Below are positions 1 through 64,000 of a stretch of DNA of 64,000 nucleotides, piece by piece. Below the pieces are notes generated by a model that worked only from the letters and a program-made list of their open reading frames with translations, did not search any database and was not told where the DNA came from. The stretch is from an uncultured Acidilobus sp. JCHS. GTDB lineage: Archaea; Thermoproteota; Thermoprotei_A; Sulfolobales; Acidilobaceae. Made by a program: the position numbers and the translations under genes. How positions within the stretch are numbered: position 1 is the first letter of the stretch; each line of letters starts with the position of its first letter. Location of the stretch: assembly GCA_000495735.1 (NCBI GenBank), contig AYMD01000001.1:292377-356376 (forward strand). Direction: 5' to 3'.

Positions 1-1746
1 TATTATGTTGCCCTTGGTCTTGTCCTGGTTGAGGAGGGAAGCGCTGAGCTCAGGGCTGAGGCCCCCCTCCTCGGCAAGGAGCGCGGCCGAGACCACCTTG
101 CCCGAGCTCGTGGCCACGGCCCTTATCGAGTAGTGGGGCGCATCGGCCATGAGGGCTAGGTCGTCAGGCTCGTTCCTGTAGTGGGCCTGAACGTATATGC
201 CGAATATCTGCCTGAGGAGCCCCTCGCCCCTCTCAGAGAACAGCTCCTCGGGCGCCGTGACGACGTAGCTTAGCCTCCCCTCCCTTATGTCAACGAGGTC
301 CTGCTCCTCAAGCCTGGCTGGCTCAGCGTCCAGGAGGAGGACGTCGAACAGCCACGCCTCTATTGGGTCGTCCTCTGAGTACCTTATGGGCTCCTCCATC
401 TCGTAGGTCCTCAGCTCGGTCCTAGGGTCCCTCCTGACCTCCCCGAGGAACCTGACGCTGAACCCCCTCCCGGCGCCTTCGTAGCCGTGTACGGTTGAGG
501 CCACCAGGATCCTCCTGTGGGCCCTCCAGATCCTGTGGAGGAGCGGCACGGGCAGGCCGCTGGCCTCGTCAATTACCACGAGGTCGGCCTCCTGCTCGGG
601 CACCTCAGACGGCCTGACGTACTTGACCCTGAAGCCCTTCCCCCTGAAGCCTATTACCTCCTCGCCCTTCCTCTCCACGCTGACCTCCATCTTCAGGGCT
701 TCGAAGGCCCTGCCGGCGAGCTCCATAAGGCTCTGGGTGTTCTCTAGGTCGGGCGAGGTGACTACCACCTTGACATTCCTTCTCCTGGGCGACCCGAGCC
801 AGGCGCTTATGAGGCCGACCATGGCTATGCCGGCGGCGCAGCTCTTCCCCCTGCCCCTGTCAGCCGTTATCACAAGGAGCTTCCTGCCGTCCTCCGCAGG
901 GGGCTCTATCAGCCACTCCGCGGCCCTTATGGCGTTGACCTGGTCCTGGGTCAGCGCTAGCCTGTAGACCTCCTCGGGGAACCTCGCGTCCTTCGGTACC
1001 TCGACCCTTCTCTCCTTGGGCGGGGAGGGCCTTATGGGCTCCCCGCTTATCACCTCGTCCTTGTCCAGGTCAACTATGAAGACGTTCCTGTTGTGCTCAA
1101 GCAGCTTCCTCTTGAACCAGGCTATGAAGACGTGCCTTGGCTCCGAGTAGCCGGGGACAAGCAGGTTCCTCTTGAACTCCGTCACCCTCGTGTCCCAGGG
1201 GTCCCAGGATGGGACCTGGAGGACTATGATGCCGCCCCCCTCAACTATGCCCGTCAGTATGCCAACCCTGTTGGGCTTGAGGTCGTCTACGAGGTCAAGA
1301 ACTAGGCCCTGGAACGTGGTGCCCAGGTACCTCCTTGCGTCCTCGGCCTTGGTTATGGTGAGCTTCGTTACGTTGCACCTCTCCTTGACCGACCTCTTGA
1401 CAAGCTCCTTCCTCAGCTGGGAGCCCTCGTAGCTCTCGTTGAATGCATAGAGGACCCTTATCTGTCTCTTCCCCTTGAGCTTCCTGACGAGGGACTCGTA
1501 GGTTATCAGCACGCTGGCCGTGGCCACGCCCACCTTCACAGGGTCGTCGCTGCTCAGCACAACCATGAGCCTCCTGTTAGAAGCTATGGAGGCCTTGACC
1601 GCGTGGCGAAGCAGCCTCCTCAGCCTCAGCAGGGACTCTGGCAGCCCCTTGCCCAGCTCGTATGAGGCCTCCTCAGCCTCCCTCCTTATCCTCTCCCTCT
1701 CCTCGGGGCTCCTGCGTACTCCTCCTGGGTCCACGGGCCCTAGCAC
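1..1746 (-). CDS. tmcA: tRNA(Met) cytidine acetyltransferase TmcA/Nat10 family, 3' end runs off the window
   Basis: Manual translation of the minus strand from GTG at 1746, in a frame consistent with the window edge; not in the ORF track because no stop lies in the window. It contains ILVASTVHGYEGAGRGFSVRF and YVQAHYRNEPDDLALMADAPH, characteristic TmcA helicase-domain and DUF699 motifs. Confidence 0.9.
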   Translation of the reverse strand, partial: MLGPVDPGGVRRSPEERERIRREAEEASYELGKGLPESLLRLRRLLRHAVKASIASNRRLMVVLSSDDPVKVGVATASVLITYESLVRKLKGKRQIRVLYAFNESYEGSQLRKELVKRSVKERCNVTKLTITKAEDARRYLGTTFQGLVLDLVDDLKPNRVGILTGIVEGGGIIVLQVPSWDPWDTRVTEFKRNLLVPGYSEPRHVFIAWFKRKLLEHNRNVFIVDLDKDEVISGEPIRPSPPKERRVEVPKDARFPEEVYRLALTQDQVNAIRAAEWLIEPPAEDGRKLLVITADRGRGKSCAAGIAMVGLISAWLGSPRRRNVKVVVTSPDLENTQSLMELAGRAFEALKMEVSVERKGEEVIGFRGKGFRVKYVRPSEVPEQEADLVVIDEASGLPVPLLHRIWRAHRRILVASTVHGYEGAGRGFSVRFLGEVRRDPRTELRTYEMEEPIRYSEDDPIEAWLFDVLLLDAEPARLEEQDLVDIREGRLSYVVTAPEELFSERGEGLLRQIFGIYVQAHYRNEPDDLALMADAPHYSIRAVATSSGKVVSAALLAEEGGLSPELSASLLNQDKTKGNII

Positions 1747-1857
1747 CCGTCAGCGGCTCTGCGCTAACAGGGATCAGGGAGGCCAAGGTAATAAACGGGT
1801 TCCAGGCAGGCCTGCGCCCCTTATTACCTGATTGGGCCAGACATCAAGGGGGCCCCA

Positions 1858-2178
1858 GTGGAGTCAAGGAGCGTAAGGAGGCCAGCGCTGTGCCCGGCCT
1901 GCGGCGCCCCTGGATTCTATAACTATGAGCTTAAGGGGCCCGTGGACAGGGAAGGCAACAGGCTCCTAGAGATATCATACTCGTTTAAGTGCGAGGTCTG
2001 CGGCTACGAGGACTCGGGAGGCCTGTACATACCGCTTGACGCAGTCTACAGGATAAGGCACCTCCTGGTGCCGGAGGCCCTGGCCCTTGTCGAGAGGGTC
2101 AAGGTAATCACTGATGTAGCTCCTCTGGGCGTTAAGGCCGGAGCTGAGGCCAGCGCCACAACGGGGGAAGGTCGTTAG
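1858..2178 (+). CDS. Zn-ribbon hypothetical protein
   Basis: CPACG...CEVCG cysteine pairs in a 106-aa ORF, divergent from tmcA. Confidence 0.7.
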   Translation: MESRSVRRPALCPACGAPGFYNYELKGPVDREGNRLLEISYSFKCEVCGYEDSGGLYIPLDAVYRIRHLLVPEALALVERVKVITDVAPLGVKAGAEASATTGEGR

Positions 2179-2263
2179 TTCTGCCCTTGCGTCACTAGCT
2201 GTTACTCTGCTCCTGAGCTCTGCAGGTAAGGGGTAATGGAGATGCCTCATGACCTTAAGGGCG

Positions 2264-3100
2264 CTAGAGGTACTTCTCACATACCCTCTTCATGACAAGG
2301 GCGTCCTGCTCAAGTATGGGGCTCTCGCTGATTATGACGCCGTCTATGCCGGTCTCAACGTAGGCCTTACACACAATCTCCCAGTCCGGCCCGAAGCCCT
2401 CCTCGGCCAGGGTGTGGTGCTCCCTCTCGCCCCCCTTGCCGTACTCTATCTTTGAAAAGTGGGTGTGCAGGGGCCTGACGGCCCACGAGCCAAGCTCCTT
2501 CTCGATCTTCTCAATGATCCTTATGACCTCGTCAACGCTGTTTATGGCCGCCCCCTCGGCCCTGGCGTGGAGGTGGGCCCAGTCAACTGCCGGCCTGACC
2601 CTGTCGTGGGACTGGCATATCTTTATGACCTCGTCCACGTCCCCCACCTGGGACTCCTTGCCGGTGGTCTCAGGGGCCAGCCAGGCCACCCTGAGGTCAA
2701 GGCCCTCGAAGACCCCCTTCAGGGCCTCTACGACTCTCCCCAGGGCCTCCTCCCTGCTCGCGTTCCCCTTTATGTAGCCTGGGTGGAAGACAACGGCGTA
2801 GGCGCCCATCCACTCTGATGCCTGGGCCGCCTCCCTGAGCCTCTCAACGCTCTTCGCTACGGTGTCCTCCTCCGGGCTGGCCAGGTTTATGAAGTAGGGG
2901 GCGTGCATGCTCAGGACAACGTCGTTCTGCTGGGCTACCTCCCTTATCCTCTCGGCCTTCTCCCTGGTGACCCTGACGCCCCTGACGGCCTCGTACTCAA
3001 GGGCGTCGAGGCCCATCTGCCTCAGCAGGGGCGGGACCTCCTCGTAATCGCCGCTGAAGTTCGTCGGCTTCCCCGCTGGCCCGAACCTCAGCCTCGCCAA
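2264..3100 (-). CDS. nfo: Endonuclease IV family AP endonuclease (TIM barrel)
   Basis: SMHAPYFINLAS, VVFHPG, PETTGK, VDWAHLHA, HTHFSKIE, EREHH and IISESP metal-binding motifs of EndoIV. Confidence 0.85.
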   Translation of the reverse strand: MARLRFGPAGKPTNFSGDYEEVPPLLRQMGLDALEYEAVRGVRVTREKAERIREVAQQNDVVLSMHAPYFINLASPEEDTVAKSVERLREAAQASEWMGAYAVVFHPGYIKGNASREEALGRVVEALKGVFEGLDLRVAWLAPETTGKESQVGDVDEVIKICQSHDRVRPAVDWAHLHARAEGAAINSVDEVIRIIEKIEKELGSWAVRPLHTHFSKIEYGKGGEREHHTLAEEGFGPDWEIVCKAYVETGIDGVIISESPILEQDALVMKRVCEKYL

Positions 3101-3243
3101 GCCAGCTCCCCCTCAGGGTTTCTGGCGCCTGGAAGGTAAAAGGGGGAGCACAGGTCCTCCCGGGCTGACTGCCTCAGCGGGGCGCGTGAACAAGATGTTC
3201 AAATACTACTTAGTCCTCTATTGTATACCTGAGGGTACGCAGT

Positions 3244-5787
3244 TTGGGCAAGAGAGCTGGGAGCGGCATTGGCAGGAGGGACCACGCGGTCCTGGCAGCG
3301 TCTGTCGTCGTCCTCGTGTTGCTCCTCCTCATGGCCTACCTCACGCCCTTAGGCGTCCTGTTCAGCGCATCAAATCCCTACACAGGCGTCTACGGCTACT
3401 CCCTCAACGCGGTCGTCAGGTCTGAGACCCTTCACATAAAGGGCCTCTACAGGCCCGTCAGGGTCATAGTTGACAGGTACGGCGTCTACCACATATATGC
3501 CCAGGACCTGCACGACCTCTTCCTGGCCTTCGGCTTCATACAGGCAGAGAACAGGCTCTTCCAGCTTGACCTGGTTAGGAGGGCCGCCATAGGGAACCTT
3601 TCACCCATACTCGGCCCCTCCTACAGGTCCTACGACCTGTTCCAGCTCAAGATAGGCAACTACATAACTGCCGAGAGGGACTGGAACGAGACCCTGGAGC
3701 TGACTTCAACAGACTCCATGGCCAACATAACGGTCATGGCTCTCGAGGCCTACTCCCAGGGCGTAAACGACTACATAGAGTACGCCGAGGCCCACCACGA
3801 GCTCCCGTTTGAGTTCACGCTGTTGCGTTACACGCCGCAGCCCTGGACGCCTGTTGACTCCTTTGCCGTACAGCAGTATATGGTGGAGAGCCTGGAGTTC
3901 GGCGACGACCCCCTGATACTGTCACTGATGTACTACAAGATGGGCCAGCTTGCGAACTACCTCAACCCCCCGTTCCCGCCAATACCCCAGGTCTACTACG
4001 CCGGCTACAACGGCACGCCAAACGCCACGGTTGAGGAGGAGGCCGAGAACATATGGCCCATAAACTCGACCATAGCCCAGATGGCCTACGAGCTCTACAA
4101 GGAGTGGGACCCGCCCTTCATATCACCTCACGCAGTGGGGCACAGCAACGAGTGGGTGGTGTGCGGCAACAAGACGGCCACAGGCCGTCCAATACTTGTC
4201 GGCGGGCCGGTCCTGGGCTTCAGCCTCCCCTTCATATGGTTCGAGGCCCAGCTCGTGGCGCCGGGCTACGACGTCTTCGGCGTCTTCCTGCCGGGCGACC
4301 CCGCGCCGGTTATAGGCTTCAACCAGCACATAGCATGGACCCTGACGGACGTGCAGGCCATATCGTGGGGGATGTACTTCTTCGTGCAGACGGTCAACGG
4401 CACGGACTACTACTTCAACGGGTCCTGGCACCCGATAATACACTACTACGTGGACGGCGTCGAGCTCAACTGGACCAACTGGGGCCCGATAATGGTCCAG
4501 AACGGGAGCCTGGCCCTGGTAATGTACTGGCTGGGCAACACCTACTCCAACGACTTCGGGGTGCTCTTCTACATATCCAACGCCTCTAACTGGCAGCAGT
4601 TCTATGACGCCCTCAGGCACTGGCACGTGCCATACCAGAACTTCGCCTACGCCGACGTCTACGGCAACATAGGGGACGTGTCAGCCGGCATTTACCCCAT
4701 ATTCGCCTCCTCAGGCGGGGGCATACCGTACAGCCCTGACGCCATAATGCCAGGCGACGGGCAGGTCTACGTCAAGGGGTTCATACCATATGATGACATA
4801 CCTCACGCCTTCAACCCGCCGAGCTGCTTCATAGTGAGCTCGAACCAGAGGCAGGTTGGCCCCTCGTACCCGTACTGGTACGGGGACTCCATGAGCTTCT
4901 CGCCGGGGACCAGGGCGTGGGTCGTCTATGACTACCTCCTCTACCACAACAACATAAGCGTGCAGGACATGATGAGGCTTCAGTGGAACGAGACGGACCT
5001 GGCCGCCGCCTGGTCGATGCCGACCATAATTAGGACCCTCGAGCAGGACTCCTCTAACCCCTACGTGGCGACGGCCCTCAGCTACCTTAAGGGGTGGAAC
5101 TACACCATGAGCCCCGACTCTAAGGCCGCCACGATATGGTTCTACATCTACTCGGAGGTCTACTTCAACGTTATCTACGGCCTCTTCAACAGGACGGGCT
5201 TCTGGCCCGAGTTCAGCGCCATAAGGCCTGGCCCTGCGGGAGGCTCGTGGCCGGGAACCTTCGGGCTGGCGTCGCTCGACGAGGACGTCATACACTTGCT
5301 GATGACAGGCAACGGCACTCCCATATACAACGGGAGCGTCGACCAGCTCATAGTCAACTCGACGATAGAGGCCATGAAGCTCCTTGAGTCCTGGTTCCCC
5401 AACGGCAACTACACCTGGGCCAACTTCTACGGCTTCTACTGGCCGAGCCTGACAGGCGTCAAGGCCCTCAGCGTGGGCCCCCTGAGCGGGCTGGGCGGCG
5501 ACTACTTCACCCTCAACGACCAGAGCGGCGGGGGCGGCGGCCCGCTCCCAACCTCGCCTGGGCCAGGAGGGCAGAGCTGGACATTCATAGCGAACATGGC
5601 CAACCTAAGCGACTCCTACGGCGTCTACCCTGGCGGGCAAAGCGAGAACCCGGCGAGCCCCTACTACGACAACTACATCTTCACATGGATAAAGGGAAGG
5701 TACCTGCCCCTGCTCTTCATCGGCAGCTCTCAGGGCTTCGCGCCGTCCGAGGTGACTGCTGAGGTGAACCTCTTGCCCTCGGGGTGA
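3244..5787 (+). CDS. Membrane-anchored penicillin acylase family Ntn-hydrolase (peptidase S45)
   Basis: N-terminal hydrophobic anchor; VDRYGVYHIYA, FGFIQAENRLFQLD, nucleophile motif HSNEWV, QNFAYAD and PGGQSENP. Confidence 0.9.
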   Translation: MGKRAGSGIGRRDHAVLAASVVVLVLLLLMAYLTPLGVLFSASNPYTGVYGYSLNAVVRSETLHIKGLYRPVRVIVDRYGVYHIYAQDLHDLFLAFGFIQAENRLFQLDLVRRAAIGNLSPILGPSYRSYDLFQLKIGNYITAERDWNETLELTSTDSMANITVMALEAYSQGVNDYIEYAEAHHELPFEFTLLRYTPQPWTPVDSFAVQQYMVESLEFGDDPLILSLMYYKMGQLANYLNPPFPPIPQVYYAGYNGTPNATVEEEAENIWPINSTIAQMAYELYKEWDPPFISPHAVGHSNEWVVCGNKTATGRPILVGGPVLGFSLPFIWFEAQLVAPGYDVFGVFLPGDPAPVIGFNQHIAWTLTDVQAISWGMYFFVQTVNGTDYYFNGSWHPIIHYYVDGVELNWTNWGPIMVQNGSLALVMYWLGNTYSNDFGVLFYISNASNWQQFYDALRHWHVPYQNFAYADVYGNIGDVSAGIYPIFASSGGGIPYSPDAIMPGDGQVYVKGFIPYDDIPHAFNPPSCFIVSSNQRQVGPSYPYWYGDSMSFSPGTRAWVVYDYLLYHNNISVQDMMRLQWNETDLAAAWSMPTIIRTLEQDSSNPYVATALSYLKGWNYTMSPDSKAATIWFYIYSEVYFNVIYGLFNRTGFWPEFSAIRPGPAGGSWPGTFGLASLDEDVIHLLMTGNGTPIYNGSVDQLIVNSTIEAMKLLESWFPNGNYTWANFYGFYWPSLTGVKALSVGPLSGLGGDYFTLNDQSGGGGGPLPTSPGPGGQSWTFIANMANLSDSYGVYPGGQSENPASPYYDNYIFTWIKGRYLPLLFIGSSQGFAPSEVTAEVNLLPSG

Positions 5788-5791
5788 GAGC

Positions 5792-6151
5792 ATGAGGTAC
5801 TCCGTTAGCCTGGTCCTGGTGTTCGTGGTCACGCTTGCCCTGGCCTTCGCGCTCACGTACACTGGTCTGTGGCCCCTGACAGTGCTGGCTGGCCTCGTGG
5901 CCGCCCTGGCCTTCGCGCGGGAGTACGGCTGGTCATCACTGGCCTCCTTCCTCGGGGGCCTGACCTCCTCGGCCCTGTTCATAGAGGCCAACTACGCTGC
6001 CTCTGGCGCCCCGGCCCTCAGGGAGGCTTACCTCGCGGCCGACGTCGCGGGGGTGCCCGGGTTCACCTTCATAGCCGTCACGCTCCTGCTGACCGGCGTC
6101 TACTGTGTGATAGGAAACGTAATAGGGGTCTACATCAGGAAGCTGTTCTAG
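5792..6151 (+). CDS. Small multi-pass membrane protein, co-oriented with the acylase
   Basis: 119 aa with about 4 hydrophobic segments, starting 4 bp after the acylase stop. Confidence 0.7.
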   Translation: MRYSVSLVLVFVVTLALAFALTYTGLWPLTVLAGLVAALAFAREYGWSSLASFLGGLTSSALFIEANYAASGAPALREAYLAADVAGVPGFTFIAVTLLLTGVYCVIGNVIGVYIRKLF

Positions 6152-6318
6152 GGCCTTTTCATAGGGCCATCGGTGGTTTTTCTTAATTGGCGACAGGAAT
6201 TGCGTCGCGGCAGGCAGGAAGTGGCCTCCTAGTGGACCCATCTACGCGCTGCCTTAGAGTCCCTCGCTAGTCTATCTACAGCTTAGCGTATACCCTTAAA
6301 TGCAATTTAGATAAGTGA

Positions 6319-7770
6319 GTGAAGCGCTTGAGGGTGCTGCTGGCCCTTCCGCCCGACGTGCACAACCTCGAGATCTACAAGGTAACGGGCATGAGGGCCC
6401 CTCCCCTGGGCCTTGCCTACATAGGCACGGTCCTTGAGCAGGCGGGGCACAAGGTGAAGATCATAGACAGCCCCACGAGGAAGCTCAGGCTTGACGACTG
6501 GCTGGCTGAGGTCAAGTCCTTCTCCCCTGACGTAATAGGGGTCTCAATGATGACCCCCCTCGCGCCCAAGGGCTACCTGGCGGCCAAGGCGCTGAGGCAG
6601 GAGATGCCTGACGTGCCCCTGGTGGCGGGAGGGACCCACGTCACTTACATGTACGACGAGGCCCTGGACGCCGGCTACGACGTGGTGGTCAGGGGGGAGG
6701 GCGAGTACACCATGCTTGAGCTTGTCGACATCCTTGAGAGGAGAGGCCTTGACAGGGAGGCCCTGAAGTCCGTCAAGGGCCTCGCGTTAAGGGACCAGGG
6801 CAAGACCGTGGTGACCCCTGAGAGGCCCTTCATAGAGGACCTCGACAGGCTCCCGTGGCCCGACAGGGACCTCCTGGACATGGACAAGTACACACTGTTC
6901 GACAAGCCCATAAGGATAGCCCACGTGATGGCCAGCAGGGGCTGCCCCTACGGCTGCATGTACTGTATAACCAGCTACTACTGGGGCAGGAGGTACAGGT
7001 ACAGGTCGGCCAAGAACGTGGCTGACGAGATAGAGCACGTAGTCAACAAGTACAAGGTGAAGACCATAGTCTTCACCGACGACGAGTTCACGGCCAACTG
7101 GAGGTTCGTGAGGGAGTTCGTCAACGAGATAAGGACGAGGGGCCTCGACATAACCTTCTCCTGCGGCGCCAGGGTCGACCACGTTAACAGGGACATAATG
7201 AAGCTCCTCTACGACAACGGCTGCAACGCCCTCTACTTCGGGGTAGAGTCGGCCAGTCAGGAGACCCTGAACAGGATAGGGAAGAAGATAACGATAGAGC
7301 AGGCCAGGAGGGTGTTCCAGTGGAAGAAGGAGCTGGGGGGCTTCGCAACAGGGTCCTTCATCCTCGGCTTCCCGTGGGAGACCGTGCAGGACATGAAGGA
7401 TACCGTAAAGCTTGCAATTGAGCTCCAGCCTGACTACGCCCAGTTCACCGCCCTGACCCCCTACCCCGGCACCCCGCTATGGGACTTCGCCACCAAGCAC
7501 AACCTGATAGTTGACAGGAACTGGGAGCACTACACCACCGTGAGGCCAGTCATGAGGGGCTTCCACTTCACAGCCGAGCAGCTGGGCCACATGCTGATCT
7601 ACGCATACCGCAAGTTCTACATGAGGTGGGGCTTCATGGTCCAAGAGATAAGGGCGGGCAGGTTCGGCAACCTGGTGGAGGTCATACTCAAGGACCTCAC
7701 GTCCTTCTTCGGTGACGCCCTCGGAAGGGTGTTCGAGCCCCTGAGGTGGGGAGGAGGTGAGGAGCAATGA
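6319..7770 (+). CDS. B12-binding radical SAM protein (class B methylase-like)
   Basis: N-terminal cobalamin-binding domain (PPLGLAYIG...GGTHVT...GEGE), ASRGCPYGCMYC cluster motif, FTDDEF, GVESASQETL, FILGFPWET and TPYPGTPL. Confidence 0.9.
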   Translation: MKRLRVLLALPPDVHNLEIYKVTGMRAPPLGLAYIGTVLEQAGHKVKIIDSPTRKLRLDDWLAEVKSFSPDVIGVSMMTPLAPKGYLAAKALRQEMPDVPLVAGGTHVTYMYDEALDAGYDVVVRGEGEYTMLELVDILERRGLDREALKSVKGLALRDQGKTVVTPERPFIEDLDRLPWPDRDLLDMDKYTLFDKPIRIAHVMASRGCPYGCMYCITSYYWGRRYRYRSAKNVADEIEHVVNKYKVKTIVFTDDEFTANWRFVREFVNEIRTRGLDITFSCGARVDHVNRDIMKLLYDNGCNALYFGVESASQETLNRIGKKITIEQARRVFQWKKELGGFATGSFILGFPWETVQDMKDTVKLAIELQPDYAQFTALTPYPGTPLWDFATKHNLIVDRNWEHYTTVRPVMRGFHFTAEQLGHMLIYAYRKFYMRWGFMVQEIRAGRFGNLVEVILKDLTSFFGDALGRVFEPLRWGGGEEQ

Positions 7771-9313
7771 GTGAGGGGTTCAGCCCCGTAGTGGAGGACG
7801 TAAGCGGGGAGAAGAAGGAGAAGGGCGACATAGGTCACCTGCTCGCGGGATAAGGTTTATCTTCAACAACCCCGTGACGAAGGCCTCGCTGAGGCTGGCC
7901 ACGAGGACTGTGAGGGTGAGGTACGCTGACGGCACAGAGAAGGAGGCCCCCCTGATATACCACGCGCTGAGCGCCTTCGTGGGCGAGCAGATAGTCCAGT
8001 GCCCGCTCTCCGCCAGGTTCCTGATACCGATCATTAACAAGACCATAGAGGTGGGCATCAAGTTCCTTCACGGTGATATTGACGAAGCGAGGAAGTCCAT
8101 AAAGGATCCCACGATAAGGAGAGGCGTAGCGCTCGTCATGAGGGGCCTGGGCCTCTACGGCGTCACTGTGCCCCAGAAGATGCCTGCGCCCTTCCTGGTA
8201 GTCTGGAACTTCACAAACATGTGCAACCTGAGGTGCATACACTGCTACCAGAGGGCCGGGGCGCCGACGCCTGACGAGCTGAGTCTTGAGGAGAAGCTGA
8301 GGGTAGTGGACGAGCTGGACAGGGCAGGGGTGGCCTCAATAGCGCTGAGCGGGGGTGAGCCCACTATACACCCTCACTTTCACAGGATAGTCAAGGAGAT
8401 AGCGAGCAGGGGCATACACACGGCCGTCGCGACCAATGGCTGGGTGTTCGCAAACATAAACGAGCTCGCGAAGGCCAAGGAGGAGGGGCTCAAGTACGTT
8501 GAGGTCTCCATAGACAGCGCTGACCCAGACAAGCACGACAAGTTCAGGGGCGTCAAGGGGTCGTGGGAGAGGGCCGTCAAGGCCCTCGAGAACGCAGTCA
8601 AGCTGGGCATGGACCACGGCATGGCTGTCACGATAACCAAGCTGAACATAGGCGAGGTCAAGGAGATACTTGACCTGGCCGAGGAGATAGGAGTCAGGAG
8701 GGTCATATTCTTCAACTTCGTGCCGACCGGGAGAGGGCTTGAGAACATGTGGCTCGACCTTGACCCAGTTGAGAGGGAGAAGTTCCTGAGGGAGATCTAC
8801 ACCGAGATGAAGAGGAGGCCTGGCCTTCAGATAGTGAGCACGGCCCCTCAGTACGGCAGGGTGGCGCTCCAGGTAAGCGGGGGGCAGGAGGTGGCGCCCA
8901 CTCACTTCGCCGTCAGCGGCGACCCCATAGTAAAGGCTGTGGCGGAGTTCGTAGGGGGCTGCGGGGCGGGCAGGATATATGCGGCCATAGAGCCCAACGG
9001 GGACGTGGTGCCCTGCGTCTTCCTGCCCATCGTAGTGGGGAACCTGAGGAAGCAGAGCTTCTGGGACATCTGGACTAAGTCGAAGCTCTTCGAGGACCTG
9101 AGGGACAGGGACAAGCTCAAGGGGTTCTGCAGGGTCTGCCCGTACCGCAACATATGCGGGGGCTGCAGGGCAAGGGCCTACGGCTACTACGGCGACCCGC
9201 TGGCGCCTGACCCGGGCTGCATATACAACCTGAAGGACTGGAATGAGCTTCAGGCCAAGGCTCCTAGGGTGAGGCTGGCAGAGCAGTCCTCAGGCCAGCA
9301 GTCAAGTCCTTAG
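7767..9313 (+). CDS. Radical SAM/SPASM protein; apparent 1-nt frameshift near 7847-7850
   Basis: CNLRCIHC, SGGEP, GCGAG...PCVFL and CRVCPYRNICGGCRARA (SPASM). ATG 7767 has a GGAGGTGA SD and overlaps the upstream stop, but reads 28 codons into TAA 7851; the main ORF continues in the -1 frame (GIRFIFNNPV). Confidence 0.85.
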
Positions 9314-10350
9314 ACTATGGCAACCTCTATCTCTGTCTGCGTCAGGCCAAGCCCTATCCCGAGGAGCGCGGCCCTCAGGTTGTCAACATCTATCGTGAGC
9401 AGCAGGAGCGCCGCAGCTATCAGCGCCGGCGAGTAGGGGTAGCCCTCAAAGGCTGCCATAGCTGACCTCATGGCCGCGACCCTAGCGGACCTCCTGACCG
9501 AGCTCATGACGTCCCTAAGACTCCTGCCCTCCACCTTCACACGCCTCACCATTTTCGACAACTCAGTGACGAGAGAGGCTATGTCCTCGCTCAGGTTCCT
9601 CTCATAGGCCTCCGCCAGCGAGGCCCACCGAACGCCGCAGAGGGGCCTCTGGGGCAGCGCCCTGGCGAAGGTCCTCGGGTTGACCCTGAGCGCCCAGGCC
9701 TGGAAGGCCGCCAGCGAGGCCCACCCCTCGACCAGGGGGCAGAGGACCTTCTCGGCGTCAGTCCTGTCCTGACCGCCTATGGGCTCAAGGGCCCTCTGGA
9801 TCGCTGCGAGCCTGGCCGAGAGCGAGTACCAGGTGAAGGCCTCGGGGAACTTGATATCAGAGAACGCCTCAAGGGCCCCAGCCATAGTCTTCCTCAGGGG
9901 GCCGCTCTTCAGGAGGTCGGGCAGCCTCGTCAATGAGGGTGAGGCCTCCAGCTCGGGCATCACGTCCCTGATTGAGGACCTGCTCCACTCAAGGGAGGGT
10001 AGCCAGGCGGGGGGACGCAGGCCCTCCGCGAGGGCCCTGGCCAGCGTCATGAGGTCCTCTACCTCCTTCACCTCAGCGAAGGCCCTCACGAGCTCCTTGG
10101 CCTCGTCGGGCGCGAGGCCCTCTAGCTCATCTATTACGCTGAAGTACTGCTGGGCCAGCCTCCTCTCGACGAGCCTCAGCTCCTTGGCCTCGGCGATCCC
10201 TGAGTACATGGTGTCCCTGAGCGAGGCCAGGGCCTCAGCCAGGGGAGGGGAGAGGTCCTTTACCCTTGGGCCCAGGAGGCCCGCCTTCAGGAGCCTGAGC
10301 CTTGGGACGATCTGAGCGTAGGCAGACGGGGACCCCAAGGCCTCAGCCAC
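9310..10350 (-). CDS. A/V-type ATP synthase subunit C (AhaC/NtpC)-like
   Basis: 346 aa, helical; N-terminal YAQIVPRLRLLKAGLL resembles the YAYxxARIRAMKxxLL start of subunit C; C-terminal DVDNLR; adjacent to a subunit H-like ORF. Confidence 0.65.
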   Translation of the reverse strand: MAEALGSPSAYAQIVPRLRLLKAGLLGPRVKDLSPPLAEALASLRDTMYSGIAEAKELRLVERRLAQQYFSVIDELEGLAPDEAKELVRAFAEVKEVEDLMTLARALAEGLRPPAWLPSLEWSRSSIRDVMPELEASPSLTRLPDLLKSGPLRKTMAGALEAFSDIKFPEAFTWYSLSARLAAIQRALEPIGGQDRTDAEKVLCPLVEGWASLAAFQAWALRVNPRTFARALPQRPLCGVRWASLAEAYERNLSEDIASLVTELSKMVRRVKVEGRSLRDVMSSVRRSARVAAMRSAMAAFEGYPYSPALIAAALLLLTIDVDNLRAALLGIGLGLTQTEIEVAIV

Positions 10351-10681
10351 CCGACGCTATCCTCTTCACGGCCTCAATGACCGCCTGCACGGCCCTCTCG
10401 AAGTTCTTGTCGGCCCTCTCCTTCAGGTCCCTCTCGACCTCCTCAAGCCTCCTGGCCAGGTCCGCCTCTATCCTTGAGGCCTCAGCCTTGTAGAGCTCCT
10501 CGAGCTGCCTTGAGGCCTCAGAGGCTATCACGTCGGCCTCCTGGGAGAGCTGGGCCGCGATTGAGTCTGCCCTCTTAACCAGCTCAGCCTGGACTGACTT
10601 CACGTAGGACTCGGCCTCCCTTATCGACCTCTCAAGCTCTATGACGGCCTCTAGGAGCTTATTCACGGCCTCCTTTGACAT
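10343..10681 (-). CDS. A-type ATP synthase subunit H/G-like coiled-coil stalk protein
   Basis: 112-aa E/K/R/A-rich coiled coil ending FERAVQAVIEAV, overlapping the start of the subunit C-like gene. Confidence 0.55.
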   Translation of the reverse strand: MSKEAVNKLLEAVIELERSIREAESYVKSVQAELVKRADSIAAQLSQEADVIASEASRQLEELYKAEASRIEADLARRLEEVERDLKERADKNFERAVQAVIEAVKRIASGG

Positions 10682-10794
10682 ACCTCTCCTCTGGCCCTTG
10701 ACCAGGGCCCCTTTAAATCCCTTTCAAGAACCGTCGCAAGTACCCTCGCATAGTTCTAAAATCCTCGCCAGGCACTACCCTAGGGCGTCTGGTA

Positions 10795-11439
10795 GTGGAG
10801 CGCGTGCGGGTCATAGGGGACGAGGTGCCCTACGCCAGGTGGCTCCTGGCGAGGCTCCGCGACAGGTCAACGTCACCTGAGGAGTTCAGGAGGTACATGA
10901 GGGAGGCCGGCAGGCTGCTGGCCATCTACTCCTCCCGCGAGCTTGAGTGGGTAAAGGTGTCTGTAACCACCCCGCTCGGGGCCCAGGCCGAGGAGCTCGA
11001 GCTCGCCTCGCCTCCCCTCGTAGTAGGCGTCCTCGGGGCGGCCCTCCCGCTTGTTGAGGGCTACGCCGAGGTCTTCCCGTCCTCCAGGATAGGCCTCGTG
11101 GCGGCCAGGCGGCTGGAGAGCGAGGGAGAGGTCAGGGTGGAGCTCTACTACAGGAGGCTGCCGAGGGTCCACACGGGCTCGGCGGTCGTCCTAGACCCTA
11201 TGCTCGCTACGGGCAAGACCATTGACAGGGTCATCGAGGAGGTCAAGTCCATAGGGGCCGGGAAGGTGATAGTCGGCTCAGTGATAGCCTCAAGGCCGGG
11301 CCTGAGCTACATAGGCAGGAGGCACCCGGACGTCATGATTTACTCGCTCGCCGTCGACCCTGACCTGGACAGCCGCTTCTTCATAGTCCCAGGCCTTGGG
11401 GACGCGGGCGACAGGTCGCTGGGCGTCAGCCCCGACTAG
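10795..11439 (+). CDS. upp: Uracil phosphoribosyltransferase
   Basis: LRDRST, VLDPMLATG (PRPP-binding) and FIVPGLGDAGDR. Confidence 0.95.
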   Translation: MERVRVIGDEVPYARWLLARLRDRSTSPEEFRRYMREAGRLLAIYSSRELEWVKVSVTTPLGAQAEELELASPPLVVGVLGAALPLVEGYAEVFPSSRIGLVAARRLESEGEVRVELYYRRLPRVHTGSAVVLDPMLATGKTIDRVIEEVKSIGAGKVIVGSVIASRPGLSYIGRRHPDVMIYSLAVDPDLDSRFFIVPGLGDAGDRSLGVSPD

Positions 11440-12199
11440 CCCTCCTGCTGTTCAGGAACTCCTCTATCCTCCTGCTCACTGTAGGCCTCGCCGTGAACGC
11501 GGCCAGCGTCCTGAGGCCCTCGTCGCCTAGGAGCCTCAGCTTGGACTCGGCCATCAGCGCCCTTATCGCCTTGACGGCCTCGGGCTCGTTAGAGGCTATC
11601 TTGGCTGACGCCTCCTCGACCTTCCTCCTCAGCTTCTCAGCGTCTTCAACCACGTCATTTATCAGGCCATACCTCAGGGCCTCCTCAGCCGTTATCATCT
11701 CGCCCGTCAGCGCGAGGTAGGCCACTAGCTTAGGGTTGGCCAGGAAGACGCCAAGGGTCGGCGAGGCGGGCGGCACCATGCCGTACCTGACGGGGGGCAG
11801 GCCGAACTTAGCCCACTTGGTCGCGTAGGCCAGGTCGACGGCGTACAGCACCTCGAAGCCGGCCCCCAGGGCGTAGCCGTTGACGGCAGCTATGACGGGC
11901 TTCCTGCAGGCGTAGACGGCCCTGCAGAAGCCGCCGAGGCCCTCGTACATGAGCCTCCACGCCTCGTCGACGGTCGTGACCTTGGCGGTCTCCCTGAGGT
12001 CAACTCCCCCTATGAAGTACTTCTCGCCGGCCCCCGTTATCGCCACAGCGGCCGTGCGGTCGCTTGAGCACTCCTCGGTCAGGACCTTAATGAGCTCAAC
12101 GAAGTCGCTGTAGCCGAGGGCGTTGGCCGCCTCCTGCCTGTCAACTATGACCCAGGAAGTGTGCTCAGTTCTCTCAACCCTTATGGCCAAGTCGGTCAC
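11426..12199 (-). CDS. Enoyl-CoA hydratase/isomerase (crotonase) family
   Basis: FIGGVDL, KPVIAAVNGYALGAGFE, LTGEMITAEEALRYGLIN. Confidence 0.9.
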   Translation of the reverse strand: MTDLAIRVERTEHTSWVIVDRQEAANALGYSDFVELIKVLTEECSSDRTAAVAITGAGEKYFIGGVDLRETAKVTTVDEAWRLMYEGLGGFCRAVYACRKPVIAAVNGYALGAGFEVLYAVDLAYATKWAKFGLPPVRYGMVPPASPTLGVFLANPKLVAYLALTGEMITAEEALRYGLINDVVEDAEKLRRKVEEASAKIASNEPEAVKAIRALMAESKLRLLGDEGLRTLAAFTARPTVSRRIEEFLNSRRASRG

Positions 12200-12610
12200 C
12201 CCCGTCAGACTTCTTGGGGGGATATTAAAGCAAGCTAGTATGACCCCTTAGCCCTGTCCTTCATCGCTTCACGTTGCACGCCACTAGGCACGTGCTAGTG
12301 GGGCGGCCGTATCGCAGTTGAGGTCCTACCGTAACCATCGCGCGTAGCGCCTTAGGGTTAATGCTGAGGGCCCTCTTGTCGCTGCGAGCAGCAAGAGGCC
12401 CTCAGCTCCTGCTTCCCTGAGAAGCCGTTATCCTTATATGACAGCTAACGAGGCATAGACTAACGGCCCGCTACAGTCGTCACCATTGCCCGCGCGAAGA
12501 ATCCCCTGTAACAGGGCCTATAGGCGCCTCTTGGCCTATATATCTTTTCTCAGCAATTATAACGCGCAAGACTCAATAATCATTACTGTGCGTTTCATGA
12601 TTGTGAAAAC

Positions 12611-14122
12611 ATGAGAGCTCTTTCAGCCAAGGCTACGGCCATTATAGTAGTAATTGTTGTTGTTATCGCGGTGGCCGGCGCGGTCGCCTATTATATGATC
12701 AGTAAGAGGCCTACCACAACAACTTCGACGCCGATGACCACTACAACCACGTCGACTCAGGTCAGCACGCCAACAGGCGCCGTGACCCTGGTCGTGGCGA
12801 CCTACTCGGGGGCGCCGGCAGAGCCTATACTTAGGCTGGCCGCGTCTATCTTCGAGCAGGAGCACCCAGGCGTCACCGTTGACGTGGTCACGTTCCCCTA
12901 CGGCCAGTACATAAGCAACGAGCTGACGGCGCTCAGGGCGGCCGCGGCAGGGGGGAGCAACCAGTACGACGTAGTGACCTACACGACCACCACCGTCGGT
13001 CAGCTGGCCCCCTACCTGCTGCCCCTGAACTCCTCCGTCATAAACGAGACGGACATACTGCCGCCCGACCTCAAGGCCGCTGGGCTTTACCGGAACCCGC
13101 TCACGGGCAACGTAACATGGGTCGGGGTGCCTATACAGACTGACGGCATCGTTATACTCTATAACAAGAACCTGTTCAACAACATTACCCTTCAGCAGGA
13201 GTTCTACAGCGAGTACCACGTGCAGCTTGACCCGTGGACCTGGGGCAACTGGACCACTGTGCTCTATGTTGACCAGTTCTTCACATCGCACAACATAACG
13301 AAGTACGGGGTGCTCCTGCAGACCGTCCCAGGCAGCCTGCCGGAGAACTCCTTCATGTTGGTCTTTGGCTACTACTACGTGCACAACTCAACCCTGAACT
13401 GCGGCAACCCCTTCGGCGTCATTGGCTTCGGCACGCTCTACATGGGCTGTATACCGAGCGGCTGGAGGTTCCCTCCGCCCTCCTTCAACAACAGCGTGGG
13501 CGTTCAGGCCCTTGAGATGCTTAAGGAGCTGGTCAGCTATGAGCCTAACCCAGCTCAGCTCCAGGTGTCATTCGACAACTCGCTTCAGTTCCTCCTCACA
13601 GGCCAGGCCCCGGCCATAGCGGGCTACCTGGGCCAGCTGCCCAAGGTAGCTGGCACGCCCAACGCCAGCATGGTAGGAGTTGCCCCGCTGCCTGGGAACA
13701 CCATTAGGATAGGGCTAACCTACATAGGGGTCAGCAAGTACTCAGTCCACAAGAAGCTCGCCCTTGAGTTCCTCCAGCTGGTCGAGTCCCCTCAGTTCCA
13801 GGAGATAGCCTTCGTGCAGACCTACGTGTTCCCGTCCTCCAGGCAGGCCTACAAGCTGATACTGTCGAACAGCTCAATACCGCTCTACCTAAGGCAGTGG
13901 GCCCAGGCCGCCTTGGCTGCCGCCAACTCAACTGCTTACATGCCTCACTACTTCCCTGGGCTAACGGGGTCCGTCTATAACCAGGCCGGGAACTACCTGT
14001 ACGAGTACATAACGGGGAGCATATCGGACCCCATGCAGGCCCTCCAGGAGGCCGCTGCCACCCTGGCTAGGGCTGTGGAAACGTATTACAGCAGCTACAG
14101 CACAACCACGACTACCAGCTAG
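12611..14122 (+). CDS. Carbohydrate ABC transporter substrate-binding protein (orphan), Thr-rich linkers
   Basis: N-terminal TM anchor, T/S-rich linker, FEQEHPGVTVDVV, GVSKYS..K.LALEFLQ; close paralog of 42540-44093. Confidence 0.85.
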   Translation: MRALSAKATAIIVVIVVVIAVAGAVAYYMISKRPTTTTSTPMTTTTTSTQVSTPTGAVTLVVATYSGAPAEPILRLAASIFEQEHPGVTVDVVTFPYGQYISNELTALRAAAAGGSNQYDVVTYTTTTVGQLAPYLLPLNSSVINETDILPPDLKAAGLYRNPLTGNVTWVGVPIQTDGIVILYNKNLFNNITLQQEFYSEYHVQLDPWTWGNWTTVLYVDQFFTSHNITKYGVLLQTVPGSLPENSFMLVFGYYYVHNSTLNCGNPFGVIGFGTLYMGCIPSGWRFPPPSFNNSVGVQALEMLKELVSYEPNPAQLQVSFDNSLQFLLTGQAPAIAGYLGQLPKVAGTPNASMVGVAPLPGNTIRIGLTYIGVSKYSVHKKLALEFLQLVESPQFQEIAFVQTYVFPSSRQAYKLILSNSSIPLYLRQWAQAALAAANSTAYMPHYFPGLTGSVYNQAGNYLYEYITGSISDPMQALQEAAATLARAVETYYSSYSTTTTTS

Positions 14123-14131
14123 CCCTAGACG

Positions 14132-14515
14132 CTACTTATTTGGGACGTCTTTTTCCTCTTCTACTTTATTTGTCACTATGAATGCCCTTCTGTAGCCTGG
14201 CCCCTCAACTATCACAGCCCTCCTGGGCCTGGCCGCGTCTGCCGAGAGGTAGGCAGCGAAGACAAGGGCTAGGAGGACGCCGTAGTAGGCTATGGTGATG
14301 GCGAAGCCGGCCCTCAGCGACCAAGGCGGGTAAGCGGTGAGGAGCAGCGCCATTATGAGGAGGGAGGCCGCCAGGGCCGCGATAGCCCTGCCGCCCCCGA
14401 TGCTTGCACTGCCAAGCCTTGCTCTCCCCCTAATCACGACTTCCCCTGAGGGGGTCCTGATGACTACTTCCTCCCCTCTCACCTCATATGAGAGGGCGAG
14501 ACCCTCAGCCCTCAC
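14132..14515 (-). CDS. Hypothetical membrane protein
   Basis: Two hydrophobic segments; the likely start is GTG 14515 rather than 14632, which overlaps the next gene. Confidence 0.55.
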   Translation of the reverse strand: MRAEGLALSYEVRGEEVVIRTPSGEVVIRGRARLGSASIGGGRAIAALAASLLIMALLLTAYPPWSLRAGFAITIAYYGVLLALVFAAYLSADAARPRRAVIVEGPGYRRAFIVTNKVEEEKDVPNK

Positions 14516-14581
14516 GGCGCCCCCACGTCCTGGGGTCCACCTTTTTAAAGTCCTTAGCCCTTTCAAGGTCCTGGGGTAGGC

Positions 14582-16306
14582 TTGTCCACGGAGGCCGTCG
14601 TTAGGGCGGTGCTGGGCGCCGTCAGCGACCACAGGGCCATGAGGGTCCTGGCCTCGCTGACCTCATACAACAGGGTCCAGGGGACCATAGGGCTCGTCGA
14701 CGCGGCCAAGCACGTCCAAGAGGTGCTGCTTCAGGAGGCCGGCGACTCGCTTGAGGTGGAGCTGATAAAGTTCGGGGGGACCAACGTGCCCGAGTGGATG
14801 TCGGCGCCAACGGGCTGGGCCATACACGAGGCCTCGGTGAAGGTCGAGGGGGGGACCGAGCTCACCCTTGAGGCCCACCCGACCCTCGCAGCTGCCCACA
14901 CGCCGCCGAGCGGGGGAGAGGTGAGCGGGGAGCCCCTGATCGTTGACAGGGAGTGGTGGAGGCCTGAGTCGTACGCCAACGCCAAGGGCAAGGTAGTGGT
15001 GAGCCCTGGCAACCCGTACATAGTATACAGGCTGGCCTCTGAGGCCGGGGCAGTCGCGGTGGCGCTCTATGGCGAGTCCGCGCCCCCTGACGCTGTGCCC
15101 TACAAGGGTCTCTTCCTGAGCAGGAACGAGGCGGCCAACAGCACTGTCCCGGCCGTCTCAATACCCAGGTCGCTCCTGGGCCCGCTTAGGGAGGGCAGGA
15201 GGCTCACGGTAAGGGTGGACAGCGACGTCAGGAGGGACCCAGGGTTCCCGATAGTTGTGGCCTGGATAGGGGACAGGGACGGAAAGGGGCCCGCGGCCGT
15301 GGCCCACATATGCCACCCGACGCCGGGGGCCAACGACAACGGCAGCGGCTCAGCAGCCATCGCTGAGGCGGCCATAGCCCTCTCTAAGCTCATAGACAGG
15401 GGCGCCCTCGCTCAGCCGAGCTCGACCATAAGGTTCATATGGATACCCGAGTACACAGGGAGCTCGGTTGCCTTCACTAAGACCTTCAAGGGCCTCATAA
15501 CCCAGGTCCTGAACTTCGACATGGTTGGCGTCGAGCCGGGGAACGGCAACGGGCCCCTGAGGGTCGTAGCGAGCAGCCTCTCCGCCATAGGGGAGGCGGA
15601 CGCCGCCCTTGCGGAGGTCACGAACCTCGTCTCTGAGGCCCTGGGCTTCGAGGGCCACAGGCTGGTAGCTTATGACGGGGGCAGCGACCACGACGTTGCC
15701 ACGGCGCTCGGCATGCCGTCAGCCATGCTCAACGGCTGGCCCGACGTGAACTACCACACGGACCTCGACGACCTCGACAGGGTCTCGAGGAGGATGTTGA
15801 GGCTCTCCGCCTCTGTCGCGGCCGCGTCGGTCTATGCCCTGGCCTCCTCCCCACCTGACCCAAGGGCCTTCAGGTCCCAGCTTCTCAGCACAATAGCATC
15901 AAGGCACCTGCTCTCCGGCGACGAGGTGGCGGCCAGGCTAGCAAGGAGCCTTATGGCCAGGGCCATGGGCCTACAGGAGTCCTCAGGACCTCCTGAGGGC
16001 TGGCCGCCCAAGGTTGACGTTACCGTTAAGTCGAGGCCGCCAATGATAGAGGGGCTGAGGGCTATAGCCAGGAAGTCCCTTGACGCAGCCCTGAGGGTCG
16101 CCGGCATGATGGAAGCGGCGGGCCAGCAGGCCTACACTGTCTACCTGCTGGAGGGCGTGTTCCTGACCACGCCTGACAGGACGCTCGGGGAGGTGGCGTC
16201 ACTTCTCGCGGCTGAGTACGGGACCGCCGCGGTCTCGGTTGAGAGGCTGACGGAACTCTTCAGCCTGCTGGCAGACATAAAGATGGTCGAGCTGGCTGAG
16301 CGCTGA
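14582..16306 (+). CDS. M28-type aminopeptidase-like protein (DUF4910/PA domain)
   Basis: AHICHPTPGANDNGSG, IPEYTGS, NFDMVG, GSDH and YHTDLD zinc-peptidase motifs. Confidence 0.85.
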   Translation: MSTEAVVRAVLGAVSDHRAMRVLASLTSYNRVQGTIGLVDAAKHVQEVLLQEAGDSLEVELIKFGGTNVPEWMSAPTGWAIHEASVKVEGGTELTLEAHPTLAAAHTPPSGGEVSGEPLIVDREWWRPESYANAKGKVVVSPGNPYIVYRLASEAGAVAVALYGESAPPDAVPYKGLFLSRNEAANSTVPAVSIPRSLLGPLREGRRLTVRVDSDVRRDPGFPIVVAWIGDRDGKGPAAVAHICHPTPGANDNGSGSAAIAEAAIALSKLIDRGALAQPSSTIRFIWIPEYTGSSVAFTKTFKGLITQVLNFDMVGVEPGNGNGPLRVVASSLSAIGEADAALAEVTNLVSEALGFEGHRLVAYDGGSDHDVATALGMPSAMLNGWPDVNYHTDLDDLDRVSRRMLRLSASVAAASVYALASSPPDPRAFRSQLLSTIASRHLLSGDEVAARLARSLMARAMGLQESSGPPEGWPPKVDVTVKSRPPMIEGLRAIARKSLDAALRVAGMMEAAGQQAYTVYLLEGVFLTTPDRTLGEVASLLAAEYGTAAVSVERLTELFSLLADIKMVELAER

Positions 16307-16475
16307 GCCGGCGCTGTAGCTCTGCCATGTGAAAGGCCTACGTCGAAACGCTTGTTGGCTTCTCTTACAAGGTCAAGGATGATTGACAAGTAAGCGTCAA
16401 CCATCGATCGCCTCTGAACGCGCTCAGAGCTGGTAATCAAGGGGTCTTTATAGAGTACTACAAGCCAATTACAAG

Positions 16476-16544
16476 GGGCTGGGGCGATGATGTATTGCGT
16501 GGCAGCTGATCATGATGAACCCAGTCCAGGCTGAGCCCCAGCCC
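16476..16544 (+). ncRNA. Box C/D 2'-O-methylation guide sRNA
   Basis: Terminal stem GGGCTGGGGC 16476-85 / GCCCCAGCCC 16535-44; C ATGATGT 16487-93; D' CTGA 16506-09; C' ATGATGA 16512-18; D CTGA 16531-34; two 12-nt guides; TTTATA box at 16447-52. Confidence 0.85.
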
Positions 16545-16731
16545 TCTGTTTGAATAGCGGCCAGGACTCAAAAGCTTACTGCTAAGGCCTCATTCGTCGA
16601 GGCCTGAAAGAGGCCTTCGGGGTTTAGGCGTCCCTGGGCCTCGCGTCCACGTTAACAGTCGCAGGCCAGCATCTGGACTGAACGTTCAGCAAAGCGTTTT
16701 TGCCGCCCAGCCAAGGGTTACGTGACCTGAC

Positions 16732-17892
16732 TTGAGCTTCCCTGACAGGCTAATAATGACCCCTGGGCCCACAGAGGTCCCCTATGAGGTCATGGCGGCC
16801 ATGCTTACGCCAGAGACGAACTCTGACCTTGACCCTGAGTTCCTCAGCTTCTACAACGACCTCAGGTCGAGGGCTGCCAGGCTCTTCGGCGCCTCTAGGT
16901 CAAGGGTCTACCTGATGATAGGGGAGGCCATGCTTGGCCTGGAAGCAGCTGTAGCTAACTTAGTAAGCAGGGGGGACAGGGTGATAGTCATCGATAACGG
17001 CGTCTACGGCGACTCCTTCGCAGACCTGGTCAGGTGGTACGCCGGAGTCCCGGTCAAGCTGGGGGCCAACTGGAGGAGGGCTGTCGACCTGGGCCAGCTC
17101 GAGAGGACCATAGAGAAGAACAGGGAAGCCGTTGCCGTCACTGTCGTGCACTGCGACACCCCCTCAGCCCTCCTCAACAACCTGGCGGGGGTGGCCAAGG
17201 TGGCCAAGTCCTATGGGCTTCTCGTCATAGCTGACGTAGTCTCGACCCTTGGGGCTATGCCCCTTGACGTTGACAACTGGGGAGTTGACATAGCTATAGG
17301 GGGAAGCCAGAAGGCCCTCAACGCGCCTGCCGGGGTGACCCTTATGAGCATCAGCGAGGCCGCCATGGAGAGGGCCAGGAGGGTCAGCTATCAGGGCTAC
17401 TACATGAGCCTCCTTCAGTGGGAGTCATGGCTTGACGGGAAGGGGGTGTTCCCCTACACCATGAGCGAGCCCCTCCTCCACGCCATCTCGAGGTCCATAG
17501 ACCTCATACTCTCTGAGGGCCTTGAGGGCGTTTACAGGAGGCACCTGGCGGCGAGGGCAGCCGCCTGGAAAGCTGTTGACGCCCTGGGCCTGGCCCACTA
17601 CCCTGACATAATAGAGCACAGCTGCCCCACGGTCACAGCCATGGAGGTCCCCAAGGGAGTTGATGAGGCCAAGGTCAGGGAGCTGACGTGGAGGAGGTAC
17701 AACACGATGATAGCCAGCAGCTGGGGACCCCTGCAGGGCAAGGTGATAAGGGTCGGCCACATGGGCGTCCAGGCCTCACCTGAGAAGCTGGCCAGGGCCT
17801 TCTGGGCCCTTGGCTCAGCCCTCAGGGATCTGGGCCTTAAAGTGAGCCCCGAGGAGGCATCGGCTGCAGCCCTAGAGGGCTTCAGGTACTGA
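16732..17892 (+). CDS. Class V PLP aminotransferase (alanine-glyoxylate/serine-pyruvate type)
   Basis: MTPGPTEVP, VVHCDTPS, ADVVSTLG, GGSQKAL (PLP lysine), IRVGHMG. Confidence 0.9.
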   Translation: MSFPDRLIMTPGPTEVPYEVMAAMLTPETNSDLDPEFLSFYNDLRSRAARLFGASRSRVYLMIGEAMLGLEAAVANLVSRGDRVIVIDNGVYGDSFADLVRWYAGVPVKLGANWRRAVDLGQLERTIEKNREAVAVTVVHCDTPSALLNNLAGVAKVAKSYGLLVIADVVSTLGAMPLDVDNWGVDIAIGGSQKALNAPAGVTLMSISEAAMERARRVSYQGYYMSLLQWESWLDGKGVFPYTMSEPLLHAISRSIDLILSEGLEGVYRRHLAARAAAWKAVDALGLAHYPDIIEHSCPTVTAMEVPKGVDEAKVRELTWRRYNTMIASSWGPLQGKVIRVGHMGVQASPEKLARAFWALGSALRDLGLKVSPEEASAAALEGFRY

Positions 17893-17945
17893 ACGTTCAA
17901 CAGGGCCCTTTTCCCACGCCTGAAGGCCTCAGGCTAGGGCTCGCC

Positions 17946-19123
17946 TTGAGGGGAGGCGGAAGGCTCATAGCGGTCTCAATGACGGTCTCAATGATAGCCT
18001 ACGGCATGGTCCTGGGCCTGATCCCTGACGTGGCCAATATAGTCCTCGGCTCCCCAGTGGGCAGTTATAACGATGTTCCTGACGATACCAGTTGGGACCC
18101 TCGCCGGCAACGCGGTAATAGGCAGGCTTACGGACATCATAGGCAGGAAGCCCTCGTTCATGGTGACCCTGGCCCTTTACGGCCTCAGCTCCTTCGTTGC
18201 CCTCTTGTCGCTCAGGTTCGAGTGGCCCCTCTACGTCCTCTTGGCCAGCCTCGCGGTCACCCAGGTGGGCCTGGGAGGCGAGATGCCAGCGGTGCTGGCC
18301 TACCTGGCGGAGGTCTTCAGGGGCTGGCGCAGGGCCGCGGCCCTGATACTCATAACTGACGTAGCCAACCTGGGGGTCCTGATAGACAGCCTCGCCATGA
18401 TGTTCTACCAGAGCAGCGTGATACCTGTGAGCAGCGCCGTCTATGCACTAGCCCTAGCGCTCATAGCCATCGTGGCGGTAATACTTGTCACAAGGTTCAT
18501 GCTCCCAGAGTCGCCTGAGTGGGAGTCAGTGCCTGCCACTGAGAGGGGGAAGATCACGAGGCCCGGCGAGAGGCCTGGGCTCGCCTTCAGGGTGGCCGTG
18601 CTAACCTCGCTCGTAATAGCTACAGCCCTGACCTACGCCTTCCTGGCGCTAACAATAGGGCCCTACCTGTTCCCCAACAGGACCGGCCTCCTGCTCGTGA
18701 TCTACAACGTTGGCGAGCTCATAGGGGGCCCCATCGCGCTGGCCCTGCTTAAGCCCTTGGGGAGCAGGGGCCTCACAGCGCTAAGCTACGTGGGAGGCAT
18801 TCTGACCATGGCTTTGGCAGCGTCGCCCTGGGCTACATGGCCCATAGCTTCACGTTCTTCGGCTACCTCCTGCTCGTCAACGGGGTCTTCGGCGAGATGG
18901 CCTGGGCCGCCAGGGTCGTCCTTGAGCCCCTGGCCTTCCCAGTTGGCTACAGGGGCACGGCGATAGCCATAGTCAGGGTGTCCCGTACGCCCTCTATGCG
19001 GCCTCCGTCTTCTACCTGGCGGGCTTCACGCAGCTCCAGTACATGGTCTACAATGTGGGCCTCTGGGGCGTGGGGGCAGTGGCGTCGATAGCCTGGTACC
19101 TCAGGGGGCCTGAGGTCAGCTGA
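17946..19123 (+). pseudogene. MFS transporter broken by three -1 frameshifts (or an intact gene with sequencing errors)
   Basis: GRLTDIIGRK motif A and YLAEVF. Three frames join into one hydrophobic MFS protein if one C is restored at each of 18052-55, 18826-28 and 18982-84; stop TGA at 19121-23. Confidence 0.75.
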
Positions 19124-19152
19124 GGCTTATTAAGCTGCTGAGAAGGTCTAAC

Positions 19153-19239
19153 CCTGCGATGAAGAGGATGCACCTCTGGTGAGCGCGGGGCCGCGATGAC
19201 CGGAGCACGAGCTGCCTGAGCTCAGCGTCCTCGCGCAGG
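19153..19239 (+). ncRNA. Box C/D double-guide sRNA targeting 16S rRNA helix 34
   Basis: C ATGAAGA 19159-65; D' GTGA 19179-82; C' GCGATGA 19193-99; D CTGA 19216-19. Guides ATGCACCTCT and GCACGAGCTG complement the conserved archaeal 16S segments GGAGGUGCAU and CAGCUCGUGC. CCTGCG/CGCAGG ends; TTATTAAG box upstream. Confidence 0.8.
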
Positions 19240-19530
19240 TCCTGCCATAGTTGATCACCCAGGGCGCGGCCTCAGGGTCACTTGGCCGGGGAGGACTAGG
19301 GCGCCATCGCATCAGGACGACTCCCCCTATGTCCCTATAACGCTGGCACTGCACACGCTAAGGGACTTTATGCTGGCCGCGTCCCAGATAGCCAGGGCGC
19401 TCAAGGCGTGCCAGCCAGGAAGGTCGTATCGCCCTTCAGGCCAAGCTGGCTCGTCAAAGGGCCTTTTGAACTGCCATAATCTCTTCCAGGTCACAGGCAG
19501 GCCCTTCAAAGGCTGTCGGCAAACAACGCT

Positions 19531-21198
19531 TCAGTGCAGCGTTAGGGCTGTGAGCAGGCCTATTAGGATCACCACAACGGTCCCGGCTATCGCAAAGTCC
19601 CTGGGCTCGTAGCCGCCCGCCGAGTAGACTATCAGGTTGGCCGGGTGGGAGAAGGGCGTGAGGAATGTTGAGGAGGCCCCCATGGCCACAGCGAGGACCG
19701 ATGTAATCGGGTGAGGGGAGCTTACAGCCAGCGGGCCCAGGAGGGCGGCCGAGGCCACGTTGCCCACTAGGTTAGCCAGTACGAGGGAGGTCAGGAAGAG
19801 CAGGAAGGGACTTGAGGACAGGGGGGTCAGGTAGGAGGAGAGGCCTGAGAGGACGAGGGCCTGCCCGACGGCCACGTAGGTGCCCACGAAGACTATCGTC
19901 GGCCACTCTATGTAAGTGTAGGCCCTCCTGAGGGCCGCCGGCGCCAAGGCGACAGCCACAGCGGCGCCGGCGAGGAAGCTGAGGGCCATGTTGAGGCCCG
20001 CCAGCGAGGCCCCCACGGCCAGGCCCAGGCCGCCGACCGCGGCCACAGCGAGCCTCGGGTTGAGGCCCTTAATGGGCCCGCCCCTGACAGGCATCAGGCC
20101 GTAGGCCGAGGCTGCCCTGGCCACCTTCTCCTCTTCTCCCTCTACGAGGAGCGCGTCGCCTGGGGCCAGCGGGTACGAGCTAAGTCTCCTCACGCTCCTA
20201 GTAGTTGAGACCCCTACGACCCTGACCTCGCCTAGCTTCATGTTGACCTCATTTACTGTGTTGTTGACAAGTGGGGAGCCCGAGGGGACCAGCAGCTCGT
20301 AGAGCGGCTTGCCGGTCAGTGGGGTCCTGAGGCCCTTCTCGCTGAGTAGCATGGGCACCTTGTCCTTAGGGACCTGAAGGAGCAGCGTCATCCCTTCTCC
20401 GAGGACGCTTGACCCTCCCCTCAAGATTATGGCGCGGCCCGTCCTCCTGACCCTCCTCACCCTCACGCCGAGCTTTTTCCTCAGCTCCTTGACGGTCATG
20501 CCCACGAGGGGGCTCCCGCTCGGGACCTCGGCCTCAATCAGGTAGGAGCGAGGCCCCAGCTCCTCAAGCTTTGGCTGGGCCCCCCTACTTGACTTCGCAA
20601 GCAGGGGCACCGCCAGGGCGGCGACCAGGGCGCCCAGGAGGGCCTCCTCGAGGCCGAGAGCCGTGGGCGCAAATATGTCAAGGGTTCTGCCGAACCTCTG
20701 GATCCAGAGGGACTCCAGGACGACGTTTGAGGAGGTGCCTATCATCGTGTACCTGCCCCCCAGTATGGCCGCGTAGGAGAGGGCCAGGAGGTACCTGGAG
20801 GCCGGCTTCCTGAACCTCGAGGCCAGGGAGTAGATGAGGGGCATGAACATCAACACGAGCGCCACGTCGCTGACGAAGCCCGAGAGGAGGGCTGTAAGCA
20901 GCATGACTACCAGGGCCGAGGCGTACTCGTTCCCTATGGCCATGGCCAGCCTGTCCCCTACTAAGTCGAGGAAGCCCGACTCGGACAGCACGCCAGCCAG
21001 TATCATAGCGCTTGCCAGAACTATGACTGCCGTCGAGGAGAGGTCCTGAAGGAGCGCGAGCGGGGTCACGACGCCTGTCGCGACGAGCACTAGGGCGGAC
21101 AGCACGCCGACAAGGTCATGCCTCAGCCTTCTGCTCATGAGGAGCCACAGGGAGACCGCTAGCACGGCCAGGGACACGGCAGGCTTGAGGGGCGTCAA
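19531..21198 (-). CDS. SLC13/DASS family permease with TrkA-C domains
   Basis: SGFVSDVA, GGRYTMIGTSSNV, central soluble duplicated VPSGSPLVG repeats (TrkA-C), FLTPFSHPANLIVYSAGGY. Confidence 0.9.
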   Translation of the reverse strand: MTPLKPAVSLAVLAVSLWLLMSRRLRHDLVGVLSALVLVATGVVTPLALLQDLSSTAVIVLASAMILAGVLSESGFLDLVGDRLAMAIGNEYASALVVMLLTALLSGFVSDVALVLMFMPLIYSLASRFRKPASRYLLALSYAAILGGRYTMIGTSSNVVLESLWIQRFGRTLDIFAPTALGLEEALLGALVAALAVPLLAKSSRGAQPKLEELGPRSYLIEAEVPSGSPLVGMTVKELRKKLGVRVRRVRRTGRAIILRGGSSVLGEGMTLLLQVPKDKVPMLLSEKGLRTPLTGKPLYELLVPSGSPLVNNTVNEVNMKLGEVRVVGVSTTRSVRRLSSYPLAPGDALLVEGEEEKVARAASAYGLMPVRGGPIKGLNPRLAVAAVGGLGLAVGASLAGLNMALSFLAGAAVAVALAPAALRRAYTYIEWPTIVFVGTYVAVGQALVLSGLSSYLTPLSSSPFLLFLTSLVLANLVGNVASAALLGPLAVSSPHPITSVLAVAMGASSTFLTPFSHPANLIVYSAGGYEPRDFAIAGTVVVILIGLLTALTLH

Positions 21199-21246
21199 GC
21201 TCTCAGCCTAGCCGTTAGGCGAGCCCCTTTAAGGGACTTCACCGCG

Positions 21247-21744
21247 TCATGGAAGCCTGAAGGAGGCCGTGGCGTTTTCGTTAGCGGAGTCGCTGACCGT
21301 GAGGACCATAACGTCGCCCGCCACGTAGCGGACCCCGCAGTTGATGTCTATTATTGCGTTTGAGTAGTGCCTTATGGGCACGCTGAGGCGCTGGGAGCAG
21401 GCCACGGTCCCGTTAGGCCAGGTCACCTGGGCGTAGGTTATGTTGACCTCGCCAGGCCCGTCGTAAAAGAGTATGGCTGAGACCTTGAGCTCACCGTTCA
21501 CGTCCTCAGGGCTCACAGAAACTATTGAGAGGTTGCTGCCGACCGGGGTATAGCTGGTCGTGGTCGAAGACGTAGTAGTTGTCGTCGTCCTTGGCGCTGG
21601 GGTAGTCGACGTAGGACGGGTCAACGTAGTGGTCGTCCTCTGGCGGCCGCTGGGGGCCTGGGAGGCATAGTAGGCCAGGGCTGAGAACGTGGCTATCAGG
21701 AATACAGTTATGAGCAGCACCGCGAGGGCCCTAGAGGCTGCCAA
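21247..21744 (-). CDS. Secreted or membrane-anchored hypothetical protein with Thr-rich linker
   Basis: N-terminal hydrophobic helix, poly-Thr/Ser linker, C-terminal beta-rich domain. Confidence 0.7.
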   Translation of the reverse strand: MAASRALAVLLITVFLIATFSALAYYASQAPSGRQRTTTTLTRPTSTTPAPRTTTTTTSSTTTSYTPVGSNLSIVSVSPEDVNGELKVSAILFYDGPGEVNITYAQVTWPNGTVACSQRLSVPIRHYSNAIIDINCGVRYVAGDVMVLTVSDSANENATASFRLP

Positions 21745-21773
21745 GGCTCCCGTGGACTCCCTGACCCCGCGGC

Positions 21774-23039
21774 TTAAGAAGAGACCCTCAGCCCCTGAAC
21801 TAGCAGCGGAGCGCTGACCACCCTTCCGTACCTCCTCCTCTCGCCTGCGGCCCCCGCTACCCCCCTGAGCAGGGACCTCAGGTCGCCCGAGAGGACGAAC
21901 TCCCTCAGGCCGCCCTTGCCGTCCCAGGCCACGGAGGCCGTCACCGAGAACTCGCCTGTGTCGAAGTTGCTCGTGTGAACCCCTTCAACCTGGTCAACTA
22001 CTACTGCGTCGCCTACGTCGCTGAGCGGGGGCGCCTCTACCACCATGTATGTGGCTGAGATCGCCGGGAGGGTCATGTATGTCCTCCAGGACGAGTGGGT
22101 GTTCTCAGCCCCTGCCCTGGCTGACCAGTACGTGTTTGAGAGGGCGGTCCTGAAGACGCCAGAGGCCATGACGTTAACGGCCCTAGTGGGGAGGCCCTCG
22201 CCGTCAAAGGCCCTTGACCAGGTGCCTCCGGGCAGCCTGGGGTCATCGGTGACGCTCACCTTAGACCCCAGGTCCTCCCCTGGCCTCAGGGGGCTCTTGC
22301 CCCTGTGCACGTTCTCAAGGCTGACGGCGTGGTTGAGGAGGGGGAAGAGGAGCTCGTTGACGGCCTTCGGCGTCAGCAGGACAGGCCTGCCACGTAAGTC
22401 CTCCCTCCTCCTTGATGAGGTCATGGAGACCTTCTCGTGGAGCTCCTTGACGAGCGCCTCAGCGCTTATCCCCTTCACAGTCCTTGAGTCAACGAACTCG
22501 TAGACCTCAGGACCTACGTAGCCCTCGCTGAGGTAGTTGGCCGATGCTGCCAGGCCCACGAAGGATGTCTGCTGTTGCACGTCAACGCCCTCAGTGCTGA
22601 CGACCCTGACCCTGGAGGTCCCTCCCCAGCCTCTTGTCATTATTATGTTGAGGTTGCCTGGCCTGGAGGAGAGGACCTCGTTCACGAGGCCCCTGACGAC
22701 CTCGTAGGGCTCCTCAAGGGCTGGGTCGTAGGCCCCTTCAAGGGGCGTCACTGGCTCAGGGGATGGCAGCGCGTTATGGGGGTCAGGCCTACCCGCCCTC
22801 GCTGACCTTACTGCCATCTCGAGGAGGTCCTCTGTCAGGGAGTTACCGTAGGCGAACCCGAGCCTCCTCTGGTCGTCTATGACCCGAACTCCATACCCTA
22901 CCTCCCTGTACGTGAGCCCGTAGTAGCTCATCTTCTCCCAGGACAGCTCATAGGTGTTCACGTCAACCACCATGACCTCCGCCTGGAAGCCAAGCGACCT
23001 GGCCCTGGAGATGAGGCCTTCCAGGCTGAGCTCGGCCAT
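21774..23039 (-). CDS. pmbA: PmbA/TldE family protein
   Basis: SRAFDGEGLP and TGEFSV motifs, no HExxxH; ATG 23039 preceded by a GGGGTGA SD. Confidence 0.85.
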   Translation of the reverse strand: MAELSLEGLISRARSLGFQAEVMVVDVNTYELSWEKMSYYGLTYREVGYGVRVIDDQRRLGFAYGNSLTEDLLEMAVRSARAGRPDPHNALPSPEPVTPLEGAYDPALEEPYEVVRGLVNEVLSSRPGNLNIIMTRGWGGTSRVRVVSTEGVDVQQQTSFVGLAASANYLSEGYVGPEVYEFVDSRTVKGISAEALVKELHEKVSMTSSRRREDLRGRPVLLTPKAVNELLFPLLNHAVSLENVHRGKSPLRPGEDLGSKVSVTDDPRLPGGTWSRAFDGEGLPTRAVNVMASGVFRTALSNTYWSARAGAENTHSSWRTYMTLPAISATYMVVEAPPLSDVGDAVVVDQVEGVHTSNFDTGEFSVTASVAWDGKGGLREFVLSGDLRSLLRGVAGAAGERRRYGRVVSAPLLVQGLRVSS

Positions 23040-23044
23040 CCCCG

Positions 23045-24382
23045 TCACCCCACCTTCAGCCTGGAGACCCTCACGTAAGGCCCCCCTGTGCCGACGAAAA
23101 CGCTCTGCCCTGACTTGCCGCAAACCCCGGGCCTCACGTCGAAGTCCCTCGAGACGGCGTCTATGTTTGAGATGGTCTCTATGGTGTAGCCGGCTATGCC
23201 AGCCCCCCTTATGGGCTCCTTGACCTCGCCGTTTACAACGTGGTAGCCCTCCTGGACCCCAAACTGGAACGTCCCGTCGGGGCTCGTCTGGCCGCCCATG
23301 ACCGAGAGCATGAGGTAGCCCTCCTTCACGTCCCTGAGCAGCTCGTCAAGCCTTAGGCTACCAGACTTGAAGTAGGTGTTCCTCATCCTTATTATGACGC
23401 TGCTCCTGAAGTCCTCAGCTCTCCCGTTCCCGGTCGGCTGCTCGCCGAGGGAGGCCGCGTAGGTCCTGTCATTCATGAACTCCTTGACCACGCCCCCCTC
23501 TATTATCTTGACCTCCCTCCCCTCAACGCCCTCATCGTCATACGGCGTGAGGCCTATAGCCATGGGGTGGTCAAGGGAGGGCGAGTCGGAGACATTGACG
23601 AACTCCCTCGCTATCCTCTTCCCCCTCAGCCTGCCCAGTATGCCCTCTGTCGCCAGGTCGGCCTCGGCCAGGTGCCCGAGGGCCTCGTGGGCGAACACGC
23701 CTGAGACCTCAGGGCCCAGGACCACCGTGTACTCGCCGGGCCTCACCGTCACACCCCTCAGCTGGCCCCTCAGCCTCTTGAGCACGGTCTCGGCCAGCTC
23801 GTTGACGTCAAAGGCCTCGAAGGCGTAGCCCGTGTAGGTCGAGACCGACGAGTAGGCGCTGGCCACTACGTCCCCTTCCCTCGCGGTGGCCGTTATGGAG
23901 AGCCTGGAGATAGTGTAGCTCATCTCCAGGTCCCTGCCGTCCGTGCTCCAGTAGCCCTTGCTGAGCTCCACCTGAGAGTATGAGACCGTGACCGCCCTGA
24001 CCCTCTGGTCCGCCTTAAGGACCTGGTCCCTGAGCCTCCTGGCGTCCTCCATGACCTCGTCAGGGGACTTTGTCAGGGGGTGCTTGACAGGCACCGTGAC
24101 CCTGTCGACCTTAGGCTTAAGCAGGGCCACCCTCACGCCTCCCTGGCCAGGAGAGCTCCTTACGGCGTCGTGGGCGTCTGAGGCCCTCAGCTCCCTGTTG
24201 GCTGTAAGGTAGCCCCAGGCCCCCCTGACGAGGACCCTTAGGGCGTAGCCCTCTGAGACGCCGTAGTTGTTCACGACCTCCCTTGACTCGCTGGCAGTCA
24301 CGGCAAGCGTCCTGGCCCTATAATACCTCAGGTCGGCGAACTCTGCGCCCAGCCTCTCGGCCTCCACGAGGACCTCCTGCAA
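23045..24382 (-). CDS. tldD: TldD family metalloprotease
   Basis: FAHEALGHLAEAD, YDDEGV, GNGRA, IRMRNTY, C-terminal CGKSGQ. Confidence 0.9.
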   Translation of the reverse strand: MQEVLVEAERLGAEFADLRYYRARTLAVTASESREVVNNYGVSEGYALRVLVRGAWGYLTANRELRASDAHDAVRSSPGQGGVRVALLKPKVDRVTVPVKHPLTKSPDEVMEDARRLRDQVLKADQRVRAVTVSYSQVELSKGYWSTDGRDLEMSYTISRLSITATAREGDVVASAYSSVSTYTGYAFEAFDVNELAETVLKRLRGQLRGVTVRPGEYTVVLGPEVSGVFAHEALGHLAEADLATEGILGRLRGKRIAREFVNVSDSPSLDHPMAIGLTPYDDEGVEGREVKIIEGGVVKEFMNDRTYAASLGEQPTGNGRAEDFRSSVIIRMRNTYFKSGSLRLDELLRDVKEGYLMLSVMGGQTSPDGTFQFGVQEGYHVVNGEVKEPIRGAGIAGYTIETISNIDAVSRDFDVRPGVCGKSGQSVFVGTGGPYVRVSRLKVG

Positions 24383-24453
24383 GGGGGACCCCTGGTCTGG
24401 CTAGGGCACTAGCATTAATACCAAGTAGTCCGTTACACCCAGGGGAGCCTGAC

Positions 24454-24879
24454 GTGGCCAGGTACACGGTCAGCCTGGGCAAGGTGTCTTTCATTGTTGA
24501 CGACTCCCTGCTCTACACGGAGACCGACGAGTGGGTGAGGGTAGAGGGCAGCAGGGTCAGGGTAGGCATAACTGACTACGCCCAGAAGCAGCTGAAGGAC
24601 GTAGTTGGCGTGGACCTCCCTAAGGTGGGGCAGGAGGTCAACGAGGGCATGGACCTGGCAGTGCTAGAGTCCGTGAAGGCCACGGCCGAGATCTACTCGC
24701 CTGTGACGGGCAAGGTGGTAGAGGTCAACGAGAGGCTCCTGGACGAGCCCGAGCTGATAAACAAGGAGCCCTACGAAGGCGGCTGGATAGCTGTAATAGA
24801 GCCCGCCGGCCCCCTTGACAAGTCTAAGCTCCTTGACCACAGGGCCTACGTTGAGAGCGTCAAGAAGAGGTTGTCCTAG
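24454..24879 (+). CDS. gcvH: Glycine cleavage H / lipoyl-carrier protein
   Basis: YTETDEW, VGITDYAQ, LESVKAT (lipoyl Lys), SPVTG, EPYEGGW; likely start GTG 24454. Confidence 0.9.
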   Translation: MARYTVSLGKVSFIVDDSLLYTETDEWVRVEGSRVRVGITDYAQKQLKDVVGVDLPKVGQEVNEGMDLAVLESVKATAEIYSPVTGKVVEVNERLLDEPELINKEPYEGGWIAVIEPAGPLDKSKLLDHRAYVESVKKRLS

Positions 24880-24958
24880 CCTTAAGCTGCGTTCATACAG
24901 CTTCTCCTAACTCTATTTATAGTCTCAGGAGAAAGGGGCCAGCGAGGGCGCAAGCCCC

Positions 24959-26710
24959 TTGCCGGTTGAGACCATATATCATGACGTAGTTGTCGTGGGC
25001 TCCGGCATAGCGGGTCTCAGGGCCGCCGTCGAGCTGAAGAGAAGGTACGGCGACAAGCTTAACGTGGGTATTATAAGCAAGGTCCAACTGATGAGGAGCC
25101 ACAGCGTGGCCGCCGAGGGCGGCACGGCGGCGGCCCTCTACCCTCAGGAGGGCGACAGCTTCACCCTGCACGCCTGGGACACGATAAAGGGGTCTGACTT
25201 CCTTGCTGACCAGGACGTGGTCTGGAACTTCGTTAAGCTCATGCCTGAGGAGATACTGCTGCTGGACCACTGGGGCATGCCGTGGAGCCGCAGGCCTGAC
25301 GGAAGGATAATGCAGAGGCCCTTCGGGGGCCACACCTTCCCAAGGACTACTATGGCTGCCGACAGGCTCGGGCACGCAGCTATGAGGACCCTTTACAACA
25401 AGCTGCTCCAGTACGACGGCTGGGAGAGGTATGACGAGTGGTTCGTCACGGACTTCATAATTGAGAACAACACCTACAAGGGCCTCTTCGCCATAAACCT
25501 CAAGGACGGCAAGCTGTACATGTTCAGGAGCAAGGCAGCCATAATAGCAATGGGAGGCCTGGGCAGGCTCTACCCGTTCACGACCTACGCCCACACGGTG
25601 ACAGGAGACGGGATGGCGGCGGCCTACAGGGCCGGCCTTGCGATAAAGGACCCAGAGATGGTCCAGTTCCACCCAACCGGCCTGGTGCCCAACGGCATCC
25701 TGATAACCGAGGGCGCCAGGGGGGAGGGCGCCATACTTAAGAACAAGAACGGGGAGAGGTTCATGGCGAGGTACGCGCCGAAGTTCCTCGACCTGGCCCC
25801 AAGGGATGTGGTCTCCAGGGCGATATACACGGAGTACCTGCAGGGCAGGGCGTTCATAGATGAGGCCTCAGGCATGCCATACGTCCAGCTTGACATGACT
25901 CACCTGGGCGAGGAGAAGATCAACGAGAAGCTGCCGAACATTAGGGAGATAGGGATAAGGTACGTCGGCATAGACCCCGTCGAGGAGCCTCTGCCCGTGT
26001 TCCCGGCAGCGCACTACCACATGGGGGGCATAGCAACGGACATATACTATCGCGTTATGACGCCAGACGGCAAGTGGGTCAAGGGGCTCTTCGCCGCAGG
26101 CGAGGCGGCCGCGGCCTCGGTGCACGGGGCCAACAGGCTCGGGGGAAACGCCACGGCGGAGTGCCTCGTGAGCGGAAGGATAACTGGGATGTTGGCCGGC
26201 GAGTATGCCCTCAAGGTAGGCGAGCCCTCAAGCCCGGAGCCTGGCGTGGCCAAGAAGGAGGAGGACTTCGTCTGGGGGCTCCTGAAGAGGGAGAGCGGCA
26301 CCCCCTCGTACCAGGTGAAGAAGCGGATGCACGACATAATGATGAAGGACTTCTACGTCTTCAGGGACGGCACCAACATGAGCGAGGGCCTCTCAGAGCT
26401 CCTCAAGCTCAGGGACTCCTTCCTGACGTCGGTTTACATCGAGGACAAGGACACCATTTACAACACGGACCTGGTGGCCGCCCTGGAGACGTACAACATG
26501 CTCCAGGACGCCGTGATCGTCGCGGCGGCAGCCCTCAACAGGACCGAGAGCAGGGGCGCCCACTACAGGACCGACTACCCCAAGAGGGACGACGTGAACT
26601 GGCTCAAGCACACAATTGCGGTAAAGGACGTAAGTACGAACCTCGGCGTCTCATTTACATACCAGCCCGTGACGCTCACTACCTGGAAGCCTGTGGAGAG
26701 GAAGTACTGA
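24959..26710 (+). CDS. sdhA: Succinate dehydrogenase/fumarate reductase flavoprotein
   Basis: GSGIAG, RSHSVAAEGG (covalent FAD His), QFHPT, ITEGARGEG, HYHMGG, HGANRLGGN, ESRGAH. Confidence 0.95.
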   Translation: MPVETIYHDVVVVGSGIAGLRAAVELKRRYGDKLNVGIISKVQLMRSHSVAAEGGTAAALYPQEGDSFTLHAWDTIKGSDFLADQDVVWNFVKLMPEEILLLDHWGMPWSRRPDGRIMQRPFGGHTFPRTTMAADRLGHAAMRTLYNKLLQYDGWERYDEWFVTDFIIENNTYKGLFAINLKDGKLYMFRSKAAIIAMGGLGRLYPFTTYAHTVTGDGMAAAYRAGLAIKDPEMVQFHPTGLVPNGILITEGARGEGAILKNKNGERFMARYAPKFLDLAPRDVVSRAIYTEYLQGRAFIDEASGMPYVQLDMTHLGEEKINEKLPNIREIGIRYVGIDPVEEPLPVFPAAHYHMGGIATDIYYRVMTPDGKWVKGLFAAGEAAAASVHGANRLGGNATAECLVSGRITGMLAGEYALKVGEPSSPEPGVAKKEEDFVWGLLKRESGTPSYQVKKRMHDIMMKDFYVFRDGTNMSEGLSELLKLRDSFLTSVYIEDKDTIYNTDLVAALETYNMLQDAVIVAAAALNRTESRGAHYRTDYPKRDDVNWLKHTIAVKDVSTNLGVSFTYQPVTLTTWKPVERKY

Positions 26711-26711
26711 G

Positions 26712-27218
26712 GTGATGACCTTGGCAGAGGGCAGGAGGGACCCGGAGGAGCTACCTAACAGGCCTGGCTTCTGGAGGTCGAGCTTGAACCCGTGGACGGT
26801 CAGGACCAGGGACAACCCCGAGAGGGTCGCCTTCGTGCTCCACAGGGTGACGGGCTTCATAATACTGGCCTTCCTGCTGGCCCACATAATTGAGACCGAC
26901 TCGCCCGTCTGGTCCCTGTACTTCCCATATGGCGGGCTCTCGGGCTGGGCGCTGTGGAACCACATAATGGCGATAGAGTCGGGCCTGGCGTTCAGGATAG
27001 GCGAGTTCATAGTGGCCGGCGCCGTGCTCTTCCACGCCCCTAACGGGGTCAGGTTGCTCCTGACCGAGTTCTTCGGGGTAGGGGTTGGGAGGCCCGGCGA
27101 CCCGAGGCCGCCTTATGTGCCTGGCACGTTCAGGGCGGCCCAGCGCCAGTGGCTTTACGCAGTTTTTGTCGTCTGGATAGTACTGTGGCTCATAGCTGGG
27201 GTGATAATATTCTCGTGA
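26712..27218 (+). CDS. sdhC: SDH/FRD cytochrome b membrane anchor
   Basis: LHRVTG and FHAPNGVR heme-type motifs, 3 TM; true start may be TTG 26721 given SD spacing. Confidence 0.85.
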   Translation: MMTLAEGRRDPEELPNRPGFWRSSLNPWTVRTRDNPERVAFVLHRVTGFIILAFLLAHIIETDSPVWSLYFPYGGLSGWALWNHIMAIESGLAFRIGEFIVAGAVLFHAPNGVRLLLTEFFGVGVGRPGDPRPPYVPGTFRAAQRQWLYAVFVVWIVLWLIAGVIIFS

Positions 27219-27229
27219 GGTGATGGGGG

Positions 27230-27586
27230 ATGGCTGGTAGGGCCTCAAGTATTCAGCTCTGGCAGTACATAACTGCTATACTCATGATCGGGCTGCTCAG
27301 CTTCCACCTGCTCCAGAGGGTCCCATGGATATGGGGCGCGCCCACCATAGACCAGACGCTCACGTCCTCCTGGGTCTACCATGACTACGTCTCCTACGGC
27401 TGGGCCCTGCTCCTGCTGGCCTACGTGGCCCTGTTCCACGGCCTCAACGGGGTAAGGGGGATGCTGCTTGAGCTTCACCAGGGAAAGCTCTACGAGACGA
27501 CCATCAACGTGCTGTTCTGGATAGTCTTCTTAGTGTTCGCCGCCATAGCCACCGTCACGGTGGTCAAGCTTCCGCCTCTCCCATGA
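27230..27586 (+). CDS. sdhD: SDH/FRD hydrophobic anchor subunit
   Basis: WQYITA, ALFHGLNGVR, 3 TM. Confidence 0.8.
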   Translation: MAGRASSIQLWQYITAILMIGLLSFHLLQRVPWIWGAPTIDQTLTSSWVYHDYVSYGWALLLLAYVALFHGLNGVRGMLLELHQGKLYETTINVLFWIVFLVFAAIATVTVVKLPPLP

Positions 27587-27597
27587 GGTGATAGCAC

Positions 27598-28506
27598 ATG
27601 GCGATGGACATAGAGGCCGCGAGGAGGGTTCCACCCCAACAGGTCATCGTGAGGGTAAGGAGGTACGACCCTGAGGCCAAGAGGATGTGGTGGCAGGAGT
27701 ACAAGATAGAAGCCCATAGGGGCATGACTGTTCTCGACGCGCTGCTCAAGATAAAGGAGGAGCAGGACCACACGCTGGTGCTGAGGTACAGCTGCAGGCA
27801 GGGCATATGCGGCAGCTGCGGGGTAGTGGTCAACGGAACCCCGAGGCTTGCGTGCCAGACGCAGCTGACAGAGGTGGTCAGCGAGGCCAACCCAGTTATG
27901 ACGGTTGAGCCGCTTTACAACTTCCCAGTGATAAGGGACCTGATGACTGACTTCATGGACTTCTTCAACAAGCACAGGAGCGTCAAGCCGTACCTCATAA
28001 GGAAGGACAAGGAGGAGCAGGAGAGCCCCAAGGGACAGTACGACATGAGCCCAGACGAGTACTTCCAGATGTACCAGTACACTAACTGCATCTATTGCGG
28101 CCTCTGCTACGCTGCCTGCCCAGTTGTAGCGGCTGACCCCCAGTTCCTTGGGCCTCAGGCGCTGATGTACGCGTTCAGGTTCATAAATGACGTAAGGGAC
28201 GAGGGCTGGGCCGAGAGGTTCCTCATAGTTGACACCGAGCACGGCTGCCACAGGTGCCACTTCGCTGCTTCATGCAGCGCTGTCTGCCCTAAGGCTGTTG
28301 ACCCTGCTGGCGCCATACAGATGCTGAGGAGCAAGCTGTTCAAGTACAGGATGGGCCTCTACAAGAGAAGGGTCAGCAAGATCATAGGGCCGCCGCCGGA
28401 GAAGGGCGAGAGGATACCGCTGCCGCCCGAGGCCGAGACGTTGCCTGGCGTGGACCTGAAGAAGGTAGAGCAGGAGCCTGTCGTTATAAAGTTGCCAGAG
28501 GAGTGA
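27598..28506 (+). CDS. sdhB: SDH/FRD iron-sulfur subunit
   Basis: SCRQGICGSC, LAC, CIYCGLCYAACP, CHFAASCSAVCP. Confidence 0.95.
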   Translation: MAMDIEAARRVPPQQVIVRVRRYDPEAKRMWWQEYKIEAHRGMTVLDALLKIKEEQDHTLVLRYSCRQGICGSCGVVVNGTPRLACQTQLTEVVSEANPVMTVEPLYNFPVIRDLMTDFMDFFNKHRSVKPYLIRKDKEEQESPKGQYDMSPDEYFQMYQYTNCIYCGLCYAACPVVAADPQFLGPQALMYAFRFINDVRDEGWAERFLIVDTEHGCHRCHFAASCSAVCPKAVDPAGAIQMLRSKLFKYRMGLYKRRVSKIIGPPPEKGERIPLPPEAETLPGVDLKKVEQEPVVIKLPEE

Positions 28507-28514
28507 CAAAAACT

Positions 28515-28685
28515 TCAGGAGTATATTTTTATGTACTTCCCCACGTAGGGCCTGTCCTTGTCAGAGTTTATGTACTGCCTCAGGGCCCTCCTTATCACCT
28601 CTGACTTGGGTATGTTCCTCCTCCTGGCGTACTCCTCTAAGAGCTCGAGCAGGTCATCCTCGACCTTGAAGCTCAGCACCCTCAT
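28515..28685 (-). CDS. Ribbon-helix-helix (CopG) transcription factor, aCcr1-like, 56 aa
   Basis: Manual translation MRVLSFKVEDDLLELLEEYARRRNIPKSEVIRRALRQYINSDKDRPYVGKYIKIYS; GGAGGTG SD upstream; below the ORF-track length cut-off. Confidence 0.85.
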   Translation of the reverse strand: MRVLSFKVEDDLLELLEEYARRRNIPKSEVIRRALRQYINSDKDRPYVGKYIKIYS

Positions 28686-28756
28686 CCTGGACACCTCCCG
28701 GGCCGTATTACTCTTGGAGTGTGCGAGAGCATTTATTGAAAGCGGAGACTAGGATA

Positions 28757-28781
28757 CAAGAGGAATCTGGCAAGAGGAATC
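28757..28781. repeat. 11-bp direct repeat CAAGAGGAATC x2 in a divergent promoter region
   Basis: Exact copies at 28757-67 and 28771-81 between two divergent RHH-type genes. Confidence 0.7.
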
Positions 28782-28843
28782 CATGTAGCATAAGAGTATA
28801 TTAGGCCTCTCTCTGTATTTCTCTTGTAACTGGGAGACAGGCC

Positions 28844-29206
28844 GTGCCTACTGTGCACCTCTCGCTGAGCGACGCCATGTATAAGCAGCTAAAGGAGAAG
28901 TCTGACGAGATAGGGATCCAGGTGACCGACCTGATAAAGCTCTACATAAAGATGGGCCTTCAGGGCGGCCTGGCCGCCAGGCAGAGCGACGAGGCGCTGC
29001 TGGTCAACGTCTCCAACAGGCTCGACAAGCTTGAGAGGGAGCTGAAGCTCAAGGTGACGATGATGGAGGGCAGGTACAGGCAGCTCGAGGAGACCCTTGA
29101 GTACGTGCTACAGCGCCTCGACGGCCTTGAGGACATGATATCAGAGGTTAAGGCCAAGAGGGCGCTCGGCGTGGTTGAGCAGGAGAGCGCGAGCCCTAAC
29201 ACCTAA
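28844..29206 (+). CDS. RHH-like N-terminus plus coiled-coil protein
   Basis: TVHLSLSDAMYKQLKEKSDEIGIQVTDLIKLYI followed by a heptad-rich region. Confidence 0.7.
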   Translation: MPTVHLSLSDAMYKQLKEKSDEIGIQVTDLIKLYIKMGLQGGLAARQSDEALLVNVSNRLDKLERELKLKVTMMEGRYRQLEETLEYVLQRLDGLEDMISEVKAKRALGVVEQESASPNT

Positions 29207-30233
29207 GCGGGGAACACCCTGACCTGACCAGGCGCCCTATGCCCTCCCTCCTGATCTCAGCTAGCCCCTTAGGCCTGGCCGAGGCCTCTCCCCTCAGCTC
29301 AAACAGGTCGTACTCCAGGTCGAGCTCCGTGTAGACGCACCTCTCGTTCAGCGCCTGCCTGGCCTGCGATATGCCCCTGGTCCCGTCGACGAGCTTGGCA
29401 AGCTGGCTCCTCTCGTAGACTGCGTCAACGTCCATAACGTACGTGGTGGCTATGACCGGCGACAGGCTGACCTGCCTGCTTCCGTCCCTCATCTTCCTCG
29501 GCCCCAGCTCGCCCCTGAAGGCGAGGAGGGGCATCAGGGAGGCCTCAGTGACCACCTCCTTGACGACACTCTCCAGGAGCTCGGCCTCGTCGGCCTCGAG
29601 CCCGTAGACCCCCAGGAGCCCTCCCCTCCTAGCCACGTCAGCTACGTAGGAGAGCACCAGCTCCGTCGACAGCTCGCCGTCGGCGCCTGGCCCGTGGACG
29701 GCCAGCAGCCTGTCGACGCTGGAGGCGTGAAGGCCTGCCAGGGACACCATGTCTGCCAGGGGGCTCCAGAGGCCCTCCTCACAGCCCAGGGCAAGTATGT
29801 CGCCCCCTACGTCAACGCCTATCGCCACCTCAACCCCCAGCGCCTCCTTAGCGGCCTCTATGGCCTCCCTAACGCCCTCGGCTCCCTTGCTCAGGTCTAT
29901 GAAGAGGGTCCTCTCGTTTATCGCTGAGGCTACCCTGACAAGCTGAGGCCTCACCTCCCTCCTGAACCTGAGCGCATATGAAGAGCCCGTCACGAGGGCC
30001 GCTGACCAGCCTATGGGCTCTACGTTCACCATGGCCTCAAGGGGTATGGGGCCAGGGTAGGGGTCAACGGAGTACCTCTCCCAGACAGCTGCGCCGAGTA
30101 CCGGCGTCCCGCCCATCTTCCTTACCTTCAGGTACATGTAGAGGGCCCCGACTACGTCCCCTCCTCCGCCGGCCCCGAAGACCAGGACCTTCCTCCCCCT
30201 GACGGCATCAAGGAGGCTCCTAGGCCTTGCCAA
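29196..30233 (-). CDS. DUF1152 family protein
   Basis: GAGGGGDVVG, GVDVGGDILA, SPLAD, GPGADGEL. Confidence 0.8.
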   Translation of the reverse strand: MARPRSLLDAVRGRKVLVFGAGGGGDVVGALYMYLKVRKMGGTPVLGAAVWERYSVDPYPGPIPLEAMVNVEPIGWSAALVTGSSYALRFRREVRPQLVRVASAINERTLFIDLSKGAEGVREAIEAAKEALGVEVAIGVDVGGDILALGCEEGLWSPLADMVSLAGLHASSVDRLLAVHGPGADGELSTELVLSYVADVARRGGLLGVYGLEADEAELLESVVKEVVTEASLMPLLAFRGELGPRKMRDGSRQVSLSPVIATTYVMDVDAVYERSQLAKLVDGTRGISQARQALNERCVYTELDLEYDLFELRGEASARPKGLAEIRREGIGRLVRSGCSPLRC

Positions 30234-30361
30234 CCCGACCCCCTCTCGCCTTAGGCCTAAGGGCTTTAAGGCTTGCAGTCCTTGTAGGGAAAATACATGA
30301 AGGAACTTCTTTGTCTTTCAACTAGCCTCTGCATAGATTCCCCATGTAAGGGGGATACATG

Positions 30362-31132
30362 TCATACGCAGCCCAGGGTGGCCCCGTCAAAGAGTATCGT
30401 GGTCCCCGTGAGGTACTCAGGGGACCTGAGCAGCCACCTCACTAGTCCCTTGAGCTCCTCAGGCCTGCCGAGCCTCCTGAGGGGCGAGACGTCTGCGACC
30501 CTCTCCCTCCAGAAGTCTTCAGGGCTCACGCCCTCCCTTGAGGCGAGGGCCCCTATGAGCCTCTCAGCGCCAGGCGTCCTGAAGCTGCCCAGCTCCAGGA
30601 CTATCGCCCTAATCCTCTCGGGGTACCTCCTCGAGAACAGCTTGGCCAGGGCGGGGAGCGAGGCCCTGACCACGTCAGCCAGGCCTGTGGGCCACATGGG
30701 GGCCCTCGAGGAGAAGCTGGAGACCAGCACCACCGTGGCCTTGGCAGGGTTAAGCCTTATGAGGCCTGACATGAAGGCCGCAGGGGAGGCCACGTACATG
30801 CTGAAGGCGGCCTCCCAGTCCGACCAGGAGGCGTCGGCGGGCTCGCAGGGCTCGCAGGGCGGGTTGCCGTAGCTGACGAAGGCGAAGTCAACGGCCCCCA
30901 GGGCCTTCACGGCCTCACCTGCCAGCCTTGCGGCCTCGCCCTCCTTTGTTAGGTCAACCTGGACCGGGGTTACCCTGGCCCCGAACCTTGATGAGAGGTC
31001 CCTCGCGAGCGCCTCAAGCCTGTCAAGCCCCCTGGCGGAGACTACGATATCGCAGCCCTCCTCCGCCAGCGCCTCGGCGGCCGCTAGGCCTATGCCGCTC
31101 GTGGCCCCCGTTACGACGGCCCTGCAGGGCAA
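30362..31132 (-). CDS. SDR family oxidoreductase
   Basis: VTGATSGIG Rossmann motif, PLRRLGRPEE, TGTTILFDG. Confidence 0.9.
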   Translation of the reverse strand: MPCRAVVTGATSGIGLAAAEALAEEGCDIVVSARGLDRLEALARDLSSRFGARVTPVQVDLTKEGEAARLAGEAVKALGAVDFAFVSYGNPPCEPCEPADASWSDWEAAFSMYVASPAAFMSGLIRLNPAKATVVLVSSFSSRAPMWPTGLADVVRASLPALAKLFSRRYPERIRAIVLELGSFRTPGAERLIGALASREGVSPEDFWRERVADVSPLRRLGRPEELKGLVRWLLRSPEYLTGTTILFDGATLGCV

Positions 31133-31195
31133 CAGCCCGCGCCCCGTAAGGGGTATCCTTATTAAGTTAGAAATGGCTAGCGCCCCTGACAGGCC

Positions 31196-32089
31196 TTGCC
31201 TGCTGGGGCTGTGCTTGAGCTTAACGAAGTAAGCAAGAGGTTCGGCCGCACCGTAGCCCTCAGGTCAGTTACGCTTAGCGTGGGCCAGGGCGAGTTCCTG
31301 GGCCTCGTGGGCCCCAACGGGGCCGGCAAGACAACCCTCATAAGGGTCTCGCTAGGCCTCCTGAGGCCTGACTCGGGGACCGTGAGGCTCATGGGCTTTG
31401 ACCCCTTCAGGGAGCCCAGGGCTAGGGAGGGGGTGGGGGTAGTCTTCGAGAGGCCCAGCTTCCTGCCTTCAATGCCTGTCATGGAGATCCTCGAGAGGGC
31501 CGCGAGGATCTATAAAGTCCCGGGGGAGGAGGTGAGGAGGGTCATAGAGCTGGCCGGCCTGAAGGGATACGAGTCCAAGCCCTTTGGAAACCTCAGCGCC
31601 GGCCTGAAGCAGAGGACCGCCATAGCTCACGCCATGATAGGCAGGCCCAGGCTGCTGATAGCCGATGAGCCTACAAGCAACCTGGACCCCGTTGGGAGGG
31701 GGGAGGTGCTGAGGCTGCTGGCGGAGCTCAACAGGGAGGGCGTAACTGTGCTCCTGTCAAGCCACGTCCTGTCCGAGGTGCTAAGGGTCGTCAGCAGGGT
31801 TGCAGTAATTAAGTCGGGGAACATAGTGATAGCTGGCCCGCCTGACGAGGTTGTCTCCAGCGCCAGGGTGGGGAGGGTCAGGACGCCTGATACTGAGAGG
31901 CTCGCCAAGGTCCTGGCCGAGAGGGGCCTTGAGGCCAGGGCTGACGTTAACTCCGTTTACGTGAGGCTCAGGGGGCCTGAGGAGGAGAGGGAGCTTCTCC
32001 TCGCGCTGGCTGACGCTGTCCAGAAGGGGCTAAAGTACTATGGCATCGACCTCGTAGAGCCAGGCCTTGAGGAGGTGCTCAGGGAGTGA
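31196..32089 (+). CDS. ABC-2 type transporter ATP-binding protein
   Basis: GPNGAGKTT, LSAGLKQR, IADEPT, LSSH. Confidence 0.95.
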   Translation: MPAGAVLELNEVSKRFGRTVALRSVTLSVGQGEFLGLVGPNGAGKTTLIRVSLGLLRPDSGTVRLMGFDPFREPRAREGVGVVFERPSFLPSMPVMEILERAARIYKVPGEEVRRVIELAGLKGYESKPFGNLSAGLKQRTAIAHAMIGRPRLLIADEPTSNLDPVGRGEVLRLLAELNREGVTVLLSSHVLSEVLRVVSRVAVIKSGNIVIAGPPDEVVSSARVGRVRTPDTERLAKVLAERGLEARADVNSVYVRLRGPEEERELLLALADAVQKGLKYYGIDLVEPGLEEVLRE

Positions 32090-32844
32090 GCCTGAGGAGA
32101 GGTCTTGAGTTGCTCTACCTGGACCTCTGGGACGCCTTAAGGCCTCCGGCCTTTGACATAATGCTTCTCGTAGTAGCCGTCCTGGCCGGGGCCCTGACCG
32201 TGATGGAGCCCGTGACCTCAGCAGAGGCCTCCATATCCCCAGGTAACGGCCTTAACCCGGTCTACCTCTCGCTCTTCGTGGCCGTGCTCTACGTTGCCTT
32301 GAGGGGCTCAAGCGACCTAGTCAACGTAGTTCAGAGCGGAGTGATGCAGGTCTATATGTCCTACCCGGTGTCCAGGGTCACAGTGGCCACGGTGCTCTAC
32401 GTGACCAGGGTCCTGCTGCCTGCGGCCCTCCTGCTGGGCCTCCCAGGCCTGATAGTTGGCATAGTCCTTTATCCAGTGGTGGCCAAGGATGTCCCGATCT
32501 ACCTGGCCCTCTGGACCTCGTACCTGCTCCAGAGCCAGATGTACGGCGCTGCCTTCCTCCTCATGTCAAGTCGCCTCAGGTCGTCGGGCACGGCAATGGT
32601 GGCCAGCGTGTCATTCTACTTCGGTTACATCGCACTCTCAACGCTGCTTGACGTAATAGGCCTCTTAAATAACGTAAAGCAGCTGGTCTGGCTCTCCGAC
32701 GCCATGGGCTTCCACTACGCCCTCTATTACCACATGTCAGGCCAGGGGGAGCCTGTCTGGACCCTCTTCCTGGTCCCAGCGATCTACGTCGTATTGATGG
32801 CCGCTTACTTCACCTACATGGTAAGGGGGTTTGAGCCAACATGA
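32086..32844 (+). CDS. ABC-2 type permease
   Basis: About 6 TM; GTGA overlap with the ATPase stop; MSYPVSR. Confidence 0.8.
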   Translation: MSLRRGLELLYLDLWDALRPPAFDIMLLVVAVLAGALTVMEPVTSAEASISPGNGLNPVYLSLFVAVLYVALRGSSDLVNVVQSGVMQVYMSYPVSRVTVATVLYVTRVLLPAALLLGLPGLIVGIVLYPVVAKDVPIYLALWTSYLLQSQMYGAAFLLMSSRLRSSGTAMVASVSFYFGYIALSTLLDVIGLLNNVKQLVWLSDAMGFHYALYYHMSGQGEPVWTLFLVPAIYVVLMAAYFTYMVRGFEPT

Positions 32845-33461
32845 GGTGGCTCAGGTCAGCCGTTTCAAGGTTCCTCCTCTACACGGCCGTCGCCCTGCTC
32901 GTGGCCGTGGCCTTCGGCGCGCTCTACGGCGTCAAGCTCGGCACGTCATACAACGCAACGGTACCCTCGGGCGAGGTCGGGGCCGCAGTGGCTGTCATCA
33001 TGCCGACCTCAGCAAGCGGCGTCGCGACCGTTAACGTAGAGGGGGCCTCTCAGGTCCTCTACTTGTCCCTCGACACCAACCCCATCCAGCTCCTCCCAGA
33101 AGTCCGAGGCCTCGGCCTGAAGATTACGACAATGCAGGTGACCACCGACCTGAGGGCTGGGGTAGTAATAGAGGTGGCAGGCCTCCAGGGCAACCCCATA
33201 TTCGTCGAGCAGGCCTTCAAGAGCGTTGTGAAGTCAGCGAGCCCCAGCCGCGGTGTTTACTCAGTGACTCAGCAGGTCAGTCCCTCGAGCTACCTCGTGG
33301 TAGTGGCCGTCCCAAGTAACACGAGCCAGACTGTGACCTTCACGGTCAGGTACCACGTGACAGGCTACTCGAGGCTCACCAACGAGGGGGCCTTCGCGCT
33401 CTCGGCGGCCCTCGTAGTGGTGGCGGTAGTCTATGACCTCATGAGAGGGTCACGTTTATAA
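32841..33461 (+). CDS. Membrane-anchored accessory protein of the ABC exporter operon
   Basis: N- and C-terminal TM helices; ATGA overlap with the permease. Confidence 0.7.
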   Translation: MRWLRSAVSRFLLYTAVALLVAVAFGALYGVKLGTSYNATVPSGEVGAAVAVIMPTSASGVATVNVEGASQVLYLSLDTNPIQLLPEVRGLGLKITTMQVTTDLRAGVVIEVAGLQGNPIFVEQAFKSVVKSASPSRGVYSVTQQVSPSSYLVVVAVPSNTSQTVTFTVRYHVTGYSRLTNEGAFALSAALVVVAVVYDLMRGSRL

Positions 33462-33492
33462 TCTACGGGGTAAGGAGACCCCTGGTGAAAGC

Positions 33493-33810
33493 TTGTCCCA
33501 GGCCCAGCAGATAGAGGTGCTGGTGGGCAAGAAGCCCATAGTTAACTACATGCTTGCCATAATAGAGGCCTTCAATAACAACCCGTCGGCGACGGTCGTG
33601 TTGAAGGCCAGGGGCAGGGCCGTGTGTAAGGCCGTCAACGCCGTCAGCGCCGTTAAGAACAGGTACTTCAACGACATCTACGTTAAGTCGTTCTCAGCGT
33701 CCTATGAGGACGTTAAGACCGAGAAGGGCATTGCAAGGCTCCCGAGCGTTGAGATAGTTATAGCCAGAAGGCCTGGATCCCAGGCCCAGGGGAGCCCTAC
33801 TCCTCAGTGA
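33493..33810 (+). CDS. alba: Alba family DNA/RNA-binding protein
   Basis: VLVGKKPIVNY, VVLKARGRAVCKAV, SVEIVI. Confidence 0.85.
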   Translation: MSQAQQIEVLVGKKPIVNYMLAIIEAFNNNPSATVVLKARGRAVCKAVNAVSAVKNRYFNDIYVKSFSASYEDVKTEKGIARLPSVEIVIARRPGSQAQGSPTPQ

Positions 33811-35130
33811 GGCCGAGCCTCCTCAGCAGCGACCTGTCCCTCCTGAACCTCTTGAGTATGACCTTAACTGACCTGTAGTAGGTCAGCAGCTCCTTCACGT
33901 CAGCCACCGTTGTGCCAGAGCCCAGGGCTATCCTCCTCATCCTGCTCCTGTCAATTATGTCAGGGTCGTCAAGCTCCTCATACGTCATGCTTTCTATAAT
34001 GTGAAGCCACTTCCTTATCTTCTCCTCGCCAAGCTTGACCTGCTCATCTCCCACCTTGATTGGCAGCGACGCCGTGGGCAGCATCTCGAGCAGCTTGCTC
34101 AGAGGGCCGAGCCTCCTTATTGACTTGAGCTGGGCGTATATGGTCCTCATGGTGACCCTCCCCTTGGCTATGTCCTCCTCGACGACCTTGACAGCCTTCT
34201 CCTCAGCCTCGGCCTCCCTGACCCTCTCCAAAAGCGCCCTTATGTCGCCCAACCCCATGACCCTGGCGACAAAGCCCTGGGGGTTGAAGGGCTCCAGCTC
34301 CTCTATCTTCTCGCCTGTGCCGACGAACTTGACCCTAGCCCCGGTGGCGGCCACGGCAGAGAGTGCGCCACCTCCCCTGGCAGTGCCGTCAAGCTTTGTC
34401 ACAACTATGGAGCCTACGGGGGTGGCCTCATGGAACCTCCTGGCTATGTCGTAGGCCCTCTGACCTATGGCCGCGTCTATGACGAGCATTACCTCGTCTG
34501 GCCTCACGGCCTCGGCCATCCTCTTCATCTCCTCGAGGAGCCCTGCCTCGTCACCGTAGCCGTGCCTTCCGGCCGTGTCAACTATGACAAGCTGGGCCCC
34601 CTTGGACAGGAGCTCTGAGACTCCGCGCTTAGCTATCTCCTCGGCCTGGCCGCTCTGCTCACCGTAGAACATGACGCCGGCCTGCTGGGCCAAGGTCTTG
34701 AGCTGCTCAAGGGCGCCTGGCCTGTAGGTGTCAGCGCTGACTAGCCCGACCCTGAGCCCCCTAGAGGAGTAGTACCTGGCCAGCTTGCCAGCCGTTGTGG
34801 TCTTGCCGGAGCCCTGGACGCCGACAAGGAGGATGACCCACGGCAGCTTCCTCGGCATTACCCTGGGCTCCCCCTCGCCCCCGAAGAGCGAGACGAGCTC
34901 ATCGTAGACCGCCTTGAGGAACCAGTCCCTCCTGCTGACCCCAGGCGGTGGCTCCTGCTTGAGCGCCCTCCCCTTACCCTGTCGGTGAGCTGCTTCACTA
35001 GGGCGACGTTCACGTCGGCCCTTATGAGCTCCCTCTGTAGGTCCCTGATGAACTCGTTAACCGACTCCTCGTAGCTCCTGCCCCCTCCTAGGAACTTCCT
35101 GACGGCCTCCCTTAGCCCCTCTAGCACCAA
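33797..35130 (-). CDS. srp54: Signal recognition particle protein SRP54; apparent 1-nt frameshift at about 34970-73
   Basis: N domain (LIRADVNV) in ORF 34858-35130; GVQGSGKTT, DTAGR, TKLDGTARGGG and the M domain in ORF 33797-34858. Restoring one G gives a continuous ...RALKQEPPPG...LFGGEGEPRVMP... Confidence 0.92.
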
Positions 35131-35198
35131 GCCCTCTCTGGGCGCGGAGGACCCTTGAGGCTAATAACCTCACGGGGCTGAACCGCCTGGGAAGGGGT

Positions 35199-36293
35199 TT
35201 GGCAGGCTACGAGGTCAGGGCTGTGACGTTTCACGCTGGGACTCTTCCTGCCAGCGGGCAGGAGCTCGAGTCCTCCCTTGAGGAGCTGGCCGAGAGGGCC
35301 CTGGAGGCCGTGGACTCGGCCAGCTCCGCCACGGGCCTGAGGCCGACGTACGTTAGGGTCGCCCTGCCCGGGGTCCGCCTTGAAGATGCTTCGCGCGTGG
35401 CCAAGGTGGCCGAGAGGCTCGGCTCCGACTTACTGCTGAACGCGGGCGCCTGGCCCGCCTCGGCGGACCTGGAGAAGCTCGTTGACGTGCCGAGGTCGGG
35501 GGCCTACCTCTCAATACTCCTGGCTGAGAGGACCTGGGAGGAGGCAAGGAGGGCCTCAGCCTTCATTCACTCCCTCTCCTCCTCAGACCCAGCCCTGGCA
35601 ACAAAGGTGGCGATCAACGTAACTGGGGAGGCTCACCTCATAACCCCCTACTACCCGCTCGCCTCAGCGGTCCCCGGCAGGGACATAGTTACGGCAGCCC
35701 TGACGTACCCAAGCTACCTGGCCGAGGCCTACTCCAGGGAGGGCCTCCAGGGCCTCAGGAAGGCGATAGTTGAGGCGGGGTCGAGGGCCTGGGCGGTCGT
35801 GGAGGAGGTCTCAAGGCTCACGGGCTTCGAGGCAGGAGGGGTTGACCTCAGCGTCTCGCCATGGATGGAGGACTCAAGCCTGGGGCTGGCAGAGCTGGTC
35901 TCGGGCGTCAGGATGCCAAGGCCTGGCTTCGCCCTGGGCGTTAGGGCGATAAACGAGGCCATATCTGCGGCCTCTGGGAAGATTAAGACAGTGGGCTTCA
36001 ACGAGCTCATGCTCCCCCTGGCGGAGGACTCCAAGCTCAAGGCCAGGGCATCGGAGGGCGACTTAACAGCCAGGTACCTGGCGATGCTGAGCGGCGTGTG
36101 CGTGGCAGGCCTTGACATGGTGCCGGTACCGGCCTCCGTTAACGACGTTGCCGGGCTCTTCCTTGACGTGGCCGCCTACGCGCTGGCCAAGGGCAGGGCC
36201 CTCGGGGTCAGGCTGATACCTGTTGAGGGCGCGGAGCCGGGCGACAGGGTCGACCTGGGGAGGTTCGGGGACGCGCCCGTAATACCAATATGA
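35199..36293 (+). CDS. DUF711 family protein
   Basis: GVDLSVSPW, VGFNELMLPLAEDSKL, VCVAGLDMVPVP, GVRLIP. Confidence 0.85.
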   Translation: MAGYEVRAVTFHAGTLPASGQELESSLEELAERALEAVDSASSATGLRPTYVRVALPGVRLEDASRVAKVAERLGSDLLLNAGAWPASADLEKLVDVPRSGAYLSILLAERTWEEARRASAFIHSLSSSDPALATKVAINVTGEAHLITPYYPLASAVPGRDIVTAALTYPSYLAEAYSREGLQGLRKAIVEAGSRAWAVVEEVSRLTGFEAGGVDLSVSPWMEDSSLGLAELVSGVRMPRPGFALGVRAINEAISAASGKIKTVGFNELMLPLAEDSKLKARASEGDLTARYLAMLSGVCVAGLDMVPVPASVNDVAGLFLDVAAYALAKGRALGVRLIPVEGAEPGDRVDLGRFGDAPVIPI

Positions 36294-36297
36294 GGGC

Positions 36298-37260
36298 CTA
36301 GGGCTCGCTGTAGGACGTAAGCTTGCTCATCTCTGAGGGCGACAGGGGCTCGAAGCCTCCAGCCACGCCAACGACCTTGGCCTCGGCCTCAAGGCCGCAG
36401 AGCCTGTAGGCCCTGAGGCCTGCCGCAGCGAGCCTTTCCAGCTCCTCCTCAGGCCCCAGCGCTATGAGTGAGGGGCCTGCCCCACTTATGGCCACCCCGT
36501 AGGCGCCTTCGGCCATCAGCGCCTTCCTGACCTCGTTAAAGCAGGGCACCAGCGGCGCCCTGTAGGGGGTCACGGTCTCGTCGCTCATGACCTTCCCAGC
36601 TGACCTTAGGTCGCCCGAGAGGAGGGAGGCCAGGAGCGAGAGGGCCCTGGAGAGGTCCCTCACGTGGGACCTGAAGGGCACAGAGGAGGGCAGGACTGAC
36701 CTCATGAGCTTAGTCTTCTGCTCAACTGGCTTAAGCAGGGGCCTCAGTACGAGCAGCCTCAGGTCAAGCCTGAAGCTCCTGACGCTCACCTCCTCATCGT
36801 CGCTCAGGACCACTACCAGGCCCCCGAAAGAGCTGGCTGCTGCGTTGTCGAAGTGAGGCGAGCCTGCCGCCGCCTCCTCCGCCGCGCCGGCTATCCTCGT
36901 CACTTCGGCTGGGCCCAAGCCGAGGTCCAGGGCCTCGGAGGCGGCCGCCAGGGCGGCGACCGACGAGGCAGCGCTTCCCCCAAGGCCCGCCGAGACGGGC
37001 ACGCCCTTCCATAGGGTGACCCTGAGGTTATACCTCAGCCCCATCGACCTCACTAGGGACTCAAGGGCTACCTCGGCCGTGTTGGGCGCGCTGACGTGCT
37101 TTAAGAAGGGGCCCGTAACGTTGAGCTTCACCCTACCAGGGCCGGGCTCAGCCTCGACGCAGGCAGCGTCGAAGTAGGCCCTGTGCGCTACCGCAAGCGA
37201 GTCGAAGCCCGGGCCGAGGTTCGCGCTGCTCGACCACGCCCTGGCGCAGCCCCGCGACAT
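36298..37260 (-). CDS. thrB: Homoserine kinase (GHMP family)
   Basis: SSANLGPGFD, PVSAGLGGSAAS, HFDNAAAS, ISGAGPS. Confidence 0.92.
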   Translation of the reverse strand: MSRGCARAWSSSANLGPGFDSLAVAHRAYFDAACVEAEPGPGRVKLNVTGPFLKHVSAPNTAEVALESLVRSMGLRYNLRVTLWKGVPVSAGLGGSAASSVAALAAASEALDLGLGPAEVTRIAGAAEEAAAGSPHFDNAAASSFGGLVVVLSDDEEVSVRSFRLDLRLLVLRPLLKPVEQKTKLMRSVLPSSVPFRSHVRDLSRALSLLASLLSGDLRSAGKVMSDETVTPYRAPLVPCFNEVRKALMAEGAYGVAISGAGPSLIALGPEEELERLAAAGLRAYRLCGLEAEAKVVGVAGGFEPLSPSEMSKLTSYSEP

Positions 37261-37393
37261 CTTTCTTGGGGACCCTCGGAGGCCTTGGCAGATTTAAGCT
37301 TTTCCCACGGTTCTACCATGTATTAAAAGGCGTATACATGTGTCTCTTGGTAAGCCTATATTCTCGTCCATGTAGCCCCTCCGTGGCGACGGT

Positions 37394-38113
37394 ATGGCAG
37401 GGCTGGAGGAGGGGCTGTGGGGCCGGATAAAGGACGAGATAGAGGAGCTCTCAAGGAAGGGCTGCTACGAGTCGGTGAGCAACGCCCTAAGCCTCTACAT
37501 TGCCCCTAAGCTAAGGGTCCTCGCGGCTGCCCTCCTCGGCTACGGGAGGAGGGCCCCCTCGAGGATCCTTGACGTAGGCTGTGGGCCGGGCACGTCAACA
37601 GTTGTCCTCAGGGCCCTCTACCCCGAGGCCGAGGTCCTCGCGCTTGACCCGGCCTCCTTCAACCTCTTGGTCGCCAAGAGGAGGGTTAGGGAGCCCTCGG
37701 GCTGCGTCCAGGCGGTCTTTGAGTCACTTCCCTTCCCTGAATCCACTTTCGACGGCCTGGTGGCCATGTTCTCCTTCAGGGACGTCTCAAGCTACCTCAG
37801 GGCCCTTGATGAGGCCAGGAGGGTGCTGAGGCCGGACGGCAGGCTTGTGATACTTGACCTCTACAGGCCCGAGGACCCCCTTGAGCTAGTGGCCTTGATA
37901 GGGCACTTCAGGGTGATAGGGCCAATACTGGGGCTCACCTACGGCTGCGGCCTGGACGGGCTGAAGTTCGCCGACATCTACCACACTGTTATGAGGATGA
38001 TGACCCCCAGCGAGCTCGTCAGGGAGGCCAGGAAGAGGTTCAGGAGGGCCACCTTCGTAAAGACGCCGCTGCTCGCGGGCATACTCACGGCTGAGGGCCC
38101 TAGACCCTCGTGA
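37394..38113 (+). CDS. Class I SAM-dependent methyltransferase (UbiE/MenG-like)
   Basis: ILDVGCGPG, LPFPESTFD, FSFRDV, LRPDGRLVILD. Confidence 0.85.
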   Translation: MAGLEEGLWGRIKDEIEELSRKGCYESVSNALSLYIAPKLRVLAAALLGYGRRAPSRILDVGCGPGTSTVVLRALYPEAEVLALDPASFNLLVAKRRVREPSGCVQAVFESLPFPESTFDGLVAMFSFRDVSSYLRALDEARRVLRPDGRLVILDLYRPEDPLELVALIGHFRVIGPILGLTYGCGLDGLKFADIYHTVMRMMTPSELVREARKRFRRATFVKTPLLAGILTAEGPRPS

Positions 38114-38318
38114 ACGTGAACCTTACCACGCTCCCTGACCTGTCGACCTTTGCCACCACCCTCCTGTCGTCCTTGAGCGCGTAGACGACCATGGCGGCGC
38201 ACTCGAAGGAGTCCATGAGCACCTCCGCGCTCTCGCCAGGCCTCATCTTGTCTATGATCCTCATGGTCAACACGTAGCCCTCTGGGCACACCTTGCCCCT
38301 AAGGTCGTAGGTCTGCAC
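38100..38318 (-). CDS. TusA/SirA family sulfur carrier
   Basis: DLRGKVCPEG motif, 72 aa. Confidence 0.8.
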   Translation of the reverse strand: MQTYDLRGKVCPEGYVLTMRIIDKMRPGESAEVLMDSFECAAMVVYALKDDRRVVAKVDRSGSVVRFTFTRV

Positions 38319-38363
38319 GGCCTCTCTATGAATAGAACATGAGCTACCTTTTTAATGGTAACT

Positions 38364-38708
38364 CTATGCAGGGAACATCGCGTTAGATATTATGTACTCT
38401 ATGAGGGGCCTGTTTTTGTCGAGCGCGAGGACCTCGCTGATCCCCCTTAACAGCTCCTGCTTTACTATGGCTGAGCAGGCGGGGTCATTGAAGGAGGGGT
38501 TCCTCATGGCCAGGTAGAAGCCAGCCCCTGACTCGTTGAAGTAGACGAAGTACGCCCACTCCATGTCGCCTGACACGGCTGGCACCAGGGTCCCCGGCCT
38601 CAGGTACCTGAAGGCCCTGGCCGCGTCGCCCAGCTCCCTTGGCAGGCCCGAGTCACATATCATCCAGGTGGCCGAGCACTCCTCTGAGGAGCCCCTCCTG
38701 CAGGCCAT
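38364..38708 (-). CDS. Hypothetical protein
   Basis: 114-aa ORF with typical codon usage filling the gap between tusA and the divergent oxidoreductase. Confidence 0.6.
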   Translation of the reverse strand: MACRRGSSEECSATWMICDSGLPRELGDAARAFRYLRPGTLVPAVSGDMEWAYFVYFNESGAGFYLAMRNPSFNDPACSAIVKQELLRGISEVLALDKNRPLIEYIISNAMFPA

Positions 38709-38808
38709 GGGGTCATTCCTCCTGGCCCTGGGAAGTCCTCGCCCTTAAGGACAGGGGAGGAGGTCAGTTATAAATCCCCTACCTTACACGGGAGCCTGGT
38801 GCTAGCAG

Positions 38809-39873
38809 TTGAAGTTCCTCAGGTGTAAGCCGAGCCAGGTCCCGTCAGGGGTCAGCGGGAAGGTGGCCATAATAGGGGCGGGGACCGCTGGCCTCGGCGC
38901 AGCTGGCGTGCTCAGGTGCAAGGGTTACCAGGTAACTGTTTACGACATGTTACCTGAGCCCGGAGGGATGTTGATCTTCGGCATACATGTTGACAGGATT
39001 CCGAAGGGGCCCGTCAGGGAGGGCGTTAAGGAGCTCATGGATGCCGGCATAGAGTTCGTGCTGAACACCAAGGTGGGCAACAGGGGCCTGGAGAAGATGG
39101 ACGAGCTGGTGAAGCCCAAGAACGTGGTGGACCTCGAGGACATAATAAGGTCGCATGACGCCGTCCTCATAGCCACGGGCACGTGGACCAGCAACAAGTC
39201 CAACGTGCCCGGCGAGGACCTGCCATGGGTCTACCCGGCCATGGAGTTCCTCGTGGCGACCCACCTGGCGAAGTTCGGCTACAGGCCGTGGGAGATAGTG
39301 CCTGACGTCAAGGGGGACCTGCTGGTCGTAGGGGGAGGCTATACGGCTGAGGACGCCGCCTACGTGCCCAGGACCTACCCCGAGTACAAGGAGAGGGTGA
39401 GGAAGGTGGTCCTAAGCTACAGGAGGACCAGGAACGAGGCCCCCATGGGGCCCATGGAGATGACCAACCTTGAGGCCTCTGGCGTCGAGATATGGGAGCT
39501 GACGGTGCCCATAGCCTACAGGGAGGAGGCAGGCAGGAGGGTGGCCAGGATAATAAGGAACAGGCTCGTCCAGGTCCCGGGCGAGAAGAGGCCGAGGCCC
39601 GAGCCCATACCTGGGAGCGAGTTCGACTCCTACTTTGACTTCGTCCTGGAGGCGATAGGGGAGAGGGCCACGCCGCCCTTTGAGGGGGAGTGCTGCGGCA
39701 TAAAGCTCGACCCGAAGTGGGGCACCATAGTTGTCGATAAGGACCACATGACGACCAGGAAGGGCGTCTTCGCGGCCGGCGACGTAGTCCACGGGCCTAG
39801 CCAGCTCGGCCCCGCCCTCAAGAGCGGCATGGATGCAGCCAACGCCATAATAAGGTACCTGAGCTCAAGGTGA
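38809..39873 (+). CDS. GltD/SudA-like FAD/NAD(P)H oxidoreductase lacking the N-terminal Fe-S domain
   Basis: [42 protein letters not shown]. Confidence 0.85.
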
Positions 39874-40302
39874 GCCCGCGGCTCTAAGGGCGAGCCTAAG
39901 CACGTTTTTCACGTTCTCATAGGTCTCAAGGTTTTCGATCTCCTCGGCCGTGAACCACCTTCCGCTCCTCAGCGAGCCCCCGACCCTCCTGACGAGGAAT
40001 ATCAGGTCGTAGTGGAGGTGCACCTCGTTGGGGTACCTGACCGTCTCAAGGAGTATGGCTAAGGGCATGGGCTCGTCCCAGACGTCGCCGGAGCCAAGGC
40101 TGTGCGTGGGCCCCACGACCTTGACCTCAAGGCCTGTTTCCTCCTTGAACTCCCTCTCGGCCGCCTCCCTCGGCGTCTCGTTGGGCTCCACGTGGCCGCC
40201 TGGGTAGAGCCAGACGCCGAGCCTCTCATGCCTTATCAGGAGGACGCGTCCGTCCTCCACTAGGACCCCGCTGGCAACTACGCACTTCCTCAAGGGCGGC
40301 AC
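39865..40302 (-). CDS. NUDIX hydrolase
   Basis: [24 protein letters not shown] Nudix box. Confidence 0.95.
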
Positions 40303-40479
40303 CTAGGAGCTCACTTTCTCTGAGAACCTCCTGGCAGCCTCATCAAGCCTCCTCCTGACCTCTTTAGCGGCCTGGTCCCTCAGCCCCCTCAGCTCCTCAA
40401 CGCCCTTCCTGTGGACTTCCTCGAGCTTCCTCAGCGCCTCCTCTTCAAGCTTCTTGGCCAGGTTCTCAATGGAGCTCAA
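40303..40479 (-). CDS. 58-aa coiled-coil hypothetical protein
   Basis: Manual translation MSSIENLAKKLEEEALRKLEEVHRKGVEELRGLRDQAAKEVRRRLDEAARRFSEKVSS; TTG start, stop abuts the NUDIX start. Confidence 0.55.
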   Translation of the reverse strand: MSSIENLAKKLEEEALRKLEEVHRKGVEELRGLRDQAAKEVRRRLDEAARRFSEKVSS

Positions 40480-40619
40480 GGCCTTCCCGGGCTACACGTG
40501 CTTAAGGGGAATAAAAAGGCTGAGGTAGGCCCTGGCATCAGCTAACTAGCTTGAGGTATTCCTCACCTGCTGAGGGCTCCGAAAAGGTGTTAAGCCTGCC
40601 CCCCGGTACTGTCAGCGGT

Positions 40620-40695
40620 GCGGCGGTAGTCTAGCCTGGACTAGGACGCCGGCCCTCCAAGCCGGAGGTCCCGGGTTCAAATCCCGGCCGCCGCA
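40620..40695 (+). tRNA. tRNA-Gly, anticodon TCC (C at position 33)
   Basis: Cloverleaf GCGGCGG/CCGCCGC, GTCT/GGAC, CCGGC-CCTCCAA-GCCGG, CCGGG-TTCAAAT-CCCGG; discriminator A; no intron, no encoded CCA; AAAAGGTGTTAAG promoter upstream. Confidence 0.92.
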
Positions 40696-40819
40696 TCACT
40701 TCTTGGGGTCTGCGCCCCCTCACTCGCTAGGCGTTCCCCTTAAGTCGCTGGCGCCTAAGGCCGGAGAGCTCTGCCTAGCCTCTGAGCCCACAAGGCGTCA
40801 TAGGTCATAGGCCCGCTTG

Positions 40820-42478
40820 TCAGAGGAACTTGAGGCCGCCTGAGGGCCCTCCCCTTGATATCATTGACAGGAATATGAAGTCGAGGACCATCGGCGGGAG
40901 CGCTGCCACGAGCGCCATGGATGCCAGGAGGCCCCACTCTATTGAGGACTCCTGTATTGCGGTGAGGGCGTAAATGGTCACGGTCTGCGCCCCCACGGGC
41001 GGGAACTTGAAGTTGTACGGCGTGAAGCTGAACACGAGCGGGTAGAAGAGCGCGTGCCAAGCCCCTATTGTAGCCAGGAGGAAGACGCTGAGGAGCACCG
41101 GCCTTGAGAGGGGCATTATGAGCCGCGTGAACCTCCTCCTTATCCCGAAGAGCTCCCCGACCTCGTCATAGGCCCTCGGGAGGTCGAGGAAGAAGCCGTT
41201 CATCAGCCAGAGCCCGTAGGTGACCGAGAAGAGCGGCATCGCCGTTATGAGCGCCCACCAAGTGTTCAGCAGGTGGAGCCTAGCGAAGAGCAGGTAGAGC
41301 GGTATCGCGAAGGCCATGGGGGGCAGGACGTAGAGGTATATTGAGAGCGGCAGGAGCCACCTGCTGGCCTTCCCCCTGGCCACCTCATAGGCGGCCGGGG
41401 CCGCCAGGAGGACAGCCACTACGCCTACTGAGAGGCTGACGACTGTGCTGCTCACTAGGTACGGGACAGCGCCCCTGGCGGCGGCTATGAAGTACTGGGC
41501 CGTGAACTCCTTAGGGTACATGATCGGGGGCCTCACGAAGTCAAGTATGTCGGGCCTGAAGGCCACGAGGAACATCCAGTAGACGGGCATCACGTTAAAG
41601 AAGAGAATCACGGCCAGGAGCGCCAGCATTATGGCCCTGAAGGCCCAGTCGGGCATACTGATCGACGGGAGGGACCTGAAGACTGGCCTCTGGGCCCTGA
41701 GGAGCCTGAACAGGGCCAGCGCAGGTACTGTGGCCAGGGCCGCTATGGCTGCCGAGACCAGGGCGCCCCCTGAGTAGCTGCCCAGGGAGTAGACGGCCTC
41801 GTACGTCACGATGCCAAGGGTTGTAGTCGCGTAGCCCGGGCCCCCGCCAGTTAGCACATAGGGGGCGTCGAAGGCGCCGAAGCTGAAGGCCAGCTCTATA
41901 ACGAAGGCTATCAGTATGGCCTTGCTCGCCATGGGTATCGCCACCCTGGCGTAGTACTTCGAGAGGCCCAGGCCGTCGATCAACGCGTTCTCCTTGATCT
42001 CCTTGGGTATTGCCCTCAACGTGGCGTAAATTATGATGAAGGGGAAGGTGAGGGAGCCCCAGACGCTCACAAGTATGACGCCCCACATTGCAGTGCTGGC
42101 CCTGTAGAGTGGGTCAAAGGGTATGTGGAGGAGGTACGTGAACCAGCCCCACCCACCGCCGTAGAGGCTTATGTACCATATGAGGGCGGCCGAGACGAAG
42201 GGCACGGTGTGGGGGAGGACCACAGCGAGGGCCAGGGGGCCCTGGTACCTCTCGCGTAGCGAGTCCACAGCCACGGCGGCCGCCAGGCCTACGAGCGTTG
42301 AGAAGGTGGCGTTGGCGAAGGCCAGCACGAGCGTGTTTATGAAGACCCGTTTGAGTGGCACAAGGGCGAGCGAGACCAGGGCGGCCCTGTAGTCAAGGCC
42401 CACTATGACGAAGGTGGCTACGAAGGGGGCTACCCCAAAGGCCATTATGTACGCAAGGTAGGGCAGGGAGAGCCTCAA
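40820..42478 (-). CDS. Fused MalF+MalG-type carbohydrate ABC permease
   Basis: 552 aa with two permease halves and two EAA-like loops (RAIPKEIKENALIDG and LDLPRAYDEVGELFG). Confidence 0.85.
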   Translation of the reverse strand: MRLSLPYLAYIMAFGVAPFVATFVIVGLDYRAALVSLALVPLKRVFINTLVLAFANATFSTLVGLAAAVAVDSLRERYQGPLALAVVLPHTVPFVSAALIWYISLYGGGWGWFTYLLHIPFDPLYRASTAMWGVILVSVWGSLTFPFIIIYATLRAIPKEIKENALIDGLGLSKYYARVAIPMASKAILIAFVIELAFSFGAFDAPYVLTGGGPGYATTTLGIVTYEAVYSLGSYSGGALVSAAIAALATVPALALFRLLRAQRPVFRSLPSISMPDWAFRAIMLALLAVILFFNVMPVYWMFLVAFRPDILDFVRPPIMYPKEFTAQYFIAAARGAVPYLVSSTVVSLSVGVVAVLLAAPAAYEVARGKASRWLLPLSIYLYVLPPMAFAIPLYLLFARLHLLNTWWALITAMPLFSVTYGLWLMNGFFLDLPRAYDEVGELFGIRRRFTRLIMPLSRPVLLSVFLLATIGAWHALFYPLVFSFTPYNFKFPPVGAQTVTIYALTAIQESSIEWGLLASMALVAALPPMVLDFIFLSMISRGGPSGGLKFL

Positions 42479-42539
42479 GGGAACCCAGGTGGGGGTCCGA
42501 AAAAGCTAAATAAAAAAGGTTTGGGAAGGACGCTTAGGC

Positions 42540-44093
42540 CTAGGAGGTAGTCGTTGAAGTTGAGGTAGTCGTCGAGTAATACGTCTCCAGTATCTGCACG
42601 TACTGCGCGGCCACATGGTTCAGGACGGCCTGCGGCGTGGTGCTGTTGGGGTTCTCGAGGTAGCTGAGGAGGGCGCTTCCCAGGACGTTGCCGAGGTTGT
42701 ACGTTACTGGTATCAGCGGCTCCCAGGCGTACCCGCGTTTGGCCGAGATCAGGTTGGCCTCAAGCCACACGTGCTTGTAGTAGGGCAGGGAGGCGTTTGC
42801 TAGCAGAGCCTGGTAGGCGGCCTTTGATATCGGGAAGAGGCCTAGCTTGAGGAACATCTGCTCCTGGACCTGCGGGGACTCTATGAACTGGAGGAACTCT
42901 AACGCCAGCTGCTTGTGGGTTGAGTACTTACTCACGGCGAAATACGTTCCGCCGGGCATGGAGTAGTTGCCCGGCAGCGGCGCCATGAGCACGTCAGAGG
43001 GGGACACGTTCTTGCTCAGTATGGCCGAGAGCCTGGAGGCGTAGTTTATGGTGGCAGGCCCGCTGCCGTTAGCGAAGAGCGCTGGGACGTTGTCGAACGA
43101 GACTGGGAACTGAGCGGGGTTTGGCTCATAGCTGACCAGTTGCTGGAGTATCTCAAGGGCCTGCACCCCGGCGCTGGTGTTGATGGCAGGCGGAGGGAAC
43201 GGGTGGTGCCACCAGCTCGGTATGCAGCCCCAGAACTCAACGCCGAAGCCCGGCATGCCGTGTATCGTCCCGCAGTTCAGGGTCTGGTTGTTGATGTAGA
43301 AGTAGCTGTAGATTGAAGTAAAGCTGGTCAGCAGGTCGCCGCCCGCGGTGGTGTCCATGACCAGTATGCCCCAGGGAGTTATGTGGTGCTCTACGAAGAA
43401 CTTGCTGACGTCAACTACCACGGTCCAGTTATGCCAGGTCCAGGGGTCGAGTTGCATGTGGTACTCGTTGTAGAACTCCTGCTGAAGCGTCGCGTTGTTG
43501 AAGTACTTGGCGTTGTAGATTATCACCACATTAGAGACCCACGGGGCCACGCCGGCAATCGTTGAGGTGTTGGTAGTGGGGTCATATATCACGCCGCCGA
43601 AGGACTCGGCGGGCCAGAGCAGGTCGCTTACGTTAATGATCGAGGAGTTCAGGGGCACCACGTAAGGCGCCAGGAGCCTGGCAGAGGTTGGCGTGAAGGT
43701 CACGATGTCATACTGGTTGCCGCCCGCCCTGAGCACCGTCAGCTCGTTGTTTATGTACTGGGTGAAGGGGAAGGCCTCTACCTGTACTGAGACGCCAGGG
43801 TGCTCCTGCTCGAACAGCGGTATCGCGACCTTCTGGAGGAAGGACTGCGGGGCCCCCGTGTAGGTGGCGATAACTAGCGTCACGGTCGGCGTAGTGGGCG
43901 GGGGCGTCGTTGTCGTGGTGGTAGTCGTGGTCATTGACGTGGTTGAGATGGTGCTCGTGGTCTTAGGCGTCGTTGTGGTCACGTGACGCATCGAGACATA
44001 GTAATAGGCTAGGCCGCCGGCGACCGCCACAACAATGACGACGATAACTATGGCAGCCAGGGCCGCCGTTGAGATCGAGGACGTGGGCCTCAA
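42540..44093 (-). CDS. Carbohydrate ABC transporter substrate-binding protein
   Basis: TM anchor plus Thr-rich linkers, FEQEHPGVSVQV; paralog of 12611-14122; oligo-T tract follows the stop. Confidence 0.88.
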   Translation of the reverse strand: MRPTSSISTAALAAIVIVVIVVAVAGGLAYYYVSMRHVTTTTPKTTSTISTTSMTTTTTTTTTPPPTTPTVTLVIATYTGAPQSFLQKVAIPLFEQEHPGVSVQVEAFPFTQYINNELTVLRAGGNQYDIVTFTPTSARLLAPYVVPLNSSIINVSDLLWPAESFGGVIYDPTTNTSTIAGVAPWVSNVVIIYNAKYFNNATLQQEFYNEYHMQLDPWTWHNWTVVVDVSKFFVEHHITPWGILVMDTTAGGDLLTSFTSIYSYFYINNQTLNCGTIHGMPGFGVEFWGCIPSWWHHPFPPPAINTSAGVQALEILQQLVSYEPNPAQFPVSFDNVPALFANGSGPATINYASRLSAILSKNVSPSDVLMAPLPGNYSMPGGTYFAVSKYSTHKQLALEFLQFIESPQVQEQMFLKLGLFPISKAAYQALLANASLPYYKHVWLEANLISAKRGYAWEPLIPVTYNLGNVLGSALLSYLENPNSTTPQAVLNHVAAQYVQILETYYSTTTSTSTTTS

Positions 44094-44144
44094 GTCGCCC
44101 TACCTGTGTTTACGGTAAGGCGAGCGCAATAAAAGGGTGAGGGC

Positions 44145-44810
44145 CTATGAGAGGGCATCCCTGGCCTTCCTGTTCCTGGGGGCCAGAACGTAGACTATGT
44201 CGCAGCAGTCCATGGAGGCCCTCTTAACGTCAATTAGCTCTACCTCCCACCTGTGCAGGGGGCTCCTCACGACGGCCGTGTGGTACTCCCCCCTCTCGCC
44301 CAGCGGGTCTGCGCCGTCAGCCCTAGCGAGGCTCAGGAACCAGTCCACGTTACCCTTGTCGATAACTGACCCCACGGCCTTCCTCAGCTCCTTCCCCCTC
44401 GCCCCAAGCACCTTCATCCTGTAGCCCTCCTCCACGTCCTTCATCAGTATGTCAAGGGTGTCCATACCCCACAGGGGCTCCCTGAGGCTGCACCCGGCCT
44501 CCCTGGCCAGGGACTCCATGTACTTAAGGTGGTCCTCAACGAAGACGTCGCCTGCTATCAGCACGTCAGTGCTGAGCCTCCTCAACAGCGCGGCTGTCTG
44601 GGCGAACTCCCTCCCCCTGTCGAGCCTGGCCACGACCATGGGTACCCCTATAGACTCGGCCACGGCGGATGACGCGGAGAGGTTCTCTATGTGGGGCGAC
44701 GGCTCAGGGAAGTCGTAGACCAGGAAGAGGAATATGTCAACAGGCCAGGAGAGCTGGGCTGCCCTGAGCCCGTCCTTTCCACTGGAGAACATCGCGACCC
44801 TGTTGCCCAA
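44145..44810 (-). CDS. PP-loop ATPase, diphthamide synthase-like (DUF71/Dph6) family
   Basis: FSSGKDG, IAGDVFVEDH, LREPLWG, DPLGERGEYHT. Confidence 0.8.
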   Translation of the reverse strand: MGNRVAMFSSGKDGLRAAQLSWPVDIFLFLVYDFPEPSPHIENLSASSAVAESIGVPMVVARLDRGREFAQTAALLRRLSTDVLIAGDVFVEDHLKYMESLAREAGCSLREPLWGMDTLDILMKDVEEGYRMKVLGARGKELRKAVGSVIDKGNVDWFLSLARADGADPLGERGEYHTAVVRSPLHRWEVELIDVKRASMDCCDIVYVLAPRNRKARDALS

Positions 44811-44840
44811 GTCCTCCCCCAGGCCGAGAGGGCCCTGGGC

Positions 44841-45395
44841 TTAATAGCTGGTCAGGAGTCTCCCCCCTTTGTCTGCTATGGCCTTCAGCGCCAGCCCCCT
44901 TATGTGAACCAGTGTCGCCCTGCCGTGGTAGACCCCTCCCTCCTCAAGGCGGAGGTTAAGGCCCAGCCTCTGGCCTATCCTCACGGCCGGCGAGTTCTCA
45001 GCGTGAACGTAGGCCTCCATGGTCTCAAAGCCCCTCCTGTAAGCCTCGAGGATCAGCAGGGCCGCCAGGACCGTCGCTATGCCCCTCCCCCTGTGCTGGG
45101 GGAGCACGGCAAACGCCAGCTCCGCATGGGCGCAGTCCGAGAACCCCTCGCCCAGCCCCACCATCTCGCTGCCCGCGAAGGCCCCTATGGCGTAGTTGCA
45201 GGGGCTTGAGAAGAGCATCCTGGCGTGGCCCTCGAAGTCCTTGAATATTCCGAGGAACCTGTAGTAGAGGGAGTAGGTGTCGAGGGACTCGTAGAACCTC
45301 ACGACCAGGTTCGAGTCCTCGCCACAGAGGACCCTGAACCTGTACCTGGCGCCCTTGGCCTCAAGCTCCGCCAGCTCGGAGGGGGCGCAGGACAC
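44841..45395 (-). CDS. GNAT acetyltransferase, archaeal Pat-like
   Basis: SLDTYSLYYRF, ELAFAVLPQHRGRGIAT, YVHAENSPAVRIGQRLG; same motif order as Pat protein-lysine acetyltransferase domains. Confidence 0.8.
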   Translation of the reverse strand: MSCAPSELAELEAKGARYRFRVLCGEDSNLVVRFYESLDTYSLYYRFLGIFKDFEGHARMLFSSPCNYAIGAFAGSEMVGLGEGFSDCAHAELAFAVLPQHRGRGIATVLAALLILEAYRRGFETMEAYVHAENSPAVRIGQRLGLNLRLEEGGVYHGRATLVHIRGLALKAIADKGGRLLTSY

Positions 45396-45452
45396 GCTAG
45401 CACCGCGCCTCCGAGGAAAATACGAAATAAAAAAGAAACGTGTCGAGTTTAG

Positions 45453-46020
45453 CTAGGCTGGGAGCACCGCCCTCTTGAACGACCAGTTAAGGACTATGGC
45501 GGCCCCCAGGTAGAGGGCGTCGAGCCCGGTTATGAGGCCTATCCAGCCCCCTGCCTTTATTATGGCTGTGCTGCTCGCTAGGAAGCCGGCCGCCAGGACC
45601 CAGAAGGTTATCGTGAGCAGGACCAGGACGCTCATGAGCACCCTGGCCTTCAGAGCGTTGGCGCCCACCGTGTAGATCAGGGTCAGTATGCCCCAGAATA
45701 TGAACCAGGTCCCTATCTCAGAGTCTCCCCACGAGAAAGTGCTGCCGTTCCAGGCCTGCAGGACGAAGGCCAGGCCGAGGCCTATCCAGAAGAGGCCGTA
45801 GGTGCTGAAGGCCGTGCCCCCAAGCAGGTTGCCCCTCTTGAAGTCCATCCAGCCGGCGAAGACCTGGGCCATGCCTCCCCAGAAGAAGGCGTAGGCTAAC
45901 GTCATGCCGGCCGTCGGTATTAAGCCGGCGTTGTGCAGGCTCAGGACTATCGTTGTCAGGGCGAAGCCCCAGAGCCCGAGGGCGCTGGGGTCTGCGAACG
46001 GCTCCTTCTCGCTCGCTCAA
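45453..46020 (-). CDS. satP: SatP/GPR1/FUN34/YaaH (AceTr) acetate channel
   Basis: The frame upstream of the listed ATG 45905 encodes FADPSALGLWGFALTTIVLSLHNAG then FFWGGMAQ. The SD-preceded TTG at 46020 is 1 nt out of frame. Confidence 0.85.
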
Positions 46021-46069
46021 ACCCACCTCCTACACACTTATACATAAATATCAAAAAAGATATTAAAGC

Positions 46070-48052
46070 TTAACTTCCGCCCATCGACCTCTTGAACTCC
46101 TCCCAGGCCTTCAAGAGCTCCTCGACGGCCGTCGGGTCCTCAAGGGCCGTTGTGTCGCCGAGGGGCCTGCCCTCCATTATGTCCTTGAGGAGCCTCCTCA
46201 TTATCTTCCCGCTCCTCGTCTTGGGCAGCTTCCTCACGAAGAGCACTGTCTTAGGCGTCGCTATCGAGCCTATCTGGGTCCTTATCAGCTCTATCAGCTC
46301 CTTCCTGAGCTGCTCGCTCGGCTGGTAGCCTGCCTTGAGCACTACAGCAGCCACGGGCACCTCGCCCTTCACCGGGTCAGGGGCGCCTATGACTGCGGCC
46401 TCGGCCACGGCCGGGTGCTTTATCAGGACGTCCTCCATCTCGGTAGTCCCTATCCTGTGGCCGGCCACCTTGAGGACCTCGTCAGCCCTGCCGAGGAGCC
46501 AGAAGTAGCCCTCCTCGTCCTTGACGGCGTAGTCGCCCGCGTAGAAGTAGCCTGGGAACCTGCTCCAGTAAGTCTTTACGTACCTCTCGGGGTCGCCCCA
46601 GATGCCCAACATCATGCCAGGCCACGGCCTCTTGATTATCAGGTAGCCCCTGACGCCTGGAGGCGTCGGGTTACCGTTCTCGTCTACTACGTCGGCCACT
46701 ATTCCGGGCAGCGGGAACGTGGCCGAGCCGGGCTTGAGGGTGACGAGCGATATGCCTGGGGCGGGCGATATCATGGCTGCCCCGGTCTCTGTCATCCACC
46801 ACGTGTCTACTATTGGGCACCTCCTCTTGCCGACTACCTCGAAGTACCACCTCCATACGTCGGGGTTTATGGGCTCGCCCACGGTGCCCAGTATCCTCAG
46901 CGTTGACAGGTCGTGCTTCGTGACCCACTCGTCGCCGTACTGCCTGAGCGTCCTCAGGGCGGTGGGGCTCGTGTAGAATATCGTGACGCCGTACTTCTCG
47001 ACTATCTGCCACGGCCTGTCGGGCTGCGGGTAGTCTATGGCGCCCTCGTACATGACCTCCGTGGCGCCGTTCATCAGAGGGCCGTAGACTATGTAGGTGT
47101 GACCCGTTACCCACCCAACGTCGGCCATGGTCCAGTGGACGTCCTCAGGCCTTATGTCCCAGTTCCACTTGAACACGTGGTAGACGTAGACCATGTAGCC
47201 GCCTACGCTCTGCATTATCCCCTTCGGCTTGCCCGTGGTGCCGCTGGTGTAGAGTATGAAGAGCACGTCATCGCCCTTCCTCGGCACCGGCTTGACGTAG
47301 GTGGTGTCGGGGTACTTGGAGGTCAGCTCATGGTACCAGACGTCCCTTCCCTCGACCCAGTTGATCGGGTTCCCGAGCCTCCTGACCACGATGACCTTCT
47401 CTACCTTGGCCCCCTGCTTCTCAGCCAGGGCGACGCCCTCGTCGGCGTTCTTCTTGAGCTCAACTACCTTGCCCCTCCTCCAGTAGCCGTCAGCTGTTAT
47501 CAGGACCCTCGACTTGGCGTCGACAATCCTGTCGGCGAGGGCCGAGGGGCTGAAGCCTGAGAAGACGACGCTGTGTATGCCCCCAACCCTTGTCACGGCG
47601 AGCATAGATATGGGCAGCTCCGGTATCATGGGCATGTATATCGTGACTGTGTCGCCCGGCTTCACGCCCAGGTCCTGGAGGGCCTTGGCGAGCTTGTTGA
47701 CCTCCCTGAAGAGGTCCCTGTAGCTCAGGACCCTGCTGGTCCCGTCCTCGCCCTCCCAGTAGTAGGCCACCTTGTTGGCCACGTGGGTGCCCATCCAGCG
47801 GTCGAGGGCGTTCAGGTTGATGTTGGTCTCCCCTCCCACGAACCACCTGTAGAAGGGCGGGTTAGAGTCATCAAGGACCTTGTCCCAAGTCCTATACCAC
47901 ACCAGCTCCCTGGCCCTCTCGTCCCAGAACTTTATGGGGTCCTCAACCGAGGCGCGCCAGAAGTCAAGGTACTTGTTGTGGTGAGGGAAGTACTTCTCGC
48001 CGTAGGGCAAGGGCTCTATCCTCTGGGCCTCCGGAGAAGACATGTATGTCAC
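46070..48052 (-). CDS. acs: Acetyl-CoA synthetase (AMP-forming)
   Basis: YTSGTTGKPKG, DTWWMTETG, YFYAGDYA, GHRIGTTE, LPKTRSGKIMRR. Confidence 0.95.
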   Translation of the reverse strand: MTYMSSPEAQRIEPLPYGEKYFPHHNKYLDFWRASVEDPIKFWDERARELVWYRTWDKVLDDSNPPFYRWFVGGETNINLNALDRWMGTHVANKVAYYWEGEDGTSRVLSYRDLFREVNKLAKALQDLGVKPGDTVTIYMPMIPELPISMLAVTRVGGIHSVVFSGFSPSALADRIVDAKSRVLITADGYWRRGKVVELKKNADEGVALAEKQGAKVEKVIVVRRLGNPINWVEGRDVWYHELTSKYPDTTYVKPVPRKGDDVLFILYTSGTTGKPKGIMQSVGGYMVYVYHVFKWNWDIRPEDVHWTMADVGWVTGHTYIVYGPLMNGATEVMYEGAIDYPQPDRPWQIVEKYGVTIFYTSPTALRTLRQYGDEWVTKHDLSTLRILGTVGEPINPDVWRWYFEVVGKRRCPIVDTWWMTETGAAMISPAPGISLVTLKPGSATFPLPGIVADVVDENGNPTPPGVRGYLIIKRPWPGMMLGIWGDPERYVKTYWSRFPGYFYAGDYAVKDEEGYFWLLGRADEVLKVAGHRIGTTEMEDVLIKHPAVAEAAVIGAPDPVKGEVPVAAVVLKAGYQPSEQLRKELIELIRTQIGSIATPKTVLFVRKLPKTRSGKIMRRLLKDIMEGRPLGDTTALEDPTAVEELLKAWEEFKRSMGGS

Positions 48053-48102
48053 CCCGTGTTCCGAACTTTATACATATTAGCCCGCTATTTAAGGACTCCA
48101 TT

Positions 48103-48130
48103 AGTGGGATTTATTATGCTCTGTCCCACT
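48103..48130. promoter_or_regulatory. Inverted repeat in the AT-rich divergent acs/mutS promoter region
   Basis: AGTGGGA (48103-09) and TCCCACT (48124-30), flanked by several TATA-like elements. Confidence 0.4.
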
Positions 48131-48242
48131 TATATCCTAGTTAAATAAGTTTATATAATGTTTAGTTTAGAATGGTTTTTGACAGCCCTTAGCCTTCACA
48201 TTATGTATAGAGAGCGCACCTTTTTAGATCCTAGATTTAATA

Positions 48243-49751
48243 GTGGCGCGGGTTACGCCAATTGGGGGTGCAAGGGTCTCCCTACTTGGCTCAAGGGGGT
48301 CGAAGGCCAGCGAGAGGATTCTCTGGGACCTGAGGATCGAGGAGTTAGTTGATGATATCCTGGGTAAGGACAAGGACCGCTTCCTAGCTGATGTCTTCAA
48401 GGAGCCGCTCACCGACAGGGATGCTATCGCCTTCAGGCAGAGGGTGTTCGAGGACCTTATGGACGAGAGGGCATACGCCGTGGCAAGGGGCTTCGTAGAG
48501 GGGGTCAAAGAGGTCAGCAGGCTGCTGAGCCTGGAGGCAGACGCGTACGAGGAGTTCAGGTACGGCCTCCACCTCGACGCCGCCCTGGCCTATGTAAACA
48601 CGCTGGAGACCACGTTAAGCTCGCTGCGAGGCCTGAACGTAAGGTCTGAGGGCCTCGTCCATTTCATCAGTTACCTCGAGGACCTGGTTCGGAGCGAGGG
48701 GTTCCAGGCCTTAAAGGGGCTAGCGTACAAGGCAAAGGCCGCCAGGGACAGGATAAAGGCCAGGGTAAGCATAAGCGGGGACAGGGTAAGGGTCACAGAG
48801 GACGGCGGCGAGGACCTGTCGTCAAGGGTTGAGCGGCTTTTCTCGAGGTTCAAGTGGCAACAGGTCCGCCAGATCAGGTTCACGAGCAGCTACGGGCAGA
48901 TGACCCACGTTCACGCCATGATATTAAGGGGCATATACAATATCTTCAAGGAGGAGTTCGACGTAATGAGGAAGCTGAAGGAGGAGTTCCCCAACATAAT
49001 AGACGAGGGCGTCAAGTCCTTCGCTGAGGAGCTGGAGTTCTATCTCAGGTACATCGAATACATGAATGCCACCAAGTCCAAGGGGTACAAATTCTCAATA
49101 CCACAGTTCACCGAGGACGGGTCAATTCACGTCAAGGGCTTCTACAACCTGCTGTTAGCCAGGAAGGGCACGGCGGTGGCTAATGACATACGCACGTCAG
49201 GCCAAAGGAGGGTGTTCGTGATAACTGGCATGAACAGCAGCGGGAAGACGACATTTGCCATCACCTTTGGCCAGCTGGCCTTCCTCGCATCGATAGGTGT
49301 GCCCGTCCCAGCGGAGGAGGCCAGGATGCCCCTTTTCTCTAAGATATTGACTGCCTTCCCTATTGAAGAGGGCAGGCTGGAGGGCTTAAGCAGGCTTGAG
49401 GAGGACGTGGTCAGGGCCCTAGACATATTGAGGGCGGCTGACGACAGGACGCTGATCATAGTTAACGAGCTCTTCTCAGCCACAACGTCAGATGAGGGCT
49501 TTGAGCTCGCGAGCCGCTTCATTAAGGAGGTGATGAGCAGAGGCTCGTACCTCATTTACGTCACGTTCATCACGAGGCTGGCCTCGCTCGAAGGCGTGAT
49601 AAGCCTCGTGTCGCAGGTGAAGGACGGGAGGCCTACCTTCAAGATCGTGGAGGGAGGCCCTCCGTCAAGCTACATGGCCGTTCAGATAGCCGCAAGGCAT
49701 CAGCTGCTCTACGATGACGTAAGGGGCCGCGTCGGAGGGCGACCCCCATGA
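48243..49751 (+). CDS. MutS-family ATPase domain protein, MutS4A-like (no mismatch-binding domain)
   Basis: ITGMNSSGKTTF Walker A, GVPVPAEEA, IIVNELFSATT Walker B variant, YVTF; about 500 aa. Confidence 0.85.
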   Translation: MARVTPIGGARVSLLGSRGSKASERILWDLRIEELVDDILGKDKDRFLADVFKEPLTDRDAIAFRQRVFEDLMDERAYAVARGFVEGVKEVSRLLSLEADAYEEFRYGLHLDAALAYVNTLETTLSSLRGLNVRSEGLVHFISYLEDLVRSEGFQALKGLAYKAKAARDRIKARVSISGDRVRVTEDGGEDLSSRVERLFSRFKWQQVRQIRFTSSYGQMTHVHAMILRGIYNIFKEEFDVMRKLKEEFPNIIDEGVKSFAEELEFYLRYIEYMNATKSKGYKFSIPQFTEDGSIHVKGFYNLLLARKGTAVANDIRTSGQRRVFVITGMNSSGKTTFAITFGQLAFLASIGVPVPAEEARMPLFSKILTAFPIEEGRLEGLSRLEEDVVRALDILRAADDRTLIIVNELFSATTSDEGFELASRFIKEVMSRGSYLIYVTFITRLASLEGVISLVSQVKDGRPTFKIVEGGPPSSYMAVQIAARHQLLYDDVRGRVGGRPP

Positions 49752-51229
49752 TACAGTTTGACCTTCTCAGGGCAGGCGGCGCTGAGGTGAAGGGCCGGGA
49801 AGACGTGGTAAGGGACCTGGAGCTTGACAAGATCATAAACGCCGTGGCCCAGAAGGACGAGCTGATCATGGACGTGTGGACCCGCATGCTCCTGATGCCG
49901 GAAACCGACGTGGAGTCCATAAGGTACAGGCAGGAGGCAGTCAGGGACGCTATCCGCAACAGAAACGTCATAGTTGGGCTATATAACTTCACTAGGGACG
50001 TCATAACTAGGACCAGAAGGGCAACCTTCCTCGTGACCTATGATAACCCGGAGCTAGTGGTCTTTGAGACGGCCGCTGGCATGAGGATCATGATAGATGC
50101 CTTCAAGGACCTGAAGGGCATCCTCGGCAGGGCAAGCTTCTCGTCTCAGGCCTTCCGGGGCCTGGTGGACACGCTAATGGAGAACGCGGACGACGGCTTT
50201 ATAGCCTCGGCGAAGGAGCTACTGAGCATCTTTGACATCAGGAACGACACGATGGAGTTCTCAGTAAGGCTCGGCGCTCAAAATACGTTGGCTGACCCTA
50301 CGCTTTTGGTCCCTAAAAAGGAAGGCGGCATAATAAAGAAATTATTTAATAAGGAAAGGGCTTACGAGTTCAGGCTGGACCCTCACGACGAAAGGGGCGC
50401 GGAGATACTGGGGGACATCAGGAAGTGGGTCCTCGCCAACATAGCGCCAACCATGCTGAACGCCTACGAGAGCCTGTTGCGGTTCTACACAACCCTGAGC
50501 GAGCAGCTGGCCTTCTTCGTGGGGGCTATAAACCTTCACGACCTCTTCCAGAGGCTTGAGCTGCCCTTAGCGTACCCCGAGTTCTCTGAGGGCACGCTGT
50601 CGTTCAGGGACCTCCACTGCCTCTCCCTCGCGATATCGCTTAACAGGAGGCCTGTCCCGAACTCTCTGGAGACCCGTAACGTTAGCGCTTTCATAATAAC
50701 TGGCGTCAACAGGGGCGGCAAGACGACCTTCATGAAGTCGATAGGCCAGGCTATACTGCTCGCGAGGGCAGGGGTCTTCGTGCCTGCCAGCAGGCTGGTG
50801 TTGCCCTCGGCTGGGGCCGTTCACACGCACTTCCAGAGGGAGGAGGAGAGGACAATGTCCTATGGGAAGTTCGAGGAGGAGGTTGTAAGGTTCAGTAGGA
50901 TTGTTGACTCGCTGAGGCCCGGGGACTACGTGCTGATGAACGAGAGCTTCTCAACAACTAACCAGGTTGAGGCCTCGGAGGTCGCCAGGCAGGTCGTGCA
51001 GGCCCTGGTTGACAGCAGGGTGACGGTCTTCTACGTCACGTTCCTGCAGGACTTCATATACCGCTTCATTAGGGATAACGGGGGCAGAGCTATCCTGCTG
51101 GTGCCTGAGAGGCTGAAGGACGGAACCAGGACCTTCAGGTTACTTCAGGGCTCCGTTCAGCCGGGGTACGCGCTGGAGATCTGGGATAAACTGGTGAGAA
51201 GCGGCAGCAGCGGTGGACGGAGCCCCTGA
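49748..51229 (+). CDS. MutS-family ATPase domain protein, MutS4B-like
   Basis: ITGVNRGGKTTF, GVFVPA, THFQREE..GKFEEEV, LMNESFSTTN, YVTF; ATGA overlap with the partner. Confidence 0.85.
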   Translation: MIQFDLLRAGGAEVKGREDVVRDLELDKIINAVAQKDELIMDVWTRMLLMPETDVESIRYRQEAVRDAIRNRNVIVGLYNFTRDVITRTRRATFLVTYDNPELVVFETAAGMRIMIDAFKDLKGILGRASFSSQAFRGLVDTLMENADDGFIASAKELLSIFDIRNDTMEFSVRLGAQNTLADPTLLVPKKEGGIIKKLFNKERAYEFRLDPHDERGAEILGDIRKWVLANIAPTMLNAYESLLRFYTTLSEQLAFFVGAINLHDLFQRLELPLAYPEFSEGTLSFRDLHCLSLAISLNRRPVPNSLETRNVSAFIITGVNRGGKTTFMKSIGQAILLARAGVFVPASRLVLPSAGAVHTHFQREEERTMSYGKFEEEVVRFSRIVDSLRPGDYVLMNESFSTTNQVEASEVARQVVQALVDSRVTVFYVTFLQDFIYRFIRDNGGRAILLVPERLKDGTRTFRLLQGSVQPGYALEIWDKLVRSGSSGGRSP

Positions 51230-51435
51230 GCCTGTTTACCGATCCCATGAACAGCGAGCGTCAGAGGCCCCCAAGGCCTTAGCTGACCTTCTCCCTGCCC
51301 TAAAGGGCTAGGCTTGCCTTTCGCTTTTGTCAAACAGGGAAGCAGCCCGCCGCTGGGCGTGAGTGAGCCAGGACAGGTTAGCGACTGTGAATTCCGCGAA
51401 GGGGTTCAACGTAACGTCTTCGCGCTTAGAAGGCG

Positions 51436-52431
51436 TCAGGCCTTAAAGCTCGCTGAGCTGTAGGCCTCGTCTATACATGAGACCTTGTAGACTTCCTCGG
51501 CGACGCCGTGGGCGTAGCCCTCAAGCTCCTTCCCCCTCATGCCTGATGCCAGGAGGGTCATGAAGACCTCCTCCATGTACTCCCTCAGGCTGGCGTTTGA
51601 GACGGCTGGGTAGTCAGAGCCGTAGATGACCCTGCCCTTCGGGAAGTCCCTCAACACCATGGGCACTAGCTGAGGGGGCAGGGCGGAGGTGTCAACGAGG
51701 ACGTTGTCGAAGCTCCTGGCCAGGGCCAGGGTCTCCTCGAAGAAGACCCCTGGGGCTATCGCGCTGTAGCCCCCCGCGTGGGCTATGATCACCGGCGTGT
51801 CCCTGTGGGTCCTCAGGTGGACCTCAAGCCTTGACGGGTCGCCGTACTTGCAGAACCTGGGCAGCTCCCATATGCCAGGGTCGCAGCCGCTGTGGACTAT
51901 GACAGGGAGCCCCCTGGACTCGGCCACCTCCAGGACGACGCCCACCTGGGGGGAGTCGAGGTGTTGGAGGAACAGCGTAGAGATCACCTTGAAGCCCCTG
52001 AAACCTCTTGAGGCGGCGGCCTCGAGGACAGAGGCCAGCTCTTCGGGAGCGAGGGAGAGGTTCGCCGGGAAGACCGGGGCGAAGTTGCTCAGGGCGGACA
52101 TGTGCTGGTGCCTGGCGAAGGTGCAGAAGTCCTCTGCCAGCCTGACGGCGTTAACGTAGAGGACCTCGGGCTGGAGGTACTCCATTACGTCAGATGCGTA
52201 CTTCTCTATGATTGGCCTGGCCCTCTCGAACTCCCTGTTAACGTCGTCTATGGTCACCTTTGAGAGGACGTCCTTGAAGGGCGGTATCCCTATTATGACG
52301 GCCCCTCTGACGCCGGCGTCCACGAGACCCCTTATGTAGTCGTTGACCTCCTTAGTTGTCCTAAGGAGGGGCATGTGGACGTGGCCGTCTATGACGCAGC
52401 TTACCGGGACGTCAGCCCTCAGCGCCCGCAC
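51436..52431 (-). CDS. Amidohydrolase_2 family metal-dependent hydrolase
   Basis: IDGHVH, IVHSG, IAHAGG, VDTS, IYGSDYP. Confidence 0.85.
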   Translation of the reverse strand: MRALRADVPVSCVIDGHVHMPLLRTTKEVNDYIRGLVDAGVRGAVIIGIPPFKDVLSKVTIDDVNREFERARPIIEKYASDVMEYLQPEVLYVNAVRLAEDFCTFARHQHMSALSNFAPVFPANLSLAPEELASVLEAAASRGFRGFKVISTLFLQHLDSPQVGVVLEVAESRGLPVIVHSGCDPGIWELPRFCKYGDPSRLEVHLRTHRDTPVIIAHAGGYSAIAPGVFFEETLALARSFDNVLVDTSALPPQLVPMVLRDFPKGRVIYGSDYPAVSNASLREYMEEVFMTLLASGMRGKELEGYAHGVAEEVYKVSCIDEAYSSASFKA

Positions 52432-52903
52432 CCACCGCTGTGTCCCGGCCTCCGCTTTTACGCCTGCGCCCCTGCCTGCAGGGCCTCAGGCCGAGCCCCC
52501 TGATCAGCTCGTCAGGGCTCTGGCCTGGGGCTAGGTAGTAGGACCTGCACGGCCCTCCGGGGGTAGCGGTTATCACCTTCAGCAGCCCCTTCCTGACCAG
52601 CGAGGCGAGGGCTACCCAGACAGTGCCCTTCGGGAGGCCGGTGGCCTTCATGACCTCCTCCCTCGTGTGGGCCCCTGCCTCAACGGCCTTAAGTATGGCC
52701 TGCTGGACCCTCCCGACCCTCCTTGACCTGCCGTCAAGGGACCTCTGGGCGGCGGGGAGCCATATCACCGCGGGCCCCTGGGCGGTCACAGTGCCGTCAG
52801 CGTAGCACGTGACGTCCCCGAACCTCACGACAACGCCTACGCTCTCGCACGGGACGGCCTCTGACAAGCCCTTCCCCTCAGCTGAGGAGAGCTCATGATA
52901 CAA
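52412..52903 (-). CDS. Winged helix-turn-helix regulator
   Basis: TREEVMKATGLPKGTVWVALASLVRKGLL; stop overlaps the amidohydrolase start region. Confidence 0.65.
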   Translation of the reverse strand: MYHELSSAEGKGLSEAVPCESVGVVVRFGDVTCYADGTVTAQGPAVIWLPAAQRSLDGRSRRVGRVQQAILKAVEAGAHTREEVMKATGLPKGTVWVALASLVRKGLLKVITATPGGPCRSYYLAPGQSPDELIRGLGLRPCRQGRRRKSGGRDTAVGAGAEG

Positions 52904-52945
52904 TGGCTTGGGGAGGTTTTTATCCTTCAGGCGACGTATCGTTCT

Positions 52946-53021
52946 GGGCCCGTAGCTCAGCCAGGACCAGAGCGCCGGCCTTCGGAGCCGGAGGTCCCGG
53001 GTTCAAGTCCCGGCGGGCCCG
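52946..53021 (+). tRNA. tRNA-Arg, anticodon TCG
   Basis: GGGCCCG/CGGGCCC, GCTC/GAGC, CCGGC-CTTCGGA-GCCGG, CCGGG-TTCAAGT-CCCGG; no intron, no encoded CCA. Confidence 0.95.
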
Positions 53022-53144
53022 TAGGCATTTTCCTTCGAGTGACCTGAAGAGGTTCGCAGGTCCTGGAGGCAACGACATTACCTACATGGCTTTGACTGAC
53101 CGGCTGAAGCATCCCTGTAGGTCCGCAAAGCCTTAGGCCCTGGG

Positions 53145-53618
53145 CTAGAGGTACCTATCTAGCTCCCTGTACAACTCCTCCCACTCCTCGCCCTGGCCCA
53201 GGAGCCTTCCCCTGACCAGCGCCTGGTAGAGGTCGTGAAGCATGACGTGGTGAAACGCCTCGTCCCTTAGGATAAGCCTAAGTATGAATGAGAGCTGCGG
53301 GTCCTGGGCAACCGCGGGGTCTCTCACGGCAGCCTCGAAGAATCTAAGGGCCTCCTCCTCGACCTCTACGTGCTCCCTTATCCTGGCCAACGACTCCTCG
53401 GCCTCAGCTATCGCAGGCCCCTCGCCTTTGCCCTCGACAAGCCTTACGGCCTCAAGGAGCAGCGCTCTATGCTTCTGGGAGTCCATGGCTACTGCGGTAA
53501 GGACCGCCCTGACAAGAGGGTTCTCGACGTTTTTAGCGGTCTCGAGGATCTTCTCAGCGTGCCTCACCTCCTCGTCGGCCCAGGCCTCCAACCTTGACTT
53601 GAGCTCCCCCGCAGACAA
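53145..53618 (-). CDS. Ferritin-like/rubrerythrin-domain di-iron protein
   Basis: EEVRH, DSQKH, EVEEEA and DEAFHH four-helix metal ligand pattern. Confidence 0.75.
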   Translation of the reverse strand: MSAGELKSRLEAWADEEVRHAEKILETAKNVENPLVRAVLTAVAMDSQKHRALLLEAVRLVEGKGEGPAIAEAEESLARIREHVEVEEEALRFFEAAVRDPAVAQDPQLSFILRLILRDEAFHHVMLHDLYQALVRGRLLGQGEEWEELYRELDRYL

Positions 53619-53826
53619 TCAGCGTCCCAGGTCAGCAGCGCGTTCACCATTATAAGTGATATGCTATAATTTTATATCATATTACAAATTTACAGTTTAG
53701 CTACCTAACCCTTGAGGCCTCCGCCTGGCGACGAGCTGGAGATCTGCCCAGGCCTTACCCATGAAGGCCTTGGCTTCAGGAAGAAGGCAAAAAAGTTAAG
53801 GGAAGACTTAAGGGAACGGCCAATGG

Positions 53827-54369
53827 TCACGGGAGCGCTATCCCGACGGCGCCCGCGTAGGCCATAATGAGGAACACGAAGGCGTCAACCAGCGAGGCTG
53901 CGGCGCCGACCTTCCTCAGCGCGGCGTTCCCCGTGTATCCGGCGGCGCCTAGGAAGATCGTCACTATCACGAGCAGCCCCAGCGCCACCGACAGGGTGTA
54001 GAGCCCGTGCTGGGCCACGAATATGGTGAAGCCCAGGAACAGCAGCCCCGTGAACCACACGGCGTGGTTGACGGCCATCCTGTTCCCGCCGCCTATGGCC
54101 AGCGGGAGGCCCAGGGCCCAGAGAAGCAGGATGAAAGCAGCTGCCACTGTCGCCCCGAATATGTTCCTGTCAGCTATTATGAAGCCCATTGCTATGGTCT
54201 CCAGCAGGGCGCCCGTCAGGAGGACCCAGCCGAAGTCCCTGGGGTCGTTCTTGCCCTTGGGCAGGTTCAGCTCAACAAAGCCTATGACCAGGGTCATCAC
54301 GGCGGCCTCCCACAGAAGGGTGTTCAGGGCCACCTCAGACAGGGACGGACCACCGGACATGGGTTTCAC
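53827..54369 (-). CDS. AmiS/UreI- or AceTr-like six-helix small-solute channel
   Basis: 180 aa with 6 hydrophobic helices; GKNDPRDFGWVLL resembles the UreI/AmiS loop; divergent from the second acs. Confidence 0.55.
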   Translation of the reverse strand: MKPMSGGPSLSEVALNTLLWEAAVMTLVIGFVELNLPKGKNDPRDFGWVLLTGALLETIAMGFIIADRNIFGATVAAAFILLLWALGLPLAIGGGNRMAVNHAVWFTGLLFLGFTIFVAQHGLYTLSVALGLLVIVTIFLGAAGYTGNAALRKVGAAASLVDAFVFLIMAYAGAVGIALP

Positions 54370-54482
54370 ACTATTGTACCACTTATGTGAAACCCTTTAT
54401 AAGAATTCTCTGAAAACTGATAAGTATCCAGCCTTGTAGACAACAGCATATATGTCCATAGACGCAACACTTTTTAAAAGGG

Positions 54483-56489
54483 GTGTTTGATAGGGGGCTG
54501 GGACGAAAGGTGTCGGCCCCAGGCTTCGGAGGCAAGCCCATCCTTATCCCCCCACAGGTCTCGTACCTGAGGGCTCAGGCAGAGAAGGACCCCATAGCCT
54601 TCTGGGACTCAGTGGCGAGGGAGGAGACAGACCTCATCTACTGGAGGAGGCTCTGGGACAAGACGTTCGAGTGGGAGCCAGGCAAGCCATACAGGTGGTT
54701 CGTGGGCGGCATAACGAACGCCCACTACAGCCACGTAGACTACCCCATCCAGAAGGGGCTCGGCAACAAGGCCATCTACATCTATGAGAACGCGGAGCTC
54801 GGCATAACCAGGACGTATACCTTCCTTCAGTTCGACGACATGGTACGCCGCTACGCGGCCGCCATGAGGGCCCTCGGCGTGGGGAAGGGCGACAGGGTGC
54901 TCCTCTACATGCCTACCAGGGTTGAGGCCATAGCCGTGCTCCACGCGGCCGCCAGGATAGGCGCCATAGCCTCGTCGGTCTACGCGGGCTTCTCGGCCAA
55001 GGCCCTCCTGGACAGGATTGAGCTCATAGGGGCCAAGGTACTGTTCACGCAGGACTTCAACATGAGGAGGGGCAAGCTTATAGACCTCAAGGGGATAGTT
55101 GACGAGGCCCTTAGGTCAAAGGAGAGGACTACGGTAGAGAGGGTTGTGGTGTTTAAGTCCGAGTACACCGAGAAGGAGCCCCAGATGCAGGGCGGTCGCG
55201 ACATGTTCTTTGAGGAGTTCCTCAGCATGAGCAAGGACGGCTCTCCTGAGGTAGAGTGGGTGGAGTCAAACGAGCCCCTTTTCATAACCCCTACCTCAGG
55301 CACTACCGCGAAGCCTAAGCCGGTGGTGCACAAGCACGGGCCCTTCCAGGTGCACGTGGTGACGATGGGCAGGTGGGTCTACGACCTCGGCCCTGAGGAC
55401 ACCTGGTTCATAACGAGCGACGTGGGCTGGCAGGCCGGCGTCAGCTACATGGTCTGGGGCGTGCCCATATTCGGCGCCACCAGCGTGGTCTTCGACGGCG
55501 CCCCTGATTACCCGAGGCCCGACATGTGGTGGGAGGTCATAGAGCGCAATAGGGTCACGAAGCTCTGGATATCGCCCACAGGCATAAGGCTTCTGAGCAA
55601 GTACGGCACAGAGTACGCGAGGAAGCACGACCTGTCGAGCCTGAAAGTGGTCTTCAGCGCGGGGGAGCCCCTGAACCCCGAGCCCCTCAAGTGGCTCATG
55701 TACGACGTCCTTGAGGGGAGGGTGCCCGTGATAGACCACTACTGGCAGACCGAGACAGGAGGGCCCGTGGTCGGCAACCCCTATGGGATACAGATGATAC
55801 CGATAAAGCCTGGCAGTGCGGGCATACCCCTGCCCGGCATCATGGGTATGGTGGTCAGCGAGGAGACCGGACAACCAGCTAAGCCTGGCGAGAAGGGCGT
55901 CTTCGTTATCAAACACCCGTTCCCAGGCTTCACTTCAGAGCTCTGGCAGGACTACCAGTGGTACGTCAGGTCCTACTGGGAGGCCAGGCCCCAGCTCAAG
56001 GGGCTCATATACTCTGGCGACGCCGCCATGGTTGACGAGGATGGCTACGTGTGGTTCCTCGGGAGGGCTGACGACGTGATAAAGATATCAGCCCACAGGA
56101 TAGGCACCTTCGAGCTGGAGAGCGCCCTGGTCTCTCACCCAGCGGTCGCCGAGGCCGCAGTCATAGGGGTGCCTGACCCCGAGAGGGGGCAGGTGGCCGT
56201 GGGCTTCGTGGTGCTCAAGGAGGGCTACAGGCCCAGCGAGGAGCTTAAGAAGGAGCTAATAGAGCACGTCAGGAAGACCTTCGGCCCCATAGCGGTGTTC
56301 AAGACCATAGAGATAGTGAAGGCCCTGCCCAAGACCAGGAGCGGGAAGATAATGAGGAGGGTCATCAGGGCGGTCTACCTGAACGAGCCGCTGGGCGACG
56401 TCTCGGCCCTTGAGGACGAGAGCCAGGTGGAGGAGATAAGGAGGGCCATAGAGCAGTTCAAGAAGGCCATGGAGGAAAGGGGGCCTTAG
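54483..56489 (+). CDS. Second acetyl/propionyl-CoA synthetase (AMP-forming)
   Basis: TPTSGTTAKPKP, DHYWQTETG, YSGDAA, AHRIGTFE, LPKTRSGKIMRR. Confidence 0.92.
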   Translation: MFDRGLGRKVSAPGFGGKPILIPPQVSYLRAQAEKDPIAFWDSVAREETDLIYWRRLWDKTFEWEPGKPYRWFVGGITNAHYSHVDYPIQKGLGNKAIYIYENAELGITRTYTFLQFDDMVRRYAAAMRALGVGKGDRVLLYMPTRVEAIAVLHAAARIGAIASSVYAGFSAKALLDRIELIGAKVLFTQDFNMRRGKLIDLKGIVDEALRSKERTTVERVVVFKSEYTEKEPQMQGGRDMFFEEFLSMSKDGSPEVEWVESNEPLFITPTSGTTAKPKPVVHKHGPFQVHVVTMGRWVYDLGPEDTWFITSDVGWQAGVSYMVWGVPIFGATSVVFDGAPDYPRPDMWWEVIERNRVTKLWISPTGIRLLSKYGTEYARKHDLSSLKVVFSAGEPLNPEPLKWLMYDVLEGRVPVIDHYWQTETGGPVVGNPYGIQMIPIKPGSAGIPLPGIMGMVVSEETGQPAKPGEKGVFVIKHPFPGFTSELWQDYQWYVRSYWEARPQLKGLIYSGDAAMVDEDGYVWFLGRADDVIKISAHRIGTFELESALVSHPAVAEAAVIGVPDPERGQVAVGFVVLKEGYRPSEELKKELIEHVRKTFGPIAVFKTIEIVKALPKTRSGKIMRRVIRAVYLNEPLGDVSALEDESQVEEIRRAIEQFKKAMEERGP

Positions 56490-56655
56490 GGCAAGCGGAG
56501 CTGGCCACGGAGTCCGCAGGCCTAAGACGCTGTAAGAACCCTTGAGAGGCTAAGGCTTAGAGGAGAAGCTCTGACCGCGTGGCTTTTTAGAAGGTCATCG
56601 CGAGGTTGTTTTTCACTCAGTAGACCCTTAAGCCTTCTCCCGCCTCACTAGACAA

Positions 56656-56719
56656 GGCCGATGAAGAGACCATCAGTGGTTAGACCTTGTGGGGTGAAGA
56701 CGGGTTGCCCCTCGAGGCC
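56656..56719 (+). ncRNA. Candidate box C/D sRNA with degenerate D boxes
   Basis: GGCC ends; C ATGAAGA 56661-67; D' TAGA 56681-84; C' GTGAAGA 56694-700; D TCGA 56712-15; CTTAAG box about 25 nt upstream. Confidence 0.4.
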
Positions 56720-57235
56720 CTCCCCGCTGGCCTAGGCCTACAGGGCGCACAGGTGCACCGACGTCCTCTCCTTACGCCTCTGCCTGCCGTCCCCCTCTTC
56801 TTGCCTGGCCATGCACTAAGCCTGAGGGCGCGCCTGAGGTACGAGAGGGACAAGACGCTGGAGGAGGCCGTGAGGTGCGTCGCGAGAAGCCTCGGCCTCA
56901 ACTACATAGACCCCGAGAGGCTCTACGTAGTAAGGAGCTACGGCTCCAGGTCAAGGGCCACAGCAAGGATATACATGATGCCCTCTGCCTGGAGGTTCGC
57001 CCTCAACATGGGGCCCGTCTACCTCATAGAGTTCATATCAGAGAGGTTTGACAGGCTGACGCCAATGGGGAAGGCTGAGGTCATAGTACACGAGCTCCTC
57101 CACATACTCCCTGCGTTCAGCGGCGGCCTGAGGCCCCACGGGAGGCTCGTCAACGACGGGCTCGCCAGGAGGCTGACCTCGAGAGTCGACGAGGACTGCC
57201 TGAGGCTTTTAGGCGGCGACGAGGAGAGCAGGTAG
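56687..57235 (+). CDS. Putative metallopeptidase (HExxH); true start probably near 56822-56834
   Basis: ATARIY, YLIEFISERF, VIVHELLHI, GGLRPH; the first 45 or so codons look non-coding. Confidence 0.75.
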   Translation: MWGEDGLPLEALPAGLGLQGAQVHRRPLLTPLPAVPLFLPGHALSLRARLRYERDKTLEEAVRCVARSLGLNYIDPERLYVVRSYGSRSRATARIYMMPSAWRFALNMGPVYLIEFISERFDRLTPMGKAEVIVHELLHILPAFSGGLRPHGRLVNDGLARRLTSRVDEDCLRLLGGDEESR

Positions 57236-57342
57236 TGCAGTCACCTGAGTCCAATCGCAACGAAGGGCTACCCCCTGCCCACGGTCCTATCGGTAGGACC
57301 TGTGGATGTCCAGGGCCCTTAGGAGGCCTGGAATCTGCTGAG

Positions 57343-58752
57343 CTAAGGGCCTCCTTGGGAGCGGCCAGGCCTTGAGCTCTCAGGGCCCGAACACCTGTTC
57401 AGCCCCTCCATTAACACTGACCTGCAGTCGGCCTTCAGGCTGCCAGCGAGGACAGGCTCCTCAGAGGGGGCCAGCTCGCCCCAGACCCTGAGGGGCTCAA
57501 GCGTAAGCTTACCGCCCTTAGCATAGAGGTAGAGGACGTTATCGTAGTAGGTCGAGAGCGGCGCCCTCCAGGCGTCCTCCCTGGGCAAGGCGTAGAGGTG
57601 GAAGGTCATTATGCCCATGGAGGCCCTGCGCACCAGCACCCTGTAAGTGGCGTTAAGGTAGTCGCTAGGGGTCATGAACCTGCGAAGCATGTGGACGCCC
57701 TCGGCCACGACTACGTCGGGCCTGAAGTCCCTGTCGCTCGTGTAAGCCCTCAGCTCAACGTCTCCTACCGTCGTCAATGAGGCGTCATGACTCTCCACTG
57801 ACAGGTTGCCAAGTTTGTCGCCCAGAAGGTCACCGCAGGCCGCAAGCAGGTCCTTCATGCTGGCGACGCTATGAATGTAGGAGATGTACCTCACCCTCAG
57901 GCCTGAGGCCACTGCCGGCGCCACTAGGTAGTAGACGGAGAACCTGAGCGGGTCAACTGAGGGGTCGTAAAGTATGAGGGTCCCCATGCCCGGCCTCAGC
58001 GTCAGCTCGCCCAGCCTGCACGTCCTCTCGGACCTGGCGCCGCTCGGCAACGCCTCATGCCTCAGAGGGGGAGGGAACTCAATACCCCTCGCGGTAAACG
58101 TGTAGGGCATAGAGGCGTACTCAACGCTCGTCCCCCTCATCTTCCTTATCTCGGCGTACCTCTCCATCTTGCCCTTGATGTAGTGATACTTCATTATTAT
58201 GACGCCGTCTGCTATGAACTCCTCGGGGCCCAGCTGGGATGACTCAGCCCCGAAGGGGAGCTCTGCTATCAGCAGGGAGGTCGCTCCCCTGAGCTTAAGG
58301 CCGAGGTAAAGCGCCGAGTGAAGTACCTCCCTCACCCTCGTCGGGTCCTTGGCCAGCTGCTCGACGGTGGTCACGCTGTCGATGACGACGCGCCTCGCCT
58401 TCATGGAGTCGACCTGGAGAAGGATGTCCTCGATCAGGTTGCTCAGCGCCTCAGGGTCGCTCACGTTGAGCGCCTCATAGTACCTGAAGAGCCCCTTCTC
58501 CTCCAGCGGCCTGAAGTCCATGCCGAACGAGAGCGCGTTCTCGATGAACACGCTCCTGGGCTCAACGAAGCTCACGTATATTGAGGGCTCCCCGGAGGAG
58601 GCGCCGGCGTAAGCGAACTGGGACGCAAGGGTGGTCTTCCCGGCCCCGGGGTAGCCGGCAACCAGGATGACCGAGCCCATCGGCACACCGCTTGCGAATA
58701 GCTCGTCAAGGCCTGGGACGCCTAGCCTGATCCTCTGCCTCTCGTAGCTCAA
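57343..58752 (-). CDS. KaiC/RecA-superfamily ATPase with a degenerate second domain
   Basis: GVPGLDEL, GYPGAGKTT, VVIDS, EEFIADGVI, IRKMRG. Confidence 0.9.
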   Translation of the reverse strand: MSYERQRIRLGVPGLDELFASGVPMGSVILVAGYPGAGKTTLASQFAYAGASSGEPSIYVSFVEPRSVFIENALSFGMDFRPLEEKGLFRYYEALNVSDPEALSNLIEDILLQVDSMKARRVVIDSVTTVEQLAKDPTRVREVLHSALYLGLKLRGATSLLIAELPFGAESSQLGPEEFIADGVIIMKYHYIKGKMERYAEIRKMRGTSVEYASMPYTFTARGIEFPPPLRHEALPSGARSERTCRLGELTLRPGMGTLILYDPSVDPLRFSVYYLVAPAVASGLRVRYISYIHSVASMKDLLAACGDLLGDKLGNLSVESHDASLTTVGDVELRAYTSDRDFRPDVVVAEGVHMLRRFMTPSDYLNATYRVLVRRASMGIMTFHLYALPREDAWRAPLSTYYDNVLYLYAKGGKLTLEPLRVWGELAPSEEPVLAGSLKADCRSVLMEGLNRCSGPESSRPGRSQGGP

Positions 58753-58848
58753 CGGAGTCCCTCTTTCCTATAGTTAGCACTTTATTTTAAACTAACGCTT
58801 CGAAAGGAACACATTACCTGACCAAGTTAACGAGCTGAAGGTAACGCC

Positions 58849-59532
58849 CTATCCCTTAAGTCGCTCGGCCAGGTCGTAGAGGGCGCACGAGAGGGCGCAG
58901 GCCACGTCCCAGGCCTTGAGCGGCTCCCCTCCCCTTATCCTGACCCTCTTGGTCGCCAGGGACAGCACGTCCTTGGAGAAGGGCCCCCTTGGGAAGGCCC
59001 CGAAGCCTATGGCTGATCCTGTCTCGTAGGCCTCCCTCACTATGTCTGCGGGCCTCTCCTCGACCTCAGCGTCCTCGCTCAGCAGTATGAGCCCCCTATT
59101 GCCCAGGAACCCCCTTAGGTCCTTGGCCGCGGTCCATATCAGCGGCTCCCCCTCAGGCGGGGCCCTGCCGACCCTGAGCACCTGGGCCATGAGGCCCTTG
59201 AAGCGGTCGTAGTTCTTCGGCAACCTCACGCCTGGCGAGAACGCGATTACCCTGCCGTCCTGGAGGTGCACGAAGACCTCGGCAAGCCCCTCCCTCACCG
59301 GCGCCTTCTCGAGGAGGTTGAGGAGGCTCAGGTGCACTATGTCTGGCCTCCCCCTCCTCCACCAGGCCTCAAGCGACCTCATGGCCTTCCAGTGTATGCC
59401 AGCGTCAAGCAGCATCTCCCCTGGCCTCAGGCCGTACCTCCTGGCTGTCCTCACGACCTGGGGGTGGCCCGCTATCTGCTCGGGGATAAGCTCAAGGGCG
59501 GCCTCAAGGAGGACCACTGTGACCTTGGCCAT
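58849..59532 (-). CDS. nep1: 16S rRNA pseudouridine N1-methyltransferase Nep1/Emg1
   Basis: LEAALELIP, LLDAGIH, RGRPDIVHLSLL, RLPKNYDRFKGLM, GAFPRG. Confidence 0.92.
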   Translation of the reverse strand: MAKVTVVLLEAALELIPEQIAGHPQVVRTARRYGLRPGEMLLDAGIHWKAMRSLEAWWRRGRPDIVHLSLLNLLEKAPVREGLAEVFVHLQDGRVIAFSPGVRLPKNYDRFKGLMAQVLRVGRAPPEGEPLIWTAAKDLRGFLGNRGLILLSEDAEVEERPADIVREAYETGSAIGFGAFPRGPFSKDVLSLATKRVRIRGGEPLKAWDVACALSCALYDLAERLKG

Positions 59533-59542
59533 AAGCTCATCC

Positions 59543-59796
59543 TCAGCGATCGGTAGGCCTCTTCATCGGTGCTCTCGGAAGCCCTGCCGTTTGTCCCTAG
59601 GCGCTCACCCTCATTAATTTGCGTTCGCTCGTCGCGCCTAGGGACTTCCGCCTCGTCCATAGGGGCTCGCCGTCCCCTATGGCGTCATGGGCGGCCGTCG
59701 AGCCCAACGGAACGGGGCTCCCATCTACAGGGGCTGAGGGGCCTCATAGCTCTCATCTCCCTCGCCCTTGGGGCAGCGCCCCCATCAGGCGAGGGG
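59543..59796 (-). ncRNA. Structured non-coding element (four hairpins plus a C/D-like motif) upstream of nep1
   Basis: Stems 59593-604/59634-45 (12 bp perfect), 59657-65/59674-82, 59700-05/59715-20 and 59759-66/59788-95; minus-strand ATGAAGA...13 nt...CTGA at 59566-59543. Confidence 0.4.
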
Positions 59797-59999
59797 TCGT
59801 CCGTGAGACCTGTCACAAGTATTACCATAAAAAGGCCTCCATTGATGTGAAAAGTGTTTAGTCATGTCATCACTGGTTGCCAGAGGGGGGAGGAGAGGGT
59901 TTTCTGCGTTTCCACAGTATGGGAGCTCTAGCCTGGACAGTCCTGGCGTCTGACGACCTCTACCTTTTAACGCCCTCAGCGACTGGCGTGTCGGGCAAC

Positions 60000-61523
60000 A
60001 TGTCAAAGGGGCAGTGGAGGTACCCAAGGGGCTACCTGAGGCTGGTCTCCACGGTCACCGCCTTCGCGGCCATCCTCACGCCCCTGGACAGCACCATAGT
60101 GAGCGTCTCCCTCCCAGCCATAGCGAGGGGGCTGAGGGCCTCTTACCTGGAGACCATATGGGTCCCCATGGGCTACCTGGTATCGCTCTCCGCCTTCCTC
60201 CTCCTGTTCGGGAGGCTCGGCGACGTGAGGGGCAGGAGGAGGGTCTTCACGACCGGGTTCCTCGTGTTCACCGTGGCCACGGTCATGTGCGCCCTCTCAA
60301 TGAGTGGAGCTGAGCTTGACGCCTGGAGGGTGGTCCAGGGCATGGGGGCGGCTATGATACTGGCCAACAGCGGCGCCATAATAACTGACGCCTACCCGCC
60401 CTGGGAGAGGGGCAAGGCCTTCGGCTACTGGACCCTTGCCGTCTACACGGGGACCACGGTGGGCCCTGTCCTGGGAGGGGCGATAACGACCCTGAGGGCC
60501 ATAGCTGGGGTTCCGAGCTGGAGGTGGGTCTTCCTCGTAACCGTGCCCCTTGCCCTGACAGGCTACCTGTTCTCGCAGGCCTACCTCAAGGAGTCCGTGG
60601 GGCAGCCGGGCCAGCCCGTTGATGCAAGGGGCGGCGCCCTGGCCGCCGTGGGGGTAGCGGCCTCGCTCTTCGGCCTGACGGCGGCCTCCTTTGAGGGCTG
60701 GTCGCCCCCTTACCTGGCCCTCACAGTCGTGGGGGTCGCCCTCATAGCGGCGTTCGTTGTATGGGAGGCCAGGCTTGGCCCCCTGGCCCTCCTCGACGTG
60801 GGCCTCTTCAGGTCTGTCCAGTTCTCCATGGGCAACCTGGCGGCCCTCCTGAACTACGCCGGCTACTTCTTCGTCCCCTTCTTCCTCAGCTACTACATGA
60901 TAGTGGTCCTGGGCATGAGGCCCATAGAGGCCAGCCTCGCCCTCCTATCGCTCTCCCTAGCAATGGTTGTCCTAGCGCCCATAAGCGGCAGGCTGTCAGA
61001 CAGGGTTGGCGCCAGGCCCCTCGCCACGGCCGGGATGCTGCTGATAGCCCTCGGCCTCCTGCTTCTCATACCGCTGGGCCTCAGGGCCACCCTGGCGGAC
61101 GTGACCTGGAGGGCCCTCATAATCGGCGTGGGCATGGGCCTCTTCTCAAGCCCCAACTCGGCCTCGGTAATGAGCGCGGCCCCGAGGGAGAGGCTGGCAG
61201 TGGCCTCGGCAACGCTGAGCCTCATGAGGTTCTACGGCCAGTCCCTCAGCCTCGCCCTGGCCAGCTCCCTTGCAGCGGTATACATACCCAGGCCCGTCCT
61301 GGTGAGCGTCTTCACTGGGCTGCCCGTGAGCGCCGCAGCCAGCGCCCTCGACTTCATCAGGGGAGTTAGGCTCGTCTACGAGGTCATGGTAATGCTAGTC
61401 ATAGTTGGAGCCATAGCGTCAGCTATGAGGGGGCGCGAGAGGAGGGCCAGGCCTTCAGGCGTTGGCCTGCAATGCGGCGACTTTATAACGTGCCCTAGGC
61501 CCAGCCGCCAGGGCCTCGCTTGA
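60000..61523 (+). CDS. MFS DHA2 (EmrB/QacA) transporter
   Basis: LDSTIVSVSLP, GRLGDVRGRRR, WRWVFLV, GRLSDRVG, SSPNSASVM; likely start ATG 60000. Confidence 0.9.
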   Translation: MSKGQWRYPRGYLRLVSTVTAFAAILTPLDSTIVSVSLPAIARGLRASYLETIWVPMGYLVSLSAFLLLFGRLGDVRGRRRVFTTGFLVFTVATVMCALSMSGAELDAWRVVQGMGAAMILANSGAIITDAYPPWERGKAFGYWTLAVYTGTTVGPVLGGAITTLRAIAGVPSWRWVFLVTVPLALTGYLFSQAYLKESVGQPGQPVDARGGALAAVGVAASLFGLTAASFEGWSPPYLALTVVGVALIAAFVVWEARLGPLALLDVGLFRSVQFSMGNLAALLNYAGYFFVPFFLSYYMIVVLGMRPIEASLALLSLSLAMVVLAPISGRLSDRVGARPLATAGMLLIALGLLLLIPLGLRATLADVTWRALIIGVGMGLFSSPNSASVMSAAPRERLAVASATLSLMRFYGQSLSLALASSLAAVYIPRPVLVSVFTGLPVSAAASALDFIRGVRLVYEVMVMLVIVGAIASAMRGRERRARPSGVGLQCGDFITCPRPSRQGLA

Positions 61524-61969
61524 GGTTCACTGTCAGAAAGGCCCTCGAGGGCGCAGGCCCCGAGGCCGCGTGGGCGGTCGTTAAGGACGTTGAGGACATG
61601 TCAAAGTATTGGCGCGGCCACAGGGAGGTCAGGGCGAGGAGGCTTGAAGACGGCTCCTGGGACCTGGCGATAAGGTTCGCCTTCCCGGGCCCCAACAACA
61701 GGGGGAGGGCAAGGGCGACGCTCGACGAGGCCGCTAGGACGCTGACCCTAAGCTACGTTGAGGGGCCCGTAAAGGGTATGGTGAAGGTCTACGTAACAGA
61801 GAACGAGATCGTGACCGAGTGGGACGTCAGCCTGGCCTGGTACCTCAGGCCGCTTGAGGCGTGGGTTAAACGGCACTTCATGAAGGGCGCCCAGCACGCG
61901 CTCGACAGGATAGTAGAGGCCGCCAGGGCTTCAGCGGGGCCGGCCCCTCCAAGGCCCTTGACTAGCTGA
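61520..61969 (+). CDS. SRPBCC/START-like (polyketide cyclase) protein
   Basis: AWAVVKDVEDMSKYW, YVEGPVKG; helix-grip pattern. Confidence 0.7.
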   Translation: MRFTVRKALEGAGPEAAWAVVKDVEDMSKYWRGHREVRARRLEDGSWDLAIRFAFPGPNNRGRARATLDEAARTLTLSYVEGPVKGMVKVYVTENEIVTEWDVSLAWYLRPLEAWVKRHFMKGAQHALDRIVEAARASAGPAPPRPLTS

Positions 61970-62067
61970 CATGGCCTCGATGATATGAAAGGCGCGAGAG
62001 GCGATCTTGCCAAATTCATAGAATGAAAATAAAAAACCTAGGACTTAGAATTAGCGTCAGTCCCTCA

Positions 62068-62754
62068 TCACGGGGCGTACGGCTTAACCTTCTCCACTTC
62101 CTCCTTGGGGGCCTCGGCGTAGGTGAACCACCAGGCGTAGCCCTTGTACTGCCTGAGCCTCTGCTCGGCGTCAGCAACGTTACTCGGCGGGGGCAGGATC
62201 ATCTTGTCCCCTATGAGCTCGTTGCTGGGCCAGTTCGCCGGGGCCACCATCTTGGTCCTATCGATGGCCTGCAGCGTAGCCACAACCCTCAGTATCTCCT
62301 TTACGTTCCTGCCAAGCTCCAGCGGGTAGTAGAGTATGGCCCTCACGATCCCCCTGTTGTCCACCACGAACACGGCCCTGACGGCGGCCGTGGGGCTCTC
62401 GGGGTGTATCATCCCGAGCCTCCTGGCCACCTCGCCCGTGGGGTCAGCTATGATGGGGAACGGGACCTTGACGCCCAGGTTCTTCTCTATCCACTGGACC
62501 CACTCTATGTGGCTTATGTTGCTGTCAACGGAGAGGCCTATGAGGCCTGTGTTAAGCTTCTCGAATTCTGGGTAGAGCCTGGAGAAGCTGTAGAACTCAG
62601 TTGTGCAGACGGGGGTGAAGTCGCCTGGGTGGCTGAAGAGTATGAACCACTTGCCCTGGCCCGTGAAGTGGTCAGGCAACTTGATCCTACCGTGGGTTGT
62701 CACTACCTCCATCTCGGGGAACTTCTCGCCTATGAGAGGTATCCTCTCAGACAT
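62068..62754 (-). CDS. Peroxiredoxin (Prx6 type)
   Basis: [40 protein letters not shown]. Confidence 0.95.
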
Positions 62755-62915
62755 ACGGGTTCACTCAAGGCTCCTACGCAGCTTCTAGTTAAAAAGCTTT
62801 TCTAACAAGAAACTAAGAAGGGCCTATGAGGTCTGTCAGCGCGGCGCCTGGCCCTTGTGTGAAGGCTTCCCTTAAGACCATCTTGTACCTATCTAATTAC
62901 ATATACAAGCGTTAA

Positions 62916-63740
62916 TTGACCTCGCCTACCTTTACCTCACCACGATGGGGCCTCAGGGTGAGGAGGAAGGAGCTGGCGCTGGCGGCTATCATATCCTCGG
63001 CTATAGCTGTGGCCATACTCTCAATGCCAGACGTCCTGAGGCCCGTGGCAGAGAGCCTGCTTAGGGCGCTGGGGCTCTACTGGCCCGCGGCGGTGCTGCT
63101 GATAGGGGTTATCCACGGCCTGAAGCCGGACGAGCACACGTGGCCCATAACGGTCTCCTACGGCATGATGCAGGAGAGCCTCGGGAAGGCCATGATCTCG
63201 ACGGGCGTGTTCGCGGGGGCCCTGACCCTGGTCTGGGCCTCCTTGAGCGCCCTCACCTCCCAAGTTATCTCGTTCTTCCAAAGCGAGGGGCTCGAGGCCT
63301 ACGTGGACATAGTTGTGGGCCTAACCATGGTGACAGTGGCCAGCGCCCTGCTCACCTTGAGGAGGGGGCATGGGGCCTCAGCGGGAGGCCGTGAGGCGAG
63401 GGCGGACTACAAGGTTATATGGGTCCACGGGGTCGCGGCCGCCTTCGGAGGGGACTTCTTCATTGTGTTCTACATGACCGTGATCCTGCTCCCCGTGATG
63501 TCGGCAAGCATGGGGTTCGCCGTGGGGCTGCTCTTCGGCCTGGGATCCTGGGCAGCGCAGTCCGCCGTGGTGGCCATGATATATAAGGGTCTCATCAAGG
63601 CCGTGAGGGACGTGAGCCTGTTGACGAGCGCTGGGAGGCTCTCGCTCCTCTTCCTTGGAGTATTCATGATAGGGCTGGGGGTGTTCTCGTTAACGGACGT
63701 CGGTCAGGCCCTCAGGCGCCTCGCGGCTGCCCTGACTTAA
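62916..63740 (+). CDS. NicO/UreH-like nickel/cobalt transporter family membrane protein
   Basis: IHGLKPDEHTW (HxxxxDxH-like) and VHGVAA; about 8 TM. Confidence 0.55.
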   Translation: MTSPTFTSPRWGLRVRRKELALAAIISSAIAVAILSMPDVLRPVAESLLRALGLYWPAAVLLIGVIHGLKPDEHTWPITVSYGMMQESLGKAMISTGVFAGALTLVWASLSALTSQVISFFQSEGLEAYVDIVVGLTMVTVASALLTLRRGHGASAGGREARADYKVIWVHGVAAAFGGDFFIVFYMTVILLPVMSASMGFAVGLLFGLGSWAAQSAVVAMIYKGLIKAVRDVSLLTSAGRLSLLFLGVFMIGLGVFSLTDVGQALRRLAAALT

Positions 63741-63943
63741 GTGGCGCAGAGGCGCTGGAAGGCCTCTTGATAACAACGCCTAGGGCCGGCTCGCCTCTGA
63801 CCTGCAGGCCTTCGCTAGGCTTCAGTAACCAGGCCCTGGGGTCAGCCTGAGGCCCAGCTCTCAGCTCGACCTCGTCTAGCTGACCGATAAAGGCGACCTA
63901 GACCTTAAGGAAAAAGAGGGCCCATGCGAGGGAGGCCGTCGGC

Positions 63944-64000
63944 TCAGAACCTGACGAAGTCCTTGCCGAGGGCCCCGCATATCGGGCACTTGGGCGGCGG
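63944..64000 (-). CDS. C-terminus of a rubrerythrin-like protein (rubredoxin-type knuckle), 5' part outside the window
   Basis: Minus strand reads PPPKCPICGALGKDFVRF then TGA. Confidence 0.65.
   Translation of the reverse strand, partial: PPPKCPICGALGKDFVRF

Follow-up and report, generated by a model that had tools for sequence, protein, structure and literature searches.

The question raised by this locus is what two overlapping radical SAM genes are for, found at positions 6319-9313 of a window (the whole stretch of DNA that was analysed, 64,000 nucleotides) from an uncultured Acidilobus. An earlier note had read them as a gmm-gms locus in an Acidilobales-like host, and this reading is supported, as all its testable parts held. 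A gmm-gms pair, by which tetraether membrane lipids are cross-linked and methylated, was published in 2024 (PMC11214058), and the genes studied here would be a further copy of it in a hot-spring Acidilobus, most likely so regarding the Gmm part. It is quite probable that they form a two-gene operon (gmm and gms) tailoring tetraether membrane lipids. As for the host, the nearest loci are labelled Acidilobus sp. and share 82-97% identity, which agrees with the lineage first proposed. Conceptually, nothing new is added to the published Gms/Gmm system, the locus rather providing a concrete organism for a lipid test.

The first gene, gmm (6319-7770, forward strand), encodes a cobalamin-type (class B) radical SAM protein of 483 aa, a putative GMGT methylase. 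Its class B nature, noticed from the start, was confirmed by the Pfam matches to the B12-binding domain (PF02310, 1.2e-25, residues 24-135) and to Radical_SAM (PF04055, 1.4e-27, residues 206-366), and these two domains in a protein of at least 400 aa constitute the architecture of Gmm. The CX3CX2C motif of the radical SAM cluster lies at 6943-6966 (forward strand), its cysteines C209, C213 and C216 being found in RGCPYGCMYC of the translation and invariant in 42 homologs. In addition, the AF2 model of the protein matches AprD4 and the cobalamin radical SAM enzymes TsrM, MgmA, CysS and TokK. The gene may instead start at TTG 6328, because the homolog consensus opens with MRVLL.

Directly 5' of gmm, an A/T-rich stretch (6293-6314, forward strand) resembles a promoter, with TTAAAT at 6296-6301 and TTTAGATAA at 6306-6314; it presumably acts as one, and its position suggests a leaderless or near-leaderless transcript for the first gene. 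Between the bins 6102-6235 and 6370-6503 (X8 and X19), RNA-derived contigs gain about 20- to 1500-fold in depth, and one X19 contig starts at about 6322. Moreover, RNA contigs of four hot-spring metatranscriptomes, derived from close relatives, cover both genes and span their junction, indicating that gmm-gms is transcribed in situ by closely related populations.

The second gene, gms (7767-9313, forward strand), is a GMGT synthase-type radical SAM/SPASM gene that would encode 515 aa with one G restored. As deposited, it is divided into two frames of the forward strand: frame A (7767-7853), consisting of 28 codons (MSEGFSPVVEDVSGEKKEKGDIGHLLAG) followed by TAA at 7851-7853, and frame B (about 7775-9313), the radical SAM/SPASM frame, with GTG 7874 as its first possible start. 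The homologs P0001-P0003 (86-95% identity, 515-522 aa), which begin with MSEGFSPVVEDVSGEKKEKGDIGHLLAGIRFIF and similar, are uninterrupted at this place (...GHLLAGIRFIFNNPVT...), and therefore one base is missing from the window in GCGGG/ATA (7845-7852), where a G-run of the forward strand (7847-7849) reads GGG in the window and GGGG in read-derived contigs. X1, a Logan contig with a depth of 3.9x, carries the extra G behind 7846 and is otherwise identical to the window over 7000-8352 (1353 positions). The other support comes from Logan contigs of close relatives, eight runs of which, four being metatranscriptomes, also have the extra G: at full depth in X2, X3, X4, X6, X9 and X19, and at part depth, with split contigs, in X5 (4490/7970) and X8 (17938/37446).

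As seen by the extra G in X1 and in the runs of the eight relatives, gms is most likely intact, with 515 aa, and the frameshift at 7847-7849 is most likely a one-base assembly error caused by a homopolymer miscount. If the frameshift were real, gms would be a pseudogene, or would lose its first 36 residues by starting at GTG 7874, and Gmm alone would be functional. This is distinctly unlikely: although the deposited sequence does have GGG and a TAA in the ATG frame, X1 has a depth of only 3.9, and X5 and X8 contain contigs both with and without the extra G, X1 shows GGGG while matching the window at its other 1353 positions, all homologs are uninterrupted, the part that would be lost holds a near-invariant GxLLAGxRLLFNNP helix, and the miscounting of homopolymers is a common assembly error. 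Regarding annotation, gms in the deposited genome most likely appears broken only through such a miscount.

The missing base also bears on the junction of the two genes, where the ATG of gms (7767-7769) overlaps the TGA of gmm (7768-7770) to give ATGA, with a Shine-Dalgarno-like GGAGGTGA (7753-7760, forward strand) six bases 5' of the gms start codon. The earlier note had claimed translational coupling from these two elements, both of which are present; however, the ATG frame has only 28 codons in the given sequence, and the note had read across the frameshift in the raw sequence. The coupling itself is biologically real.

The 28-codon ORF (7767-7853) could be taken for a precursor peptide, making the locus a RiPP or cofactor maturation pair, as pairs of B12 radical SAM and SPASM maturases are typical of RiPP loci and the 28-aa ORF stands between the genes with a strong ribosome-binding site. 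Such an origin is scarcely credible and is refuted by the uninterrupted homologs and the read-derived contigs, since this ORF is the N-terminus of Gms severed by the missing G, all relatives having one long ORF instead, and the operon has neither a further small conserved ORF nor a protease or transporter. No independent small precursor-peptide ORF is present, as had been noted at the outset.

Once restored, Gms shows the domains that were initially assigned to it, with Pfam matches to Radical_SAM (4.1e-33) and SPASM (1.4e-13). Its CX3CX2C motif is located at 8222-8245 (forward strand; C153, C157 and C160 in the corrected numbering), and as it stands 152 residues from ATG 7767, the long N-terminal extension described before is real. 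The SPASM region (8960-9220, forward strand) contains C399, C417, C455, C458, C464, C467 and C485, predicted to bind two auxiliary Fe-S clusters, and these seven cysteines are invariant in 43 homologs together with C153, C157 and C160. In the AF2 model of P0001 (95% identical; pLDDT 82.9), six N-terminal helices are followed by the radical SAM barrel and then by SPASM, the extension comprising helices within residues 23-131 and a small sheet at pLDDT of about 80-92. No Pfam model matches this N-terminal domain, and phmmer alignments with distant long-form relatives start about 75-80 residues ahead of the core, at residues 24-31 of the 479-aa translation. The best PDB folds for the model are SuiB, PqqE and anSME.

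Architecturally, these features fit the published definition of Gms, also called Hbs (PMC11214058; PMC11186832): an AhbD homolog extended at its N-terminus by about 100 aa or more, the extension being described as COG4001-annotated and as a separate helical hydrophobic domain (Garcia et al., PMC11214058), while Li et al. reported the layout of N-terminal helices, radical SAM barrel and SPASM in the same enzyme (PMC11186832). The protein encoded here has the corresponding core, an AhbD-like radical SAM/SPASM unit with CX3CX2C and the cysteines for two auxiliary clusters. Compared by description with the Gms proteins of T. guaymasensis (WP_062369926.1), T. celer (A3L02_02305), P. furiosus (PF0647) and M. 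okinawensis (METOK_RS04425), it shares the AhbD-like core, CX3CX2C with a seven-cysteine SPASM, the predicted six-helix N-terminal domain, a neighbouring B12 radical SAM gene and a host that has Tes and is an anaerobic hyperthermophile. On the other hand, its extension has about 150 aa, compared to about 100-120 aa, the deposited gene carries the one-base frameshift, and gms is downstream of gmm, whereas it is upstream in T. guaymasensis and the Thermoproteales.

The published Gms clade is separate from AhbD and includes the confirmed GMGT producers and the proteins that were expressed. Within a tree built from 138 relatives, constructed without the Gms of T. guaymasensis, T. celer, P. furiosus and M. 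okinawensis and without the M. barkeri AhbD, the second gene falls into a clade dominated by proteins with a long extension (66-67 of 74 such sequences), its own subclade having a support of 1.0. Clustering with AhbC/D or PqqE, which would have spoken against a lipid enzyme, was not found. The representatives P0242-P0251 come from metagenomes, Methermicoccus, Bathyarchaeota, Aigarchaeota and Thermotogota, none being from the Thermococcales. Moreover, the second gene shares 62% identity with the sole Gms-like gene of a genome presumed to be that of Ignisphaera aggregans, for which GMGT production has been published, and 55-57% with the one such gene present in Vulcanisaeta genomes. For both proteins of the pair, membership in Gms and Gmm rests on architecture, on elimination within identified genomes and on statements of the papers about Thermoprotei.

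The AhbD model TIGR04545 spans the core of the second protein fully (3.3e-72, residues 108-452 of the 479-aa translation from GTG 7874), which raises the reading of a heme or heme d1 enzyme of the AhbD/NirJ type. AhbD and NirJ2 are the best NCBIfam matches, at about 244 bits, and 'heme biosynthesis protein' is the database name in Pyrodictium occultum. However, such scores are half of the equivalog cut-offs (243.8 bits versus 500 for TIGR04545), and AhbD (M. barkeri Mbar_A1458), with about 340 aa, shares the core and lacks the extra 152-aa N-terminal domain and the lipid-enzyme context. The neighbour of the second gene is a lipid-type B12 radical SAM gene, three other, shorter AhbD/NirJ-like paralogs are located elsewhere in the genome, and extended AhbD homologs were shown to be Gms (PMC11214058), leaving the heme reading very unlikely. 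Tes was also considered for the second gene and rejected, as the PDB structure of GDGT-MAS matches its radical SAM core only (2e-13) and the true Tes is encoded elsewhere, at C9:197081 (591 aa; NF045702, 716 bits with a cut-off of 450; PDB 7TOL, 1.7e-129). With Tes present, the host is predicted to be able to make GDGT, the substrate of Gms. Regarding the family, the apparent fusion P0257 (956 aa) proved to be a Gms with an intein in the radical SAM domain, shortly past CX3CX2C.

The first gene is most likely the GMGT methylase Gmm, as judged from comparisons at the protein and genome level, and the statement in the earlier note that Gmm is a B12 radical SAM enzyme encoded beside gms is correct (PMC11214058). 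By description, it resembles the Gmm of T. guaymasensis (WP_062369928.1) in its B12-binding and radical SAM domains, its length of about 480 aa and its overlap and translational coupling with gms, differing in the reversed gene order; Gmm is widespread in Thermoprotei, mostly together with gms, as is the case here. The published criterion for Gmm is a BLASTP E-value of 1e-65 or better to the T. guaymasensis protein, in a clade apart from MoeK5. Cgm (Saci_1785) and Pgm (T. aggregans; bioRxiv 10.1101/2025.10.20.683597) belong to the same superfamily.

For the S. acidocaldarius references, the genome was recognised partly by a 100% Sac7d match, and the GrsA, GrsB and Cgm loci were assigned by chromosomal position. 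The first gene is 31.6% identical over 446 residues (3e-67) to the protein at 1.55 Mb, which is Saci_1785/Cgm by position, and is as distant from it (32%) as the published T. guaymasensis Gmm (34%, 7e-72). The published criteria for Cgm are an E-value of 1e-99 or better to Saci_1785 and more than 495 aa, so the first gene, with 3e-67 and 483 aa, lies outside them and is distinct from Cgm/Pgm. Across the order, superfamily scores are bimodal, with orthologs at 49% identity or more and a Cgm-like class at 30-35%, the latter, whose open frames measure 525-593 aa, being present in Sulfolobaceae and a small number of further families; gms is absent from all 20 genomes that hold the Cgm-like class alone. 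In its own genome, no other member of the Gmm/Cgm superfamily accompanies the first gene, which is also the only strong B12 radical SAM gene of its type. Each intact Vulcanisaeta genome likewise has one ortholog, at 57-58% identity, directly after gms and as the sole superfamily member, while it is broken or absent in other Vulcanisaeta assemblies; V. distributa was reported to have Gmm and methylated GMGTs.

A pairing of grs with gms, the first gene being a Grs, was at first favoured by the JGI name of its homologs (BchE-type cyclase), by the ring-containing GDGTs that Acidilobus makes and by the impression that this was the sole B12 radical SAM gene of the genome; moreover, T. guaymasensis has a grs gene in the vicinity of gms. 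GrsA and GrsB (Saci_1585 and Saci_0240; Zeng et al. 2019) are radical SAM enzymes whose N-terminal domain is Rossmann-like and whose targets are GDGT chains, and published surveys apply 1e-40 or better to them, whereas the first gene is almost unrelated (3e-4 to GrsA and 1e-5 to GrsB). The Grs of this genome are encoded elsewhere, by a GrsA ortholog at C8:127409 (55% identity over the full length) and a second Grs at C9:85847 (31-33%), and the reading is refuted given the assignment of loci by position, which makes it highly improbable. Another candidate for Grs, at C2:148319 (548 aa), was rejected, as its family is a narrow, TIGR03960-like one with 77 hits, none of them from Sulfolobus.

The association of both genes is preserved far beyond this genome. 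The pair is kept in 49 of 65 informative related loci, gms being directly downstream of the gene 1 ortholog in 41 and directly upstream in 8, and with domain E-values of 1e-25 to 1e-33 this goes beyond chance. Likewise, gms is present in 96 of 110 genomes with an ortholog of the first gene (odds ratio 41, p 4e-39, kinship ignored). A contig profile search whose alignment was led by a 'Sulfolobaceae archaeon' homolog, a label that probably reflects GTDB-style naming, returned 80 loci, all from anaerobic Thermoprotei. Candidate gmm-gms fusions of 983 to 995 aa in three genomes were discarded, as both genes lie in the same frame with one stop codon between them, which had been read through.

As the methylation activity of the Thermoprotei clade is ascribed to it by inference, another function of the first gene within the Gmm/Cgm/Pgm/Ted superfamily has to be weighed, such as methylation of unbridged or cyclised GDGTs or chain desaturation, its linkage to gms then reflecting a shared substrate pool. 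Cgm, Pgm and the desaturase Ted, which are about 31-34% identical to Gmm, differ in substrate or even in chemistry, the only Gmm expressed so far is that of T. guaymasensis, and the ortholog occurs without gms in 14 of the 110 genomes, in line with the gmm-only genomes noted by Garcia et al. (PMC11214058). Nevertheless, the adjacency to gms is tight and old, with either gene coming first (49 of 65 loci), V. distributa has methylated GMGTs while intact Vulcanisaeta genomes contain this one member only, and the Cgm-like class is separate, longer and never accompanied by gms, so that a function of this kind is unlikely. Similarly improbable is that this clade is not a simple GMGT methylase, catalyzing instead another B12-dependent reaction on GMGTs, or acting before or together with Gms, for instance by making ready the site on the chain where Gms forms its bridge. 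The first gene is mostly upstream of gms and translationally coupled to it in Acidilobaceae and Desulfurococcales-type loci, and this, along with the varied chemistry of the superfamily (Cgm, Pgm and Ted), is why it may act before or with Gms.

Considering the preferred assignment as Gmm and Gms, their chemistry, substrate and order of action can be drawn from the literature. The Tes of the host would make GDGTs, to which GrsA and the second Grs would add rings. Gms, an AhbD-derived radical SAM enzyme with three predicted Fe-S clusters and a helical, putatively lipid-binding N-terminal domain, would then take hydrogens from both biphytanyl chains of a GDGT, the resulting C-C bond giving the H-shaped GMGT. 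Afterwards, the cobalamin-dependent Gmm would put at least one methyl group on the alkyl chain, using one SAM to form methylcobalamin and a second SAM to generate the 5'-deoxyadenosyl radical. Both genes would be co-transcribed from the promoter just 5' of gmm, and the ATGA overlap, along with a ribosome-binding site belonging to gms itself, would couple the translation of gms to that of gmm.

GMGTs and their methylated or cyclised forms serve as biomarkers of temperature and redox conditions, and ARN acids are proposed to derive from them. Garcia et al. (PMC11214058) name the Acidilobales as one of the few cultured groups in which Gms, GrsA and GrsB are all encoded. In the present genome, the locus, along with Tes, GrsA and the second Grs encoded elsewhere, predicts ring-bearing, methylated GMGTs in hot-spring Acidilobus.

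The two genes of the putative gmm-gms pair lie on the forward strand and comprise a B12 radical SAM gene (gene 1, 6319-7770) and a radical SAM/SPASM gene (gene 2, 7767-9313). Gene 1 encodes 483 aa, in which a B12-binding domain (PF02310, 1.2e-25) precedes the radical SAM domain (PF04055, 1.4e-27), as expected from the class B assignment made earlier; its top curated-family matches are only cobalamin radical SAM enzymes (BchE, HpnJ, HpnR, PhpK and others), all far under their cut-offs. The proposed ATGA overlap with a Shine-Dalgarno sequence is also present, as ATG 7767-7769 overlaps TGA 7768-7770 and GGAGGTGA is located six bases upstream. Immediately upstream, there are a penicillin-amidase-family gene (3244-5787; 847 aa, PF01804 4.6e-146), whose product has a membrane or signal segment at its N-terminus, and a gene for a small multi-pass membrane protein (5792-6151, 119 aa); downstream of gene 2 follows a gene for A-type ATPase subunit C in convergent orientation. 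As these neighbours are unrelated to the pair, the unit comprises only two genes.

Regarding gene 2, the frame opened by ATG 7767 ends after 28 codons at TAA 7851-7853, and the radical SAM and SPASM domains are encoded in a second frame on the same strand, whose first start is GTG 7874 and which ends at 9313. Homologs of 515-522 aa (86-95% identity) have the same N-terminal residues and then run on into the second frame (...GHLLAGIRFIFNNPVT), the window differing from them by a single G in the run at 7847-7849, where GGG stands in place of GGGG. The extra G is present in a read-derived (Logan) contig of run X1, which is otherwise identical to the window across 7000-8352, and in contigs from eight runs of close relatives, four of them metatranscriptomes; in runs X5 and X8, it is supported by part of the contig depth only. 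The frameshift is thus very probably a homopolymer error in the deposited sequence, in which case gms would be intact, 515 aa long (7767-9313) and translationally coupled to gene 1. The earlier description of two coupled radical SAM genes holds in that respect, but it overlooked this one-base frameshift, most likely an assembly error. Since the indel splits gms, the protein is probably missing from the deposited protein set; no 100%-identical gene 2 protein was among the homolog search results. The 28-codon frame was dropped as a candidate precursor peptide, because its residues are the start of full-length gene 2 homologs, in agreement with the earlier view that no small precursor-peptide ORF is evident.

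In four hot-spring metatranscriptomes, contig depth steps up between ~6236 and 6503, stays high through both genes and drops past ~9317, and single RNA contigs bridge the junction of the two genes (X19, 7305-8614; X4, 7492-8614; X6, 7315-8034), indicating that the pair is transcribed as one unit in situ by close relatives (95-99% identity). RNA depth over the genes at 3244-6151 is far below that over gmm-gms. One RNA contig starts at ~6322 and the consensus of gene 1 homologs starts with MRVLL, so translation of gene 1 may really begin at TTG 6328, on a nearly leaderless mRNA.

Garcia et al. (PMC11214058) identified Gms as a homolog of AhbD that is extended at its N-terminus by ~100 aa (COG4001), the added residues forming a hydrophobic pocket. 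Li et al. (PMC11186832) divide the enzyme into four parts: a six-helix N-terminal domain, the radical SAM domain, a region that bridges to the next domain, and SPASM, which carries two auxiliary clusters. The long extension noticed earlier in gene 2 amounts to 152 residues before the CX3CX2C motif, compared to the ~100 aa of Garcia et al., and its SPASM domain has seven invariant cysteines. In the AlphaFold model of a 95%-identical homolog (pLDDT 82.9), residues 23-131 fold into six helices ahead of the barrel and SPASM, with SuiB, PqqE and anSME as the best solved-structure matches. Gene 2 aligns over the full AhbD and NirJ2 models at ~244 bits, half of their 500-bit cut-offs. When the whole library was searched with HMMER, the clusters nearest to gene 2 (42-51% identity) all had lengths of 470-500 aa. 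Several alignments begin 75-80 residues ahead of the core, so homologs of the extension exist in distant lineages, among them Methermicoccus, Bathyarchaeota, Aigarchaeota and one Thermotogota MAG. In a FastTree phylogeny of 138 relatives, gene 2 falls in a clade with 66-67 of the 74 long-extension sequences. Gene 2 is thus a probable member of the Gms clade in its strict, published sense. Its identification as Tes was rejected; the host's Tes is encoded elsewhere in the genome, at C9:197081 (716 bits, cut-off 450; match to PDB 7TOL at 1.7e-129), so that the GDGT substrate is available. A metagenomic Gms-like protein of 956 aa (P0257) carries an intein with a LAGLIDADG endonuclease in the radical SAM domain, shortly past CX3CX2C, resembling the intein-bearing Tes variants for which NCBIfam has separate models.

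Ring-bearing GDGTs are made by Acidilobus according to the literature, and gene 1 could thus be weighed as a ring synthase (Grs). At first impression, it was the sole B12 radical SAM gene of the genome, until two others were found as Grs: a GrsA ortholog (C8:127409-127969, reverse strand, 504 aa) with full-length 55% identity to the GrsA of S. acidocaldarius, and a further paralog (C9:85847-86419, forward strand, 537 aa) with 33% identity to GrsA and 31% to GrsB. For comparison, the radical SAM genes of the genome taken as S. acidocaldarius DSM 639, picked by a 100% Sac7d match, were listed; three long B12-type genes at 0.20, 1.35 and 1.55 Mb are, by chromosomal order, presumably Saci_0240 (GrsB), Saci_1585 (GrsA) and Saci_1785 (the cyclised-GDGT methylase Cgm). 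Gene 1 matches the Cgm locus at 31.6% identity (3e-67), and its match to GrsB (E 1e-5) and GrsA (E 3e-4) is near null; together with the two Grs genes, this rules out gene 1 as Grs. The inventory agrees with the Garcia preprint, which attributes Gms, GrsA and GrsB to cultured Acidilobales. Gene 1 and T. guaymasensis Gmm are equally distant from Saci_1785, the published values for the latter being 34% and 7e-72. The structure model of gene 1 reaches the 'cobalamin radical SAM' level of assignment only, and the Gmm superfamily includes, at similar identity, members with other substrates and one desaturase. The gene 2 architecture, the exclusion of Grs and the linkage with gms support the gmm-gms reading put forward in the earlier note, and a function of gene 1 other than GMGT methylation is unlikely.

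In an order-level survey of 325 genomes, gene 1 matches were bimodal: orthologs (at least 49% identity) occur in 110, and in 20, Sulfolobaceae among them, the sole match belongs to a separate Cgm-like class (30-35% identity, frames of 525-593 aa). Gms is present in 127 of the 325 genomes, in 96 of the 110 with an ortholog (odds ratio 41, p 4e-39, uncorrected for phylogeny) and in none of the 20 Cgm-only genomes. Of the 80 related loci taken from named assemblies, 41 have gms immediately downstream of the gene 1 ortholog and 8 have it immediately upstream; in one (an Ignisphaera MAG) it is ~7 kb off, in 15 it is absent despite enough sequence, and 15 are undeterminable. The genome taken as A. 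saccharovorans carries the pair at 82-88% identity. Genomes G162-G165 and G167 of family f7, and G170 (G162 being probably Ignicoccus hospitalis, and G170 taken as I. aggregans), have gms and lack a gmm ortholog, so that any GMGTs they make are predicted to carry no methyl groups. Each intact Vulcanisaeta genome has one gene 1 ortholog (57-58% identity), immediately after gms, and otherwise a weak Grs-like match only. As Garcia et al. report methylated GMGTs from V. distributa and list Gms, Gmm, GrsA and GrsB among its enzymes, this ortholog is, by elimination, probably the Gmm of those authors. In Vulcanisaeta G333, G334, G335, G338, G339 and G340 (L152, L157-L161), the gmm ortholog is fragmented or has in-frame stops, up to five in G339, which may reflect repeated pseudogenisation or assembly errors.

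The locus is therefore best read as a further member of the published gmm-gms system, a pair that is ordinary among anaerobic Thermoprotei, with its function predicted from sequence; with the GrsA ortholog, the second Grs and Tes, the host would be fully equipped for tetraethers with rings, bridges and methyl groups. Other radical SAM genes of the genome include three AhbD/NirJ-like radical SAM/SPASM paralogs of 375-393 aa (C1:158937, C1:169809 and C1:172009), spaced within 14 kb and ~120-135 kb upstream of the window, which may be a gene cluster for heme, siroheme or another cofactor. In addition, C2:148319 (L010:787-2433) encodes a TIGR03960-like radical SAM protein of 548 aa with an N-terminal Radical_SAM_N2 domain, whose close relatives are found in Acidilobus, Caldisphaera and Pyrobaculum only and whose distant relatives are bacterial and fused to DUF2344 (PF10105).

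Follow-up and report, generated by a model that had tools for sequence, protein, structure and literature searches.

The operon in which a MutS4A-like gene (A) is followed by a MutS4B-like gene (B) belongs to the core of the fluoride-riboswitch regulon across bacteria and archaea, including the closest crenarchaeal orthologues of the pair described here, and in this genus of Acidilobus the riboswitch has been lost while the genes are still transcribed and under purifying selection. In the window, by which we mean the whole stretch of 64,000 nucleotides analysed from an uncultured Acidilobus sp. JCHS, A occupies 48243..49751 and B 49748..51229, both on the forward strand. Taken as a whole, the explanation that we consider probable is a MutS4-type A/B heterodimer that belongs to the fluoride regulon, is carried here as a riboswitch-free accessory cassette, and would serve under fluoride stress by way of a clamp mechanism.

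Fluoride riboswitches and MutS4 operons

The regulon of the fluoride riboswitch (crcB motif, RF01734) was reportedly set out by Baker et al. in 2012. mutS genes behind crcB motifs had been noted by Weinberg et al. 2010 (PMC2864571), and this part of the picture, like the name MutS4 (in use since 2007), was already known; what our comparison adds is that the fluoride link extends into the Crenarchaeota and that the switch can be lost while the pair stays transcribed and under selection. RF01734 lies on the same strand and within 350 nt upstream of A at 36 of 80 bacterial and archaeal loci (17/40 + 19/40), and within 2 kb at about 49 of the 80. Of 40 genomes with the pair, 38 have an RF01734 match at E<=0.001 (31/40 at E<=1e-6), compared with 4 of 14 control genomes. 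The neighbourhoods of MutS4 pairs, read as the 15 most recurrent neighbour clusters across the 80 loci, repeatedly contain CrcB, DUF190 with or without CBS, enolase, Usp, His_Phos_1 and Hyf-like hydrogenase/hydrogenlyase genes. The earlier note had suggested checking such neighbourhoods for enrichment of acs, transporter or defence genes; an AMP-binding gene is not among these 15 clusters. The family-wide association with the fluoride riboswitch had escaped that note.

The MutS4 family is found among the gene classes behind the aptamer, and the likeness to the regulon reaches the nearest relatives of the window genes: four crenarchaeal orthologues, 53-67% identical to them, carry RF01734 8-28 nt before the start codon (G061, 67%; L034, 65%; L035, 62%; G064, 53%). 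In G061 the pair stands alone behind the riboswitch, which is the only RF01734 match in that genome, and neither CrcB nor CLC was detected there. Since the riboswitch has no other target in G061, a genome in which CrcB and CLC were both undetected, we argue that the pair protects against fluoride in its own right and does not just accompany exporters. Two related lines of evidence were set aside. No genome of the order has both the pair and CrcB (10 and 15 carriers among 121 genomes), but an exclusion of this kind would arise by chance alone with a probability of ~0.27, and CLC, considered as a fluoride exporter, is common (78/121 genomes) and was not typed as CLC-F, which leaves it uninformative except for G061, where there is none.

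The window copy and two congeneric copies differ from the regulon pattern in having no aptamer and no other fluoride gene nearby. At 48160..48242 (forward strand) the cassette has an A/T-rich stretch, its leader or promoter, which holds no fluoride riboswitch by reading of the sequence or by Rfam: RF01734 was not found in 47800-48500 at E<=10, a gathering-threshold scan of the whole window returned two tRNAs only, and the best RF01734 match in the organism's own genome reaches 15.8 bits and is located elsewhere. A degenerate riboswitch in the leader or in an N-terminal extension was also considered and rejected, with nothing recognisable by eye against the G061 and G064 aptamers nor by Rfam at E<=10. 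CrcB is absent from the genome, none of CrcB, enolase and DUF190 lies near the window pair, and its neighbours are acs, satP, GNAT, amidohydrolase, TrmB-like and rubrerythrin genes. Nothing in the window itself points to fluoride. Seven other crenarchaeal loci are likewise without a detectable riboswitch, and function could therefore have drifted in these lineages. We nevertheless favour the reading that the Acidilobus pair shares the function of those orthologues that are under riboswitch control, namely one in fluoride stress, and that it would be expressed without an RNA switch. Such expression is plausible where HF enters the cells continuously, as in an acidic hot spring.

The gene pair and its MutS relatives

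Gene A encodes 502 aa from a GTG start and gene B 493 aa from an ATG start, each with a predicted MutS lever/clamp core followed by an ATPase. They overlap in an ATGA stop/start (49748..49751, forward strand) indicative of translational coupling, with a Shine-Dalgarno-like GGAGGG at 49735-49740, 9-13 nt upstream, and share 30% identity across their C-terminal 258 aa, in keeping with their first description as coupled paralogues of roughly 500 aa. The more A/T-rich codon usage also claimed for them is real but modest (GC 0.57 versus 0.59-0.64 in most neighbours; GC3 0.77 versus 0.81-0.86).

By its architecture the pair belongs to the already named MutS4A/MutS4B family of Lin, Nei & Ma 2007 (Nucleic Acids Res 35:7591; PMC2190696), who described paralogues lying side by side, A ending in a stop codon that overlaps the start of B, with a MutS ATPase domain, without domains I, II and Smr, patchily distributed over distant bacteria and some archaea, suspected of horizontal transfer and of unknown function. 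The window genes share the overlap, the ATPase, the missing domains and the patchy distribution. They differ in falling within a long-branched, monophyletic crenarchaeal clade that was not reported in that study, whose archaeal members came from Thermoplasma and Ferroplasma, and in that the B subunit of this clade lacks the H-loop His (Phe in 6/6 crenarchaeal versus His in 44/44 other B proteins). The best match outside the Crenarchaeota is a 'MutS-related protein' of 509 aa (E 1.4e-70) from Thermoplasmataceae; it was in this archaeal group that MutS4 was first noted (PMC2190696).

The family comprises 608 representatives at 50% identity (full-length matches, E<=1e-30), and its two lineages are readily told apart. 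Across ~70 pairs the first genes score 210-256 bits with A and 67-108 with B, a two- to threefold preference that is reversed for the second genes, and separate family alignments of A and B have distinct invariant residues. The A-then-B order with its 4-nt overlap is conserved at the 80 related loci (the overlap in most of them) and a natural A-B fusion protein exists (P0042), which together support a heterodimer. Both the assignment to a MutS4A/B-like pair and the proposal of a heterodimer had been made in the earlier note, and both fit these data.

Pfam finds MutS_V only (E 5e-15 in A and 1e-13 in B), plus a weak MutS_III in A; the search returned no MutS_I, MutS_II or Smr (PF01713) in either protein. 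The AlphaFold models are confident (pLDDT 88, pTM 0.85-0.86) and align over their full length to the MutS/MutS2 core of domains III, IV and V (Foldseek E ~1e-18 and 1e-15), with a TM of 0.6 on the Thermus thermophilus MutS2 core 7vuf, and on these models the N-terminal half is the MutS lever/clamp module, which gives a structural identity to what had been described as a helical N-half joined to a MutS ATPase. The organism's own genome, 99.4% complete, contains no MutS_V gene besides A and B by Pfam profile search, and a profile search for the MutL middle domain found none. Since domain I, Smr and a genomic MutL are all missing, the pair is not a canonical mismatch-repair enzyme, and to this extent the earlier statements that it lacks a mismatch-recognition domain, Smr and a nearby mutL and is not a repair enzyme are borne out. 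MutS1, in contrast, has the mismatch-binding domain I at its N terminus, the connector domain II and MutL as its partner, and TIGR01070 gives 80 bits against a cut-off of 642. MutS2 is the best match in both sequence and fold, with a lever/clamp/ATPase core of the same size and no mismatch-binding domain (structures compared: the T. thermophilus core, 7vuf/7vuk, and Bacillus subtilis MutS2 on collided ribosomes, 7qv3). MutS2 forms homodimers, however, and carries the Smr nuclease (and KOW) at its C terminus, where the window has a two-gene heterotypic pair without Smr, and A and B score 75 and 46 bits with TIGR01069 (MutS2) against a cut-off of 400.

A further difference lies in the nucleotide site, where MutS2 keeps the canonical Asp-Glu Walker B, the STF signature and the H-loop His and A and B have none of these. 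A has the Walker A GMNSSGKTT, the Walker B IIVNE (Asn408), SRL in place of the STF signature and Phe442 in the H-loop; the corresponding motifs of B are GVNRGGKTT, VLMNE (Asn398), GKF and Phe432, and the Asn for Asp replacement described in the earlier note is present in both. It is a family trait, found in 60/60 A and 47/50 B proteins of the family alignments, and is accompanied by a change of the signature from Ser-Thr-Phe to Gly/Ser-Lys/Arg-Leu/Phe, with a basic residue in 60/60 A and 50/50 B proteins, and by the H-loop Phe in 59/60 A proteins. The same Walker B change was engineered in Escherichia coli MutS D693N (Lebbink et al. 2010, PMC2857095; PDB 3k0s), in which the Mg2+ pocket is empty and ATP binding is ~15-fold weaker and Mg-independent while basal ATPase is retained. 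That allele is a loss-of-function mutant of a mismatch-repair enzyme, whereas the Asn of MutS4 is the conserved wild-type state and comes together with the signature and H-loop changes. That the Asn site is fluoride-proof we infer purely by analogy with this mutant of a different MutS.

Proposed mechanism and alternative functions

A and B are most probably the subunits of a MutS4-type heterodimer, each consisting of a MutS core (lever, reduced clamp and ABC ATPase). We tentatively propose that ATP binding closes the dimer, which would then clamp a nucleic acid or a nucleoprotein. The altered nucleotide site, with Walker B Asp replaced by Asn in both subunits, the changed signature and Phe instead of the H-loop His in A (and also in B in Crenarchaeota), might be Mg-poor and so be hard for Mg- or Al-fluoride complexes to trap. 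These last two steps are put forward with low certainty, and the clamp-equivalent region of A and B is only mildly basic, so that nucleic-acid binding is not evident from the sequence. A more specific version makes MutS4A/B an exporter-independent arm of fluoride tolerance, a Mg-sparing, ATP-gated clamp that is riboswitch-free in the CrcB-less, acid-spring Acidilobus. Nucleotide would be bound with little or no Mg2+ by way of the Walker B Asn, the Lys/Arg of the trans signature and the H-loop Phe, and since Mg/Al-fluoride mimics of the transition state would be unable to lock a site of this kind, the clamp could keep a nucleic-acid or ribosome transaction running or clear poisoned complexes as fluoride accumulates. 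In G061, where neither CrcB nor CLC was detected, the pair would be the sole target of the fluoride riboswitch. In its full detail we regard this version as doubtful.

A literature search found no report of what MutS4 pairs do, and the sole wet-lab report on one, in which the operon of Mycobacterium yongonense was placed in M. smegmatis, claims more homeologous recombination (recombinants in 75% versus 31% of sequenced colonies). This result, a single experiment that is small and heterologous, would fit a rather unlikely alternative in which the heterodimer, like MutS2, MutS5 or MSH4-MSH5, clamps branched or mismatched recombination intermediates and modulates DNA recombination or repair with no relation to fluoride here, as its only role in the riboswitch-free Acidilobus. 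The MutS/MutS2 core fold of the whole chain and the seven crenarchaeal loci without a riboswitch would suit such a role. In a Vulcanisaeta MAG the pair is also oriented divergently to herA-mre11-rad50-nurA, and in G061 a NurA/HerA-like pair is found two genes away, a linkage that we examined and rejected as it is not conserved, and no repair genes occur among the 15 most recurrent neighbour clusters of the 80 loci. A DNA role and fluoride control are compatible, so that this alternative differs from the fluoride-regulon reading mainly over whether fluoride still matters here.

The structural matches also raise the question of the ribosome, since the best of them include B. subtilis MutS2 on collided disomes (7qv3) as well as the T. 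thermophilus MutS2 core, and the size and domain content of A and B are those of the MutS2 core minus its C-terminal modules. A ribosome-associated ATPase akin to MutS2/RqcU could recognise stalled or collided ribosomes, for instance those with fluoride-poisoned translational GTPases, and help to split them. In MutS2, contact with the ribosome and cleavage depend on the KOW and Smr modules. Both are absent from the pair, ribosomal and rescue-factor genes are not found among the 15 most recurrent neighbour clusters of the 80 loci, and the genes for ribosomal proteins that lie near L035 are encoded on the other strand and show no conservation; we consider this role improbable.

Still less probable is an ATP-dependent chaperone or reactivase that would act on metalloenzymes, enolase for example, after poisoning by fluoride, conceived by analogy with KamC, a MutS-like protein named lysine 5,6-aminomutase reactivase by NCBIfam (NF052383). 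The analogy has some appeal, as KamC is a ~500-aa MutS-family ATPase without a mismatch domain that is named for a non-DNA role, its model of 508 positions matches A and B with E 2e-19 and 2e-15, a mutS gene occurs in lysine-fermentation clusters, and enolase and phosphoglycerate-mutase-type phosphatase genes recur beside MutS4 pairs. The scores of 70 and 57 bits are nevertheless far from the KamC cut-off of 300, which places A and B outside that family, and are no better than their MutS1 and MutS2 matches. The genomic context is also different, with no kam genes near the window pair according to the Pfam annotation of its neighbours; nothing relevant was found in a literature search on KamC, and no protein client of any kind has direct support.

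The accessory cassette and its acs neighbour

The pair forms part of a 3.2-kb accessory cassette of leader, A, B and tail (48160..51398) that is polymorphic for presence and absence. It is flanked, outside the system, by an acetyl-CoA synthetase gene, ACS1 (46070..48052, reverse strand; Pfam and synteny), and on the other side of the insertion site by an Amidohydro_2 gene (51436..52431, reverse strand; Pfam). In three pair-less congeners (G041, G071 and G080) ACS1 adjoins the amidohydrolase gene with no pair between them. A contig of DNA run X1 joins 48159 directly to 51399, skipping 3239 bp at a depth of 1420, and in the same run the pair has a depth of 51-85 compared with 1100-3000 in the flanks; these Logan depths, used for both indel calls and expression, are assembler word depths from mixed populations. 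Ten of the 121 genomes of the order carry the pair, and this, the polymorphism within the genus and a GC3 below that of the neighbours agree with the patchy occurrence that had been suggested.

The position of the cassette had led the earlier note to propose a functional link to the head-to-head acs gene, in the form of a metabolite- or acyl-CoA-responsive regulatory switch. The arrangement is found in the window and in G095, and a second acs lies 3 kb downstream. The comparative data already contradict this reading. Pair-less congeners keep the acs locus intact, G019 and the X2 population haplotype have the pair without acs beside it, and in G095 acs and A are separated by an additional ~0.9 kb that contains an ORF. 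No acs was seen at ~95 other loci, which for 80 of them means that AMP-binding is not in the 15 most recurrent clusters, and in X7 the RNA depth of acs is ~100 times that of the pair. The dS between G000 and G095 is 0.14 for ACS1 versus 0.63-0.73 for A and B, a five-fold difference from which we conclude that their histories are uncoupled. Pair-acs synteny exists only inside the genus and the acs link is incidental, so we give a switch of this kind hardly any credence; a misleading association with 'acetate metabolism' is thereby removed from the annotation.

The same polymorphism and patchy distribution might suggest an anti-virus defence module on an accessory island, which had been offered as an alternative, and a phage-type metallopeptidase gene lies 5.5 kb away. 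PADLOC gives weak matches to mad8 (E 1e-4 to 8e-3) and PtuA (E 0.04), but even the best of these is confined to the P-loop region. No effector such as a nuclease or a methylase is coupled to the two genes, and the context of the family is one of fluoride genes and riboswitches rather than defence islands. Protection against virus is unlikely because of the riboswitch control, and we place a defence role, like the acs switch, at the very bottom of the alternatives.

The cassette, which we continue to read as a riboswitch-free member of the fluoride regulon, is transcribed. Hot-spring metatranscriptome contigs span the A/B junction, which disposes of the possibility that the genes are silent, and the pair is co-transcribed in situ at a modest level. 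An RNA contig (X15) ends at 51230, and a hairpin followed by a T-tract 3' of B (51303..51331, forward strand) is a weak candidate for the transcript end in the cassette tail, such patterns being no more frequent in a consensus scan than expected by chance. The dN/dS of the pair, about 0.16-0.21, indicates purifying selection, and a supposed in-frame TGA that had suggested a pseudogene in G095 proved to be the stop codon of A itself. The pair travels as a clean unit of 3.2 kb, so that carriers and non-carriers live side by side in one spring, a natural experiment on how fitness depends on fluoride and pH.

Identity and fold of the MutS-like pair

The two overlapping MutS-like genes of the window, A (48243-49751, forward strand, 502 aa, GTG start) and B (49748-51229, forward strand, 493 aa, ATG start), are joined by an ATGA overlap, with GGAGGG lying 9-13 nt upstream of B's ATG. 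MutS_V is the sole significant Pfam domain of each protein (E 5e-15 in A, 1e-13 in B); a MutS_III match in A is sub-threshold, and MutS_I, MutS_II and Smr were not found by Pfam in A or B. The proteins are paralogous, with 30% identity across the ATPase half, and the G+C content of the pair is somewhat below that of the adjoining genes (GC3 0.77 versus 0.81-0.86). These features bear out the earlier note's observation of two coupled, truncated MutS-like genes. Its claim that they are not mismatch-repair enzymes also stands, given the lack of MutS_I and MutS_II and a search of the host genome (1.48 Mb, 99.4% complete) that found neither MutL nor any MutS_V gene beyond A and B. NCBIfam models match partially and far under their cut-offs, MutS1 with 80 bits against 642, MutS2 with 75 against 400 and KamC, a MutS-like reactivase, with 70 against 300; we regard a KamC-like reactivase of poisoned enzymes as a very improbable reading of the pair. 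A PADLOC search of A and B returned no meaningful defence match, and a defence module, the alternative named in the earlier note, is effectively excluded.

A full HMMER scan recovered 608 representatives (50% identity clustering) at E<=1e-30, nearly all of 480-560 aa and matched along their whole length, including a natural A-B fusion of 1026 aa. Eighty loci were taken from GTDB species genomes for neighbourhood and riboswitch analysis; they cover many phyla, including Chloroflexota, Actinomycetota, Thermodesulfobacteriota, Spirochaetota, Bacillota, Pseudomonadota and Atribacterota, with Methanospirillum, a Woesearchaeote and a Thaumarchaeote among the archaea. Nearly every locus has the order A-type then B-type, the two genes overlapping by 4 nt. 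The window pair and these loci carry exactly the MutS4A/MutS4B signature given by Lin, Nei & Ma 2007 (PMC2190696), who left the pair without a function, and gene order, overlap and domain content place A and B in that family, as had been proposed. The proposal of a heterodimer is likewise judged right, in view of the natural fusion and the near-constant A-then-B order. The nearest match outside the crenarchaeal clade is a ‘MutS-related protein’ of Thermoplasmataceae, the archaeal group of the first MutS4 sighting (PMC2190696). The window's pair is a crenarchaeal, riboswitch-less member of this known family.

Several pairs can occur within one locus, with three A/B pairs inside 13 kb in an Acidimicrobiales MAG (L071 1-12978) and two inside about 13 kb in an actinomycete MAG (L052 2-13116), and the pair has therefore undergone local paralogous expansion. 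On one metagenome contig (L004 9482-10930), B is interrupted by an internal stretch of about 0.9 kb in inverted orientation (pieces at 9482-9730 forward, 10640-9735 reverse and 10631-10930 forward), which is either a real gene-disrupting inversion or a misassembly.

AlphaFold2 models of A and B, built on alignments of 60 and 50 sequences, are confident (pLDDT 88, pTM 0.85-0.86). A sequence search against the PDB matched the ATPase half only, while Foldseek aligned practically the full length of each model to MutS, MutS-beta and MutS2 (A, E about 4e-18; B, 2e-15). On this basis the helical N-half is predicted to be the lever module of MutS plus a clamp reduced to one beta-hairpin, with the ABC ATPase and C-terminal helices coming after it. 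Once length is normalised, the T. thermophilus MutS2 core (7vuf, TM 0.6) matches best; even so, we consider a MutS2-like ribosome-rescue factor improbable, if somewhat less so than the reactivase.

The nucleotide site departs from the canonical one at three motifs. The Walker B Asp-Glu of MutS1 and MutS2 is Asn-Glu in 60/60 A and 47/50 B proteins. The signature Ser-Thr-Phe is (Gly/Ser)-(Lys/Arg)-Leu in A, with the basic residue in 60/60, and Gly-(Lys/Arg)-(Leu/Phe) in 50/50 B proteins. The H-loop His is Phe in 59/60 A proteins, and in B it is His in 44/44 non-crenarchaeal and Phe in 6/6 crenarchaeal members. In the engineered E. coli MutS D693N, the Mg2+ pocket is empty, ATP binding is weaker and Mg-independent, and basal ATPase is kept while mismatch stimulation is lost (PMC2857095). 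From the likeness to D693N and the conserved motif changes, it is reasonable to infer, and we go no further, that MutS4 nucleotide sites may be Mg-poor, with a trans Lys/Arg in compensation. Such a site, if real, would be meaningful in a protein produced while Mg/Al-fluoride species poison ordinary P-loop NTPases.

Fluoride riboswitches and neighbours across the family

Infernal searches with RF01734, the Rfam fluoride riboswitch (crcB motif), were run across the 80 genomes and the positions mapped onto the loci. In 17/40 and 19/40 loci, a bona fide same-strand aptamer sits 54-344 nt 5' of where the tblastn match to A begins, and one is present within 2 kb upstream in about 49/80. The motif was detected in 38/40 pair genomes at E<=0.001 and in 31/40 at E<=1e-6, compared with 4/14 control genomes. 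In the aptamer-bearing relatives the pair is placed under riboswitch regulation, and ‘mutS’ was named among the genes behind crcB motifs by Weinberg et al. 2010 (PMC2864571); our literature search found no later work on what riboswitch-associated MutS4 proteins do. Some bacterial and Methanospirillum loci (L087, L077, L084) form ‘fluoride islands’ with 5-10 aptamers within 20 kb, on both strands, and one Rhizomicrobium MAG carries 15 aptamers genome-wide.

All neighbours of the 80 loci were clustered and the 15 most recurrent clusters read. No neighbour family exceeds 20% of the loci, and the recurrent set comprises Hyf/Hyc-type hydrogenase subunits (up to 16/80), CrcB, enolase and an MFS transporter (15/80 each), a dynamin-family GTPase of about 590 aa adjoining the pair (14/80; e.g., L086 12972-14741), Usp (12/80), His_Phos_1 phosphatase (10/80) and DUF190 with or without CBS (10 and 9 of 80). 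This set is the classic fluoride-riboswitch regulon. The dynamin-family gene often lies directly 3' of B, behind the same riboswitch.

The best explanation, which we hold to be probable, is that MutS4A/B would be a heterodimeric clamp ATPase of the fluoride-stress regulon; the Acidilobus pair resides on an accessory cassette and has been freed from riboswitch control. The earlier note had missed this fluoride context. The same fluoride-stress role presumably holds in the window's genome, and the A/B dimer would act through a clamp with Mg-poor sites. A modulator of recombination or repair is an unlikely but more serious competitor than the two analogies discussed with the domains and fold: one M. 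smegmatis experiment reports more homeologous recombinants, and herA/nurA genes are occasionally linked to the pair, although this linkage is not kept at other loci.

The crenarchaeal clade

The pair occurs in 10/121 genomes of the order (7/52 genera), with both genes in nine of the ten; the only match in the tenth, G026, is cut by a contig end. The A proteins of Crenarchaeota group in a single clade with strong support and a long stem, and the remaining archaeal A proteins are scattered among bacteria. RF01734 lies immediately 5' of the start codon in the closest orthologues beyond the genus, namely G061 (67% identity to A; 34.8 bits), L034 (65%; 46.4 bits), L035 (62%; 58.8 bits) and G064 (53%; 49.8 bits), and the G061 and G064 leaders read as aptamer, GAGGTGA and start codon. 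In G061 (99% complete) the aptamer at L027 (G061:C11) 7919-7980 is the sole RF01734 match of the genome, the pair stands alone behind it, and neither CrcB nor CLC was found; the pair is therefore its only recognisable riboswitch-controlled fluoride response. The G061 pair lies two genes away from a NurA/HerA-like pair (L027 2695-6020).

RF01734 was not found in the three pair-bearing genomes of the genus Acidilobus (that of the window, G019 and G095), nor in seven more distant crenarchaeal loci. The three B proteins with the canonical Walker-B Asp (L003, L005, L036) are all crenarchaeal and riboswitch-less and belong to one subclade, of which Vulcanisaeta is a member; Asn is found instead in the riboswitch-bearing subclade and in the window's B. 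Regulation and active site may have changed in a correlated manner. The pair and herA-mre11-rad50-nurA are divergently oriented in a Vulcanisaeta MAG (L005 1348-7856). In G095 (L026 7960-8040), the stretch of the A frame from the preceding TAA to the conserved TPIGG...LLGSRGSK N terminus contains no ATG, GTG or TTG, and the gene may have a non-canonical start (ATT or CTG) or be poorly translated.

An accessory cassette beside acetyl-CoA synthetase

Metatranscriptome contigs cover the pair, one (run X7, 48509-49795) crossing the A/B junction and another (run X15, 48996-51230) ending at the stop of B, at an RNA depth about 100-fold under acs. dN/dS is 0.16-0.21 for A and B, against both the near-identical G019 and the 79%-identical G095. 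The riboswitch-less pair is therefore expressed and constrained, and the silence that would have counted against the earlier reading is not seen.

The acetyl-CoA synthetase gene ACS1 (46070-48052, reverse strand) lies to the left of the pair, and a metabolite switch tied to it had been suggested. Synteny of the pair with acs is confined to the genus. ACS1 is not beside the pair in G019 (98% identical proteins), and in G095 about 0.9 kb with an extra ORF of about 155 aa lies between acs and A. Three congeners (G041, G071, G080) have SBP-DiphSyn2-GNAT-SatP-ACS1 followed by amidohydrolase-TrmB, with nothing between ACS1 and the amidohydrolase gene. In hot-spring DNA run X1, flank depth is 1100-3000 versus 51-85 for the pair, and a contig of depth 1420 joins 48159 to 51399; the dominant Acidilobus-like haplotype of that spring therefore lacks the 3.2-kb cassette (48160-51398). 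Run X2 holds a haplotype without ACS1 (joint 45720 to 48025, depth 13) in which the pair is kept. The locus is a hotspot at which co-existing Acidilobus strains differ in gene content.

Comparing the window's genome with G095 gives a dS of 0.14 for acs and of 0.63-0.73 for A and B, a pattern suggesting that acs alone has recently recombined or been transferred. No AMP-binding gene appears in the 15 most recurrent neighbour clusters of the 80 loci. Given this, the genus-limited synteny, the pair-less congeners, the pair without ACS1 in G019 and X2 and the dS gap, an acs-linked switch is effectively excluded; acs is an incidental neighbour, and the pair an accessory cassette, as its patchy occurrence in the order, the cassette-less congeners and the X1 haplotype confirm. 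The earlier interpretation thus holds for family, non-repair character, heterodimer and accessory nature, and fails for acs.

The ACS1 protein is unusually similar to its G095 counterpart (L026 5016-6980; 96% amino acid identity). Further along, between the second acs gene, ACS2, and a KaiC-like ATPase gene, a 182-aa ORF (56687-57235) matches the Pfam ‘putative phage metallopeptidase’ (E 1.5e-21).
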